From: an uncultured archaeon
Lineage (GTDB): Archaea > Iainarchaeota > Iainarchaeia > Iainarchaeales > 0-14-0-20-30-16
Reading direction: 5' to 3'
NCBI GenBank assembly: GCA_964480435.1
Contig: CAYZSS010000010.1
Span: 1 to 29,091, forward strand
DNA: 29,091 bases
Positions 1 through 29,091 of the stretch are shown here, one piece after another; positions within the stretch are counted from its first letter, which is position 1; each line of letters starts with the position of its first letter. The position numbers were made by a program, and so were the translations under genes. The notes below the pieces were generated by a model that was given only the letters and a program-made list of their open reading frames with translations, made no database searches and had not been told where the DNA came from.

Positions 1-2
1 AA

Positions 3-719
3 AGATTAAAAAAAGAAGGATATAGCACCCGTGAAATTAAAGCAATCGAATCAGGTACCTCCCAAAATGCAGTGGCCCAAGTAAAAAAAATAAGAGAAGC
101 TTTGCAAAAAGACCCTGTGCTAAGAAAGAGATTTAGAGATAAAATTATAAGATTTAGGAGAGAACACGAAAGAACGTGGATAAAAAACAGGGGCTATGAT
201 AATTATAACCGATTATTTAGGCATGTGCTTGGTATGCCTCTTATTGATTTTTTAACTAAGAAAGCAGGTAGTAAAAAACAACTATCTGTTTTAGATGATG
301 GTGCGGGATTAGGGGTATTTTTAAGAGATATAAAAACTAAGCTTAGAGAACAAAAAATTGATGTGAAGACAGACGCAGTTGTTTTGCAGAGGAGCCCCCA
401 TTTGGTAGAGATGGATAATATTTACGAAGGCCCATCAGAGTTTTTTTTGACTAATAAAAAATATGATGCAATTTTTTCATATTATGGGAGTATGCATTAT
501 ACCGAGAGATGGGCAATAAAAAACCAATTAATAAAGTTTACTAATTTGCTAAATAGGGGTGGGGTGGCTTTAATTGGTGTTGATTTTATTGGGCTTAGAA
601 TTCCGCCTTTACTTGATCAAATGAAAAGGCAATTTGCAAAACAAGGCTTTGAACTAACATATAAGCCGCACTATGTTGCAGATGAACCGTCAGACATTTT
701 AATGATTCGTCGTTTATAA
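3..719 (+). CDS. HTH-like domain plus class I SAM-methyltransferase-like protein, probably 5'-truncated by the window edge
   Basis: The frame of ORF 72..719 stays open back to nt 3. It encodes RLKKEGYSTREIKAIESGTSQNAVAQVKKIREAL (HTH-like) with no in-frame ATG; only GTG at 72. Downstream VLDDGAGLGVF resembles SAM-binding motif I. Confidence 0.5.
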   Translation, partial: RLKKEGYSTREIKAIESGTSQNAVAQVKKIREALQKDPVLRKRFRDKIIRFRREHERTWIKNRGYDNYNRLFRHVLGMPLIDFLTKKAGSKKQLSVLDDGAGLGVFLRDIKTKLREQKIDVKTDAVVLQRSPHLVEMDNIYEGPSEFFLTNKKYDAIFSYYGSMHYTERWAIKNQLIKFTNLLNRGGVALIGVDFIGLRIPPLLDQMKRQFAKQGFELTYKPHYVADEPSDILMIRRL

Positions 720-1568
720 TTAAATATTTCCTAGATAGACATTTAAATACTTTTTTCCTATTTTTTCAGCATCTTTTAAGGTGGTAATCGGTGTTGGATT
801 TTTATTCTTCATTTTGTGATGTGGAAAAAATCTGGATATGTGCCAAGGAATGTTTTCGTCTATTTTTGAAATAAACCTAGCAATTTTTTCTATCTCTTTT
901 TTTGAATCATTTTCACTAGGGATAAGAAGAGTAGTTAATTCCATATGAATTCCTTTTTTATGTGCTCTTTTTATTGAATCCAAAACAGGTTTTAATTTTG
1001 CACTGCAATATTTCTGGTAATAAGTATTAGAAAAAGATTTCAGATCAATATTCATTGCATCAATATAAGGAGAAATAAAATCAAAACTCTCTTTAGTAAA
1101 ATAACCATTTGTAACTAAAATATTTTTTAATTTATTTTTGTGTGCGAGTTCAGCAACATCTTTTACAAACTCAATAAAAATCGTGGGCTCATTATACGTA
1201 TAAGAAATACTCTTGCATTTGTGTTCTTTTGCAAGTTTAACTATTTCTTCAGGTTTTATATTATTTCCACGTATTTTCTTTTTTTGGGAGATTTCATAGT
1301 TCTGGCAAAATCCGCAGCGAAAATTACAGCCCACTGTGCCTATGGAAAATGTTTTTGTGTTTGGCAGAAAATGGTAAAGCGGTTTTTTTTCTATTGGGTC
1401 AACGTGCATAGCAATAGGTTTTCCATAAACTAATAAATACAATTTATTTTTTACATTTTGTCTTACCCCGCAAATTCCTGTTTTATTTAATGCAATAATG
1501 CATTTGTGTGCACACGCAAGGCATTGAACTTCACTTTTGTATTTTTTGTAAAGTGTACATTCTTTCAT
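720..1568 (-). CDS. amrS: AmmeMemoRadiSam system radical SAM enzyme
   Basis: Radical SAM motif CNFRCGFCQN (CxxxCxxC). N-terminal Cys cluster CLACAHKC..GICGVR and the DPIEKKPLYHF block are typical of this subfamily. Divergently paired with a Memo-like gene. Confidence 0.8.
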   Translation of the reverse strand: MKECTLYKKYKSEVQCLACAHKCIIALNKTGICGVRQNVKNKLYLLVYGKPIAMHVDPIEKKPLYHFLPNTKTFSIGTVGCNFRCGFCQNYEISQKKKIRGNNIKPEEIVKLAKEHKCKSISYTYNEPTIFIEFVKDVAELAHKNKLKNILVTNGYFTKESFDFISPYIDAMNIDLKSFSNTYYQKYCSAKLKPVLDSIKRAHKKGIHMELTTLLIPSENDSKKEIEKIARFISKIDENIPWHISRFFPHHKMKNKNPTPITTLKDAEKIGKKYLNVYLGNI

Positions 1569-1602
1569 AAGTATTATTAATATTAAGTTCTTATTATTTC
1601 TT

Positions 1603-2304
1603 ATGGCGGATTGGTACCCAACAAATAGGTTAGAACTTAATTTTGCTTTAGAAGACTATCTTGATAATAAGCAGAAAAAAGTTAAAGAGCTGCATGGGTT
1701 TATTGTGCCACATGCTGGGTATTATTTTTCTGGTCCTGTTGCTGGTAAGGCGTACTCTTTATTACAAGGAAAAAAAATTGAAAAAGTAATTATTTTTGGC
1801 CCTTCGCATTATTCAGGGTTTAAAGGCATAAAATCATTATTTGAAATTGTAACCCCATTTGGAAAAGTAAACATTGTTGAAAATGATTATGAAAAAGTTA
1901 AGTATGAACATTCTGTGCAGAATCAGGTCCCGTTTATACAAAAATTGTTTCCAAAGGCAAAAATATTGCCTTTGGTTGTTGGGCAAATAACACTGAAAGA
2001 GGCAGAAGAATATGCCAAAACTTTTGCAAAAGAAAAAGCTGTTTTTGTGTTCTCAACTGATTTAAGCCACTTTTTATCATACTCCACTGCAAAGAAAGCA
2101 GATAAAAAAACAATTAACATAATCGAAGGTCTTAAATTCAACTCATTGAAGGACTTAGATGCTTGTGGAATTTACCCTTTGCTGATTGCTATGAATTTAT
2201 GTAAATTAAAGGGTTGGAAACCAAAATTGCTTGAGTATAAGAATTCAGGGGATATAATAGAAGATAAGCAATCAGTAGTAGGATATGCAAGTTTCTACTT
2301 CTAA
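1603..2304 (+). CDS. amrB: AmmeMemoRadiSam system protein B (MEMO1 family)
   Basis: Family blocks VPHAGYYFSGPVAGKAY, FGPSHY, STDLSHF and DACGIYP. Located 34 bp from the divergent amrS. Confidence 0.75.
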   Translation: MADWYPTNRLELNFALEDYLDNKQKKVKELHGFIVPHAGYYFSGPVAGKAYSLLQGKKIEKVIIFGPSHYSGFKGIKSLFEIVTPFGKVNIVENDYEKVKYEHSVQNQVPFIQKLFPKAKILPLVVGQITLKEAEEYAKTFAKEKAVFVFSTDLSHFLSYSTAKKADKKTINIIEGLKFNSLKDLDACGIYPLLIAMNLCKLKGWKPKLLEYKNSGDIIEDKQSVVGYASFYF

Positions 2305-2378
2305 AGGATCACTTTTTATTAATTTGCCCAGGAATAATGTTTATAGCTAAGTATGCTTGAGCGAAGCGAAACATACAA

Positions 2379-2411
2379 TTTTGGGTAACTTACCCTTTAT
2401 TAAAAGGGCAG
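2379..2411 (+). repeat. tRNA-flanking hairpin motif, copy A (ends at position -1 of tRNA-Ser)
   Basis: TTTTGGGTAACTTACCCTTTATTAAAAGGGCAG. Internal stem ACCCTTT/AAAGGGT-like (CCCTTT..AAAGGG). Near-identical to copies at 2550 and 20449. Confidence 0.85.
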
Positions 2412-2494
2412 GCAGGGGTAGCGAAGTGGCTAACGCGTCAGACTGCTAATCTGATCTCCGTAAGGAGGCGAGGGTCCGAATCCCTCTCCCTGCG
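2412..2494 (+). tRNA. tRNA-Ser (anticodon GCU), class II with long variable arm
   Basis: Manual cloverleaf: acceptor GCAGGGG/TCCCTGC (one G-U), D arm GCG..CGC, anticodon stem TCAGA/TCTGA with loop CTGCTAA. Variable arm CTCC-GTAA-GGAG, T arm GAGGG-TCCGAAT-CCCTC, discriminator G. No encoded CCA. Confidence 0.9.
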
Positions 2495-2495
2495 T

Positions 2496-2529
2496 CCAGC
2501 CTTTTGAAAAAAGGCTAGGTTTGCCAAAA
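2496..2529 (-). repeat. Degenerate inverted copy of the hairpin motif (copy F) abutting the tRNA-Ser 3' end
   Basis: Minus-sense TTTTGGCAAACCTAGCCTTTTTTCAAAAGGCTGG aligns with the motif: TTTTGG-CAA-C-TA, a T-run/A-run hairpin, then a C-G end. Confidence 0.5.
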
Positions 2530-2549
2530 CCTCATGTAGAGGGATTCAT

Positions 2550-2583
2550 TTTTGGGCAACTTACCCTTTTCCTAAAAGGGCAG
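2550..2583 (+). repeat. tRNA-flanking hairpin motif, copy B
   Basis: TTTTGGGCAACTTACCCTTTTCCTAAAAGGGCAG, 34/34 identical to 20449..20482. Confidence 0.9.
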
Positions 2584-2606
2584 TTCGAATCCCCCTCTCT
2601 GCGTCT
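2584..2606 (+). pseudogene. Diverged duplicate of the tRNA-Ser 3' end (T-loop to discriminator region)
   Basis: TTCGAATCCCCCTCTCTGCGTCT matches 2475..2497 (TCCGAATCCCTCTCCCTGCGTCC) at 19/23. It carries a canonical TTCGAAT T-loop. No matching 5' tRNA portion lies adjacent. Confidence 0.6.
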
Positions 2607-2837
2607 CTATTCTTTCTTTTTTGGAAAAAAGAAAGCATAAGTAAGAAGCATTTTCTAAAAGAAAATCTTCTGACCCTCAAACTTTTTCTAGGAAGAAAAA
2701 ACTTTGTTGGTTCACCAAAGAAAAAACACGAGACGCTAAAGTTTGCAAAAGAAACCCGGGGGTATAAAGCTCCTTAATTTAGTTTGCTAAACGATAAAAC
2801 AAAAAATTAATGTTTAGTTTGATTTAGGTCTGATTTT

Positions 2838-3812
2838 ATGATACAAATTTTTAAAGACGAAAATGAACTACAAAATAAAGTGTTTTCATTTTTTGATAAT
2901 TATAAATTAAAAACGTTTTCTATTGGTTTTATTAACAGAAATAAAGATACAGAAATAAAACAAAAACAAACGGATTTAGTTAAAGAAGTTGAACAAAAAT
3001 ATAATTTAAAAATAGATTATGGTGACCCTGACGGCTACATTGCAATTGATCCAGAAATAAACAAAATAGAATTAAATATTAAATCTGTTTTTATTGCAGG
3101 AAGATATAATAAATATTCCAGAGAGTTGCCACAAACATATTATTTTTGTTATAAATGCAAAGGCAGAGGCTGTAGCTTTTGCAATAGAACAGGAAAACTT
3201 TCTAATATTTCAATAGAAGAAATTCTTGGGCCATATTTCTCAAGCTTTTGTAATGGTAAAGAAATAAAATTCCATGGCGCAGGAAGAGAGGACATGGATG
3301 TGAAAATGCTTGGCAGAGGAAGACCTTTTGTAATACAAATAGTAGAACCCCAAAAAAGATTTTTTTTAAAAGAAGAATTAAAAAAATTAAAAGAAGAAAT
3401 AAATTTAAAAGAAACAAAAGTTAAAGTGCATTATTTAAAAATAATTAACAAAAAAGAAATGGGAAAAATAACTTCTGAACAACATAAAAAAGAATATTCT
3501 GCATTAGTTTCTTGTGAAAAAGAAATAACACAAAAAGAATTGGATAACTTGGTTGGGGATTACAATGTATTGCAGAGAACCCCAGAAAGAGTTAGTAAAA
3601 GAAGAGTTGATCTGGACAGGGCAAAAACAGCAACAATAAAAGTTCCAAAAATGTTAACTAAAAATGAATTCAAAGTAAGAATAGAAAGTTCAGCAGGTTT
3701 ATACATAAAAGAGTTTATTTCAGGGGATGGGGAAAGAACTAAACCATCCGTTTCTGACTTACTAAAAAAGAAATGTACTTGTAAAGAACTTGATGTGCTT
3801 AGAATAATTTGA
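2838..3812 (+). CDS. pus10: tRNA pseudouridine(54/55) synthase Pus10
   Basis: Zn-binding CYKCKGRGCSFCNRTGK. Catalytic block GREDMDVKMLGRGRPFVIQI, plus RTPERVSKRR and YIKEFISGDGERTKPS. Confidence 0.85.
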   Translation: MIQIFKDENELQNKVFSFFDNYKLKTFSIGFINRNKDTEIKQKQTDLVKEVEQKYNLKIDYGDPDGYIAIDPEINKIELNIKSVFIAGRYNKYSRELPQTYYFCYKCKGRGCSFCNRTGKLSNISIEEILGPYFSSFCNGKEIKFHGAGREDMDVKMLGRGRPFVIQIVEPQKRFFLKEELKKLKEEINLKETKVKVHYLKIINKKEMGKITSEQHKKEYSALVSCEKEITQKELDNLVGDYNVLQRTPERVSKRRVDLDRAKTATIKVPKMLTKNEFKVRIESSAGLYIKEFISGDGERTKPSVSDLLKKKCTCKELDVLRII

Positions 3813-4591
3813 TGCGCTATAAAAATATTTTTGTTGGTGTTGAAATGAAATTTACTAAACAATATGGTGAAAAATATTTTTGTTGGACGAATAAAGATAA
3901 ACTTGCTCGTTGTGGTCTTGAGGCGCCCGCATTATGTTCTATGTTAGGGTCTATTACGGGAAAAAGAATTCTGTGTTTAGGGTCTGGCTCTGGTGAAGAA
4001 TGTAATTACTTATTGTCTTTGGGTGCAAAAGAAGTAGTAGGAGTAGATATCTCAAAATTATTTATTAAAGAATCAAAAAAGAAATACAAAGATATTGCGT
4101 TTTATGTGGCAGATATGGAAAATTTGAAATTTAAAGATAATAGTTTCGATATTGTATTTTCTCGTCTTGCAATGCACTACTTAAAAAGTTGGATACGGGT
4201 TTTATCAGAATCAAGAAGGGTTCTAAAGAAAGGCGGTCTGTTTTTATTTTCAACACATAATCCTGTTTATTGGGCTGGAACAAAAGAAGAAACGACTGAA
4301 AAGACCTGCCGTTTTTTAGGATATGAAAAAAATAAAAAAACAAACAAAACACAAGTTTATGGTGATTATTTAAATATAAGAAAGATAATTGATTTTAGGT
4401 CTAAAGATTTAAAAATTGTGTATTGGCATAGGCCTTTTTCATCACTTATTAAGGATATAATTGTTTCTGGATTTAAGATTATTGACTGTTGTGAACCAAA
4501 GCCGCAAAGTTTTGTTAAAAAAGAAGACTATGGTCTCTGGGATAAAGCAAATAAACTGCCTATCTTTGTAATTTTTAAGTTACAAAAATAA
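3809..4591 (+). CDS. Class I SAM-dependent methyltransferase
   Basis: ILCLGSGSGEE (motif I), VVGVDIS, FDIVFSRLAMHYL, GGLFLFS. Start uncertain: TTG 3809 and ATG 3812 overlap the pus10 stop; ATG 3845 is an alternative. Confidence 0.7.
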   Translation: MMRYKNIFVGVEMKFTKQYGEKYFCWTNKDKLARCGLEAPALCSMLGSITGKRILCLGSGSGEECNYLLSLGAKEVVGVDISKLFIKESKKKYKDIAFYVADMENLKFKDNSFDIVFSRLAMHYLKSWIRVLSESRRVLKKGGLFLFSTHNPVYWAGTKEETTEKTCRFLGYEKNKKTNKTQVYGDYLNIRKIIDFRSKDLKIVYWHRPFSSLIKDIIVSGFKIIDCCEPKPQSFVKKEDYGLWDKANKLPIFVIFKLQK

Positions 4592-4592
4592 A

Positions 4593-5735
4593 TTAATTAT
4601 ACTTTATTTTCTCTGCGCTTTTTATTGCTTTGATAAGTAATTCTCTGTTTATTTCTTTTTCAAACTCTTCTATTTCAGTTAATTTGGATCTTGTTTCAGG
4701 GTGTGCGGAAATTAAAAGAGAACAACAATCTTCATAAGGAAGAATTGAAATTTCATATGTACCAATTTTTTTTGCAATTTGAATTATCTCTAGTTTATCT
4801 AATCCTATTACTGGATGTATAATTGGTTTTTTTGATGCATCATAAGTAGTATTAATATTTTCTAAAGTTTGGGATGCAACTTGTCCTAAATTGTCACCTG
4901 TAATAACTGCTTTATATTTTTCTCTAAAAGCAAGAATATTTGCCAATTTAAACATGAATCTTTTGTATACAATCATCCTGTATTTTGATGGCACTTTTAG
5001 AATAATTTCTTTTTGTAAATCTTTAAAAGGAACAACAAAGAGTTTTGCGCCATTTTGATAAATATTAAGTTGTTCTACTAGTTTTTTTATTTTTGCTAGA
5101 GCTGATTTTGAATTTATTGTATCATTAAAGAAATGGATGTAATCTACAGAACAGCCACGCTTTATTGACAAGAATGCAGAAACAGGGCTGTCTATTCCTC
5201 CTGAAAGTAAGCAGAGTACTTTTCCAGTGGTTCCTACTGGTAAGCCCCCAAGTCCATTATGTGATCCTTCAAAAAGATATGCTTCTTTATCACAGACTTC
5301 AACAAACAATTCTTTAGTATAATCCTTATGATCTGCATTTTTTCCATTTTTGTGTAAAAATTCAGCAATTTCTTTGCTTATTTCAGGGGATTTGAGTTTA
5401 AATGTTTTATTTTGTCTTGAAGTATTTATTCGATAAACCTCTTTTGGGCTTGCAATTTTTAATGCGGTTTGCTTTATGCAGTCCAGATCTAAATCACAGG
5501 AGAGCCCTGATCCAAATCCTGAAATACCTGGGATTTTGCCTAAGACATCATTTAACTTGTCCGAACAATCCCTAATAATTAGGCGGCCATACTTTCTTTC
5601 TGCCTTTTTTTTGGAAATGCCTGCTATATGTTTATTTATGTTATCTATGAGGTATTTTTCAAAAAAGGCTCTGTTGCCGCCCTTTGTTGCGATTTCATTA
5701 TAATGTACTACTGTTATCTTTTCCATAAAAACCAT
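4593..5735 (-). CDS. thiI: tRNA 4-thiouridine synthase ThiI (THUMP + PP-loop, no rhodanese domain)
   Basis: PP-loop LLSGGIDSPV, ITGDNLGQVASQT, and an N-terminal ferredoxin-like/THUMP-type region (HYNEIATKGGNR). Confidence 0.85.
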   Translation of the reverse strand: MVFMEKITVVHYNEIATKGGNRAFFEKYLIDNINKHIAGISKKKAERKYGRLIIRDCSDKLNDVLGKIPGISGFGSGLSCDLDLDCIKQTALKIASPKEVYRINTSRQNKTFKLKSPEISKEIAEFLHKNGKNADHKDYTKELFVEVCDKEAYLFEGSHNGLGGLPVGTTGKVLCLLSGGIDSPVSAFLSIKRGCSVDYIHFFNDTINSKSALAKIKKLVEQLNIYQNGAKLFVVPFKDLQKEIILKVPSKYRMIVYKRFMFKLANILAFREKYKAVITGDNLGQVASQTLENINTTYDASKKPIIHPVIGLDKLEIIQIAKKIGTYEISILPYEDCCSLLISAHPETRSKLTEIEEFEKEINRELLIKAIKSAEKIKYN

Positions 5736-5867
5736 CGGCCGAGGTGTATTCTTCTTCGTATATAATCACAAATAGAATAACCTATTAATATAAATATATT
5801 TTGGACGATTTATATATAAAAGAATTAGGTTTTTGAATTTTAATAAATTATATTAAGGTATTTTTTA

Positions 5868-6089
5868 ATGGATAAAAAAAAATATGAAGTTAAGGTAATA
5901 CCAAATTCAAAGATGGAACAAGTCTTTGAAGATAATGGAATATTAAAAATAAAAATACGATCAAGAGCGGAGAAAGGCGAAGCAAATAAGGCCTTAATAC
6001 AGTTGCTTGAGAAATATTTTAAAGGAAAAGTCAAAATCTTAAGCGGATTTACTTCGAGAAATAAGGTAATTTCCGTGGAAAGGTCCTAA
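5868..6089 (+). CDS. DUF167/YggU-family small protein
   Basis: VKVIPNSK...LKIKIRSRAEKGEANKALIQLLEKYF...VKILSGFTSRNKVISV matches the YggU pattern (GxAN...G..sR.K). Confidence 0.65.
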   Translation: MDKKKYEVKVIPNSKMEQVFEDNGILKIKIRSRAEKGEANKALIQLLEKYFKGKVKILSGFTSRNKVISVERS

Positions 6090-6122
6090 TTCTTTTTTTT
6101 AGCATTATTCGGAGGAATATTT

Positions 6123-7523
6123 ATGGCAAAAACATATATGAGTCATACTAAATACATAATTTACCAAAAATTTAAAGTAAAAGGTGTAGTAGAAAAACAT
6201 GATATTATTGGTGCAATATTTGGACAAAGCGAAGGTTTAACCGGGGAAGATTTGTCCCTTAAAGAATTGCAAAGTAATGGTAAAATCGGAAGAATTGAGC
6301 TTGTAGTTGAATCAAAAAATGGTGCAACTGAAGGAACAATAGAAATACCATCAAGTGCAGATATGGTTGAAACTGCAATTTTAGCAGCAACTATTGAAGC
6401 AGTTGATAAAGTTGGTCCTTGTGATGCTGAATTTCTTACTGAAAAAATAGAAGACACAAGAACACAGAAAAGAAAGAATATTGTTACAAGAGCAAAATCC
6501 TTGTTAGCTATTTTGATAAGAGACCAAATCCCAGACAGTCAAGAAATAACTAGGGCTGTTGAAGAGGAAGTAAGGTCTTCAGAAATAACTAGCTACGGAC
6601 CAGATAAAATTCCTTGTGGACCATCAATAAATGATGCAGATGAAATTATACTGGTTGAAGGAAGAGCGGATGTAATAAATCTACTAAAATATAATATAAA
6701 AAATGTTGCTGCTTTTGGTGGTTCAAACATTACAAAAACAGTAGTAGATTTATGTAATAAGAAAACTACTCTTGTGTTTATAGATGGAGATAGAGGTGGA
6801 GAATTAAATCTAAAGAAGTTAATGCAAATGACTAATGTAGATTTTGTTGCAAGAGCGCCTCCTGGTAGAGAAGTAGAAGAACTGGCTAAGAAAGAAATTC
6901 TAATGTGCCTAAAGAAAAAAATGCCTATTGTTCAAACAAAAAAAGAAGGCAGCAATGATATAGAATTATCTTATTTAGATAACCAGTTGCCAGAAGAAAC
7001 TTATAAAGAAAAAGAGCCTCAAGTAAAAGTTATTGAAATAAATAAGCCTTTTGATCGTTCAAAAGAAATTGAAAAACCAAAAGTAGAAGAAAAACCAAAA
7101 AGTTTTGAAAGACCAAAAGAGGCAGAAAGGCCGAAATTTGAGCCAAGACCAAGAACTAATTTCCCTGAAAGAGGTGCACCTAAACCTTTTGAAAGAAGTT
7201 ATCCTCCCAGAGAAAGAGAGCCTAAGCACGACAGCAATAGAAAACTGATTGAAGATGTGGATGTGTTTGATGAATTGAATAAACTTAAAGGTAAATTCAA
7301 AGCAAACTTGTACGCTACAGGAAAATTAGTTGAAAGTGTGCCTGTAAGGGATTTAATTAAAGCCATGAAAGAAAACAAGAATGTTTCTATGATAATCTTT
7401 GATGGAATTATAACAAAGAGACTGGCTGAAATGGCAAAAGGCAAGGGCGTAAAAGAAATAGTTGGAGTAAAAGTAGGAAAAATGAGTGCAATAAAAGGAA
7501 TAAATATTACTTCTTTGGAGTAG
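6123..7523 (+). CDS. dnaG: Archaeal DnaG primase-like protein (TOPRIM) with a low-complexity insert
   Basis: Archaeal DnaG N-terminal block IIGAIFGQSEGL. TOPRIM motifs ILVEGRADVINLL and FIDGDRGGEL. Pro/Lys/Glu/Arg-rich insert at about 6993..7244. Confidence 0.85.
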   Translation: MAKTYMSHTKYIIYQKFKVKGVVEKHDIIGAIFGQSEGLTGEDLSLKELQSNGKIGRIELVVESKNGATEGTIEIPSSADMVETAILAATIEAVDKVGPCDAEFLTEKIEDTRTQKRKNIVTRAKSLLAILIRDQIPDSQEITRAVEEEVRSSEITSYGPDKIPCGPSINDADEIILVEGRADVINLLKYNIKNVAAFGGSNITKTVVDLCNKKTTLVFIDGDRGGELNLKKLMQMTNVDFVARAPPGREVEELAKKEILMCLKKKMPIVQTKKEGSNDIELSYLDNQLPEETYKEKEPQVKVIEINKPFDRSKEIEKPKVEEKPKSFERPKEAERPKFEPRPRTNFPERGAPKPFERSYPPREREPKHDSNRKLIEDVDVFDELNKLKGKFKANLYATGKLVESVPVRDLIKAMKENKNVSMIIFDGIITKRLAEMAKGKGVKEIVGVKVGKMSAIKGINITSLE

Positions 7524-7655
7524 TATTTAAAATTCTTTTTTCCTTTCTTTTTTTATATTAAATTTTATAAGTTTATATAACTTAGTTTATTTGTTTGTCT
7601 TATTTTTGGATTAACTTTATATAGTAAAATAAACTAAAATTATTAGTGATATTTT

Positions 7656-8333
7656 ATGCCTGTAATGAATAATGGTTTTGCCCAGATTCCAAACGGAAAC
7701 AAAAAAACCGCTTTGGGTTTAGCAGCATTTATTTTAGTTATTAGCGGGGCAGCAGGATTTATAAGGTATTTAGATGATGAAAATAATAAGTTTTTATTGT
7801 CTGACTCCGCAGTGCTAGGTAAAGCAACCAAAGAAAGTTTGGCAAAAATACATAGTCGCCAAATAATAGAATTAGAATCTATCTTTGGTGTAAGCATTGA
7901 TCATTCTGTTAGTGCTAATTTATTTTTGAAGAATATAGAACCCAAAAAACTGATTTTTAACTTAATTAAATTAAGGTTAAGAAGAGAAATAAACCAGCAA
8001 GTTCTTCCTGATTGGTTAACCCCTATTTATGATAAAATAAACTCTTCTAGTAAAGAAGATCTAATGTATCTTTATGATAGGGTTAAGAAAATAAAAAGTT
8101 TTTCTCACGAATTAAAAGACCCGGATCAATTAAGAGATTGGCGTAAATTTAAACATGAGAGAAAAAAGAAGGTTAATAAATTTCAGACTAACTTAATAGA
8201 AAGAGAAAAAGTAAGAAGAATGGTTTTAAATGCTCGTGCAAAAAGATTTGGCGAAAAAAGATTTGAAAGGCCTGGAACAGGAAGATCCGCTTCTTTAGAA
8301 AGAACAAGATTTAGACCTCAACATAGGATATAA
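7656..8333 (+). CDS. Hypothetical membrane-anchored protein, paralog 1
   Basis: N-terminal hydrophobic helix ALGLAAFILVISGAAGF. Colinear similarity to 8510..9190 (IFG, IEPK, LP..P.Y.KINS, ARAKR). Identical C-terminus ERTRFRPQHRI. TAGTGAT Shine-Dalgarno-like site upstream. Confidence 0.7.
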   Translation: MPVMNNGFAQIPNGNKKTALGLAAFILVISGAAGFIRYLDDENNKFLLSDSAVLGKATKESLAKIHSRQIIELESIFGVSIDHSVSANLFLKNIEPKKLIFNLIKLRLRREINQQVLPDWLTPIYDKINSSSKEDLMYLYDRVKKIKSFSHELKDPDQLRDWRKFKHERKKKVNKFQTNLIEREKVRRMVLNARAKRFGEKRFERPGTGRSASLERTRFRPQHRI

Positions 8334-8509
8334 TATCCCATTTTTCTTTTATTTTTTGATAGCTGGTTTTTTAAACTAAATACTTATTTGATATCTGATT
8401 AAACTACTGTCTATGTTGGAACGAAAAAAGACAATTGATTTAATACAGCAACACTAATTTTCCAATAATTTTATATATCATAATAAAGTATATTTATTGG
8501 TGATATTTT

Positions 8510-9190
8510 TTGGTTAAAGAATTTATTCCTGATGTAAAAACTAGTTCTTCTGGTTCGTTGCCTTATTTTTTGATTGGAGTTTCGCTTTTGGGGTTCTTGA
8601 TAACACTTGGAATTATAAAAAACAAAATCGAATATGCAAAACTAGTAAAAAAACAATTATCCTCAAAAACAATAGATTTAATGGAAGATAATATTACTAA
8701 ACAACTGACTGCTTTGGAAAAAATATTTGGTGATGAAACTATTTTTAATACAAAACTAATTAAAATGTTAAAAGAACAAGCAATAGAACCTAAGGAATTA
8801 GTTATTGACTTAATAAGAGGCAGAGGAAAAATAAATCCACAAATTCTGCCCGAAGAAATCGTTCCTTTGTATAGAAAAATCAATTCTCTGGAGCCTAAGG
8901 AATTAGAAAAATTCTATTATGAAGTAAATAGGCTTAAAGGAGTAGAATTAGAACTAACTAACCCAGAACAAAAAAAAGAATGGTATGAATTTAGAAAACT
9001 TAGGGAAGACCGGGCAAAACAACAAGTAAATGAAATCCAATCCAGAATGATGAAACAAGGGCGTGTAAAAGAATTAGTTCTAAGGGATCGTGCTAAAAGA
9101 GCAGAAAGATATAAAGCTCGTGAAACTCCCAGAACCGGAAGACTAGCATCTGCTGAAAGAACAAGATTTAGACCTCAACATAGGATATAA
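8510..9190 (+). CDS. Hypothetical membrane-anchored protein, paralog 2
   Basis: TTG start preceded by GGTGAT. N-terminal helix YFLIGVSLLGFLITLGII. Colinear with paralog 1 and shares the same C-terminal 11 aa. Confidence 0.7.
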   Translation: MVKEFIPDVKTSSSGSLPYFLIGVSLLGFLITLGIIKNKIEYAKLVKKQLSSKTIDLMEDNITKQLTALEKIFGDETIFNTKLIKMLKEQAIEPKELVIDLIRGRGKINPQILPEEIVPLYRKINSLEPKELEKFYYEVNRLKGVELELTNPEQKKEWYEFRKLREDRAKQQVNEIQSRMMKQGRVKELVLRDRAKRAERYKARETPRTGRLASAERTRFRPQHRI

Positions 9191-9268
9191 GGGCTGGGTT
9201 TTAGAGGCTAATACTTTTTTTATTTTCTTTTTGTATTATTTTATATATTTTCTTGTTCTTTTTTTTAT

Positions 9269-9970
9269 ATGCAATCACAGGATAGGTCTTTAAGCGGGAT
9301 TCCAGATTCAGAATGGAAGGCACTGTCTGAAAAAATAAGGGACGCAAATGGAAGAGTTTTGTTATTAGTTCATCCTTTTTATGATTATGTTCATGATAAG
9401 CAATATGTTGAAACTATTCATAATCTTTTGAGAAAATCAAAAATTCCTGTTATTATTTTAGAACCCCATAATAAAATAAGAGAAACAGAAGATGGTCTTT
9501 GGGCTATTGGTGCAAAGTCAGCATTTATTATTTCTACTATATCAAGTGGTCCAGCAGTACTAAAGTCCTTGAAACCAGTCCCTAAAAAAAGACTTGGTGA
9601 TGCTGACTTAGAAATGACTCGCTTTTTTAAAAAGCTTAAGTCTGTGGGGGTAAAGGCACTATTTATTGGTGGTATGTATGCTTGGGCACAAAACCATGGT
9701 TCCGTAAGCAAAGCTGAAGGCCGCATGTTTCCAAATTGGGAAAGTAAAAATGATTTTACTGTATCTGCAGGCTGTGCTGGATATACTTATCGTAGAGCTA
9801 TCGAGTTGGGTATTGGCATGGTAAGACTTATTCCTAATGCACTATATCCTTCTAAGCCACAAAGAACATTTAGAGAAACAGCAAAGAAAATGCCCCTGAG
9901 ATCAAGACTTATACAAAATGATGTGAAGCCAAATCGTTTAGCAAGGTTACTTCGTAGAAAACCAAAATAA
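9269..9970 (+). CDS. Hypothetical protein (weak isochorismatase/cysteine-hydrolase-like pattern), basic C-terminal tail
   Basis: Long ORF with TATA-like TTTATATA about 25 nt upstream of the ATG. The blocks ALFIGGMYAW..SAGCAGYTYRRAIELGIGMVRLIPNAL are only loosely reminiscent of the isochorismatase fold. Confidence 0.5.
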   Translation: MQSQDRSLSGIPDSEWKALSEKIRDANGRVLLLVHPFYDYVHDKQYVETIHNLLRKSKIPVIILEPHNKIRETEDGLWAIGAKSAFIISTISSGPAVLKSLKPVPKKRLGDADLEMTRFFKKLKSVGVKALFIGGMYAWAQNHGSVSKAEGRMFPNWESKNDFTVSAGCAGYTYRRAIELGIGMVRLIPNALYPSKPQRTFRETAKKMPLRSRLIQNDVKPNRLARLLRRKPK

Positions 9971-9971
9971 T

Positions 9972-10655
9972 TTATAAAATTTTCTTAACTAAACTATAAA
10001 CTTCTTTTTGAATTATTTCAATTGGTAAGGGTTTATCTTTTTCAAAGCAAACAATTCTTTTCCAGTTTTCAAAATTATCATTTGTTAAGCAAAATAAATA
10101 AGCACCCTCTGCATTTCTTAAGTGATTAATATCATCTTCATGAATATCTCTTTTTTTTCCCTGTACATATTTGTTGTCCCATTTTTTTTCTGCTAATTGC
10201 TGACCAATTACTGGATCCATATGTAATAAAATAGTTAAATCTGGTTTTGGGATTCCTAAGATATTATATTCTAAGTCATTTACCCAGGCAAGGAATGCCT
10301 TTCTTTCTTCTGGGGACGTAATTTTTCCTAGTTGGTGACCTTTATTTGCGGAGGTATAACGATTAGAAATAACGTGGATGCCCTTGCTTAATTGTTCTCT
10401 TATTTTAAAGCTTGCAGCAAATCTATCCAAGGCATAAAATAAAGATGCCTTTTTTGCACTTATTTCTTTTAGAGTTCCAAATTCACCTCTTAAATATTTT
10501 TCTACAAATTGAGCAGACCATTGACCATATTGTGGAAAATCAGCAGTTTCAACTGCGTAGCCTTCTTGTTTTAGATTTTCTACTAATAAATCACATTGGG
10601 TCTTCTTTCCTGACCCATCTGTTCCATCAATAACTATGAATTTACCTTGTTTCAT
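9972..10655 (-). CDS. tmk: Thymidylate kinase
   Basis: P-loop FIVIDGTDGSGKKTQ, DRF/SNRY blocks and a lid-like region. Start placed at ATG 10655, which is preceded by AGGTG; the ORF track extends to 10682. Confidence 0.8.
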   Translation of the reverse strand: MKQGKFIVIDGTDGSGKKTQCDLLVENLKQEGYAVETADFPQYGQWSAQFVEKYLRGEFGTLKEISAKKASLFYALDRFAASFKIREQLSKGIHVISNRYTSANKGHQLGKITSPEERKAFLAWVNDLEYNILGIPKPDLTILLHMDPVIGQQLAEKKWDNKYVQGKKRDIHEDDINHLRNAEGAYLFCLTNDNFENWKRIVCFEKDKPLPIEIIQKEVYSLVKKIL

Positions 10656-10717
10656 ATTAGCACCTACATAATAAGCATACAATTCAAGTTTATAAAGATT
10701 TGGTCTTTTACTTTATT

Positions 10718-11986
10718 ATGGATGTAGTTATTGCTTTGATTATTATTGCAACTATTTTGTTGCTTGGAGCGTTTGGAGAACTTTTCTTTAGAAAAACAGG
10801 AATTCCTGATGCATTGTGGCTTATTTTATTTGGTTTTGTAATGACTACCGTATTTAAAGTGATAAGCCCAAATGCGTTTTCATCCTTGATTCCTCTTTTT
10901 GTAGTTGTAACTTTGGTAATAATTCTGTTTGAAGGTGGGCTTCATTTAAAACTTGCCGGCGTAATAAAATATTCTCTATCTGGAATGGGTTTAGCAATAA
11001 CACTTTTCATTTTTTCCGTAATTTTTGTAACAGGTATAACTTATCTTATGGCCCTTATCGGGTGTTATCCCGGATGGAATATTTGGACAGGAGTATTATT
11101 AGGTGCAATATTTGGGGGTACTAGTTCAGTAGTTGTGATTCCGTTAGTGCTACTAGCTAATTTAGGAGAAGATGTATCAAGTGTATTGTCAGTAGAATCT
11201 GCATTCACTGATGCTTTGTGTATTGTTGTAGTTAGTACTCTTGTAGTTTTTTTGTTGAATTCTGCAAGTAATATTGGCCTTAAGGTTGTGCTTTCAAAAA
11301 TTTCAGCAAGTTTAGCCATCGGAATAGTTATCGGCGTTGCATTTGGATTTTTTTGGTTGTTCTTGCTTTACAAATTTGAAAAAACATCTGGCATGAAAGA
11401 TTATTTTTATTTCTTTACTATTGCCACTTTATTTTTTATTTATATTTTTGTGGACTATATTGGTGGGTCTGCTGTGGTGGCTTGTTTTGTTTTTGGGTTA
11501 ATAATGGGCAATGCTTTGTTAATAAAAAAGATATTCAAAATAGAATCTTTGTATGAAGTTGATAAAGATTTATTACTAATTAATTCACAATTGGCTTTCT
11601 TGATAAAAAGTTTTTTCTTTGTTCTTATTGGGATGCTTTTGGTTATGGATTATAAATTGTGGATCTACGGGTTTATAATTACTGCAATTTTATTGGTTCC
11701 AAGATATTTATCTGTTTTGGTAATTCCTTTTACTAGAAAGATAGCACCTAATAAAAGAAAGCTTTTGTATCTGTTTTATCCAAAAGGATTAGCAGCAGGG
11801 GTATTAGCAATAAGTTTAGTAAACACACCTGGTTTAGATAAAGTAATTCCCACAATAAAAGATTTTGTGCCAATAATATTTTCAGTCATATTTTTGTCAA
11901 TCTTATTATCAACAATTGGTCTTGGCATATACAAACTTAAATCAAAAAAAGAAGTATCGGGTCAAGTGAGTGTTGGTAATCACTAA
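10718..11986 (+). CDS. Cation/proton antiporter (Na+/H+ exchanger family)
   Basis: Polytopic membrane protein with about 11-12 hydrophobic segments and an N-terminal GELFFRKTGIPDALWLILFG block typical of CPA transporters. ATG 10718 is preferred over TTG 10700. Confidence 0.6.
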   Translation: MDVVIALIIIATILLLGAFGELFFRKTGIPDALWLILFGFVMTTVFKVISPNAFSSLIPLFVVVTLVIILFEGGLHLKLAGVIKYSLSGMGLAITLFIFSVIFVTGITYLMALIGCYPGWNIWTGVLLGAIFGGTSSVVVIPLVLLANLGEDVSSVLSVESAFTDALCIVVVSTLVVFLLNSASNIGLKVVLSKISASLAIGIVIGVAFGFFWLFLLYKFEKTSGMKDYFYFFTIATLFFIYIFVDYIGGSAVVACFVFGLIMGNALLIKKIFKIESLYEVDKDLLLINSQLAFLIKSFFFVLIGMLLVMDYKLWIYGFIITAILLVPRYLSVLVIPFTRKIAPNKRKLLYLFYPKGLAAGVLAISLVNTPGLDKVIPTIKDFVPIIFSVIFLSILLSTIGLGIYKLKSKKEVSGQVSVGNH

Positions 11987-12006
11987 TTTTATCTTGGCTT
12001 GGTATA

Positions 12007-13461
12007 TTATTCGCTTTTATAGATTTTATCAATTAACCCATTTGGATCTTCATAGTATTTTTGGATATTTTGAGTAACGTCTAAATAACTTTCAATATTA
12101 TTTTTTATAAACCAATCTAAAATTTTTCCTCTGAGTTTTATTTCATCCATAACTTTGATTTTGTCTACTCCTAGTGCTTTTGAAATAGTTTCTATTGTTC
12201 TTGATGGCACTGAAGTTCTGCACATGTTTTCTTTTTCTGTATCGTATTCAAAAATGTTACTTAGTAGGGCTTTGTTTTCCATTCTTTCTAGCTCTGCAAG
12301 TTCTGAAACATATCTTGTAATACCTTTTCCAGGGTAATACTGCTTTTTAATGCTTATAATTAAGTTTAACAAAGGAATATTGGTCTCTGGTATTGACATA
12401 GGCTCGCTTTTTAGGCGTATAAATGCCTCTTTTGAATTGTTGGCGTGCAAAGTACCTAATAGCCCATTATGGCCTGTGTCCATTGCTGTAAACATGGTTC
12501 TTGCCTCTTCCCCTCTTACTTCTCCAACAATGATTCTATCTGGTCTCATTCGTAAGGAGTTTTTTAATAGCATATCCATGGTTATTTCTTCGGTTGTGCT
12601 TGTTTTTGGTCTTGCTTCAAGTGATACCCAGTTTTCTCTATCTGATAAATTTAGTTCAGGGGTATCTTCAATAGATAAAATTCTTTCATTATATCTGATA
12701 AATGAGGTTAATGCAAATAACATAGTGGTTTTTCCGCTTCCAGATCCTCCAATAACTAAGGTGTTTTGAGGAGCTACACCTAGGCCATCTATACAAACCC
12801 AAAGAAATGAAGCTAACTCTTTAGAAATGGTTTTATTTTTTATTAATGCAACTATGGAAAGTGGTTTTTTTGTAAATTTTCTTATTGTAATTGTTGGGCT
12901 GAATGGACTAACATAATTTGAAGTAATATTTATTCTTGACCCGTCGGGTAAACGGCCGTCTAGAACTGGATTCTGGTCATCTACTTTTTTTACTGTAATG
13001 GCTTGTAATTTGTTTATAAAAGTAGAATATTCTTCAGAGGTAAATGTGATGTTTGTCTTGCATAACCCTTCTTTTTTGTGGAATAAAAATATTTGTGAAT
13101 CTAACCGATTTACCATAATATCTTCAATGTCATCATTGTCAAAAAAAAAGCTAAGTCCGCCATATCCGCAAAGATAAAGGGCAATTGGTTCAACTTGTGT
13201 TATATTCCCAAACCCTGATTTTTGCAAAATATCTTTTACTGCTTTGTTTAGCTCAATAAGTTCTAAAGAGGATGGAAAAAGGTTGCTTGATAGGTAGATG
13301 TCTAATTTATCTATTTGCTCTGTTAAAAAAGAACTGTTTGTTTTATTTTTTGTGAGGTCTTTGATTTTTTTAATGACATTATAAATTTCATCTCTATTTT
13401 GTATTTTATAAATTTTAAAAGGATAATTTTGTTCAATAACGTAATCAGGCATGGACATCAC
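12007..13461 (-). CDS. Type II/IV secretion-family ATPase (archaeal FlaI/PilB/VirB11-like)
   Basis: Walker A GGSGSGKTT, Asp box ILSIEDTPEL, Walker B RPDRIIVGEVRGEEA, His box GHNGLLGTLHAN. Confidence 0.85.
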   Translation of the reverse strand: MMSMPDYVIEQNYPFKIYKIQNRDEIYNVIKKIKDLTKNKTNSSFLTEQIDKLDIYLSSNLFPSSLELIELNKAVKDILQKSGFGNITQVEPIALYLCGYGGLSFFFDNDDIEDIMVNRLDSQIFLFHKKEGLCKTNITFTSEEYSTFINKLQAITVKKVDDQNPVLDGRLPDGSRINITSNYVSPFSPTITIRKFTKKPLSIVALIKNKTISKELASFLWVCIDGLGVAPQNTLVIGGSGSGKTTMLFALTSFIRYNERILSIEDTPELNLSDRENWVSLEARPKTSTTEEITMDMLLKNSLRMRPDRIIVGEVRGEEARTMFTAMDTGHNGLLGTLHANNSKEAFIRLKSEPMSIPETNIPLLNLIISIKKQYYPGKGITRYVSELAELERMENKALLSNIFEYDTEKENMCRTSVPSRTIETISKALGVDKIKVMDEIKLRGKILDWFIKNNIESYLDVTQNIQKYYEDPNGLIDKIYKSE

Positions 13462-13485
13462 ACTGTTAAATATATTTCATAAAAG

Positions 13486-13498
13486 AATATAAACCTCT
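13486..13498 (+). promoter_or_regulatory. TATA-box promoter element upstream of cca (probably leaderless mRNA)
   Basis: AATATAAACCTCT lies about 25 nt upstream of ATG 13516. The identical 13-mer occurs at 16410..16422 upstream of ORF 16449. Confidence 0.45.
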
Positions 13499-13515
13499 GC
13501 GTTGATATATCAAAT

Positions 13516-14772
13516 ATGGGGGATATTTTTAATATAAAAAAGCAAACTCTTGAAGTAATAAAGCCTACTTTGAAAGAACGTGAAAAGTATAAACTTAAAC
13601 TTTCAAAGATGATAAAAAAGATTCAAAAGTTTGCGAGCAAAAAAGGGATCCCTCTTATTAAAGTGGTTGTTGCTGGCTCTTTTGCAAGAAATACAGCACT
13701 AAAAGATAATACTGATTTTGATTTATTTTTACTTTTTAACCCTCACTTGGATGTGCAAAAAATTGTTGATTACAATAAGAAAATAATCTATTCGTGTTTT
13801 TGGAATAGGCGCCTAATCGAAAGTTATTCTGAACACCCTTATGTGCAATACCAAAGAAAAAAATATAAAATAGATTTTGTTCCTGCATATGAAATAAAAA
13901 ATTATACAGAAAGAAAAACAGCAGTGGACAGAACTCCGTTGCATTTAAAATATCTTCTGAATAATATGACTGAAAAACATAAAAATGAAGTGCTGATTTT
14001 GAAACAATTTTTAAAAAACAATTTGTTATATGGGTCTGACCAAAATATTAATGGGTTTTCGGGATATTTGGTGGAGTTGTTAATTTTATACTATAAAGAT
14101 TTTGAAAACTTTTTATTGCAATTTCCAAAGCTAAGAAAGGGGTCTAGGCTGGCTCTTGAAAAAGATGAAAAAAAAGAATTTAAGGATGCTTTAATTGTAA
14201 TTGATCCTATAGACCCTTTAAGAAATGTGGCGGCTGCATTAAGTGAAAAGAATTTTGAAAGAACACAAAAATTATGTAAATTATTTTCTGAATCTTCTGA
14301 TAAAGATTTTTTCTTTTCCAGCCCTGATCCGGATTTGGAAAAAGTTTTAATTTACAAATTAAAAAAACCTGAAAAAAATACTGATATTTTATATGGTATG
14401 GTGAATAGAATTTTGAAAAAAATAAAAACTGCTGTTCCTGAAATAAATGAATTTAATTCTTATCAGGATTCTGATTTATATTTGATTTTTTCGTTATCTG
14501 AATATAATAAAGAAAAAACTTTTGAAGTAAAAGGTCCTTTTGTAAAGGATGTGGAAAATTGTGAAAAATTTAAAGAAAAACACACCAGTGTTTATGAAAA
14601 AAATGGTTCTTTATTTGCAAAAGAAGAAAATGTGGAAACTAATGTGGAAAAAATTATTGATTCTCAAGTATTGCAATATTTTGGGAAATTCCAAAAAGTA
14701 ACAAAAGTAAATTCAGATAAAATTATTTTAAAGAAAAAAATACAGGAAGCCAAAGGGTTTGTAAGGTTGTGA
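13516..14772 (+). CDS. cca: CCA-adding enzyme (archaeal class I tRNA nucleotidyltransferase)
   Basis: GSFARNTALKDNTDFDLFLLF (GS...DxD nucleotidyltransferase motif), EHPYVQY, VDRTPLH, GFSGYLVELL. Confidence 0.85.
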   Translation: MGDIFNIKKQTLEVIKPTLKEREKYKLKLSKMIKKIQKFASKKGIPLIKVVVAGSFARNTALKDNTDFDLFLLFNPHLDVQKIVDYNKKIIYSCFWNRRLIESYSEHPYVQYQRKKYKIDFVPAYEIKNYTERKTAVDRTPLHLKYLLNNMTEKHKNEVLILKQFLKNNLLYGSDQNINGFSGYLVELLILYYKDFENFLLQFPKLRKGSRLALEKDEKKEFKDALIVIDPIDPLRNVAAALSEKNFERTQKLCKLFSESSDKDFFFSSPDPDLEKVLIYKLKKPEKNTDILYGMVNRILKKIKTAVPEINEFNSYQDSDLYLIFSLSEYNKEKTFEVKGPFVKDVENCEKFKEKHTSVYEKNGSLFAKEENVETNVEKIIDSQVLQYFGKFQKVTKVNSDKIILKKKIQEAKGFVRL

Positions 14773-15518
14773 ATTGTATGGATTTAAATAAAGATGCATA
14801 TGGACAAGAAGTTTGGGCTTATTATAATAAAAAAGACTCTTTTGAGATTATTCAAAGAGGAGATAATACTTTCTGGATTTCTTCTGGGCCCGTATCATAC
14901 TTTAAAGACTATAAAGATTGGCCAGAAAACCTGAAAGAAGCAATGAAGTTTGTAACTGGAAGCGTTTTTGATATTGGTTGTGGTGCCGGCAGAGTTTGTT
15001 TGTATTTGCAGAAAAAAGGGCATAAAGTTTTGGGTATAGATAATTCCCCCCTTGCAATAAAAACTAGCAAAATGAGAGGGGTAAAAAATACTATACTAAT
15101 GGGTATAGAAGGTATTGGAAAATTAAAAGAAAAATTTGGTGCAGTAACTATGGTTGGAAATAATTTTGGCCTTTTTGGTAGCTACAATAAAGCAAAAAAA
15201 CTTTTGAAAATAATGCATACTATTACAACCCCTGATGCAGTAATTATTGCAGAAAGTAATGACCCTTACAAAACAAAAGATCCCCTTAATGTTGAATACC
15301 AAAAAAATAATGTTAAGCAAGGGCGTATGGCTGGACAATTAAAATTAAAAGTAATATATACAAAATATATTGGTGACTGGTTTGATTATTTGATAGTTTC
15401 AAAAAACGAAATGAAAGATATTCTAAAAGGTACGGGCTGGAAAGTTAAAAAATTCCTTGACTCTCCTAAAAACGGGAGTAGCTATATTGCAATAATTGAA
15501 AAAGAAAATAAAAAATAA
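14769..15518 (+). CDS. Class I SAM-dependent methyltransferase
   Basis: VFDIGCGAGRVCLYLQKKGHKVLGIDNSPLAI (motif I plus acidic post-I). GTG start overlaps the cca stop; ATG 14778 is an alternative. Confidence 0.7.
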   Translation: MNCMDLNKDAYGQEVWAYYNKKDSFEIIQRGDNTFWISSGPVSYFKDYKDWPENLKEAMKFVTGSVFDIGCGAGRVCLYLQKKGHKVLGIDNSPLAIKTSKMRGVKNTILMGIEGIGKLKEKFGAVTMVGNNFGLFGSYNKAKKLLKIMHTITTPDAVIIAESNDPYKTKDPLNVEYQKNNVKQGRMAGQLKLKVIYTKYIGDWFDYLIVSKNEMKDILKGTGWKVKKFLDSPKNGSSYIAIIEKENKK

Positions 15519-16383
15519 TTGTGTGGTCTTGGTGGATATAGCAAAAATAGTAGAAAAAAAGGTGCAGGAAACAATAGACAAGTACGGCTTGTTTACAAAA
15601 AAAGATAAAATCCTTGTTGCTCTTTCTGGTGGTAAAGACTCTGTTACAGTTCTTTATGTGCTAAAAAAACTTGGCTATGAAGTAGATGCTTTTTATTTGG
15701 ATTTACATATTGGCGATTGGAGCAAAAAAAATCTAATTGCTGTACAAGAACTATGTAAGCTTTTAGCAGTAAAATTAACTGTTGTGGATATAAGGGCTGA
15801 ATTAGGTTCTTCCATGTGTTTTATTCATAAGGGGATAAAATCTAAAAAACCAAATTTATCAAATTGTTTAATTTGCGGGGTAATAAAAAGGTCTTTACTT
15901 AATAAAAAAGCAAGAGAATTGGGGGCTACAAAAATTGCAACAGGACATAATTTGGATGATGAGGTAGAAGTATATTTTATGAATTTGTTCAAGTACAACT
16001 CGGATTTACTTTGGGGTATGGGACCACAAAATGGGGTGACTAGGGATAAGAAATTTGTGCCAAGAATTAAACCTTTGTATTTTGTTACTAATAAGGAAAC
16101 AAAGGAATTTACGCAGGAGCTAAAGTTACCGGTGGTATATGAAAAATGTCCTTGTTCATCAACTAGCGGTATAAGAAATGACATAAGAAAGATGGTGCAA
16201 GAATTGGAAAAGGAAAATCCAAATTTAAAAAAAGAGTTAATTGAAAAGCTTCAAGAAAAAATAAAAAATAAAAATTTTAAAGTAAGCGGGAAAATAACTT
16301 ATTGTGAAAAATGTGGGGAACCTGCCAGAGGAAAGATTTGTAAAAGTTGTGACCTATTTTCTTCTTTGTGTAAATCAGAATAA
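15496..16383 (+). CDS. tRNA 2-thiolation PP-loop ATPase (TtcA/TtuA/NcsA family)
   Basis: PP-loop ALSGGKDSVT, GHNLDDEVE, cluster cysteines CLICG and CPCSS, C-terminal zinc ribbon CEKCG..CKSC. Exact start uncertain because it overlaps the upstream gene. Confidence 0.75.
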   Translation: MKKKIKNNCVVLVDIAKIVEKKVQETIDKYGLFTKKDKILVALSGGKDSVTVLYVLKKLGYEVDAFYLDLHIGDWSKKNLIAVQELCKLLAVKLTVVDIRAELGSSMCFIHKGIKSKKPNLSNCLICGVIKRSLLNKKARELGATKIATGHNLDDEVEVYFMNLFKYNSDLLWGMGPQNGVTRDKKFVPRIKPLYFVTNKETKEFTQELKLPVVYEKCPCSSTSGIRNDIRKMVQELEKENPNLKKELIEKLQEKIKNKNFKVSGKITYCEKCGEPARGKICKSCDLFSSLCKSE

Positions 16384-16448
16384 AAATAATACGCAAAACT
16401 ATACAAAAAAATATAAACCTCTTTTGCTTATTTTATTAGTGATTAATT

Positions 16449-16934
16449 ATGGGGAAAAAACCAGTAAAAGTTCATGTTAATAAATATGCCCGGGAAATAG
16501 ACCCTGACGAAAGGCGACCTCTTTCTTTGGAACACGGTGGGGGGCAATTGATTGGTCAAAGAGAAAAAGAGATTTTAAATAAAAAACAAAATCAGTTAAA
16601 TGCTTTTAGAGTGGCTTTGGGTATTGCAAGTATTGGATATGGACCGGAATATACAGTAGGAGCAATACGTGTGCCTGGTGAAGAAGAGGCTATAAGAACA
16701 GGAAGAAATATAGTAAAAACACATGAATTGGATGGTACTAATGTTGTGCTAAACTTTTTGGTCTTTTTACAGAAAGAAGCCCCTGAGGTGTATAGGGGAT
16801 TAATTAATGAAGCAAGAAAAAAGTTTCCTGATTTGAATAAACCTAGGCCTCGGGAAAATTACAAGGCTGAAATAATTAGACTTACAAGAGCGCTAATGTC
16901 GGAAAAAGGTATTTTCAGAATGTTGCGTGCTTAA
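16449..16934 (+). CDS. Hypothetical protein
   Basis: 161-aa ORF with a TAGTGAT Shine-Dalgarno-like site and an upstream TATA 13-mer. No family recognised. Confidence 0.55.
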   Translation: MGKKPVKVHVNKYAREIDPDERRPLSLEHGGGQLIGQREKEILNKKQNQLNAFRVALGIASIGYGPEYTVGAIRVPGEEEAIRTGRNIVKTHELDGTNVVLNFLVFLQKEAPEVYRGLINEARKKFPDLNKPRPRENYKAEIIRLTRALMSEKGIFRMLRA

Positions 16935-17154
16935 ATTTTTATATTTCTGTTGCTTATTTTATTTATGTGGGTAGCGGAATTTAGAATTACCATTAATTGG
17001 GCATAAAAAACAGTTTTTGAAACGTTAGCATACATACAGGCTCTTCCAGCTGTTAAAAGTATAATTATTTTACAACTTATAATTTATAATTCTTTCTATT
17101 TATAGATATATAAGCTCTTTTAGGAGAGCATAACATAATAAGGAGTTGAACAAA

Positions 17155-17439
17155 ATGAACGGAGTAGTAAAATTTTATAACATAAAAAAGAGATTTGGTT
17201 TTATTAGCGGAGAAGACGGAAAAGACTATTTTGTACACTTGTCCGGAGTTGAAAAGGGAAATTTCTTAAGAGAAGAATCTAAGGTTGAATTTGAAATCGA
17301 AGAATCAGATAAGGGTCCTAAAGCAGTAAAAGTAGTAGTTACTGAGCAAGCACCTCCTAGAGAAAGAACACCAAGAGCACCTAGAGAAGAAGCTAATGAT
17401 GAAGAAGAACCAACAGACTCTGAAGAAGAACAGTTTTAA
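17155..17439 (+). CDS. Cold-shock domain protein (CspA family) with a Pro/Arg then acidic C-terminal tail
   Basis: GVVKFYNIKKRFGFISGEDGKDYFVHLSGV carries RNP1-like (K/R)FGFI and RNP2-like YFVH. AAGGAG lies 9 nt upstream of ATG 17155. Confidence 0.8.
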   Translation: MNGVVKFYNIKKRFGFISGEDGKDYFVHLSGVEKGNFLREESKVEFEIEESDKGPKAVKVVVTEQAPPRERTPRAPREEANDEEEPTDSEEEQF

Positions 17440-17450
17440 TTAATTAACAA

Positions 17451-17473
17451 ATGCTCTTTTGAGCATTTTTTTC
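17451..17473 (+). terminator. Hairpin plus T-run downstream of the cold-shock gene
   Basis: ATGCTC-TTTT-GAGCAT followed by TTTTTTT. Confidence 0.55.
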
Positions 17474-17539
17474 TATTTTTTCATATTATTACTTTTTAAT
17501 CTAATCCATCTTTATTTATACAGAAATAAAGGGTGAAAT

Positions 17540-17701
17540 ATGATGTCTGGAGAATATTCTATTGCTTGTGGACCTGGGGCTTGTACCTGTGGTGGTTGTG
17601 TTCATTATAAACCTAATACGGATGATCCAAAAAAAGGAAAATGTTTTAGTAGCGAAGTGGAATGTACTGGGCACTGCAAATTTTTTAGATATAAGAGATA
17701 A
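17540..17701 (+). CDS. Small cysteine-rich protein (53 aa), absent from the ORF track
   Basis: AGGGTGA Shine-Dalgarno site 4 nt upstream of the ATG. Translation is MMSGEYSIACGPGACTCGGCVHYKPNTDDPKKGKCFSSEVECTGHCKFFRYKR, with 7 Cys including CxCxxC. Confidence 0.5.
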   Translation: MMSGEYSIACGPGACTCGGCVHYKPNTDDPKKGKCFSSEVECTGHCKFFRYKR

Positions 17702-17832
17702 TTCCATTACTAGCTTTTTTTATAACCATTTCTTTAGATCTTGCGAAATTTCTTTTTTTATAGTAGTCCAAACAATTATATACCTTGTTTTTGTTATATA
17801 TATGGTCTTATCTAGACGCGTAGGTGATTTTT

Positions 17833-19434
17833 ATGAATGCTGAACAAAAGAAATTATACAATACTTTAAACGAGCATAGAAAAGCATATGTTAATTTTGA
17901 TATCCCTGATGAAAAAAATGGGGAATATCTTCTGTGTGTATTTCACTTTTTGCCAAATAAAAAGTTAAATGTTTTACAAGCTGCAGCAGAGATTTCTGCA
18001 GAATCATCAACCGGAACAAATTTTAAAGTAAGTACTGAAACAGCATTTTCAAGAAAAATGAATGCTTTAGTTTACAAAATAGATACAAAAAAAGAATTAG
18101 TTTGGATTGCATATCCTTGGAGATTGTTTGATAGGGGCGGAAATATACAAAACATACTTACTTACGTGGTAGGAAATGTTTTAGGAATGAAAGAAGTAAA
18201 TGCTTTAAAATTATTAGATATGTGGATACCACCGGCAATGTTGGAACAGTATGATGGGCCATCTTATACTCTTGACGATATGAGAAAATATTTGAATGTA
18301 CATGGTAGACCTATTTTAGGAACAATAATTAAACCAAAAATGGGTTTAACTTCCGCTGAATATGCTGAAGTTTGTTATGATTTTTGGGTTGGTGGAGGGG
18401 ACTTTGTAAAAAATGATGAGCCCCAGGCAAACCAAGATTTCTGCCCTTTTGATAAGATGGTTTTGCATGTAAAACAAGCAATGGCTAAAGCAGTAAAAGA
18501 AACAGGCAAGAAAAAGGTGCACTCATTTAATGTATCTGCTGCGGATTTTGACGAAATGATAAGAAGATGTGAATTAATTAGAAATGCTGGATTTGAGCCA
18601 GGAAGCTATGCCTTTTTGATTGATGGCATTACTGCTGGTTGGATGGCTGTCCAAACATTAAGGAGAAAGTATCCTGATGTGTTTATACATTTCCACAGGG
18701 CCGCACATGGCGCTTTTACTAGACCTGAAAATGCATTTGGATTTAGTGTTCTGGTATTGTCTAAATTTGCAAGATTAGCTGGAGCAAGTGGAATACACAC
18801 AGGAACAGCAGGAATAGGAAAAATGGAAGGTACTCCTGATACAGATATAATTGCTGCAAAAGAGATTGAGAACCTAAAAACAACGGGACCATTTTTTGAG
18901 CAATCTTGGTCAAAGATTCCAGAAAGAGATAAAGATATGATTAAACTTGTGCAGGAAGATTTGGCACACCATGTAATTCTTGAAGATGATAGTTGGAGAG
19001 GGGTAAAGAAATGTTGCCCAATAATATCAGGTGGATTAAATCCAACTTTATTAAAGCCATTTATTGATGTAATGGGCAGTGTAGATTTTATTACTACGAT
19101 GGGGGCAGGCTGTCATGCTCATCCTGATGGTACTCAGGCAGGTGCTAAAGCTTTAGTGCAGGCCTGCGAAGCATACAAAAAAGGAGTATCAATAGAGGTA
19201 TATGCAAAGACCCACAAAGAATTAGCAAGAGCAATTGAATTCTTTGGAAAAAATAAAACAAAAACTAAGGATAAGAAGCCAACTAAGACAAAAAAAATAA
19301 GTAAACCAAAAAAAGCTTTGCCAAAGAAAATAACTAAAAAAATAAAAAAAGTTACTAAACCTAAAGTAGTAAAAAAGGTAGTAAAAAAAACACCAAAGAA
19401 AAAAGCAGTAATTAAAAAAGTAAAAAGGAAATAA
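17833..19434 (+). CDS. rbcL: RuBisCO large subunit, form III / II-III type, with a lysine-rich C-terminal extension
   Basis: AESSTGT, GNVLGMK, KPKMGL, GGDFVKNDEP (carbamyl-Lys/Asp/Glu), HFHRAAHGA, GIHTGT, SGGLNP and GAGCHAHPDG are all present. AGGTGAT Shine-Dalgarno site before ATG 17833. Tail from about 19249. Confidence 0.9.
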   Translation: MNAEQKKLYNTLNEHRKAYVNFDIPDEKNGEYLLCVFHFLPNKKLNVLQAAAEISAESSTGTNFKVSTETAFSRKMNALVYKIDTKKELVWIAYPWRLFDRGGNIQNILTYVVGNVLGMKEVNALKLLDMWIPPAMLEQYDGPSYTLDDMRKYLNVHGRPILGTIIKPKMGLTSAEYAEVCYDFWVGGGDFVKNDEPQANQDFCPFDKMVLHVKQAMAKAVKETGKKKVHSFNVSAADFDEMIRRCELIRNAGFEPGSYAFLIDGITAGWMAVQTLRRKYPDVFIHFHRAAHGAFTRPENAFGFSVLVLSKFARLAGASGIHTGTAGIGKMEGTPDTDIIAAKEIENLKTTGPFFEQSWSKIPERDKDMIKLVQEDLAHHVILEDDSWRGVKKCCPIISGGLNPTLLKPFIDVMGSVDFITTMGAGCHAHPDGTQAGAKALVQACEAYKKGVSIEVYAKTHKELARAIEFFGKNKTKTKDKKPTKTKKISKPKKALPKKITKKIKKVTKPKVVKKVVKKTPKKKAVIKKVKRK

Positions 19435-19456
19435 CTTCTTTTTTACATCTTATTTT

Positions 19457-20275
19457 TTATTTTTTTGCTAAATAAATTGGAAAAATAAAATCAAGCTTGT
19501 AGCTTTTGCTTGTTATTGTTATTCTTTTTGAATTCAACTTGGATCTTGTAATAATTTGCGATATTTTGTTTACTTCTTTCGCTGCAAAATTGTATCTTTC
19601 TATATGTTCTTTTTCAGTAATAATTAAGTTTTTTGACTTTCCAATTAATTTTAATTCTTTAATACCTGCTTTGCTGTAAAGCTTATTAATATCCTCTTTT
19701 GACTGAAAATGTCTTTTCCCAATAAGTTTGTTTGATGCATAAATTTTGTCTGCTAAATTTCTTTCTTTGTTTGTTGGCATTGCAGCAACACAATTAAAGA
19801 ATAATCCATTTTCAGCTAATTGACTTTTGAGATTTTTTAATGCTTTAATTTGTAGTCTTTCTCTGTAAATATAATCTAAAGCAGAACGCATAATTATTAT
19901 ATCAAATTTAATTTCTGAGTTGTATGACAAAAAATCAGCAAGAATTTTAGTTGTCTTTTTATTTTTATTTTGATTTAAGTGCTCTTGCGAAATATCAAGT
20001 AAGTAAAGTGCAGGTAAAAATCCTTTTTTTTGTAATGCCTCCACTAATTTTTCGCCTAATAATCCATTGGCGCCGCCAGCATAAAGAATGTTTAGTTTTT
20101 TATTTTTTAGAGTTTTTGCTTTTTGTATTTCTGGCAAAACTGCTTTGATAAATGCATTAATGTTTGTAGGGTCAGAAAAATAAGAGTTATAAGTCTTTTT
20201 CCAGTTCTTTCCAAGTACCTTCTTGTCCCTTTTTAGGTTGTTTTCAGAGATCTTGCTAATTTTTATCTTTTGCAT
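19457..20275 (-). CDS. Class I SAM-methyltransferase-like protein
   Basis: ILYAGGANGLLG (motif I-like), LLDIS, FDIIIMRSALDYI, ENGLFF. Confidence 0.5.
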   Translation of the reverse strand: MQKIKISKISENNLKRDKKVLGKNWKKTYNSYFSDPTNINAFIKAVLPEIQKAKTLKNKKLNILYAGGANGLLGEKLVEALQKKGFLPALYLLDISQEHLNQNKNKKTTKILADFLSYNSEIKFDIIIMRSALDYIYRERLQIKALKNLKSQLAENGLFFNCVAAMPTNKERNLADKIYASNKLIGKRHFQSKEDINKLYSKAGIKELKLIGKSKNLIITEKEHIERYNFAAKEVNKISQIITRSKLNSKRITITSKSYKLDFIFPIYLAKK

Positions 20276-20306
20276 AAAAAAGAAAAATAAGGAAAAGAAT
20301 AAAAAG

Positions 20307-20378
<72 letters not shown>

Positions 20379-20410
20379 ACTGCCTTTTTCCAAAAAGGCA
20401 AGTTGCGAAA
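20379..20410 (-). repeat. Degenerate hairpin motif copy D abutting the tRNA-Thr 5' end
   Basis: Minus-sense TTTCGCAACTTGCCTTTTTGGAAAAAGGCAGT is followed directly by G1 of tRNA-Thr. It shares GCAACTT, a hairpin and CAG with the 34-nt motif at nearly the same distance from the tRNA start as copy A. Confidence 0.65.
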
Positions 20411-20448
20411 AAGGCATATCCCTCTGGGATATCGCGGTGGCTCAGTTG

Positions 20449-20482
20449 TTTTGGGCAACTTACCCTTTTCCTAAAAGGGCAG
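20449..20482 (+). repeat. tRNA-flanking hairpin motif, copy C
   Basis: TTTTGGGCAACTTACCCTTTTCCTAAAAGGGCAG, 34/34 identical to 2550..2583. Confidence 0.9.
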
Positions 20483-20502
20483 CCACTGAGCCACAGAAGC
20501 AC
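20483..20502 (-). pseudogene. Orphan duplicate of tRNA-Thr positions -2 to 18
   Basis: CCACTGAGCCACAGAAGCAC is 20/20 identical to 20361..20380. Similarity continues into the adjacent GCCTTTTT..AAAAAGGC hairpins, about 45 nt in total. Confidence 0.7.
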
Positions 20503-20704
20503 GAGCCTTTTTAGAAAAAAGGCAAAAAGTCAGTTTGCCTAACAAACTGCTTTAGGCCCTCAAACAATTTGCCTAAAGCAAATTGCTTTGTTGGCACCGT
20601 CTGCCAAAAACACGAACCTAAGTTGCCCAAGAAAGGCGTCTCGCAATTTTATTAATATACTATAACGACAAAAAGTTTATATCGTTGTGTGATTTCTATT
20701 ACAT

Positions 20705-21172
20705 ATGGTAAGTTATAGTCTTGTCTTTGGTGATCCTGACAAAAGAATTGGTAATATATTGACAGAGGCACAAATAAGATCTTTAAATGAACTTATTGAG
20801 AAAAAAGGGGTGATCTATTCGCCAGAAGATAAAGTGCAGGGTCTTTGTTGCTTTTTAGTAAAAGGTGCCGTTGTTACTGGTTATCTTTCTTATGGAAAAA
20901 GTGATGCTTTAGATATTTTCTTTGTAGAATCAAGAAAAAAAGAAAGAGAGAGCTTCAGGCTTTTTTCTAAAGGGAAGTCCATTGGTCTGTTTTTAATTAT
21001 CAGCGCTCTTAAAAAACATAACCTTAGAAAGGTAAGTTGGAGCAGTCTAACCCCTTCAGGGGAGAGGCTTTATGCCAGGGCTTTAGAAAAAAATATAGCA
21101 AACAGAGTTAATGATGATACTTGTATACTTAGAAAGGAACCTCCCAAACGATTAAAGATAATTCCAAAATGA
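20705..21172 (+). CDS. Hypothetical protein
   Basis: 155-aa ORF with TATA-like AAAGTTTATAT about 25 nt upstream of the ATG (probably leaderless). No family recognised. Confidence 0.5.
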   Translation: MVSYSLVFGDPDKRIGNILTEAQIRSLNELIEKKGVIYSPEDKVQGLCCFLVKGAVVTGYLSYGKSDALDIFFVESRKKERESFRLFSKGKSIGLFLIISALKKHNLRKVSWSSLTPSGERLYARALEKNIANRVNDDTCILRKEPPKRLKIIPK

Positions 21173-21212
21173 AATAAGGAAGATTTATTTATCACTTTGT
21201 TCTTTTTAATAT

Positions 21213-21638
21213 ATGAAACAATTTAGGATTTATAAGGCAAACTCTCAGAAGAATGGTACTGCACTATCATTGGATTTTAATAAAGAAAAACAATCCTTAT
21301 TTCTGGAATTTGCTAAACAGAAGCCGGATGATACATTTGATTGGGAGAAAAAATTAACTTTTAAATTCTCTTTAATCGAACTTGCAAAAGTATGTGTATT
21401 TTATAAAAACAAACTACCAGAATTGAATTTCTTTCATGATCCCTCTAAAGGGGAATATAAGGCAAACTTTAAGAATGCTGTTCTGAAACTTACAAAAGGA
21501 ATGAATAACTATTCTTTAAAAATAAATCAGCAAGAACTTGATGGTTCAATTAATAGTATAATAATTAACATAAATGAAGAAGAAATGTATTCCTTATGCT
21601 TGTTGTTTGATAAAGCAATACAGGATAGTTATTTTTAG
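21213..21638 (+). CDS. Whirly-like ssDNA-binding protein
   Basis: Colinear with the plant Whirly core. FDWEKKLTFKFSLIELAKV resembles YDWSRKQVFSLSVTEIGSI. NFFHDPSKG resembles CEFFHDPFKG. AVLKLTK and the C-terminal INEEEMYSLCLLFDKAI also align. Confidence 0.6.
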   Translation: MKQFRIYKANSQKNGTALSLDFNKEKQSLFLEFAKQKPDDTFDWEKKLTFKFSLIELAKVCVFYKNKLPELNFFHDPSKGEYKANFKNAVLKLTKGMNNYSLKINQQELDGSINSIIININEEEMYSLCLLFDKAIQDSYF

Positions 21639-21646
21639 GTGAATAA

Positions 21647-22351
21647 ATGGATGTAGAAATTTTGCCATGGAGACATGATTTTTTATCTCAGGAACATAAG
21701 GATCTAATTGATTACATCTCTGCAATACCTGAAGGCTCAAAATTGGCACTAGAAATAACTCCGCAGCAAATAGCTTTTTTTGCTCAATTAGAGGCTAGTT
21801 TAGAGTCAGAAAAGAGTATGGGCGGAAAAAAAGTTAGGCAAAAATTGGCAGCTTTTATTAAAAAAATGCGTAATAATTCGTTAATATCTAACATACCTAT
21901 TTCCGGGTTGGCTATTTTTGAAGTATACCATTTAGCAAAAATGAGAAACTTACACTTAATTCCTCTGGAAACAAGTGCTTCAGAAAGAGCATCAAAAATA
22001 TACTCTCAGGAAGAAGCTTTTTTATTTAGGGAAAAAACTTTTGAAAGTCAAATAATGGCACAAGACCCCAAATCAAAAATATTTGTTGTTACTGGAGCAA
22101 TGCACGCAAGGGAGTTAGAACGAAGAGTATCATCAAAAACCAAGGTTAGTATAAATTATCGTTATCTCTCAAATCCAGCGGTGATGATAGAACAATTAGA
22201 CGCTTATGATCGATATAAGTTAGCAATAAAAGAGAAAAGACATTTTAGGGCTTTAATTGAAAAGCATGCTTTTGAACATGGCAGTTCTGGAACAAGAATT
22301 GGCTGGAAATCCGCAAGAAAAAAACTTTTTGATCATTATAGACAAAAATAA
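21647..22351 (+). CDS. Hypothetical protein (weak TraB/GumN/TIKI-like pattern)
   Basis: AGGTGA Shine-Dalgarno site upstream. IFVVTGAMHARELERR resembles the GxxH motif of the TraB/TIKI superfamily. Assignment is weak. Confidence 0.4.
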   Translation: MDVEILPWRHDFLSQEHKDLIDYISAIPEGSKLALEITPQQIAFFAQLEASLESEKSMGGKKVRQKLAAFIKKMRNNSLISNIPISGLAIFEVYHLAKMRNLHLIPLETSASERASKIYSQEEAFLFREKTFESQIMAQDPKSKIFVVTGAMHARELERRVSSKTKVSINYRYLSNPAVMIEQLDAYDRYKLAIKEKRHFRALIEKHAFEHGSSGTRIGWKSARKKLFDHYRQK

Positions 22352-22458
22352 TGTTTTTGAATATTCTTTATTTTTTCCTTTAAGGCTTGCAAGGTCTGGG
22401 CTGGATTTGACATATAATATATATATTTATGTTTGCTTTGATTTATTATTGATTTTTT

Positions 22459-23571
22459 ATGACTTATAATATATTATTCAGCATTTGCTCTTTGGGTTTA
22501 GGGCACGCAACAAGGTCTCTGCCATTAATAAAGTATTATTTGGGCAAAGGAAATAAAATTTATATTTCTTCTGAGCAACATGTGTTAAACTTTTTAAAAA
22601 ATGAATTTCCTAAAGAAAAAAATGTTGTGCTAATTGAAAAAGTACAAAAATATCCACCTCTGGAGAGAGGTAGTTCAATTATTGGGTATGGCTGTCATAT
22701 AGTTTTTGATGGTTTAAGAATGCCACATATAATTAAACTTGAACATAATTTTGTTGAAAAATTAGTTAAAAAACATAAAATCGATTTTGTAATTTCTGAT
22801 GGTACTTATGGGGGTTATTCTTATAAAGTTCCTTGCTTTTTAATTACTCATCAATTAGAATTCCAATTTATATTTCCGTATGCTTTATTTGGGAAATGTG
22901 GTAGTAGATATAATTTATCTATATTTAAAAGATTCACAAAAGTATTAGTTCCAGATTATATAAAAAAAATGAGCTTATCGGGGGATTTGGCATATAACCC
23001 GCGGTTTAAAAATATTAACACTGAATACATTGGAATTTTGTCACAGTACACAAAAAAGAAAATTAAGGAAGATATTGATTATCTAGTAATTATTAGCGGT
23101 TATTTGCATGAACATAAAAAAGAATTTTATGATAATCTGATAACTGTTTTAGAAAAAAGAAAAGGTAAAAAGATTTTTATTATGGGAGACCATCTGGAAG
23201 ATTATCATAAAAAATTACCTGGAAATATTGAAGTATATTCTTCATTTAAAGGATTAGATAAAAATGAATTATTTAATAGGGCAAAAGTAATTATTTCGCG
23301 GACCGGGTATACTACTCTGATGGATCTATTAGAGTTAAATAAGAAAGCGATACTAATACCAACTCCAAAGCAGTCAGAACAGGTATACTTAGCTAAGTAC
23401 CATCAAAACAAGGGGTATTTTAATATCGTTATGTCTCAGAAAGATATCACAGATAAAAATTTAATTAATGACCCAAAAAATACAATTTTAATTGAAAACA
23501 AAAATCTTCCAAAAACAAAAGAGACAGTAAAAAAAGTAGCGCAAATTATAGATAAATGTATAAAAAAATAA
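22459..23571 (+). CDS. GT-B glycosyltransferase (MurG/GT28/GT1-like)
   Basis: N-terminal SLGLGHATRSLPLIKYY (G-loop with His). C-terminal SRTGYTTLMDLLELNKKAILIPTPKQSEQ nucleotide-sugar binding block. Confidence 0.7.
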   Translation: MTYNILFSICSLGLGHATRSLPLIKYYLGKGNKIYISSEQHVLNFLKNEFPKEKNVVLIEKVQKYPPLERGSSIIGYGCHIVFDGLRMPHIIKLEHNFVEKLVKKHKIDFVISDGTYGGYSYKVPCFLITHQLEFQFIFPYALFGKCGSRYNLSIFKRFTKVLVPDYIKKMSLSGDLAYNPRFKNINTEYIGILSQYTKKKIKEDIDYLVIISGYLHEHKKEFYDNLITVLEKRKGKKIFIMGDHLEDYHKKLPGNIEVYSSFKGLDKNELFNRAKVIISRTGYTTLMDLLELNKKAILIPTPKQSEQVYLAKYHQNKGYFNIVMSQKDITDKNLINDPKNTILIENKNLPKTKETVKKVAQIIDKCIKK

Positions 23572-23581
23572 AGGTGTTTAT

Positions 23582-24190
23582 GTGCTTATAGAAACAATAC
23601 TAACTTTTTTTCAAGATCCAAAATATTGGATGCTGTTGGTGTTGTTTATTGTTGAGGGGCCTATCACTAATTTTATTGCATCTATGTTTGCAGCAACTGG
23701 AGTATTAAATATTTGGTATGTCTGGGCCTTAGCTGTTTTGGGGGATTTAGTAGGGGATACAATATATTATTTTATTGGTACAGGAATTTCAAAAGTAAAA
23801 TTTCTTGAGAAAATAAAAGATAAGGAATCACAAACCACTTTTACAAAATTTGAAACTCTGTTTCATAAAAATTCTGTTCTTTCCCTAGTTACAATAAAAC
23901 TATTGCCAATATCTTTTGGTTTAATTTATTTTGGAAAACAAAAATACCCTTATTGGAAATATATTTTTGTTTCTTTATTAGTCACTGCATTTTATGATGC
24001 AATAATTTCTTTTTTAGCATATAATGGAGTAACTACTTTAAAAAATTTCTTGCATTATTTGGATATTTATCAGGTAATTGGAATTGTTTTAGTTGTTTTT
24101 GCTATACTTGCTTTAGTAGTTTATATTTTTAGAAAGCCAATAAAAACTTTTGTATATCGTGTGTTTTTTTGGGTGGTTGGGAAAAAATGA
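23582..24190 (+). CDS. DedA/SNARE-associated family membrane protein
   Basis: VEGPITNFIASMFAATG and LGDLVGDTIYYFIG blocks with several TM segments. GTG start 5 nt after AAGGTG. Confidence 0.6.
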   Translation: MLIETILTFFQDPKYWMLLVLFIVEGPITNFIASMFAATGVLNIWYVWALAVLGDLVGDTIYYFIGTGISKVKFLEKIKDKESQTTFTKFETLFHKNSVLSLVTIKLLPISFGLIYFGKQKYPYWKYIFVSLLVTAFYDAIISFLAYNGVTTLKNFLHYLDIYQVIGIVLVVFAILALVVYIFRKPIKTFVYRVFFWVVGKK

Positions 24191-25329
24191 ATTTGCTTGT
24201 AGTTTGTGAATCCCTTGATATAGGTGGTGGTTCAATTGGCCAAACAAAAAGGCTTCTTTTTGCACTAAAACAAAAAAATAAAATAAGCTTGATAACTACT
24301 AAATTAACTGAAAAGCAAAAAGAACTTTTTTCTGGAATAAAAATTTATGATTTTGTTTCTGGCCCTGGATTAGGGTCTGCTAAATTTAAATGTATTTTAT
24401 CTATTTCAAATAAAAAAATTAAAGAAATTCTAAAAAAAGATAAAATAGATATAATATATAATGTTCATCAGTCGCCAATAGCAAGAAAAATCAGGTCTGT
24501 TGCTTTGGACTTAGGTGTGCCTTTTGTTAATCATGTTCACACCCCTGTAGGTCAAATGTATAGTATGTTGCCTGCATATTTGAAATTTGGTATTATAAAT
24601 CCTATTTTAGATAGTTATTTGATGTCTGGATATTGCAACTCGGATTGTATTATTCTGACTGGTACTTATAACAAGGATATGTATTTGGATTTTATAAATA
24701 AAAAAAAGCCAGTGGAAATAATCTCTAATGGAGTTGATACTTCTAAATATAAAAAAAATAAAAACAAATCTGGCTTGTTAAAAAAATACGGTTTGTCAAA
24801 TAAAAAGAAGGTATTACTTGTTAGCAGATATTCTAAAGATAAAAATTTAGAAACTGTATTTGAGGCATATAAAAATATATCTGGTTTTGAACTTTTGATT
24901 GCTGGTAATGAAGAAATAAAAAATAAGTTAAAGCAATATTTTAAAAATAAAAATATAATTTATCTTGGTCAGAAGTCGCAGGAGCAACTAATTGAACTTT
25001 ATAGTATTGCGGATGTTTTGGTGTTGCCATCGTTTATTGAATTGGAAAGCTTAGTTTTTTTAGAAGCAATTTCTTGTTCTTTACCTGTAATAATCTCGGA
25101 CTCAGAAGAAAATAGAACAAACCAATATGTAAAAGAAGAAGATCTGGTATTTGAGACAAAAAATCCAAAAGATTTACTAAAGAAAACTAAATTCATTTTG
25201 AAAAATGATGTGTTAAGAAGAAAATATTCTAAAAAGTACAGAGGGCTTGCTGAGAGTTTAGATTTTAATTGCTCTGTCCAAAAATTAGAAAAACTATTTA
25301 AAACTATTATTACTAAAAATAAAAGGTAA
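24187..25329 (+). CDS. GT4-family glycosyltransferase
   Basis: ADVLVLPSFIELESLVFLEAISCSLPVIISD (EX7E motif). ATG 24187 overlaps the upstream stop (ATGA). Confidence 0.75.
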   Translation: MNLLVVCESLDIGGGSIGQTKRLLFALKQKNKISLITTKLTEKQKELFSGIKIYDFVSGPGLGSAKFKCILSISNKKIKEILKKDKIDIIYNVHQSPIARKIRSVALDLGVPFVNHVHTPVGQMYSMLPAYLKFGIINPILDSYLMSGYCNSDCIILTGTYNKDMYLDFINKKKPVEIISNGVDTSKYKKNKNKSGLLKKYGLSNKKKVLLVSRYSKDKNLETVFEAYKNISGFELLIAGNEEIKNKLKQYFKNKNIIYLGQKSQEQLIELYSIADVLVLPSFIELESLVFLEAISCSLPVIISDSEENRTNQYVKEEDLVFETKNPKDLLKKTKFILKNDVLRRKYSKKYRGLAESLDFNCSVQKLEKLFKTIITKNKR

Positions 25330-25370
25330 TTTCTATTTGTTATATTGAAAAGACTTAAGGTGGGGATCCA

Positions 25371-26867
25371 ATGGAATTAAATGAATTTATGAAAGATAAA
25401 AAAACTATTTCAATAGTATGTAACCAGTGGGGGGACACAGGTAAAGGGAAGTTTGTAGATTACTTTGCAAAGTGGGCGGATATTATTGCAAGAGGCACTG
25501 GTGGAGCGAATGCAGGCCACACGATAATTCTAAATGAAAAAAAATATGTGTTTCATTTAGTGCCATCTGGTATTTTGTATGATGTTGACGGAAAAATAAA
25601 CATAGTAGGTAACGGGGTTGCATTTGATCCAAGATTTTTTATTGAAGAATTAGATATCCTTGATAAAGAAAAGGTACAATACAACAATTTGAAAATTTCA
25701 TTAAATGCAAAACTTGTTATGCCTTATCATTTGCTATTTGATAGATTAAAAGAAGTGAGTTTGGGTTCGGGAAAAATTGGTACAACTGGAAGAGGTATCG
25801 GGCCGATTTATGTTGACCATTACGACAGAAAAGGATTGGTTGTAAACGATATGTTAAACAAAAATTTATTTGAAAAAAAATTAAAAAGAGCTTTAGTTGA
25901 TAAATTAAAAGTGCTATCCTTATATGACAAAAATATTGTAAAAGAAATATTAATGCATCCGCAATTAGAAAGTGGTGCTTTTTATAATGATGAAACAATA
26001 CTGGATTATAATAAAATAGTTGAATATTATACTGAAAAATATGCAAATAGATTACGAAAATATATCTGTGATGCGGAACAGTTTATGAAAGAAAATGTGC
26101 ACAAAAAGAAAATTTTGTTAGAAGGTGCACAAGGATTGTTACTGAGCATAGATCATGGTTCATATCCTTATGTTACTTCTTCTGATACAACAATTACTGG
26201 GTTAGTAAAAGGTGTCGGAATTAGTGAAAAAGATGTTGATTTAAACTTAGGAATTGTAAAAGCCTTCTATATGACTCGTGTTGGGCAAGGTCCTTTTCCA
26301 ACTGAGTTTGGTGGGGTAATATCAGATAAACATTGTTCATCAAGTACTAAAGAAGCAGAACAAGAAATGTATCCTAATGCCAGCTTAGAATCAAAAGATG
26401 AAATGGAGCTAGGTGTTGCAATTAGATTTATTGGGCAGGAATATGGTGCAACAACTAAAAGACCAAGAAGAACGGGTTGGTTAGACTTACCTTTATTAAG
26501 AAAAGCAGTATTAACAAATGGACCTGATCTGATTTTGACAAAAGTTGATGTGTTAAGCAATGCAAAAATCATTAAGTTGTGTACTGCATATGAATATACT
26601 GGTGAAGATTATTACTATGGCTCTGAATTAGTAAAGACAGGTGATACAATTACAACAGCAATAGTTGATTCAAATATCCTAAGTCAATGTAAACCAATAT
26701 ACAAGGGGTTCCCTGGCTGGTTATCAGAGATAAGTAAAATAAAAGAATATAAAGGTCTGCCACAGAATCTAAGAAATATTGTTGAGTATATTGAAAAAGA
26801 ATGCAAGGTAAATGTAAGAATAGTCTCTATAGGACCTGAAAGAGATGAAACCATAATTAAGGGTTAA
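25371..26867 (+). CDS. purA: Adenylosuccinate synthetase (long form, 498 aa)
   Basis: NQWGDTGKGKFVD, GGANAGHTI, TTGRGIGPIYVD, EGAQGLLLSIDHGSYPYVTSS, EYGATTKRPRRTGWLD. Confidence 0.9.
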   Translation: MELNEFMKDKKTISIVCNQWGDTGKGKFVDYFAKWADIIARGTGGANAGHTIILNEKKYVFHLVPSGILYDVDGKINIVGNGVAFDPRFFIEELDILDKEKVQYNNLKISLNAKLVMPYHLLFDRLKEVSLGSGKIGTTGRGIGPIYVDHYDRKGLVVNDMLNKNLFEKKLKRALVDKLKVLSLYDKNIVKEILMHPQLESGAFYNDETILDYNKIVEYYTEKYANRLRKYICDAEQFMKENVHKKKILLEGAQGLLLSIDHGSYPYVTSSDTTITGLVKGVGISEKDVDLNLGIVKAFYMTRVGQGPFPTEFGGVISDKHCSSSTKEAEQEMYPNASLESKDEMELGVAIRFIGQEYGATTKRPRRTGWLDLPLLRKAVLTNGPDLILTKVDVLSNAKIIKLCTAYEYTGEDYYYGSELVKTGDTITTAIVDSNILSQCKPIYKGFPGWLSEISKIKEYKGLPQNLRNIVEYIEKECKVNVRIVSIGPERDETIIKG

Positions 26868-26885
26868 TCCCTTTTTTTATTTTTT

Positions 26886-27851
26886 TTAGTTAGTTGGGAT
26901 GTATGTTACTTTGTGTGCTTTTTCTAAAATAATGTGTTCATATTTTTCAATTTGATTTGGAAATAGATTTTGTATTTTTGTCATAATGCCTTTAAACTGT
27001 TCATGATTTTTTACATATAATTCAATTTCTAAATCTGAACCAATAGGTCTATTTAATTGAAAAATATACTGCTCTGTGTGACAAAAATTAAAAATGTCTT
27101 GATTGCATTTATAATTTTTTAATATTATTGTCGCTTTGTATGATTCATATCCTAAACTGCTCCAATTTAATATTGGCTTATATCCTAAAATAATGTTCTT
27201 TTGTTCAAGTTTTTTTATTCTTTGTATTATTAGCTGAGGGCTTTGCTCAATTTCTTTAGCAATATTAATTGTTGTTTTTTTTGCATTTTTTGCTAAAGAT
27301 TTAAGAATTTTTAAGTCAATTTCATCTACTTTTTCTTCTTTACCTTCTCCCAAAATATTTATTTCTGGGATTTCTGTTTTGTCTGGATTAAGAAATGTTT
27401 TTGTAAAGTCGTAAATTGGAGAATATATTGAGATTTTATATGATTCTATATTTGGTTTGTATAGCATAATTTTGTCCCAAACTTCGTGAAATCTTTTTGT
27501 TGACTTTGTTACTATTCCTACTCCAAGTAGGTAATAGTCCTTATAGGTGTAAATATATGCCACCTCTTCTGTATTTTTTAAATAGTTTAATATCTCTTGT
27601 TTTTTTTCCTCGGTAATATCTCTGAGATGTAGATAACATCTGTAGGTAATATAACCTAACTTTGAAACATCAATAATAGGGTAATATCCTAAAATGGTGC
27701 CATTTGATTCAAATTTTTTTATGTGATAATTTACTTTGTGTTTTGGAATCCCAACATCTTTTGAAATTTTAGAATTGCTTTGGCGTGCATTCTTTTCAAG
27801 GGCAAACAATATTTTTTGTTCTACTTTTCCCAGGTTACGTTTTAAGGTCAT
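26886..27851 (-). CDS. Tandem (duplicated) Lrp/AsnC-family transcriptional regulator
   Basis: Two wHTH plus RAM-like halves: VEQKILFALEKNARQSNSKISKDVGIPKHKVNYHIKKFESNGTILGYY and IDLKILKSLAKNAKKTTINIAKEIEQSPQLIIQRIKKLEQKNIILGYK. Start placed at ATG 27851; the upstream 75 codons of the ORF track look like translated AT-rich intergenic DNA. Confidence 0.7.
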   Translation of the reverse strand: MTLKRNLGKVEQKILFALEKNARQSNSKISKDVGIPKHKVNYHIKKFESNGTILGYYPIIDVSKLGYITYRCYLHLRDITEEKKQEILNYLKNTEEVAYIYTYKDYYLLGVGIVTKSTKRFHEVWDKIMLYKPNIESYKISIYSPIYDFTKTFLNPDKTEIPEINILGEGKEEKVDEIDLKILKSLAKNAKKTTINIAKEIEQSPQLIIQRIKKLEQKNIILGYKPILNWSSLGYESYKATIILKNYKCNQDIFNFCHTEQYIFQLNRPIGSDLEIELYVKNHEQFKGIMTKIQNLFPNQIEKYEHIILEKAHKVTYIPTN

Positions 27852-27957
27852 ACTATTGCATAGTAAAAAACAATATATATTCTTTTTGGTTTTGAAATAA
27901 AAAATAAGAAAAATATCGTATATACACAAAAAAATACAAAATATGTAGTGATGATTT

Positions 27958-28398
27958 ATGAAAGCATTAATTTGGCATTGTAAGAAGTTTAATATGGGAA
28001 ACTCCAAACCTACAAAAAAATTTAATTGTGTTGATTTTGAAATAACAAATATCTTTGAAAAAAATGTATTAGCCATATTTATTTCTATTGAAAATATCGG
28101 GGATACCGCCTATTTTTTTGATCTTCTTTCTGATCTAAAGAAGCTTTCACTAAGGTTTGATACAAATAAAATTATTATTATCCCTTTTGTACATTTTATA
28201 ACTAAAATACCCCCTATAAAAGAAGCATTTGAGGTAATAAACAAATTTTATGCTTTTTTAGCTTATGAGGGGTATGTTGTTAAAAAAGCACATTTTGGCA
28301 GTAGTAAAGATATTGAACTTATGAGTCCAAGTGACCCGTTTCAGGTGGTATTTAGATCGTATCCTTCGGAAGTAAATTTTAAATCAAAAAAAAATTAA
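27958..28398 (+). CDS. Stand-alone archaeal ThrRS-type editing domain-like protein
   Basis: Colinear with the N-terminal editing domain of archaeal ThrRS. MKALIWHC resembles MRVLLIHS. VLAIFISIE resembles VLVAFISVE. IIIIPFVHF resembles VFVYPFAHL. KAHFGSSKDIEL resembles KAPFGYYKAFKI. Confidence 0.55.
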   Translation: MKALIWHCKKFNMGNSKPTKKFNCVDFEITNIFEKNVLAIFISIENIGDTAYFFDLLSDLKKLSLRFDTNKIIIIPFVHFITKIPPIKEAFEVINKFYAFLAYEGYVVKKAHFGSSKDIELMSPSDPFQVVFRSYPSEVNFKSKKN

Positions 28399-28443
28399 AT
28401 AAAAAAATATTATGATGAAAACGTAAAAGAATATGATTTATAT

Positions 28444-28962
28444 ATGGCTGAAACAAACCACTATGCCACACAAAAAAAGCTAATAGAAAAGATTTGTTTT
28501 TCAGGGCCGATTTTAGATTTGGCCTGTGGGGCGGGTTATTTGTTAAAAGAAATAAAAGACAAACAAAAATATGGTAATGATATTTCCAAAGAGATGCTTA
28601 AAATTGCAAAAATAAATAACCCTTTAGTAGAATTTACAACTGATGATGTCCATTCTCTTGTATCTCATAATAGAAAATATAAAGCCTTGATTTGCTGCAA
28701 TTTATTTTTTTATTTGCAGGATAGTCATAAAGCAGTAAAAAGATGGATTAGTTTATTGGATAGTGATGGAAAGCTAATTGTTCTGGAGGAGTATCCTTTT
28801 ATTTATCCAAAAGGTCTAAAATATTTTGGATCATTAGTAAATCCAGTTACAATTTCAGAAATAGAAAAAATTATGAAAAGTAATGGCTTGATTTTAGAGC
28901 AAAAGCAAAAAGAAAGTATAGACTCTGCACATGATCTCTATATGTTAGTTTTTAAGAAATAG
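28444..28962 (+). CDS. Class I SAM-dependent methyltransferase
   Basis: ILDLACGAGYLLKEI (motif I), YGNDIS, ALICCNLFFYL, DGKLIVLE. Confidence 0.7.
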   Translation: MAETNHYATQKKLIEKICFSGPILDLACGAGYLLKEIKDKQKYGNDISKEMLKIAKINNPLVEFTTDDVHSLVSHNRKYKALICCNLFFYLQDSHKAVKRWISLLDSDGKLIVLEEYPFIYPKGLKYFGSLVNPVTISEIEKIMKSNGLILEQKQKESIDSAHDLYMLVFKK

Positions 28963-28997
28963 TGAACTGGTACTTAAGTGAAGTTTTTGAATAACCT

Positions 28998-29017
28998 ACT
29001 CTTTTTTTGAAAAAGAG
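28998..29017 (-). terminator. T-run hairpin immediately 3' of tRNA-Phe
   Basis: Minus-sense CTCTTTTTCAAAAAAAGAGT follows the discriminator base directly. tRNA-Thr is followed by the same CTCTTTTT. Confidence 0.5.
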
Positions 29018-29091
29018 TGGGAAGAGAGGGATTTGAACCCTCGACACATAGGTCTTCAGCCTATTGCTCTTCCGGACTGAGCTACCTTCCC
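29018..29091 (-). tRNA. tRNA-Phe (anticodon GAA), 5' end coincides with the window edge
   Basis: Reverse complement is GGGAAGG-TA-GCTC-AGTCCGGAA-GAGC-A-ATAGG-CTGAAGA-CCTAT-GTGTC-GAGGG-TTCAAAT-CCCTC-TCTTCCC-A. No encoded CCA. Confidence 0.9.

Follow-up and report, generated by a model that had tools for sequence, protein, structure and literature searches.

The tRNA-Ser(GCT) gene near the start of an archaeal contig is bracketed by inverted copies of a 34-nt hairpin motif, and a third copy downstream is fused to a diverged duplicate of the gene's own 3′ end. How does an apparently ordinary tRNA gene come to be surrounded in this way, and do the pieces around it have a role? The initial annotation of the whole stretch of DNA (29,091 nt, hereafter the window) offered three candidate explanations: an att or target duplication from a small element that targets tRNA genes, a scaffold for processing or circularisation, and a separately expressed 3′ piece of the tRNA. 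How archaeal tRNA genes acquire introns, become split and shed fragments is an old question, and the ideas of intron transposition and mobile elements rest on few examples.

The window has a GC content of ~30%. Its ORF translations, read by eye, have an archaeal look and include what we take to be a DnaG-type primase, Pus10, an archaeal CCA-adding enzyme, a form III RuBisCO and a FlaI-like ATPase. Precomputed Pfam matches on matching contigs agree with the by-eye calls for RuBisCO, Pus10 and Memo. The nearest protein homologues carry the source names Pacearchaeota, Woesearchaeota and Nanobdellota (DPANN). No recombinase was recognisable in the by-eye reading of the window translations. ARAGORN and the Rfam tRNA model identified three tRNA genes: tRNA-Ser(GCT) (2412–2494, + strand; 59.3 bits with the Rfam model), tRNA-Thr(GGT) (20306–20378, −) and tRNA-Phe(GAA) (29017–29091, −). 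The tRNA-Ser and tRNA-Thr genes are intact, and the ARAGORN run on the window bore out the original tRNA-Ser call.

Anatomy of motif M and of the tRNA-Ser locus

In the repeat, which we call M, a conserved 5′ box, TTTTGGGCAACTTA, is followed by a hairpin of variable length (16–28 nt), CCC(T)n..loop..(A)nGGG, and a terminal CAG; the copies at tRNA-Ser are 33–34 nt long. Its 20-nt core, TTTTGGGYAACTTACCCTTT, occurs three times in the window, compared with 0.02 expected from shuffles. A covariance model built from 19 M copies identified six copies in the window at E ≤ 0.002, at 2379 (+), 2497 (−), 2550 (+), 20380 (−), 20449 (+) and 28985 (+). All six adjoin a tRNA or a tRNA fragment, and the model found no M away from tRNA sequence in the 29-kb window. 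Statistically, the observation is far beyond chance. In degenerate copies, the hairpin is kept through paired changes from CCC/GGG to GCC/GGC. A MAFFT alignment puts the changed copies out of register by one column, and for this reason its formal covariation count was not above that of shuffles; we therefore take the hairpin structure to be likely, not proven.

Upstream of tRNA-Ser, M_A (2379–2411, +; 47.0 bits, E = 1e-8) lies where it had been annotated, its CAG end adjoining position +1 of the gene so that the motif ends at −1. A second type of hairpin, K (AGTATGCTTGAGCGAAGCGAAACATAC; 2350–2376, +), ends 2 nt before it. On the other side of the gene, the reported degenerate inverted copy is indeed present as M_B (2496–2529, −; 41.8 bits), with the end equivalent to CAG toward the tRNA-Ser 3′ end. 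It is 76% complementary to 2379–2412 over 34 nt, and its hairpin is preserved by the compensatory GCC/GGC pair. The third copy, M_C (2550–2583, +), is a canonical M identical at 34/34 positions to 20449–20482. Arms 2500–2529 and 2550–2579 are 77% complementary and constitute terminal inverted repeats; the tRNA-Thr locus and a tRNA-Gly locus from another genome (L019) are analogous.

M_C is followed by TTCGAATCCCCCTCTCTGCGTCT (2584–2606, +), a diverged duplicate of the tRNA-Ser 3′ end that starts in the T-loop and stops 3 nt beyond the discriminator. The 19/23 match to 2475–2497 given in the initial annotation was reproduced, and it becomes 20/23 in a shifted register (2474–2496 versus 2583–2605). 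Between M_B and M_C lies an inverted copy of the same 3′ end (2533–2547, −; reverse complement GAATCCCTCTACATG), which pairs with 2587–2596 to form a 10-bp stem around M_C (AGAGGGATTC/GAATCCCCCT). Beyond the duplicate is an older, decayed unit, the first part of which is a long T/A hairpin of the M(rc) type with a TAAGT box (2607–2654, −) and the second a hairpin remnant with a T-arm remnant, TTCTGACCCTC (2655–2678, −). In an alignment that is ambiguous, 2607–2678 resembles the trailer region of two orthologous loci (L045 and L041), a likeness that suggests stacked generations of units. The inverted copy at 2533–2547 and the decayed stretch at 2607–2678 had escaped the first reading, as had a fourth canonical copy at 20449–20482 and the copies at tRNA-Thr and tRNA-Phe.

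The same order of parts was found at the orthologous loci L045/L046 and L061 (~67% Memo identity): the tRNA, an M(rc)-type hairpin, an inverted T-arm fragment, a degenerate M, a 3′ fragment (TGGATCCCTTTCCCTGCG) and a common right flank. Only part of the arrangement is left in L041. The arrangement is common, in decayed form, to relatives at ~67% protein identity and is therefore old. The 3′ fragments differ more among themselves than each does from the tRNA, and they are better preserved than the intergenic sequence around them. They may have been preserved because they decay slowly, because gene conversion with the tRNA renews them or because they have some function.

M at other tRNA genes and in other genomes

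The tRNA-Thr gene has a degenerate copy, M_E (20380–20412, −; 36.3 bits), directly upstream with a 1-nt spacer. It is followed by a palindromic hairpin, GGCATATCCCTCTGGGATATC, and then by GCGGTGGCTCAGTTG (together 20413–20448, +), which is a sense-like copy of the tRNA-Thr 5′ end in the orientation opposite to the gene. The canonical M_D (20449–20482, +) comes next, and after it an exact 20-nt duplicate (20/20; 20483–20502, +) of 20361–20380, which corresponds to tRNA-Thr positions 18 to 1 plus 2 nt upstream, that is, to the 5′ end. A 10-bp stem (GTGGCTCAGT/ACTGAGCCAC) encloses M_D in its loop because the partial copy in opposite orientation precedes it and the exact duplicate follows it. A degenerate M-like hairpin (20503–20539, −) stands on the minus strand ahead of the duplicated 5′ fragment. 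The M_C and M_D loci share this architecture of an M enclosed by a 10-bp stem of tRNA-end copies; the 34/34 identity between the two motifs covers exactly M, and their flanks are unrelated. At the end of the window, a further degenerate M (28985–29020, +; 25 bits, E = 0.002) points into the 3′ end of tRNA-Phe.

M is often paired with an inverted second copy to give a unit of ~70–105 bp with outward CTG...CAG termini, here called the M-unit. The terminal repeats of a unit are only ~76–80% alike, even beside a perfect flanking duplication. The duplications of tRNA ends measure 19–23 bp and each spans the distance from a tRNA loop to a tRNA end; they start at tRNA position 54/55 in tRNA-Ser of the window and in tRNA-Gly of L019 and stop 1–3 nt past the end of the tRNA. 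Between the flanking duplicates lie 86–104 bp (86 and 102 nt in the window) of noncoding repeat sequence.

Two motif scans extended the search, one with an exact pattern on one genome per prokaryotic species and the other with a gapped pattern on JGI metagenomes; both were blind to tRNAs. Together they yielded 11 distinct archaeal loci with M from several DPANN lineages, with record titles that include Aenigmatarchaeota, Iainarchaeum and archaeal MAGs. The first reading had allowed that M might prove to be a generic palindrome present at many non-tRNA sites. The scans speak against this: M adjoins tRNA exon sequence in 10 of the 11 loci, with the CAG end toward the exon in every one, and in the window all six copies adjoin a tRNA or a tRNA fragment. 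The exception, L024, has an M-K-M arrangement upstream of a protein gene and no tRNA. Nine bacterial matches from the genome scan (L002, L005, L008, L010, L012–L015 and L017) were discarded as chance, as they lie in ordinary sequence and lack GGGCAG after the T/A hairpin; three of the nine score only weakly with the covariance model (23.6 bits or less).

M was found in several positions relative to the exon. It lies directly 5′ of the tRNA with a spacer of 0–1 nt at tRNA-Gly (L006 and L019), tRNA-Met (L009) and tRNA-Ser(TGA) (L027), and also at tRNA-Phe (L031, spacer of 2–3 nt) and tRNA-Val (L035), two loci that were fetched by routes other than the motif scans. At L003 (twice) and L016, and also at the gene-neighbourhood loci L041, L045 and L058, it points into the 3′ end of the tRNA across the junction '73 | U | CUGCC-hairpin'. 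M(rc) lies within canonical 37/38 introns in L001 (Gly-CCC), L007 (Thr-CGU), L011 (Ser-GCU) and L016, as judged by ARAGORN intron detection and a scan for the bulge-helix-bulge (BHB). Each of these four introns has a proper helix-bulge-helix-bulge core, M(rc) begins 1–5 nt past the 5′ splice site, and close to the 3′ splice site lies the end of a second M, which is degenerate. L001 has a perfect BHB whose h′ helix is made up of the CUG and CAG ends of the inverted pair. No direct repeat accompanies the introns with M(rc). In L027, M stands in sense orientation directly before the 3′ exon. The K hairpin also precedes M at tRNA-Gly (L006) and inside the tRNA-Ser(TGA) intron of L027. From these placements, the recurring entity is either the inverted pair (the M-unit) or a single M at a tRNA end. 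M appears to be a previously undescribed family of ~34-nt hairpin repeats in DPANN archaea, found almost only at tRNA ends, in tRNA introns and at broken-off tRNA pieces.

Origin and possible roles of the units

Occupied and empty sites were found in related genomes at three tRNA genes. At tRNA-Gly, L019 has a 69-nt inverted M pair and an exact 20-nt duplicate (20/20) of the tRNA 3′ end directly after the tRNA, whereas the orthologous locus in L006 has neither. The tRNA-Thr gene of L058, a relative at ~68–70% protein identity, has a single M upstream, with no duplicate and no second unit, in contrast to the window. M lies at −1 of tRNA-Val in the genome of the window (L035), whereas the corresponding upstream region of L041 has no M and just TATA-like A/T-rich stretches. 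Alleles of the tRNA-Phe leader differ even where the neighbouring protein is identical: L031 has a single M, and L030/L032 have a partial M, a K hairpin and another M. These alleles diverge exactly at the tRNA-Phe +1 position, the point at which the window contig ends.

Parts of the leaders and trailers also recur between different tRNA genes. The M subtype GGCAGACTGTGCC is nearly the same in the tRNA-Ser leader of L041, the tRNA-Phe trailer of L058 (the same genome as L041; 91% complementary) and the tRNA-Phe leader of L030. The leaders are mosaics of exchangeable hairpin modules, among them K hairpins and an 'H2' hairpin, the latter common to the tRNA-Val leader of the window genome and the tRNA-Ser leader of L061. 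Two independent assemblies have contigs whose last base is that of the tRNA-Ser 3′ end (2494), and other contigs begin again at 2478. These ends are suggestive of strain heterogeneity but may be a graph artefact of the inverted repeats; they were not accepted as proof of heterogeneity, since the cause may be either a variant or the repeat structure. M repeats coincide with contig ends at tRNA genes and are a plausible cause of them.

We propose that M-units are small, noncoding, nonautonomous modules for which tRNA genes are sites of insertion, exchange and loss through a process acting at the DNA level, and that the tRNA fragments are its scars; we give this proposal an even chance of being right. 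The anatomy of the units, their restriction to tRNA boundaries, the differences in presence between genomes and the identical copies at two loci are direct observations. From them we infer that the target is duplicated on insertion or by an att-like exchange, and that the process takes place on DNA. Among the explanations first put forward, the best supported is the one in which a small element targeting tRNA genes left a duplication behind: the duplication design recurs at tRNA-Thr and at tRNA-Gly (L019), and empty sites exist (L006 and L058). The units do not match a classical integrative element, as they are at most a few hundred base pairs in size, have no cargo and share their termini between different tRNAs.

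Under the proposal, insertion or recombination would set the CAG end of M against a tRNA exon boundary. A module striking the D- or T-loop would duplicate the 19–23 bp between that loop and the end of the tRNA, and with this stretch duplicated, an intact tRNA would be retained. The tRNA-Ser locus could then be read as M_A, the tRNA, an inserted unit (M_B, the inverted fragment and M_C), the displaced old 3′ end (2584–2606) and an older decayed unit, so that 2584–2606 would be a fossil of the displaced 3′ end and not a gene piece. The tRNA-Thr 5′ fragment would likewise be the duplicated or displaced target of such an event. A unit landing at position 37/38 would be tolerated because it can be removed as an ordinary BHB intron. 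Candidate agents include an integrase, a casposase-like enzyme, an HUH enzyme or plain ectopic recombination between M copies. A template-switch or fold-back origin for the direct-inverted-direct pattern of fragments was also considered and rejected, as the order of the parts did not fit.

Several observations sit uneasily with this proposal. No recombinase or transposase was found within or beside the units, nor was one identified elsewhere. One locus, L024, has M and K without a tRNA. Terminal repeats only ~76–80% alike are unusual for a fresh transposon insertion, and a duplication of 19–23 bp is out of keeping both with typical DDE target duplications and with an integrative element that bears cargo. 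The arrangement at tRNA-Ser is old yet recognisable, which could point to selection or repeated gene conversion instead of neutral scarring, and the near-identity of the 5′ box across differently annotated DPANN groups could indicate a conserved cellular function. Given the 5′ box and the long-lived tRNA-Ser arrangement, M may also serve the host as a terminator, an insulator or a processing aid. A bolder form of the proposal is that M-units are new nonautonomous mobile modules that recognise structural boundaries of tRNAs (the 5′ and 3′ ends and the D-, anticodon- and T-loops) and make leaders, trailers, BHB introns or detached fragments according to where they land, which would amount to active tRNA disruption in DPANN. 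Such modules might act by way of DNA that folds like a tRNA, or of RNA intermediates where the enzymes of tRNA processing cut. We regard this stronger claim as doubtful.

The mosaic leaders can be explained differently if M, with K upstream, is a lineage-specific tRNA transcription module, serving as a promoter-proximal element or leader in one direction and as an oligo-T terminator in the other. The copies and the tRNA fragments would then arise passively, by ectopic recombination and gene conversion between dispersed similar modules. Such a module would account for leaders that share parts between different tRNAs, for the T runs on both strands of the hairpins and for the position of K, which occurs only on the distal side of M. 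The box of the leader-type copies also lies ~19–31 nt upstream of tRNA +1, the expected BRE/TATA place for a near-leaderless transcript, but its sequence, GGGCAACTTACCC, is unlike a TATA box. For half of the copies, the tRNA sequence they face is antisense; introns and trailers hold the best-conserved ones, whose long hairpins break any fixed spacing. Passive recombination, moreover, leaves the exact loop-to-end duplications unexplained, and we consider a transcription module unlikely. The tRNA box A of N. equitans is TTTAAA at −26 (PMC3491384). A promoter of that type for leaderless tRNAs was rejected here: the hairpin loops that resemble TTTAAA are found at about −17 to −7 instead, and an antisense orientation is seen in half of the copies.

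A second possibility, which we judge improbable to a similar degree, is that M is a functional handle for RNA processing, in which a leader M and a trailer M(rc), or the two arms of a unit, pair and present tRNA or exon ends to the splicing endonuclease. Such a handle would work in the manner of archaeal rRNA processing stems, split tRNAs or circular pre-tRNA intermediates. When 2379–2529 is folded in isolation, the leader does pair with the trailer around the cloverleaf, with a 3-nt bulge beside the 3′ end (z = −3.7), but local hairpins are preferred when the region is folded in a longer context. In favour of a handle, tRNA 3′ ends and intron 5′ splice sites share one junction, 'exon | N | CUGCC-hairpin', and the h′ helix of L001 is built from M termini. 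In the window, however, no two-bulge BHB occurs at any M/exon junction; the nearest approach is CUGC:GCAG, whose flanking helices measure 1 bp, and the window copies, which lie outside the tRNAs, do not qualify as BHB introns. The compensatory changes in the hairpin speak for a structure that is maintained, against which stands the formal covariation no higher than in shuffles. Across the six tRNAs for which a leader and a trailer are both present, cognate pairs are not better matched than noncognate ones; this failure of leader–trailer pairing to co-vary argues against a processing stem. M is also present on one side only at many tRNAs (Thr, Val and Gly). Oligo-T runs terminate transcription in archaea, and the T5–T7 runs in most leader copies outside tRNA-Ser would end any read-through. 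The processing or circularisation scaffold of the initial annotation is thereby weakened, although its pairing does form in the segment folded alone.

That M_C and the 20-nt fragment are a separately used 3′ piece of tRNA-Ser (a split gene or an alternative 3′ exon) is very improbable: ARAGORN still calls the chimera 2412–2474 + 2584–2603 a tRNA-Ser, and in L027 M directly precedes a genuine 3′ exon, but an intact tRNA-Ser(GCT) is present (59.3 bits), a fragment of only 20 nt would bring in a T-stem mismatch, no acceptable BHB for a T-loop intron exists (h ≤ 2, h′ ≤ 1), and the equivalent tRNA-Thr fragment is antisense to the tRNA relative to M, so that the two loci cannot share such a function.

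Relation to known elements

M matched no Rfam family in gathering and E-value scans, in which only tRNA passed the threshold and the weak matches were noise. No core motifs of hammerhead, HDV or twister ribozymes or of C/D box RNAs were seen by eye, and the GA/GAA internal loops of the K hairpin misfit the 3-nt-bulge geometry of a k-turn. A literature search with the 13-mer and related strings gave no match. In a scan of IMG/VR viral contigs, M gave only chance matches inside coding regions, and a viral or plasmid origin was dropped. A CRISPR-like array was rejected as well, as the M repeats are inverted, not direct, and the 'spacers' are tRNA pieces.

The M loci resemble the att-type partial duplications left by tRNA-integrating elements. 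In both, a direct repeat runs from a tRNA loop (T-loop 54/55 or D-loop) to the tRNA end, the intact tRNA is kept, the displaced copy decays, units stack, and related genomes differ in presence and absence. Unlike att-type elements, the M loci have only 86–104 bp between the repeats, without integrase or cargo, and in one case it is the tRNA 5′ end that is duplicated. The same inverted hairpin termini occur at Ser, Thr and Gly tRNAs, and a single fixed attP in the element is therefore excluded. M is similar to MITEs and REP/BIME repeats in that these are short noncoding hairpin units, often in inverted pairs, with multiple diverged copies per genome; it differs in being restricted to tRNA boundaries and in its flanking duplications of 19–23 bp of tRNA sequence. 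We know of no cognate transposase or RAYT for M. IS200/IS605 or REP ends were rejected as more than an analogy, since both hairpins lie on one strand there and 20-bp duplications are absent. Casposons, which are Cas1-dependent transposons, target tRNA 3′ ends with target duplications of 14–35 bp, and solo terminal repeats and tandem integration are known for them (PMC4779613). The long target duplications at tRNA 3′ ends are alike by analogy only, from descriptions; the M-units measure ~100 bp, and no Cas1 or PolB gene was found.

Translocatable tRNA introns, and sequence kinship between introns and the leaders of split tRNAs, have been described in Thermoproteales and Nanoarchaeum (review PMC4390854). 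Like these introns, M is one sequence family that recurs as part of introns in different tRNAs as well as of leaders and trailers. It differs from them in its DPANN setting, in its defined conserved hairpin with strict polarity (CAG end toward the exon) and in flanking intact, intron-less tRNAs on both sides, with loop-to-end duplications. Compared with the split tRNAs of Nanoarchaeum, tRNA-Ser is encoded intact here, and the M/exon junctions have no BHB. As in the model for Caldiarchaeum, in which mobile elements disrupt tRNA genes (PMC3293823), M is linked to scattered tRNA fragments. The finding belongs among tRNA-associated mobile introns and leaders and integration scars, and its scope is far wider than tRNA-Ser alone: one motif ties together tRNA leaders, trailers, canonical introns and loop-to-end duplications. 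With M as a sequence handle, the disruption of tRNA genes could be followed in DPANN populations in nature, and the responsible enzyme searched for. Partial tRNA copies of the kind found beside it can mislead annotation.

Contig termini at tRNA-Phe and tRNA-Ser

The window is one complete contig, and its edge coincides exactly with the 5' end of tRNA-Phe (29017–29091). Further assemblies of the window organism carry two differing alleles of the tRNA-Phe leader (L030 10574–10760 and L031 4135–4260), and the point at which these alleles split is the same base at which the window contig stops. The discriminator base of tRNA-Ser (window 2494) is the exact terminus of contigs L035 and L036, which come from two independent assemblies, and the neighbouring contigs L039 and L040 start 17 nt before this base (window 2478–2494). 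The contig breaks at tRNA-Ser could be due to strain heterogeneity or to a failure of assembly at the inverted repeats there.

Hairpin modules and associated motifs

The hairpin repeat M occurs once in canonical form without adjoining tRNA sequence, in an M-K-M array (K being the hairpin module distal to M) that lies upstream of a protein-coding gene at a locus lacking a tRNA (L024 1406–1529). A further leader hairpin module, GAAAGCTTTTTGCTTTAAAGCAAAAAGTTTCAG, occurs upstream of both tRNA-Val in the window organism (L035 6287–6440) and tRNA-Ser in a relative (L061 1240–1368).

A second conserved composite motif, CTTTGTTGG-N6–8-CCAAAGAAAA-CACGA..CTAAGTTTGC, is located close to both tRNA loci in the window (2703–2755 and 20577–20636) and downstream of tRNA-Cys in another genome (L021, about 215–300). 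It contains additional copies of the M 5' box, which lack the hairpin.

In L009 (1216–1359) and L021 (371–514), tRNA-Met(CAT) not only has M at its 5' end but is also interrupted by an intron of 70 nt, in which elements resembling C/D boxes occur (GATGATT ... CTGG). This intron is reminiscent of that of N. equitans tRNA-Met, which contains a C/D-box sRNA.

Protein-coding ORFs

The form III RuBisCO large-subunit ORF (17824–19434) ends in a lysine-rich C-terminal tail of ~70 aa (KKPTKTKKISKPKK...KKVKRK), a feature that is unusual for RuBisCO. The DnaG-like primase ORF (6123–7523) harbors a low-complexity insert rich in EKPK/ERPK. A tandem pair of paralogous ORFs with no known function (7656–8333 and 8510–9190) has a conserved C-terminus in common, ...ERTRFRPQHRI.

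Follow-up and report, generated by a model that had tools for sequence, protein, structure and literature searches.

Antisense copies of tRNA sequence in hairpin inserts at duplicated tRNA gene ends of an uncultured archaeon and its relatives

Inserts at the tRNA genes of an uncultured archaeon and its relatives carry, next to a dispersed hairpin motif, a short inverted copy of the tRNA sequence beside which they lie (here called the arm). The arm-bearing insert is a real and general feature, and is a miniature palindromic mobile element of a new variant. For the origin of the arm, we give about even chances to a target-derived inverted copy, made by template switching during the DNA-level insertion of a small mobile hairpin into a tRNA gene. 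The stretch of DNA analyzed (the window, 29,091 nucleotides) is contig C10 of the source genome G000 (assembly of 724 kb, 31% GC, 77% complete). Relatives used for comparison included G027, from another family than G000, and G116, a member of the same order.

DNA of the source genome was found in lake-water metagenomes, and a contig of a Ca. Iainarchaeum archaeon carried the same motif-T-loop junction as the source genome. A 593-nt contig from run X4 aligned from window position 20448 onward, starting at contig letter 41. The Rfam search of the window returned three tRNAs and nothing else. At positions 29017-29091 a tRNA-Phe seems to run on into the end of contig C20 of G000, where a long-stem motif variant lies directly before tRNA-Phe. 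Elsewhere in the window, two adjacent ORFs (7656-8333 and 8510-9190; 225 and 226 aa) have a 70-nt 3' repeat in common and similar upstream regions, and are probably tandem paralogues. The RuBisCO large-chain gene (17824-19434) has a 536-aa frame, above the usual length, with the catalytic domain matched in two stretches. A tRNA-Ile with the anticodon UAU, which is uncommon among archaea, was located on contig C12 of G000 (12833-12906) and also in G001 and G027 (L119; L084).

Two tRNA loci of the window carry the 34-nt motif together with an arm. The first comprises the following features:

2379..2411, plus strand: motif-family copy A, with its 3' foot at position -1 of tRNA-Ser and no arm
2412..2494, plus strand: tRNA-Ser(GCT) gene, intact
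2496..2529, minus strand: motif-family variant on the antisense strand, its foot directed to the tRNA 3' end
2530..2542, plus strand: short hairpin (4-bp stem, 5-nt loop), its 3' side overlapping the arm; possibly the turn of a fold-back
2533..2547, plus strand: Ser arm, perfect at 2538-2547 against tRNA positions 57-66, and 13/15 over positions 57-71
2550..2583, plus strand: 34-nt motif copy B, with its 3' foot fused to T54 of the duplicate
2584..2603, plus strand: duplicate of tRNA-Ser positions 54-73, with 3 differences

The second locus comprises these:

20306..20378, minus strand: tRNA-Thr(GGT) gene, intact
20380..20412, minus strand: motif-family variant, with its foot 1 nt ahead of position +1 of tRNA-Thr and no arm
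20416..20432, no strand assigned: perfect 7-bp hairpin module, of a type that precedes several motif copies in the source genome
20437..20446, plus strand: Thr arm, a perfect reverse complement of 20485-20494 and 20363-20372 (positions 7-16)
20449..20482, plus strand: 34-nt motif copy C, identical to B, with its 3' foot fused within the D-loop as read on the tRNA's antisense strand
20483..20502, minus strand: positions 1-18 of tRNA-Thr and 2 nt of its leader, duplicated exactly

A preliminary description of this DNA had reported a 10-nt segment antisense to the neighbouring tRNA at each locus, and these complementarities were confirmed. The Ser segment is the exact reverse complement of 2478-2487 and also pairs with the duplicate at 2587-2598, with 2 extra nt on the duplicate side; the Thr segment matches both of its listed partners exactly. 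The Ser arm was found to be longer than described, extending over the 15 positions listed above. As tRNA-Thr lies on the minus strand, its arm on the plus strand is the tRNA sense sequence, and motif copy C is antisense to the transcript. One design had been claimed for the two tRNAs. Relative to the motif this stands, the order being arm, 2 nt, motif, 2-3 nt and paired stretch at both loci, but relative to transcription the loci are opposite, with the Ser insert in sense orientation in the trailer and the Thr insert antisense in the leader. From the genome-wide 10-mer frequency, the chance of a 10-mer of the neighbouring tRNA (either strand) ending ≤5 nt from the motif was about 1e-3 per locus. 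The argument against coincidence was upheld far beyond the two loci, by cognate-versus-swapped tests on 40 inserts across genomes. The motif recurs exactly a third time, again with the Ser arm, at tRNA-Ser(GGA) on contig C2; the flanks there are like those of the window Ser locus, and judged by them this copy is not independent of that locus. The sequence in common lies both upstream and downstream (window 2340-2604; G000 C2 20497-20859), which suggests that one tRNA locus was duplicated from the other or that the two exchanged sequence by gene conversion.

The source genome has three exact copies of the 34-mer, and the family with its variants has at least 35 copies in G000. Members are built of a T-run, a short variable core and a hairpin with a T/A loop, and the 3' foot abuts the target. 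Feet were located just ahead of tRNA position +1, on the antisense strand just past tRNA 3' ends, close to the 3' ends of introns, within tandem arrays and in the 5' portion of three open reading frames. Contigs C11, C15 and C28 carried tandem arrays, and each of the two window loci had an inverted pair. In the genus, 19 of 71 tRNAs had a foot just 5' (sense strand) and 15 of 71 just 3' (antisense strand), with a background of 0.00075; this near-equal placement on the two strands at tRNA edges points to DNA. Copies at tRNA edges had no target duplication. A role of the position -1 copies as a substitute for missing RNase P was ruled out, as RNase P RNA is present in G000.

Long tRNA introns in the source genome were packed with the same hairpin modules and had a motif foot near the splice site (G000 C2 23919-24376, C9 27449-27781, C11 23313-23489 and C25 3699-3855); the hairpin-filled introns measured 385 nt (Trp), 258 nt (Tyr, in a gene called Asn by ARAGORN), 104 nt (Thr) and 85 nt (Gly). 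Motif copies lay in the putative 5' part of ORFs with the frame unbroken (L212:1546-2469, L213:1211-1849 and L214:1348-1860), one of the ORFs being an O-methyltransferase. A nucleotidyltransferase and HepT-like pair (toxin-antitoxin type) was found directly ahead of a tandem motif array (L207:481-1276). The same motif variant, fused to T-loop sequence, stood at a contig end in a record named Ca. Woesearchaeota (L167).

When motif copies were compared for the presence of an arm, an inverted match of at least 6 nt across the motif was found in 9 of 35 (1.3 after permutation). These nine were five in-register arms at tRNA duplicates, two Ser arms viewed from the neighbouring inverted copy, and two palindromic tandem units. 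About three quarters of the 35 copies in G000 were without an arm, which indicates that the arm is not required for insertion, and five near-exact motif contexts from metagenomes showed no clear arm by eye. The expectation that other copies would carry a locus-matched inverted segment was thus borne out for copies fused to a tRNA duplicate, which mostly had an arm, but not for most of the 35. Arms accompany duplicate-type inserts rather than the motif as such.

Duplicate-type inserts were collected by pattern and tRNA searches in G000 and relatives, giving 186 tRNA loci and 40 curated inserts. The usual layout starts with an intact tRNA and a spacer of 1-4 nt, followed by a perfect hairpin of 6-9 bp, then by arm and motif, and ends in a duplicate that mostly begins at T54. 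The motif hairpin is fused into a loop of 7 nt, which is the T-loop for sense-strand inserts and the D-loop for antisense-strand inserts. Duplication covers the stretch between the fused loop and the acceptor-stem end, and the tRNA thereby remains whole. Upstream of the hairpin, the arm is a reverse-complement copy of the duplicated stretch and ends at the complement of its first few bases. Inserts were about 65-160 nt long and gene-free, with the inverted copy 30-45 nt from the junction; duplications in arm-bearing inserts were about 12-60 nt. About 25 of the 40 began at T54 (partly ascertained by the search pattern) and the Thr locus did not; other junctions lay near positions 57, 59 and 61-62 and in the antisense D-loop. 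The first hairpin was common to several tRNAs in relatives, and in G027 and other families the arm sits between two element-borne modules. In some G027 inserts a second right-end module stood in place of the T/A hairpin, with the same first hairpin and arm, and at one Val(GAC) locus the hairpin and arm were kept and the duplicate was lost (L075, L087, L104 and L096).

Further searches for such loci were mostly negative. A protein-based locus search with the neighbouring Pus10 gene gave no match. The pattern with the junction at position 57 gave 15 hits, control hits were about as many, and one of the six inspected was a real insert. In 196 genomes the antisense D-loop junction pattern recovered the window locus only, two other hits not being at tRNAs; a single antisense-strand duplicate-type insert was found in the 186 tRNA loci and the 196-genome pattern search together. 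One scan of viral contigs yielded no motif-T-loop junction.

Arms were matched to their own tRNAs beyond what unrelated tRNAs gave. The own tRNA ranked in the top 5% of about 150 tRNA ends for 10 of 35 inserts, against 4 of 128 tRNAs without a duplicate. Swapping arms among the 18 targets in G027, which has about 18 such inserts, gave P = 1e-5 (Watson-Crick score and duplex energy alike), and for 23 inserts outside G027 arms fitted their own tRNA better than others (permutation P = 6e-4); these permutation P values are overstated, as related elements make the loci non-independent and the inserts and arm window were chosen by eye. Position 57 was tracked in G027, with A57 facing T in 9/9 and G57 facing C in 7/8. 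Arm ends shifted with the junction, from 54-57 for a junction at 54 to 62 for a junction at 61. Across 28 alignable arms, positions 57-59 were matched in 25-27 and positions 67-73 in 10-16. Duplicates were perfect over positions 54-73 in 14 of 40 inserts and arms carried several mismatches, so that by sequence the arms often look older than the duplicates. Certain arms were common to different tRNAs, and the Ser(CGA) arm of G000 fits another Ser tRNA; both show inheritance. Arm substitutions of the G.U-compatible kinds (C>T and A>G) numbered 18/125, against 10/220 for G>A and T>C (P = 0.002). This lean could reflect selection for sense-strand pairing or deamination of the non-template strand, which yields an excess of C>T and A>G. 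Several inserts had no detectable arm, including those at Met(CAT) and Arg(CCT) in G000.

Some 8 of the 40 duplicates had G at the invariant A58 or started at 59 after the same four bases (L003, L005, L033, L071, L075, L099, L144 and G000 C2 Gln(TTG)). This resembles the behaviour of a reverse transcriptase at m1A58; no such enzyme was found, and some of the cases are orthologous. A split tRNA or a T-loop intron was considered and dropped, as duplicates often lose the invariant A58 and C61 and no consistent bulge-helix-bulge was seen by eye; splicing endonuclease is present.

The preliminary description had proposed, as one possibility, that the design is a by-product of foldback or template switching, and the analysis supports this. 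In the template-switching model an enzyme would join the element's 3' end to single-stranded DNA folded as a cloverleaf. The freed 3' end would be extended, rebuilding the tRNA end as the duplicate. The extending end would then switch to the displaced strand and copy backwards to give the arm, halting 2-3 nt short of the junction and being sealed to the element's 5' end, and the resulting long palindrome would later be shortened by deletion. At the Ser locus, the observed letters would result from a complete inverted copy with its turn at 2530-2542, followed by one deletion between two 4-nt GAGG microhomologies. Short, imperfect, locus-matched arms may have arisen by later template switching and by selection against arms that misfold the tRNA, those remaining having the duplicate or a local hairpin as a buffer. 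We infer every enzymatic step of this model.

Several observations were counted for template switching. The order of direct, inverted, motif and direct segments is as fold-back synthesis would leave it, and such synthesis would explain both the polarity of the arm and its end 2-3 nt short of the junction. One and the same 34-mer stands beside two unrelated perfect arms, one from a T-arm and one from an antisense D-arm, which fits local writing of arms. The tracking of position 57 by G027 arms, where a wobble pair would suffice, and the movement of arm ends with the junction were counted likewise, as were the many motif copies without an arm and the placement of feet at tRNA edges on both strands. 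The antisense strand of tRNA-Thr is predicted to fold as a cloverleaf, with the junction in a 7-nt loop beside the acceptor stem, mirroring the T-loop of the sense strand. Template switching both makes and repairs hairpin stems, and perfect stems are documented to arise from it (PMC8794818); in yeast, fold-back synthesis leaves inverted copies of 5-34 bp at breaks (PMC11724301). Like such duplications, the inserts have nearby sequence repeated as a short reverse complement, in the order direct, inverted, direct; they differ in recurring at one structural site and in being tied to a mobile hairpin. Counted against the model were the greater divergence of arms than of duplicates, the arms common to different tRNAs together with the non-cognate Ser(CGA) arm, the G.U-compatible lean of the substitutions, and the single antisense-strand duplicate-type insert and lack of an enzyme found. 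In addition, an arm between two element-borne modules would need two switches, or later conversion, if written locally.

That the arm is instead heritable within the element and acts as a DNA guide is possible, though we consider it unlikely. The single-stranded element would pair with positions 57-66 of the tRNA gene and insert 2-3 nt away; the duplicate would be a target duplication, and new specificities would come by mutation or by occasional rewriting through template switching. The position of the arm is fixed between conserved modules in several families, related arms occur at tRNAs with the same or a similar T-arm, and the best-matched arm positions adjoin the junction as a seed would, although this profile is also expected from conserved T-loop bases and local alignment. 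Most motif copies were inserted without an arm, however, and identical 34-mers with unrelated arms require a rewriting step in any case. The closest known parallel is IS608 of the IS200/IS605 group, which is alike in the candidate choice of target by DNA-DNA pairing beside a hairpin. The IS608 extension pairs upstream of the cut and, to our knowledge, IS608 insertion makes no long target duplication; arm-bearing inserts here have the longer duplications given above and no linked transposase. Engineered IS608 is retargeted by a complementary stretch of 8-13 nt set 3 nt away from its native site, and this stretch can be masked in a local hairpin (PMC5934647); a local hairpin is likewise formed by many of the arms. 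The natural IS608 guide is 4 nt, and long guides have been engineered only (PMC5934647). Three motif bases can pair across the junction in the predicted folds of both loci, inconsistently across variants. Y1 transposase (PF01797) was not found in G000, G005 or G027 (77-83% complete). A stronger form of the guide reading, which we hold to be more doubtful still, takes the insert as a mobile element found in nature, protein-free and about 70-100 nt long, and the arm as a rewritable DNA address of 10-15 nt, recopied from each new target and used by an enzyme to find tRNA-gene loops through base pairing.

A role of the arm in RNA, either sequestering the decoy duplicate or switching the folding or processing of the pre-tRNA, appears improbable. 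Folding was predicted without modified bases or proteins. Between 15 and 37 C the Ser arm lay on the duplicate in 72-86% of the ensemble and on the tRNA in 1-15%; for the Thr arm the values were 98-99% and about 1%. Acceptor-stem pairing was predicted to be nearly constant (Ser 0.90 to 0.88, Thr 1.00 to 0.97). The preliminary description had the segments pairing with either the tRNA or its duplicate, which is true of the sequences as complements, but in the predicted ensemble of folds the duplicate prevails (72-99%, against ≤15% for the tRNA). An RNA switch, also suggested there, is not supported, as the arm is predicted to lie on the duplicate with the tRNA acceptor stem barely affected, no two folds being comparably populated. 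With the duplicate removed in silico, the Thr arm paired with the tRNA at 97-98% and the Ser arm at 0%, from which the duplicate would buffer the Thr arm. A role for the arm-duplicate helix is favoured by its formation in the predicted ensemble, by the G.U-compatible bias of arm changes, and by two duplicate changes at tRNA-Gln(TTG) that suit the arm better than the tRNA does. The same bias is, however, also expected from non-template-strand deamination, the arm fits the tRNA better than the decayed duplicate at four other loci, the motif has opposite orientations relative to the two transcripts (sense at Ser, antisense at Thr), and the G001 orthologues of both tRNAs are without the insert. 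For a guide-RNA role, no C/D or H/ACA Rfam family was found in the window and no C or D box was visible beside either arm.

Still less probable is an account of the inserts as shrunken tyrosine-integrase islands, with the duplicate as attR and the arm as an inverted arm of the attP core, parted from the crossover by the hairpin. A T-loop class of tRNA-targeting tyrosine-integrase elements was reportedly described by Williams in 2002, and its elements are like the inserts in having an intact tRNA and then a duplicate of the 3' end beginning in the T-loop. Most junctions here coincide exactly with G53/T54, where the T-loop has its 5' edge (partly selected by the search pattern), and archaea commonly carry partial tRNA duplicates left by integrating elements (PMC9897764). 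Unlike elements of the T-loop class, the inserts are gene-free, occupy many tRNAs of a genome, may lie on either strand, and have an inverted copy. One Xer-sized recombinase (about 284 aa) was present in each of G000, G005 and G027, none beside an insert, while the same modules occur at about 18 tRNAs of one genome and junctions also fall at the other positions given above. Chance or assembly artefact is barely credible: T-arms are self-complementary and alike, which makes weak matches easy, several inserts lack a detectable arm, and public contigs from four DNA runs were broken at the motif repeats, but the cognate-versus-swapped tests were significant, tRNAs without a duplicate showed no excess (4/128 at P ≤ 0.05, against 10/35), the design recurs in separately assembled genomes, and the motif-TT-tRNA-Ser junction is present in a second sequencing run.

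Enzymes that might move the element were sought in incomplete genomes, where a divergent or virus-borne enzyme would be missed. Reverse transcriptase (PF00078) and Cas1 (PF01867) were each found in 0 of 5 genomes, all incomplete. No GIY-YIG enzyme was found in G000, G001 and G005, and the hits in G002 and G027 had no motif in their flanks. The Y1 genes of G002 and G116 had ends without the motif. One IS200/IS605-like unit (L183, G002 C9) comprises a Y1 transposase and a divergent gene of 379 aa that may be TnpB; it lies upstream of tRNA-Lys(TTT), stopping about 100 nt short of it, and its ends are also without the motif. Ten genes adjoining motif copies included no HUH gene, and the neighbours of non-tRNA copies were ordinary or unknown genes.

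The literature search found no description of the hairpin family, most subscription papers being outside its coverage. Compared with the part of the REP/BIME account considered here (PMC3333891), which proposes rolling-circle-like amplification for BIMEs and links REPs to RAYT (TnpA-REP, a Y1 HUH enzyme), the motif is alike in being a dispersed imperfect hairpin of 30-40 nt with a stem mismatch, often in inverted pairs and tandem arrays. As far as that part goes, the motif differs in starting with a T-run and having no 5' GTAG at the foot, in the absence of any Y1 gene found in the source genome and of a motif-flanked cognate HUH gene, and in its strong preference for tRNA-gene edges and loops, and only the inserts here have long duplications and locus-matched antisense arms. 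Set against the parts of the known accounts considered, the insert behaves most like REP/BIME hairpins (PMC3333891) combined with the tRNA-end duplication of integrase scars (PMC9897764). The inserts depart in defining features from REP-RAYT, IS200/IS605, integrase islands, casposons and guide RNAs. Casposons duplicate tRNA 3' ends, and no Cas1 was found here. Rickettsia palindromic elements insert in reading frames, as three motif copies seem to do. We know of no antisense arms in either.

Even with the arm as a by-product, the inserts would be the sign of an insertion process that recurs, recognizes tRNA genes by their folded shape in single-stranded DNA of either strand, and places a copy of target sequence in the insert. 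Should the arm act as a guide, it would be a reprogrammable DNA address of natural origin that exceeds the 4-nt guides of IS200/IS605 in length. A rewritable address of this kind would be the natural counterpart of the IS608 variants engineered to carry long guides, and would amount to a new system for programmable insertion. The insertion process could account in part for the long repeat-filled introns and spare ends acquired by tRNA genes of DPANN archaea, and for the confusion in annotation that such tRNA fragments cause.

Follow-up and report, generated by a model that had tools for sequence, protein, structure and literature searches.

The origin of archaeal tRNA introns, tRNA fragments and split tRNA halves is a long-standing question on which the evidence is mostly indirect. 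Fujishima and colleagues reportedly described, in 2010, the transposition and gain of tRNA introns in Thermoproteales, with related introns shared by different tRNA genes, at positions that differ. MITEs and the REP, BIME and BOX elements are small, non-coding, hairpin-rich intergenic units, mobile promoters are promoter sequences that recur before unrelated genes, and casposons prefer tRNA 3′ ends and produce 14-15 bp target duplications, while CRISPR arrays show duplications of repeat length. The borders of integrated elements of the SSV1 and pNOB8 type, and their counterpart in Caldiarchaeum, resemble the loci considered here in placing an intact, reconstituted tRNA gene beside a displaced repeat of its 5′ or 3′ terminus, the two flanking inserted DNA. 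In Caldiarchaeum subterraneum a 5′ fragment of tRNA-Thr(GGU) lies upstream of the gene, and a link to tRNA intron gain was proposed (Sugahara et al. 2012, PMC3293823); one of our cases likewise involves a Thr-GGU tRNA and its 5′ fragment. Nanoarchaeum equitans, which has split tRNAs, transcribes from the tRNA 5′ end, with a conserved promoter at a fixed distance and T-stretch terminators (Randau et al., PMC3491384).

Our analysis concerns two non-coding modules in a 29,091-nt stretch of archaeal DNA, hereafter the window, one on the side of tRNA-Ser (locus 1, module 1 or W1) and the other on the side of tRNA-Thr (locus 2, module 2 or W2). The window encodes Pus10, ThiI, a DnaG-type Toprim protein and a form III RuBisCO; among the top Pus10 matches just one has a name, the third-closest at 53% identity, and it comes from a 'Candidatus ainarchaeum' MAG, and the lineage is Iainarchaeota/Diapherotrites-like. 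The original prediction that the two modules are homologous, with the same elements in the same order and orientation, is borne out in every element (Table 1). Sequence similarity between them is weak when taken alone (nhmmer E = 0.007), and relatives exist outside the window, with matches to module 1 in L068 (E = 3.5e-12) and to module 2 in L073 (E = 2.5e-6), together with partial copies. Perfect hairpins whose stems reach 7 bp or more are concentrated at the two loci, with five in 2498-2700 and six in 20381-20585 against 19 elsewhere in the 29-kb window; one further such hairpin is the anticodon arm of tRNA-Thr. Searches for the conserved boxes and the hairpin core across the window returned no copies besides the two loci, scans of viral contigs with the motif and the box pair gave chance matches only, inside coding regions, and a scan of a genome collection yielded a single locus, L001. 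In Rfam 15 only three tRNAs in the window pass the gathering score, and at permissive E-values nothing apart from tRNAs came near it in 2300-2900 or 20250-20750, in agreement with the earlier statement that no known RNA family could be recognized. No conserved ORF was found among the small peptides of the modules. The modules look like a patchwork at the borders of tRNA genes and not like a new guide-RNA gene. We favour, with a probability of roughly 0.55, reading each locus as a composite of a promoter-like motif, a displaced piece of tRNA and a run of hairpins, the first two of which may derive from a small inserted cassette. The system falls among known kinds, namely tRNA-fragment repeats at insertions and mobile promoters; no earlier description of such units for DPANN archaea was found in the literature searched.

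Table 1. Features of the two loci (window coordinates).
Feature	Positions	Strand	Basis and remarks
Locus 1: upstream hairpin GTATGCTTGAGCGAAGCGAAACATAC	2351..2376	+	2 nt before the tRNA-Ser motif; read in sequence
Motif variant TTTTGGGTAACTTACCCTTTATTAAAAGGGCAG, putative promoter	2379..2411	+	Motif profile E = 8.9e-9
tRNA-Ser(GCT), functional copy	2412..2494	+	ARAGORN; Rfam tRNA 59.3 bits
Direct repeat copy 1 TCCGAATCCCTCTCCCTGCGTC	2475..2496	+	tRNA-Ser positions ~54-73 plus 2 nt; 12/14 ungapped match to 2584-2605
Mirrored motif, cassette left arm	2497..2529	-	T/A-palindrome hairpin GCCTTTTGAAAAAAGGC plus TAGGTTTGCCAAAA
Cassette spacer	2530..2548	+	AGAGGGATTC at 2538-2547, perfect inverted copy of tRNA-Ser GAATCCCTCT
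34-nt motif TTTTGGGCAACTTACCCTTTTCCTAAAAGGGCAG, cassette right arm	2550..2583	+	E = 2.8e-11, best motif score in the window
Relic tRNA-Ser 3′ fragment TTCGAATCCCCCTCTCTGCGTC, repeat copy 2	2584..2605	+	"Variable slot" of the original prediction
T-run/A-run palindromic hairpin, 10-bp stem, T6 run	2612..2635	unassigned	
Hairpin core, module 1	2645..2731	+	Covariance model R1, 90.5 bits; homologues L068, L073
Module 1 hp2	2645-2670		
Module 1 box CCCTCAAAC	2674-2682		
Module 1 hp3 outer stem	2678-2706		
Module 1 hp3 inner stem TTTTTCT/AGAAAAA	2683-2700		
Module 1 box CTTTGTTGG	2702-2710		
Module 1 hp4	2707-2718		
Module 1 box AAAACACGA	2723-2731		
Degenerate inverted copy of motif 5′ part TAAAGTTTGCAAAAGAAA	2738..2755	-	Read in sequence
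Locus 2: tRNA-Thr(GGT), functional copy	20306..20378	-	ARAGORN; Rfam tRNA 70.9 bits
Direct repeat copy 1 CCACTGAGCCACAGAAGCAC	20361..20380	+	Antisense of tRNA-Thr positions 1-18 plus 2 upstream nt; repeat family D14
Motif variant TTTTTCGCAACTTGCCTTTTTGGAAAAAGGCAG(T)	20381..20412	-	Profile E = 6.9e-10, minus strand; cassette left arm when read on the plus strand
Cassette spacer	20413..20448	+	Hairpin ATATCCCTCTGGGATAT at 20416-20432; GTGGCTCAGT at 20437-20446, inverted copy of the repeat
34-nt motif, cassette right arm	20449..20482	+	E = 3.6e-11; same as 2550-2583
Exact duplicate of 20361-20380	20483..20502	+	Antisense of tRNA-Thr 5′ end; D14; "variable slot" of the original prediction
T-run/A-run palindromic hairpin GCCTTTTTAGAAAAAAGGC	20505..20523	unassigned	Partial motif-profile matches on both strands
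Hairpin core, module 2	20527..20615	+	Covariance model R1, 82.6 bits; homologous to L073 3109-3197
Module 2 hp2	20531-20549		
Module 2 box CCCTCAAAC	20557-20565		
Module 2 hp3 outer stem	20561-20590		
Module 2 hp3 inner stem CAATTTGC/GCAAATTG	20565-20585		
Module 2 box CTTTGTTGG	20586-20594		
Module 2 hp4	20591-20607		
Module 2 box AAAACACGA	20607-20615		
Inverted copy of motif 5′ part TAAGTTGCCCAAGAAA	20619..20634	-	Partial profile match 20630-20619, minus strand

The first component, a 34-nt motif made up of a T-run, GGGCAACTTA, a T/A palindrome and CAG, is identical at 34 of 34 positions between 2550-2583 and 20449-20482 (repeat family D5; no chance matches expected), and within the window matches to its profile are confined to tRNA loci. 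The original prediction had missed that variants of the motif abut both real tRNAs: tRNA-Ser starts 0 nt after its variant according to ARAGORN, and tRNA-Thr 1 nt after its own. This spacing of 0-1 nt between motif and tRNA start recurs in seven tRNA genes from several metagenomes (Ser, Thr, Met, two Gly, Asp and Ile), a fixed distance as expected of a promoter, with gene position serving as a proxy for the transcription start site. A protein gene, rpl24e (Pfam L24e, E = 6.5e-23), shows the motif followed directly by GGAGG and then ATG, and in L027 it is followed by AGGTGG and ATG; Shine-Dalgarno-like sequence directly after the motif supports a transcript start at its 3′ edge. From its place before seven tRNAs and before the Shine-Dalgarno-like sequence of rpl24e, the motif is most likely a compact promoter from whose 3′ edge transcripts would start. 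Relative to tRNA +1, GCAACTTA occupies -28 to -21, the A/T-rich palindrome -17 to -7 and the T-run -34 to -31. A canonical TATA box is missing near -26, the A/T-rich palindrome lying at -17 to -7, and the promoter role is therefore assigned by position alone. Protein genes in the window have TTTATATA about 35 nt before their ATG (repeat family D1). The arrangement also differs from that of N. equitans, in which box A (TTTAAA) lies 26 nt upstream, whereas here a GC-rich box is combined with a T/A palindrome that reaches -4. The motif may indicate that tRNAs are transcribed from the mature 5′ end, as in Nanoarchaeum. It marks stable-RNA transcription units and at least one ribosomal-protein unit in a lineage without cultured members, and could reveal unannotated RNA genes.

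A mirrored form of the motif, comprising the hairpin and the box, follows tRNA-Ser, tRNA-Phe, the tRNA-Ile of L077 and the tRNA-Ser of L096; at locus 1 it is recovered as a minus-strand profile match at 2530-2500 (E = 4.7e-4). The T-run/A-run palindrome of these mirrored copies probably serves as a terminator after tRNA 3′ ends. The 5′ part of the motif and the inverted box have a family consensus in common, with two constant central mismatches. A pairing of leader with trailer, as an rRNA-style processing stem or a BHB around whole tRNAs, was set aside, inspection having found no locus-specific covariation. The complete identity of the two motif copies, set against the decay of the tRNA fragment at locus 1, suggests selection or gene conversion acting on the motif, and perhaps a function for whatever it drives.

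The mirrored motif, a spacer and the motif together form what we call the cassette, which spans 87 nt at 2497-2583 and 102 nt at 20381-20482 and is bounded by direct repeats of 22 nt at locus 1 and 20 nt at locus 2, each a copy of the adjacent tRNA end. At locus 2 the repeats (20361-20380 and 20483-20502) are identical over 20 nt; at locus 1 (2475-2496 and 2584-2605) they have diverged, the relic at 2584-2605 being a sense copy of the tRNA-Ser 3′ end that has decayed from its source by four mismatches and a 2-nt indel. In a scan for flanking repeats that covered about 30 distinct motif copies, matches of 14/14 were obtained at L024 and W2, 13/14 at L068 and 12/14 at W1, while control trials reached 14/14 in none of 680 and at least 12/14 in 2.8%. 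At L024 the 16-nt duplication on either side of a 68-nt motif-bearing insert comes from the end of a protein gene, its final codons together with the stop codon.

These repeats bear directly on the suggestion that the modules have a guide-RNA layout, in which the motif hairpin would be a protein-binding handle and the 20-22-nt slot after it would target the neighbouring tRNA or gene for modification, cleavage or regulation. The succession of a conserved hairpin, a variable segment of about 20 nt and conserved 3′ hairpins does have that appearance, and the locus 2 slot is perfectly antisense to tRNA-Thr positions 1-18. The proposed handle, however, is the lineage's general tRNA 5′-flank motif and stands before whole tRNAs as well as the rpl24e gene, and the slot repeats the end of the tRNA gene next to it, antisense at locus 2 yet sense and decayed at locus 1. 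Because the slot copies the neighbouring tRNA end, and similar duplications of 16-17 nt border other inserts with the motif, one of them at a protein gene end, a target duplication fits where a guide does not. As had been noted before, no nuclease gene is nearby, nor is one for a guide-binding protein, the neighbouring genes being Pus10, methyltransferases, ThiI and an orphan. It likewise holds that no C (RUGAUGA), D (CUGA) or ACA boxes can be read consistently across W1, W2, L068 and L073, and no snoRNA or H/ACA match in Rfam comes near threshold. We therefore disfavour a guide or antisense RNA as extremely improbable. That the 20-22 nt after each motif copy the end of the neighbouring tRNA had escaped the first reading, as had the locus-specific 10-nt inverted repeats that flank the motif.

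An empty site lends weight to insertion at locus 1. In L096, from MAG GCA_028710695.1, the gene order radical SAM, Memo, tRNA-Ser, then Pus10, ThiI and Toprim is syntenic with the window, the tRNA-Ser is nearly identical to tRNA-Ser(GCT) of locus 1, and it is followed directly by a T-run hairpin, with neither cassette nor fragment. The 3′ flank of this tRNA-Ser aligns with the distal flank in the window (2606-2670; score 22) better than with the proximal flank (8.5), and its hairpin TTTTCTTTCTTTTccAAAAAGAAAGAAAA is orthologous to that at 2612-2635, which is a probable bidirectional terminator. We propose that a cassette inserted at the edge of a tRNA gene and duplicated the gene end, so that it came to lie between direct repeats; the tRNA gene would have been left intact, and the distal copy (2584-2605; 20483-20502) would be a non-functional leftover. 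At locus 2 the inner arm of the cassette would now act as the upstream motif of tRNA-Thr. For locus 2 we found no orthologous empty site: orf155 has no homologues, no record of the adjacent methyltransferase was found, the gene surroundings of five RuBisCO homologues lack synteny with the window, and the one of these that contains a tRNA-Thr(GGT), L098, belongs to a lineage without the motif. At strain level, all contigs with an identical Pus10 or orf155 protein were either 99.7-100% identical over the loci or broken inside them. The repeats break metagenome assemblies at tRNA loci. Simple insertion does not account for the inverted 10-nt copies of the fragment beyond the motif (2538-2547 and 20437-20446). 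When 2496-2605 is folded, the spacer segment pairs with the tRNA-Ser fragment across the motif (z = -2.8), and on the minus strand of 20361-20502 the fragment pairs with the spacer segment (z = -4.1).

Repeats of this kind could also be att scars, left when a virus or plasmid integrase inserted an element into a tRNA gene and the body of the element was since deleted down to about 100 nt. Both loci do carry a direct repeat of a tRNA terminus at each border (2475-2496/2584-2605 and 20361-20380/20483-20502), which is the classic signature of archaeal integrated elements such as SSV1, with its 44-bp att, and the pNOB8 type, and the tRNA-Thr(GGU) 5′ fragment upstream of the gene in Caldiarchaeum offers a parallel (PMC3293823). 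Against this, no integrase or other element genes are nearby, the flanking genes are syntenic housekeeping genes, and between the repeats there are just 87 and 102 nt of non-coding DNA; four independent loci would all have to keep only 68-102 nt, each ending precisely in the motif. An att core must moreover pre-exist in the element, which is hard to square with unrelated targets, one of which is not a tRNA. Compared with SSV1- and pNOB8-type insertions, the inserts here are 68-102 nt long, lack a recombinase and end in the host's own tRNA-flank motif; their repeats measure 16-22 nt, as against at least 44 nt in SSV1; and, unlike integrated elements, they include a target at a protein gene end and have a layout that forms whole introns in relatives. 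We regard att scars as very unlikely.

The duplications around the inserts measure 22, 20, 17 and 16 nt and thus have no fixed length, and only the right end, …GGCAG, is constant across events, the left ends of the inserts being variable: W1 and W2 end in mirrored motif and motif, whereas L024 and L068 have no clear left repeat. The terminal inverted repeats expected of a MITE or of a DDE-transposon derivative are accordingly not shared among the inserts, and the unconserved left ends and 16-22-nt duplications speak against a classic transposase. Similarity to MITEs, REP, BIME and BOX elements and mobile promoters lies in the small, hairpin-rich modules, the inverted-repeat ends in two cases and the promoter-like sequence before unrelated genes; it does not extend to duplication length or a conserved left end, and the copies here are few (two in 29 kb) and not near-identical apart from the motif. 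Long target duplications and a preference for tRNA 3′ ends recall casposons and Cas1-type integration, an analogy that can serve at most as a lead, since there is no Cas1 gene here, the duplications vary in length and the element is only about 100 nt long. The window contains no gene for an enzyme that could mobilize the cassette.

The same layout of mirrored motif, spacer and motif occurs in relatives as introns of 100-190 nt in tRNA-Gln, tRNA-Trp, tRNA-Asp and tRNA-Leu. In order, these introns contain a T/A hairpin with an inverted box, further hairpins, the motif and 2-10 nt; that of L058 opens instead with a hairpin not of the T/A type, CATTGCaaaaGCGATG. Rfam tRNA matches in L037 (1670-1851) and L058 (973-1124) span the motif, and the Rfam tRNA model gave no match on the long-intron genes of L086 and L073. 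With the exons of these two and of the L037 and L058 genes joined in silico, ARAGORN recognized L086 as tRNA-Gln, L073 as Leu, L037 as Trp and L058 as Asp. Like the introns of Thermoproteales, these related sequences in different tRNA genes point to introns that spread within a lineage; unlike them, they are not mostly shorter than 50 nt and BHB-defined, their inverted-repeat ends are the tRNA-flank motif, and the unit also occurs outside tRNA genes, with target duplications. One lineage thus displays three states, an intact tRNA in the MAG, a cassette with a relic end in the window and a cassette-like intron in relatives, and this series makes the insertion model testable.

This layout raises the possibility that the fragments in the window are relic exons of ancestral introns, at 53/54 in tRNA-Ser and about 18-20 in tRNA-Thr, the genes having later been made continuous when a processed copy recombined with them or converted them, which would have left the old intron and an orphan exon beside the repaired gene. 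The intron architecture of the relatives is that of the cassette, and the rule that the motif precedes a 3′ piece and the mirrored motif follows a 5′ piece is true of both relics. The 10-nt inverted copies beside the motif could be old intron segments that once paired with the exon, L058 has a degenerate motif and a second tRNA-Asp 3′ end downstream of its gene, and ARAGORN still recognizes a tRNA-Ser when the body of that gene is joined to the relic 3′ end. Both repeat copies, however, extend 2 nt past the mature tRNA (TC at locus 1, GT at locus 2), which indicates genomic duplication and not a processed tRNA copy. The L024 duplication at a protein gene end follows no intron logic, the full tRNA of locus 2 stands at exactly the standard distance from its motif, which repair would have achieved only by chance, and in the related MAG tRNA-Ser is uninterrupted and shows no sign of an intron. 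Relic exons are in our view quite improbable.

The motif stands before the 3′ exon in the relatives and T5-T6 runs follow the 5′ exon. Although the mirrored motif, an imperfect inverted repeat of the motif, could pair with it, inspection identified no BHB, and if transcription begins at the 3′ edge of the motif, both would be absent from the RNA. We speculate, at odds well below even, that the cassette is a self-propagating unit of terminator and promoter which, inside a tRNA gene, gives two adjacent transcription units, or split genes in cis. The 5′ piece would end at the T-run of the mirrored motif, the 3′ piece would be driven by the motif, and the two would be joined by a broad-specificity DPANN splicing endonuclease and a ligase; a unit landing at a gene edge would instead duplicate the gene end and leave a relic, as in the window. 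There the fragments duplicate parts of tRNAs that are already complete and do not together make one tRNA, whereas in L086, L073, L037 and L058 the pieces do complete a tRNA, yet are adjacent. As in N. equitans, T-runs come directly after tRNA pieces, and the 3′ pieces of tRNAs in relatives are preceded by an element found before whole tRNAs; the halves here are adjacent, not dispersed, and no complementary GC-rich leader and trailer were identified. If true, genes split in cis would supply the missing step from tRNA genes with introns to those split into dispersed halves, and would provide a concrete mechanism for the origin of tRNA introns and split tRNAs.

The remaining component is the hairpin core, hp2 to hp4, of which four full and about three partial copies from at least three organisms keep their order and boxes; exact copies of CCCTCAAAC occur in the window only at 2674-2682 and 20557-20565. 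The covariation proposed from the two modules was confirmed in homologues from other metagenomes: in hp3, both partners change in 5 of 12 pairs, paired cells amount to 97.9% and none of 500 shuffles reaches the observed covariation score, statistics that derive from four sequences. In the MAFFT alignments hp2 and hp4 were out of register, and pairs were counted for hp3 and part of hp4 only. In L068 a motif and a different tRNA fragment precede the core, in L073 the core (3109-3197) lies, with no tRNA, between the next gene and one that we take, from its peptide end, to be secY-like, and partial copies occur between tRNA genes. The T-run hairpin and hp2-hp4 would be mostly pre-existing intergenic sequence outside the cassette, and at locus 1 the start of the hairpin series is orthologous to the natural tRNA-Ser 3′ flank of the related genome. 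The core of locus 2 is found upstream of tRNA-Thr, and a natural tRNA 3′ flank can therefore not explain both copies. In this reading hp2-hp4 form an array of conserved palindromes between co-directional transcription units, which may act at the DNA level or on both strands, and our best, tentative guess is a terminator or insulator.

An alternative is that the core (hp2, CCCTSAAAC, hp3, CTTTSTTGG and hp4) acts as RNA, alone or together with the tRNA fragment. It would be either a free-standing structured non-coding RNA or a leader acting in cis on the gene downstream, transcribed from a strong promoter in the motif and selected for its fold. The compensatory changes in hp3 extend to the outer stem (CAAA..TTTG versus GAAA..TTTC), order and boxes are conserved in all the copies just described, and the core contains no conserved small ORF. 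W1 and W2 each have a perfect, best-scoring motif facing the core, and L068 has a motif copy that faces it too; the core is always upstream of a gene on the same strand, and in L073 and L001 it comes within 25 nt of a Shine-Dalgarno sequence and ATG. T-runs terminate archaeal RNA polymerase, however (T-stretch terminators are cited in PMC3491384), and the T5-T6 runs after the fragment (2620-2625 and 20508-20512) should stop it before the core. The stems are almost purely Watson-Crick, neither strand is favoured by folding (z = -1.35/-1.45 for module 1 and -3.3/-2.4 for module 2), there is no Rfam match, and the number of sequences behind the statistics is only four. The hp2 and hp3 of module 2 resemble tandem copies of one unit, and pieces recur in other orders in L073 (7100-7215), as in palindromic repeat arrays. 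An RNA function for the core is, on balance, unlikely, even so the conservation of order, boxes and pairing across organisms is more than a mere terminator needs. Elements at the edges of locus 1 also recur elsewhere: the inverted-box family of 2738-2755 is represented in L077 and L096 (TAAGTTTGCCAAAGAAA and TAAGTTTGCTAAAGAAAG), and a near-identical form of the hairpin upstream of the tRNA-Ser motif precedes the motif in L077, in L081 and inside the tRNA-Leu intron of L073.

All hairpins and boxes of the original prediction were found at their coordinates in both modules. The same 34-nt motif, TTTTGGGCAACTTACCCTTTTCCTAAAAGGGCAG, stands at 2550-2583 and at 20449-20482 without a single difference (chance expectation, none). 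Perfect hairpins whose stems reach 7 bp or more number 11 within about 400 nt at the two loci; the remaining 28.5 kb contains 19, leaving out the tRNA-Thr anticodon arm. Column identity in an alignment of the two modules is 73%, with many indels. Pairwise nhmmer support between them is modest (E = 0.007), and better partners lie in other metagenome contigs, L068 for module 1 (E = 3.5e-12) and L073 (3097-3175) for module 2 (E = 2.5e-6). We propose, at odds slightly better than even (about 0.55), that these loci combine a promoter-like motif of tRNA flanks in this lineage, an inverted-repeat cassette duplicating 20-22 nt of tRNA, and a conserved intergenic hairpin array.

Among the genes of the window are those for Pus10, ThiI, a DnaG-type Toprim protein and form III RuBisCO, along with further archaeal housekeeping genes. 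Even the nearest Pus10 homologues share just 58% and 53% identity, the latter from a 'Candidatus ainarchaeum sp.' MAG, and the remaining named matches are mostly 'Diapherotrites'; on this basis we regard the organism as an Iainarchaeota/Diapherotrites-like DPANN archaeon. By ARAGORN and Rfam there are three tRNA genes.

Coordinates of tRNA genes and cassettes in the window
Feature	Position	Strand	Length	Called by
tRNA-Ser(GCT)	2412-2494	+		ARAGORN, Rfam
Cassette, locus 1	2497-2583		87 nt	
tRNA-Thr(GGT)	20306-20378	-		ARAGORN, Rfam
Cassette, locus 2	20381-20482		102 nt	
tRNA-Phe(GAA)	29017-29091	-		ARAGORN, Rfam

Motif variants abut both module tRNAs: TTTTGGGTAACTTACCCTTTATTAAAAGGGCAG ends at 2411, where tRNA-Ser begins at the next base, and TTTTTCGCAACTTGCCTTTTTGGAAAAAGGCAG-T lies on the minus strand directly 5' of tRNA-Thr. 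Scans with a degenerate pattern, one of public genomes and one of metagenomes, yielded about 30 distinct true copies, recognised by a TTTTGG(G)C or TTTTCGC prefix. By ARAGORN, the tRNA begins 0-1 nt past the motif for Ser, Thr, Met (with intron), two Gly genes, Asp and Ile. In L032 the motif is followed at once by GGAGGAATGAAAATG, which opens the rpl24e gene (Pfam L24e, E = 6.5e-23), and in L027 by AGGTGGATTAAATG, here too ahead of a protein gene; within the 29-kb window, profile matches occur only at tRNA loci. Since tRNAs and Shine-Dalgarno-like sequence begin right after the motif, transcripts most simply begin at its 3' edge, and we infer from this position that it is a compact promoter for translation-apparatus genes. 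It lacks a canonical TATA at -26; the tRNA genes of N. equitans carry a TTTAAA box A 26 nt upstream (PMC3491384). The module copies are identical at 34/34 positions amid cassettes and modules that otherwise differ, which implies selection or gene conversion.

The mirrored motif is a T-run/A-run palindromic hairpin followed by TA(A/G)GTTTGCCAAA, the reverse complement of the motif 5' part. It occurs 3' of tRNA-Ser (2497-2529; profile E = 4.7e-4, minus strand), of tRNA-Phe, of the L077 tRNA-Ile and of the L096 tRNA-Ser. The 3' flank of tRNA-Phe (28975-29016), a gene whose upstream side falls outside the window, comprises hairpin CTCTTTTTcaaAAAAAGAG plus TAGGTTATTCAAAAAC and is of the mirrored-motif type seen after tRNA-Ser. 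T5-T6 runs, as in these palindromes, are termination sites of archaeal RNA polymerase. T-stretch terminators are described in PMC3491384.

Several further motif contexts were observed. In L039 (minus strand, ~6400-6460) and L079 (740-815), two motif copies stand in tandem with nothing between them but an 18-nt hairpin whose TTTAT loop is conserved and whose stems vary (GTGCAACtttatGTTGCAC; GCCGGGCtttatGCCCTGC); hairpins of this type are also present 5' of the motif in L037, L049, L068 and L078. In L053 (minus strand, 170 nt), L048 (968-1100) and L023 (minus strand) the motif precedes GC-rich non-tRNA sequences, which have no Rfam match at gathering score and may be motif-driven, unannotated stable RNA genes; that of L053 begins with the C-box-like UAUGAUGC. 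An intron-bearing tRNA-His(GTG) on the minus strand of L082 (3056-3202) adjoins a perfect mirrored motif at its 3' end. The gene 14 nt past that mirrored motif encodes an N-terminal peptide that, as we read it, resembles histidyl-tRNA synthetase, so that tRNA-His likely lies beside its cognate synthetase.

The 20-22 nt directly 3' of the motif had been likened to the variable slot of a guide RNA; they are the duplicated end of the adjacent gene. At locus 1 this segment (22 nt, 2584-2605, TTCGAATCCCCCTCTCTGCGTC) is a diverged copy of 2475-2496 (TCCGAATCCCTCTCCCTGCGTC), that is, of the last 20 nt of tRNA-Ser and the next two bases, and at locus 2 (20 nt, 20483-20502) it repeats 20361-20380 without change, 20361-20380 being antisense to tRNA-Thr positions 1-18 and two upstream bases. 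Between the duplicates lies a cassette with inverted-repeat ends, composed of mirrored motif, spacer and motif, whose inner arm at locus 2 is the motif serving tRNA-Thr. When all distinct motif copies were tested systematically, four independent loci proved to have flanking direct repeats (14/14 at module 2 and in L024, 13/14 in L068, 12/14 at module 1), and random positions in the same contigs gave 14/14 in 0 of 680 trials. In L024 (1196-1300), a 68-nt insert ending in the motif lies between perfect 16-nt direct repeats (AGAAGATGAAGTAATT), which match the final codons and the stop of a protein gene; 85 nt further on is a tRNA-Thr(GGT). Because the duplicated end here is that of a protein gene, duplication of an adjacent gene end is a general by-product of the arrival of motif-bearing pieces and not the mark of a tRNA-targeting guide; the finding is real, and it is not a guide-RNA-like gene.

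Locus-specific inverted repeats bracket the motif of each module: AGAGGGATTC (2538-2547) is the perfect complement of tRNA-Ser GAATCCCTCT, and GTGGCTCAGT (20437-20446) that of the repeat ACTGAGCCAC. Predicted folds pair across the motif (z = -2.8 and -4.1), and the bracketing repeat is missing in L068 and L058. Such repeats go beyond what plain insertion predicts and may trace to a fold-back during the event or to an ancient helix between intron and exon. Insert left ends differ and duplications range from 16 to 22 nt, a pattern that matches neither a DDE transposase nor a fixed att core. In their length and variability the duplications recall target-primed or Cas1-type integration, and no enzyme for either is in view.

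An empty site is available in a related MAG, GCA_028710695.1 (L096), where synteny with the window extends beyond 15 kb in the order radical SAM, Memo, tRNA-Ser, Pus10, ThiI, PF1765-like gene and Toprim, apart from an additional aminoacyl-tRNA synthetase ahead of Pus10. Its tRNA-Ser(GCT) differs by one base, bears a motif variant on its 5' side and is followed directly by TCTGTC, hairpin TTTTCTTTCTTTTccAAAAAGAAAGAAAA and then CCTAAGTTTGCTAAAGAAAG; cassette and fragment are both absent from this locus. Alignment of the L096 3' flank scores 22 against the window sequence past the displaced duplicate and 8.5 past the functional tRNA end. Given this far better fit, we conclude that the duplicate is the original tRNA-Ser 3' end with its natural flank, displaced by ~110 nt through insertion and duplication. 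The functional 3' end is identical to that of the MAG, and the relic has diverged by 4 substitutions and a 2-nt indel, as a dead copy should. A search for an orthologous empty site at locus 2 found none; to judge from the perfect 20-nt repeat, the event there may be more recent. Several public assemblies of the same population stop within 2475-2610 or 20360-20500 (L029, L087-L089, L092 and L093), short-read assemblies apparently being broken by duplicated tRNA ends and motif copies at these repeat-rich tRNA loci.

Similar units interrupt tRNA genes of relatives. Rfam tRNA matches span the motif in L037 (1670-1851) and L058 (973-1124), and L086, L037, L058 and L073 have in common a 5' exon, a hairpin with inverted box, further hairpin(s), the motif, 2-10 nt and a 3' exon. 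The first intron hairpin is T/A-rich in L086 and L037 and CATTGCaaaaGCGATG in L058. Joined in silico, the exons are called by ARAGORN as tRNA-Gln(TTG), Trp(CCA), Asp(GTC) and Leu(TAA), respectively for L086, L037, L058 and L073. The ~115-nt intron of tRNA-Leu(TAA) (L073, 7268-7465) holds a complete standard tRNA 5' flank, with the conserved upstream hairpin GTATGCTTGAGCGTAGCGAAACATAC and a full motif 7 nt ahead of the 3' exon. In L058, as at locus 1, the 3' end of the tRNA (here tRNA-Asp) occurs a second time downstream of the gene, behind a degenerate motif, and L068 has the motif plus a 17-nt tRNA 3' fragment twice in tandem, followed by a module. From this common layout, the window cassette is of the same kind as these interruptions. 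Were the cassette a mobile terminator-promoter unit, one giving rise to tRNA introns and to adjacent split tRNA genes, the interest would be high; we consider this reading unlikely.

The hairpins form two groups. The first and its following box are the mirrored-motif flank; hp2, CCCTSAAAC, hp3, CTTTSTTGG and hp4 form a separate conserved core. Across four full copies (both modules, L068 and L073), the 12 pairs of hp3 are 97.9% paired and 5 have changed on both sides, as in CAAA..TTTG of the modules versus GAAA..TTTC of L068 and L073; the covariation score was reached by 0 of 500 shuffles, and slid controls collapse. The predicted hairpin covariation is thus correct and extends beyond the window. 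Our covariance model recovered the four full copies at 83-91 bits, along with weaker ones upstream of the L073 tRNA-Leu gene (E = 2e-5) and downstream of tRNA-Met in the L001/L041/L047 organism (E = 3e-4 to 9e-3), and no further copies in a search of 263 kb. In every case the core lies between two co-directional units, upstream of the second. In L073 (3109-3197) it sits between a secY-like gene and the next gene, with no tRNA and only a degenerate motif remnant upstream, and in L073 and L001 it is at most 25 nt from the next gene's Shine-Dalgarno sequence and ATG. Conservation of order, boxes and compensatory changes would suit a single-strand RNA gene, a reading we hold doubtful: the stems are Watson-Crick almost throughout, folding is about as good on one strand as on the other (z = -1.35/-1.45 for module 1, -3.3/-2.4 for module 2), hp2 and hp3 of module 2 resemble tandem copies of one unit, and core pieces occur in different orders at L073 7100-7215. 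These features suggest instead a palindrome array acting on DNA or on both strands, for example as a terminator/insulator. No conserved small ORF was found in the modules.

Several known systems bear comparison. In the Thermoproteales, related introns have reportedly been proposed to spread among tRNA genes by transposition, and related introns are likewise spread among tRNA genes in the window's lineage. Bacterial 'mobile promoters' and REP/BIME-like arrays recur in a similar way to the promoter-like piece found here ahead of unrelated genes. The closest precedent is that of archaeal integrated elements bordered by direct repeats of tRNA termini. The nearest case is the Caldiarchaeum tRNA-Thr(GGU) locus, at which a 1.8-kb insertion bearing a recombinase is linked with both a 5' tRNA fragment and the gain of an intron (PMC3293823); tRNA-terminus direct repeats at the borders are common to both, whereas the window insert is ~20x smaller, non-coding and built from the host's own tRNA-flank motif. 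N. equitans also has a fixed-distance element before tRNAs and tRNA pieces, and T-run terminators (PMC3491384), but the element of the window's lineage differs in sequence and geometry. A limited full-text literature search found no description of the motif or cassette in DPANN archaea, though an earlier one may yet exist.

Other features of the window include a paralogous tandem gene pair at 7601-9190 (7656-8333 and 8510-9190) with no Pfam match. The two genes are also homologous in their upstream regions (78% identity over 58 nt, with TTTATATA) and at their 3' ends (83% over 70 nt). The form III RuBisCO ORF (17824-19434) spans 536 aa from a GTG start; because most homologues are ~475-500 aa and cover only ~88% of it, the real start is probably further downstream. 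Among 5.8 billion proteins, none beyond its own population is homologous to the 155-aa protein at 20705-21172, and the gene that follows encodes a 141-aa protein (21213-21638) with a Whirly domain match (PF08536, E = 1e-9).
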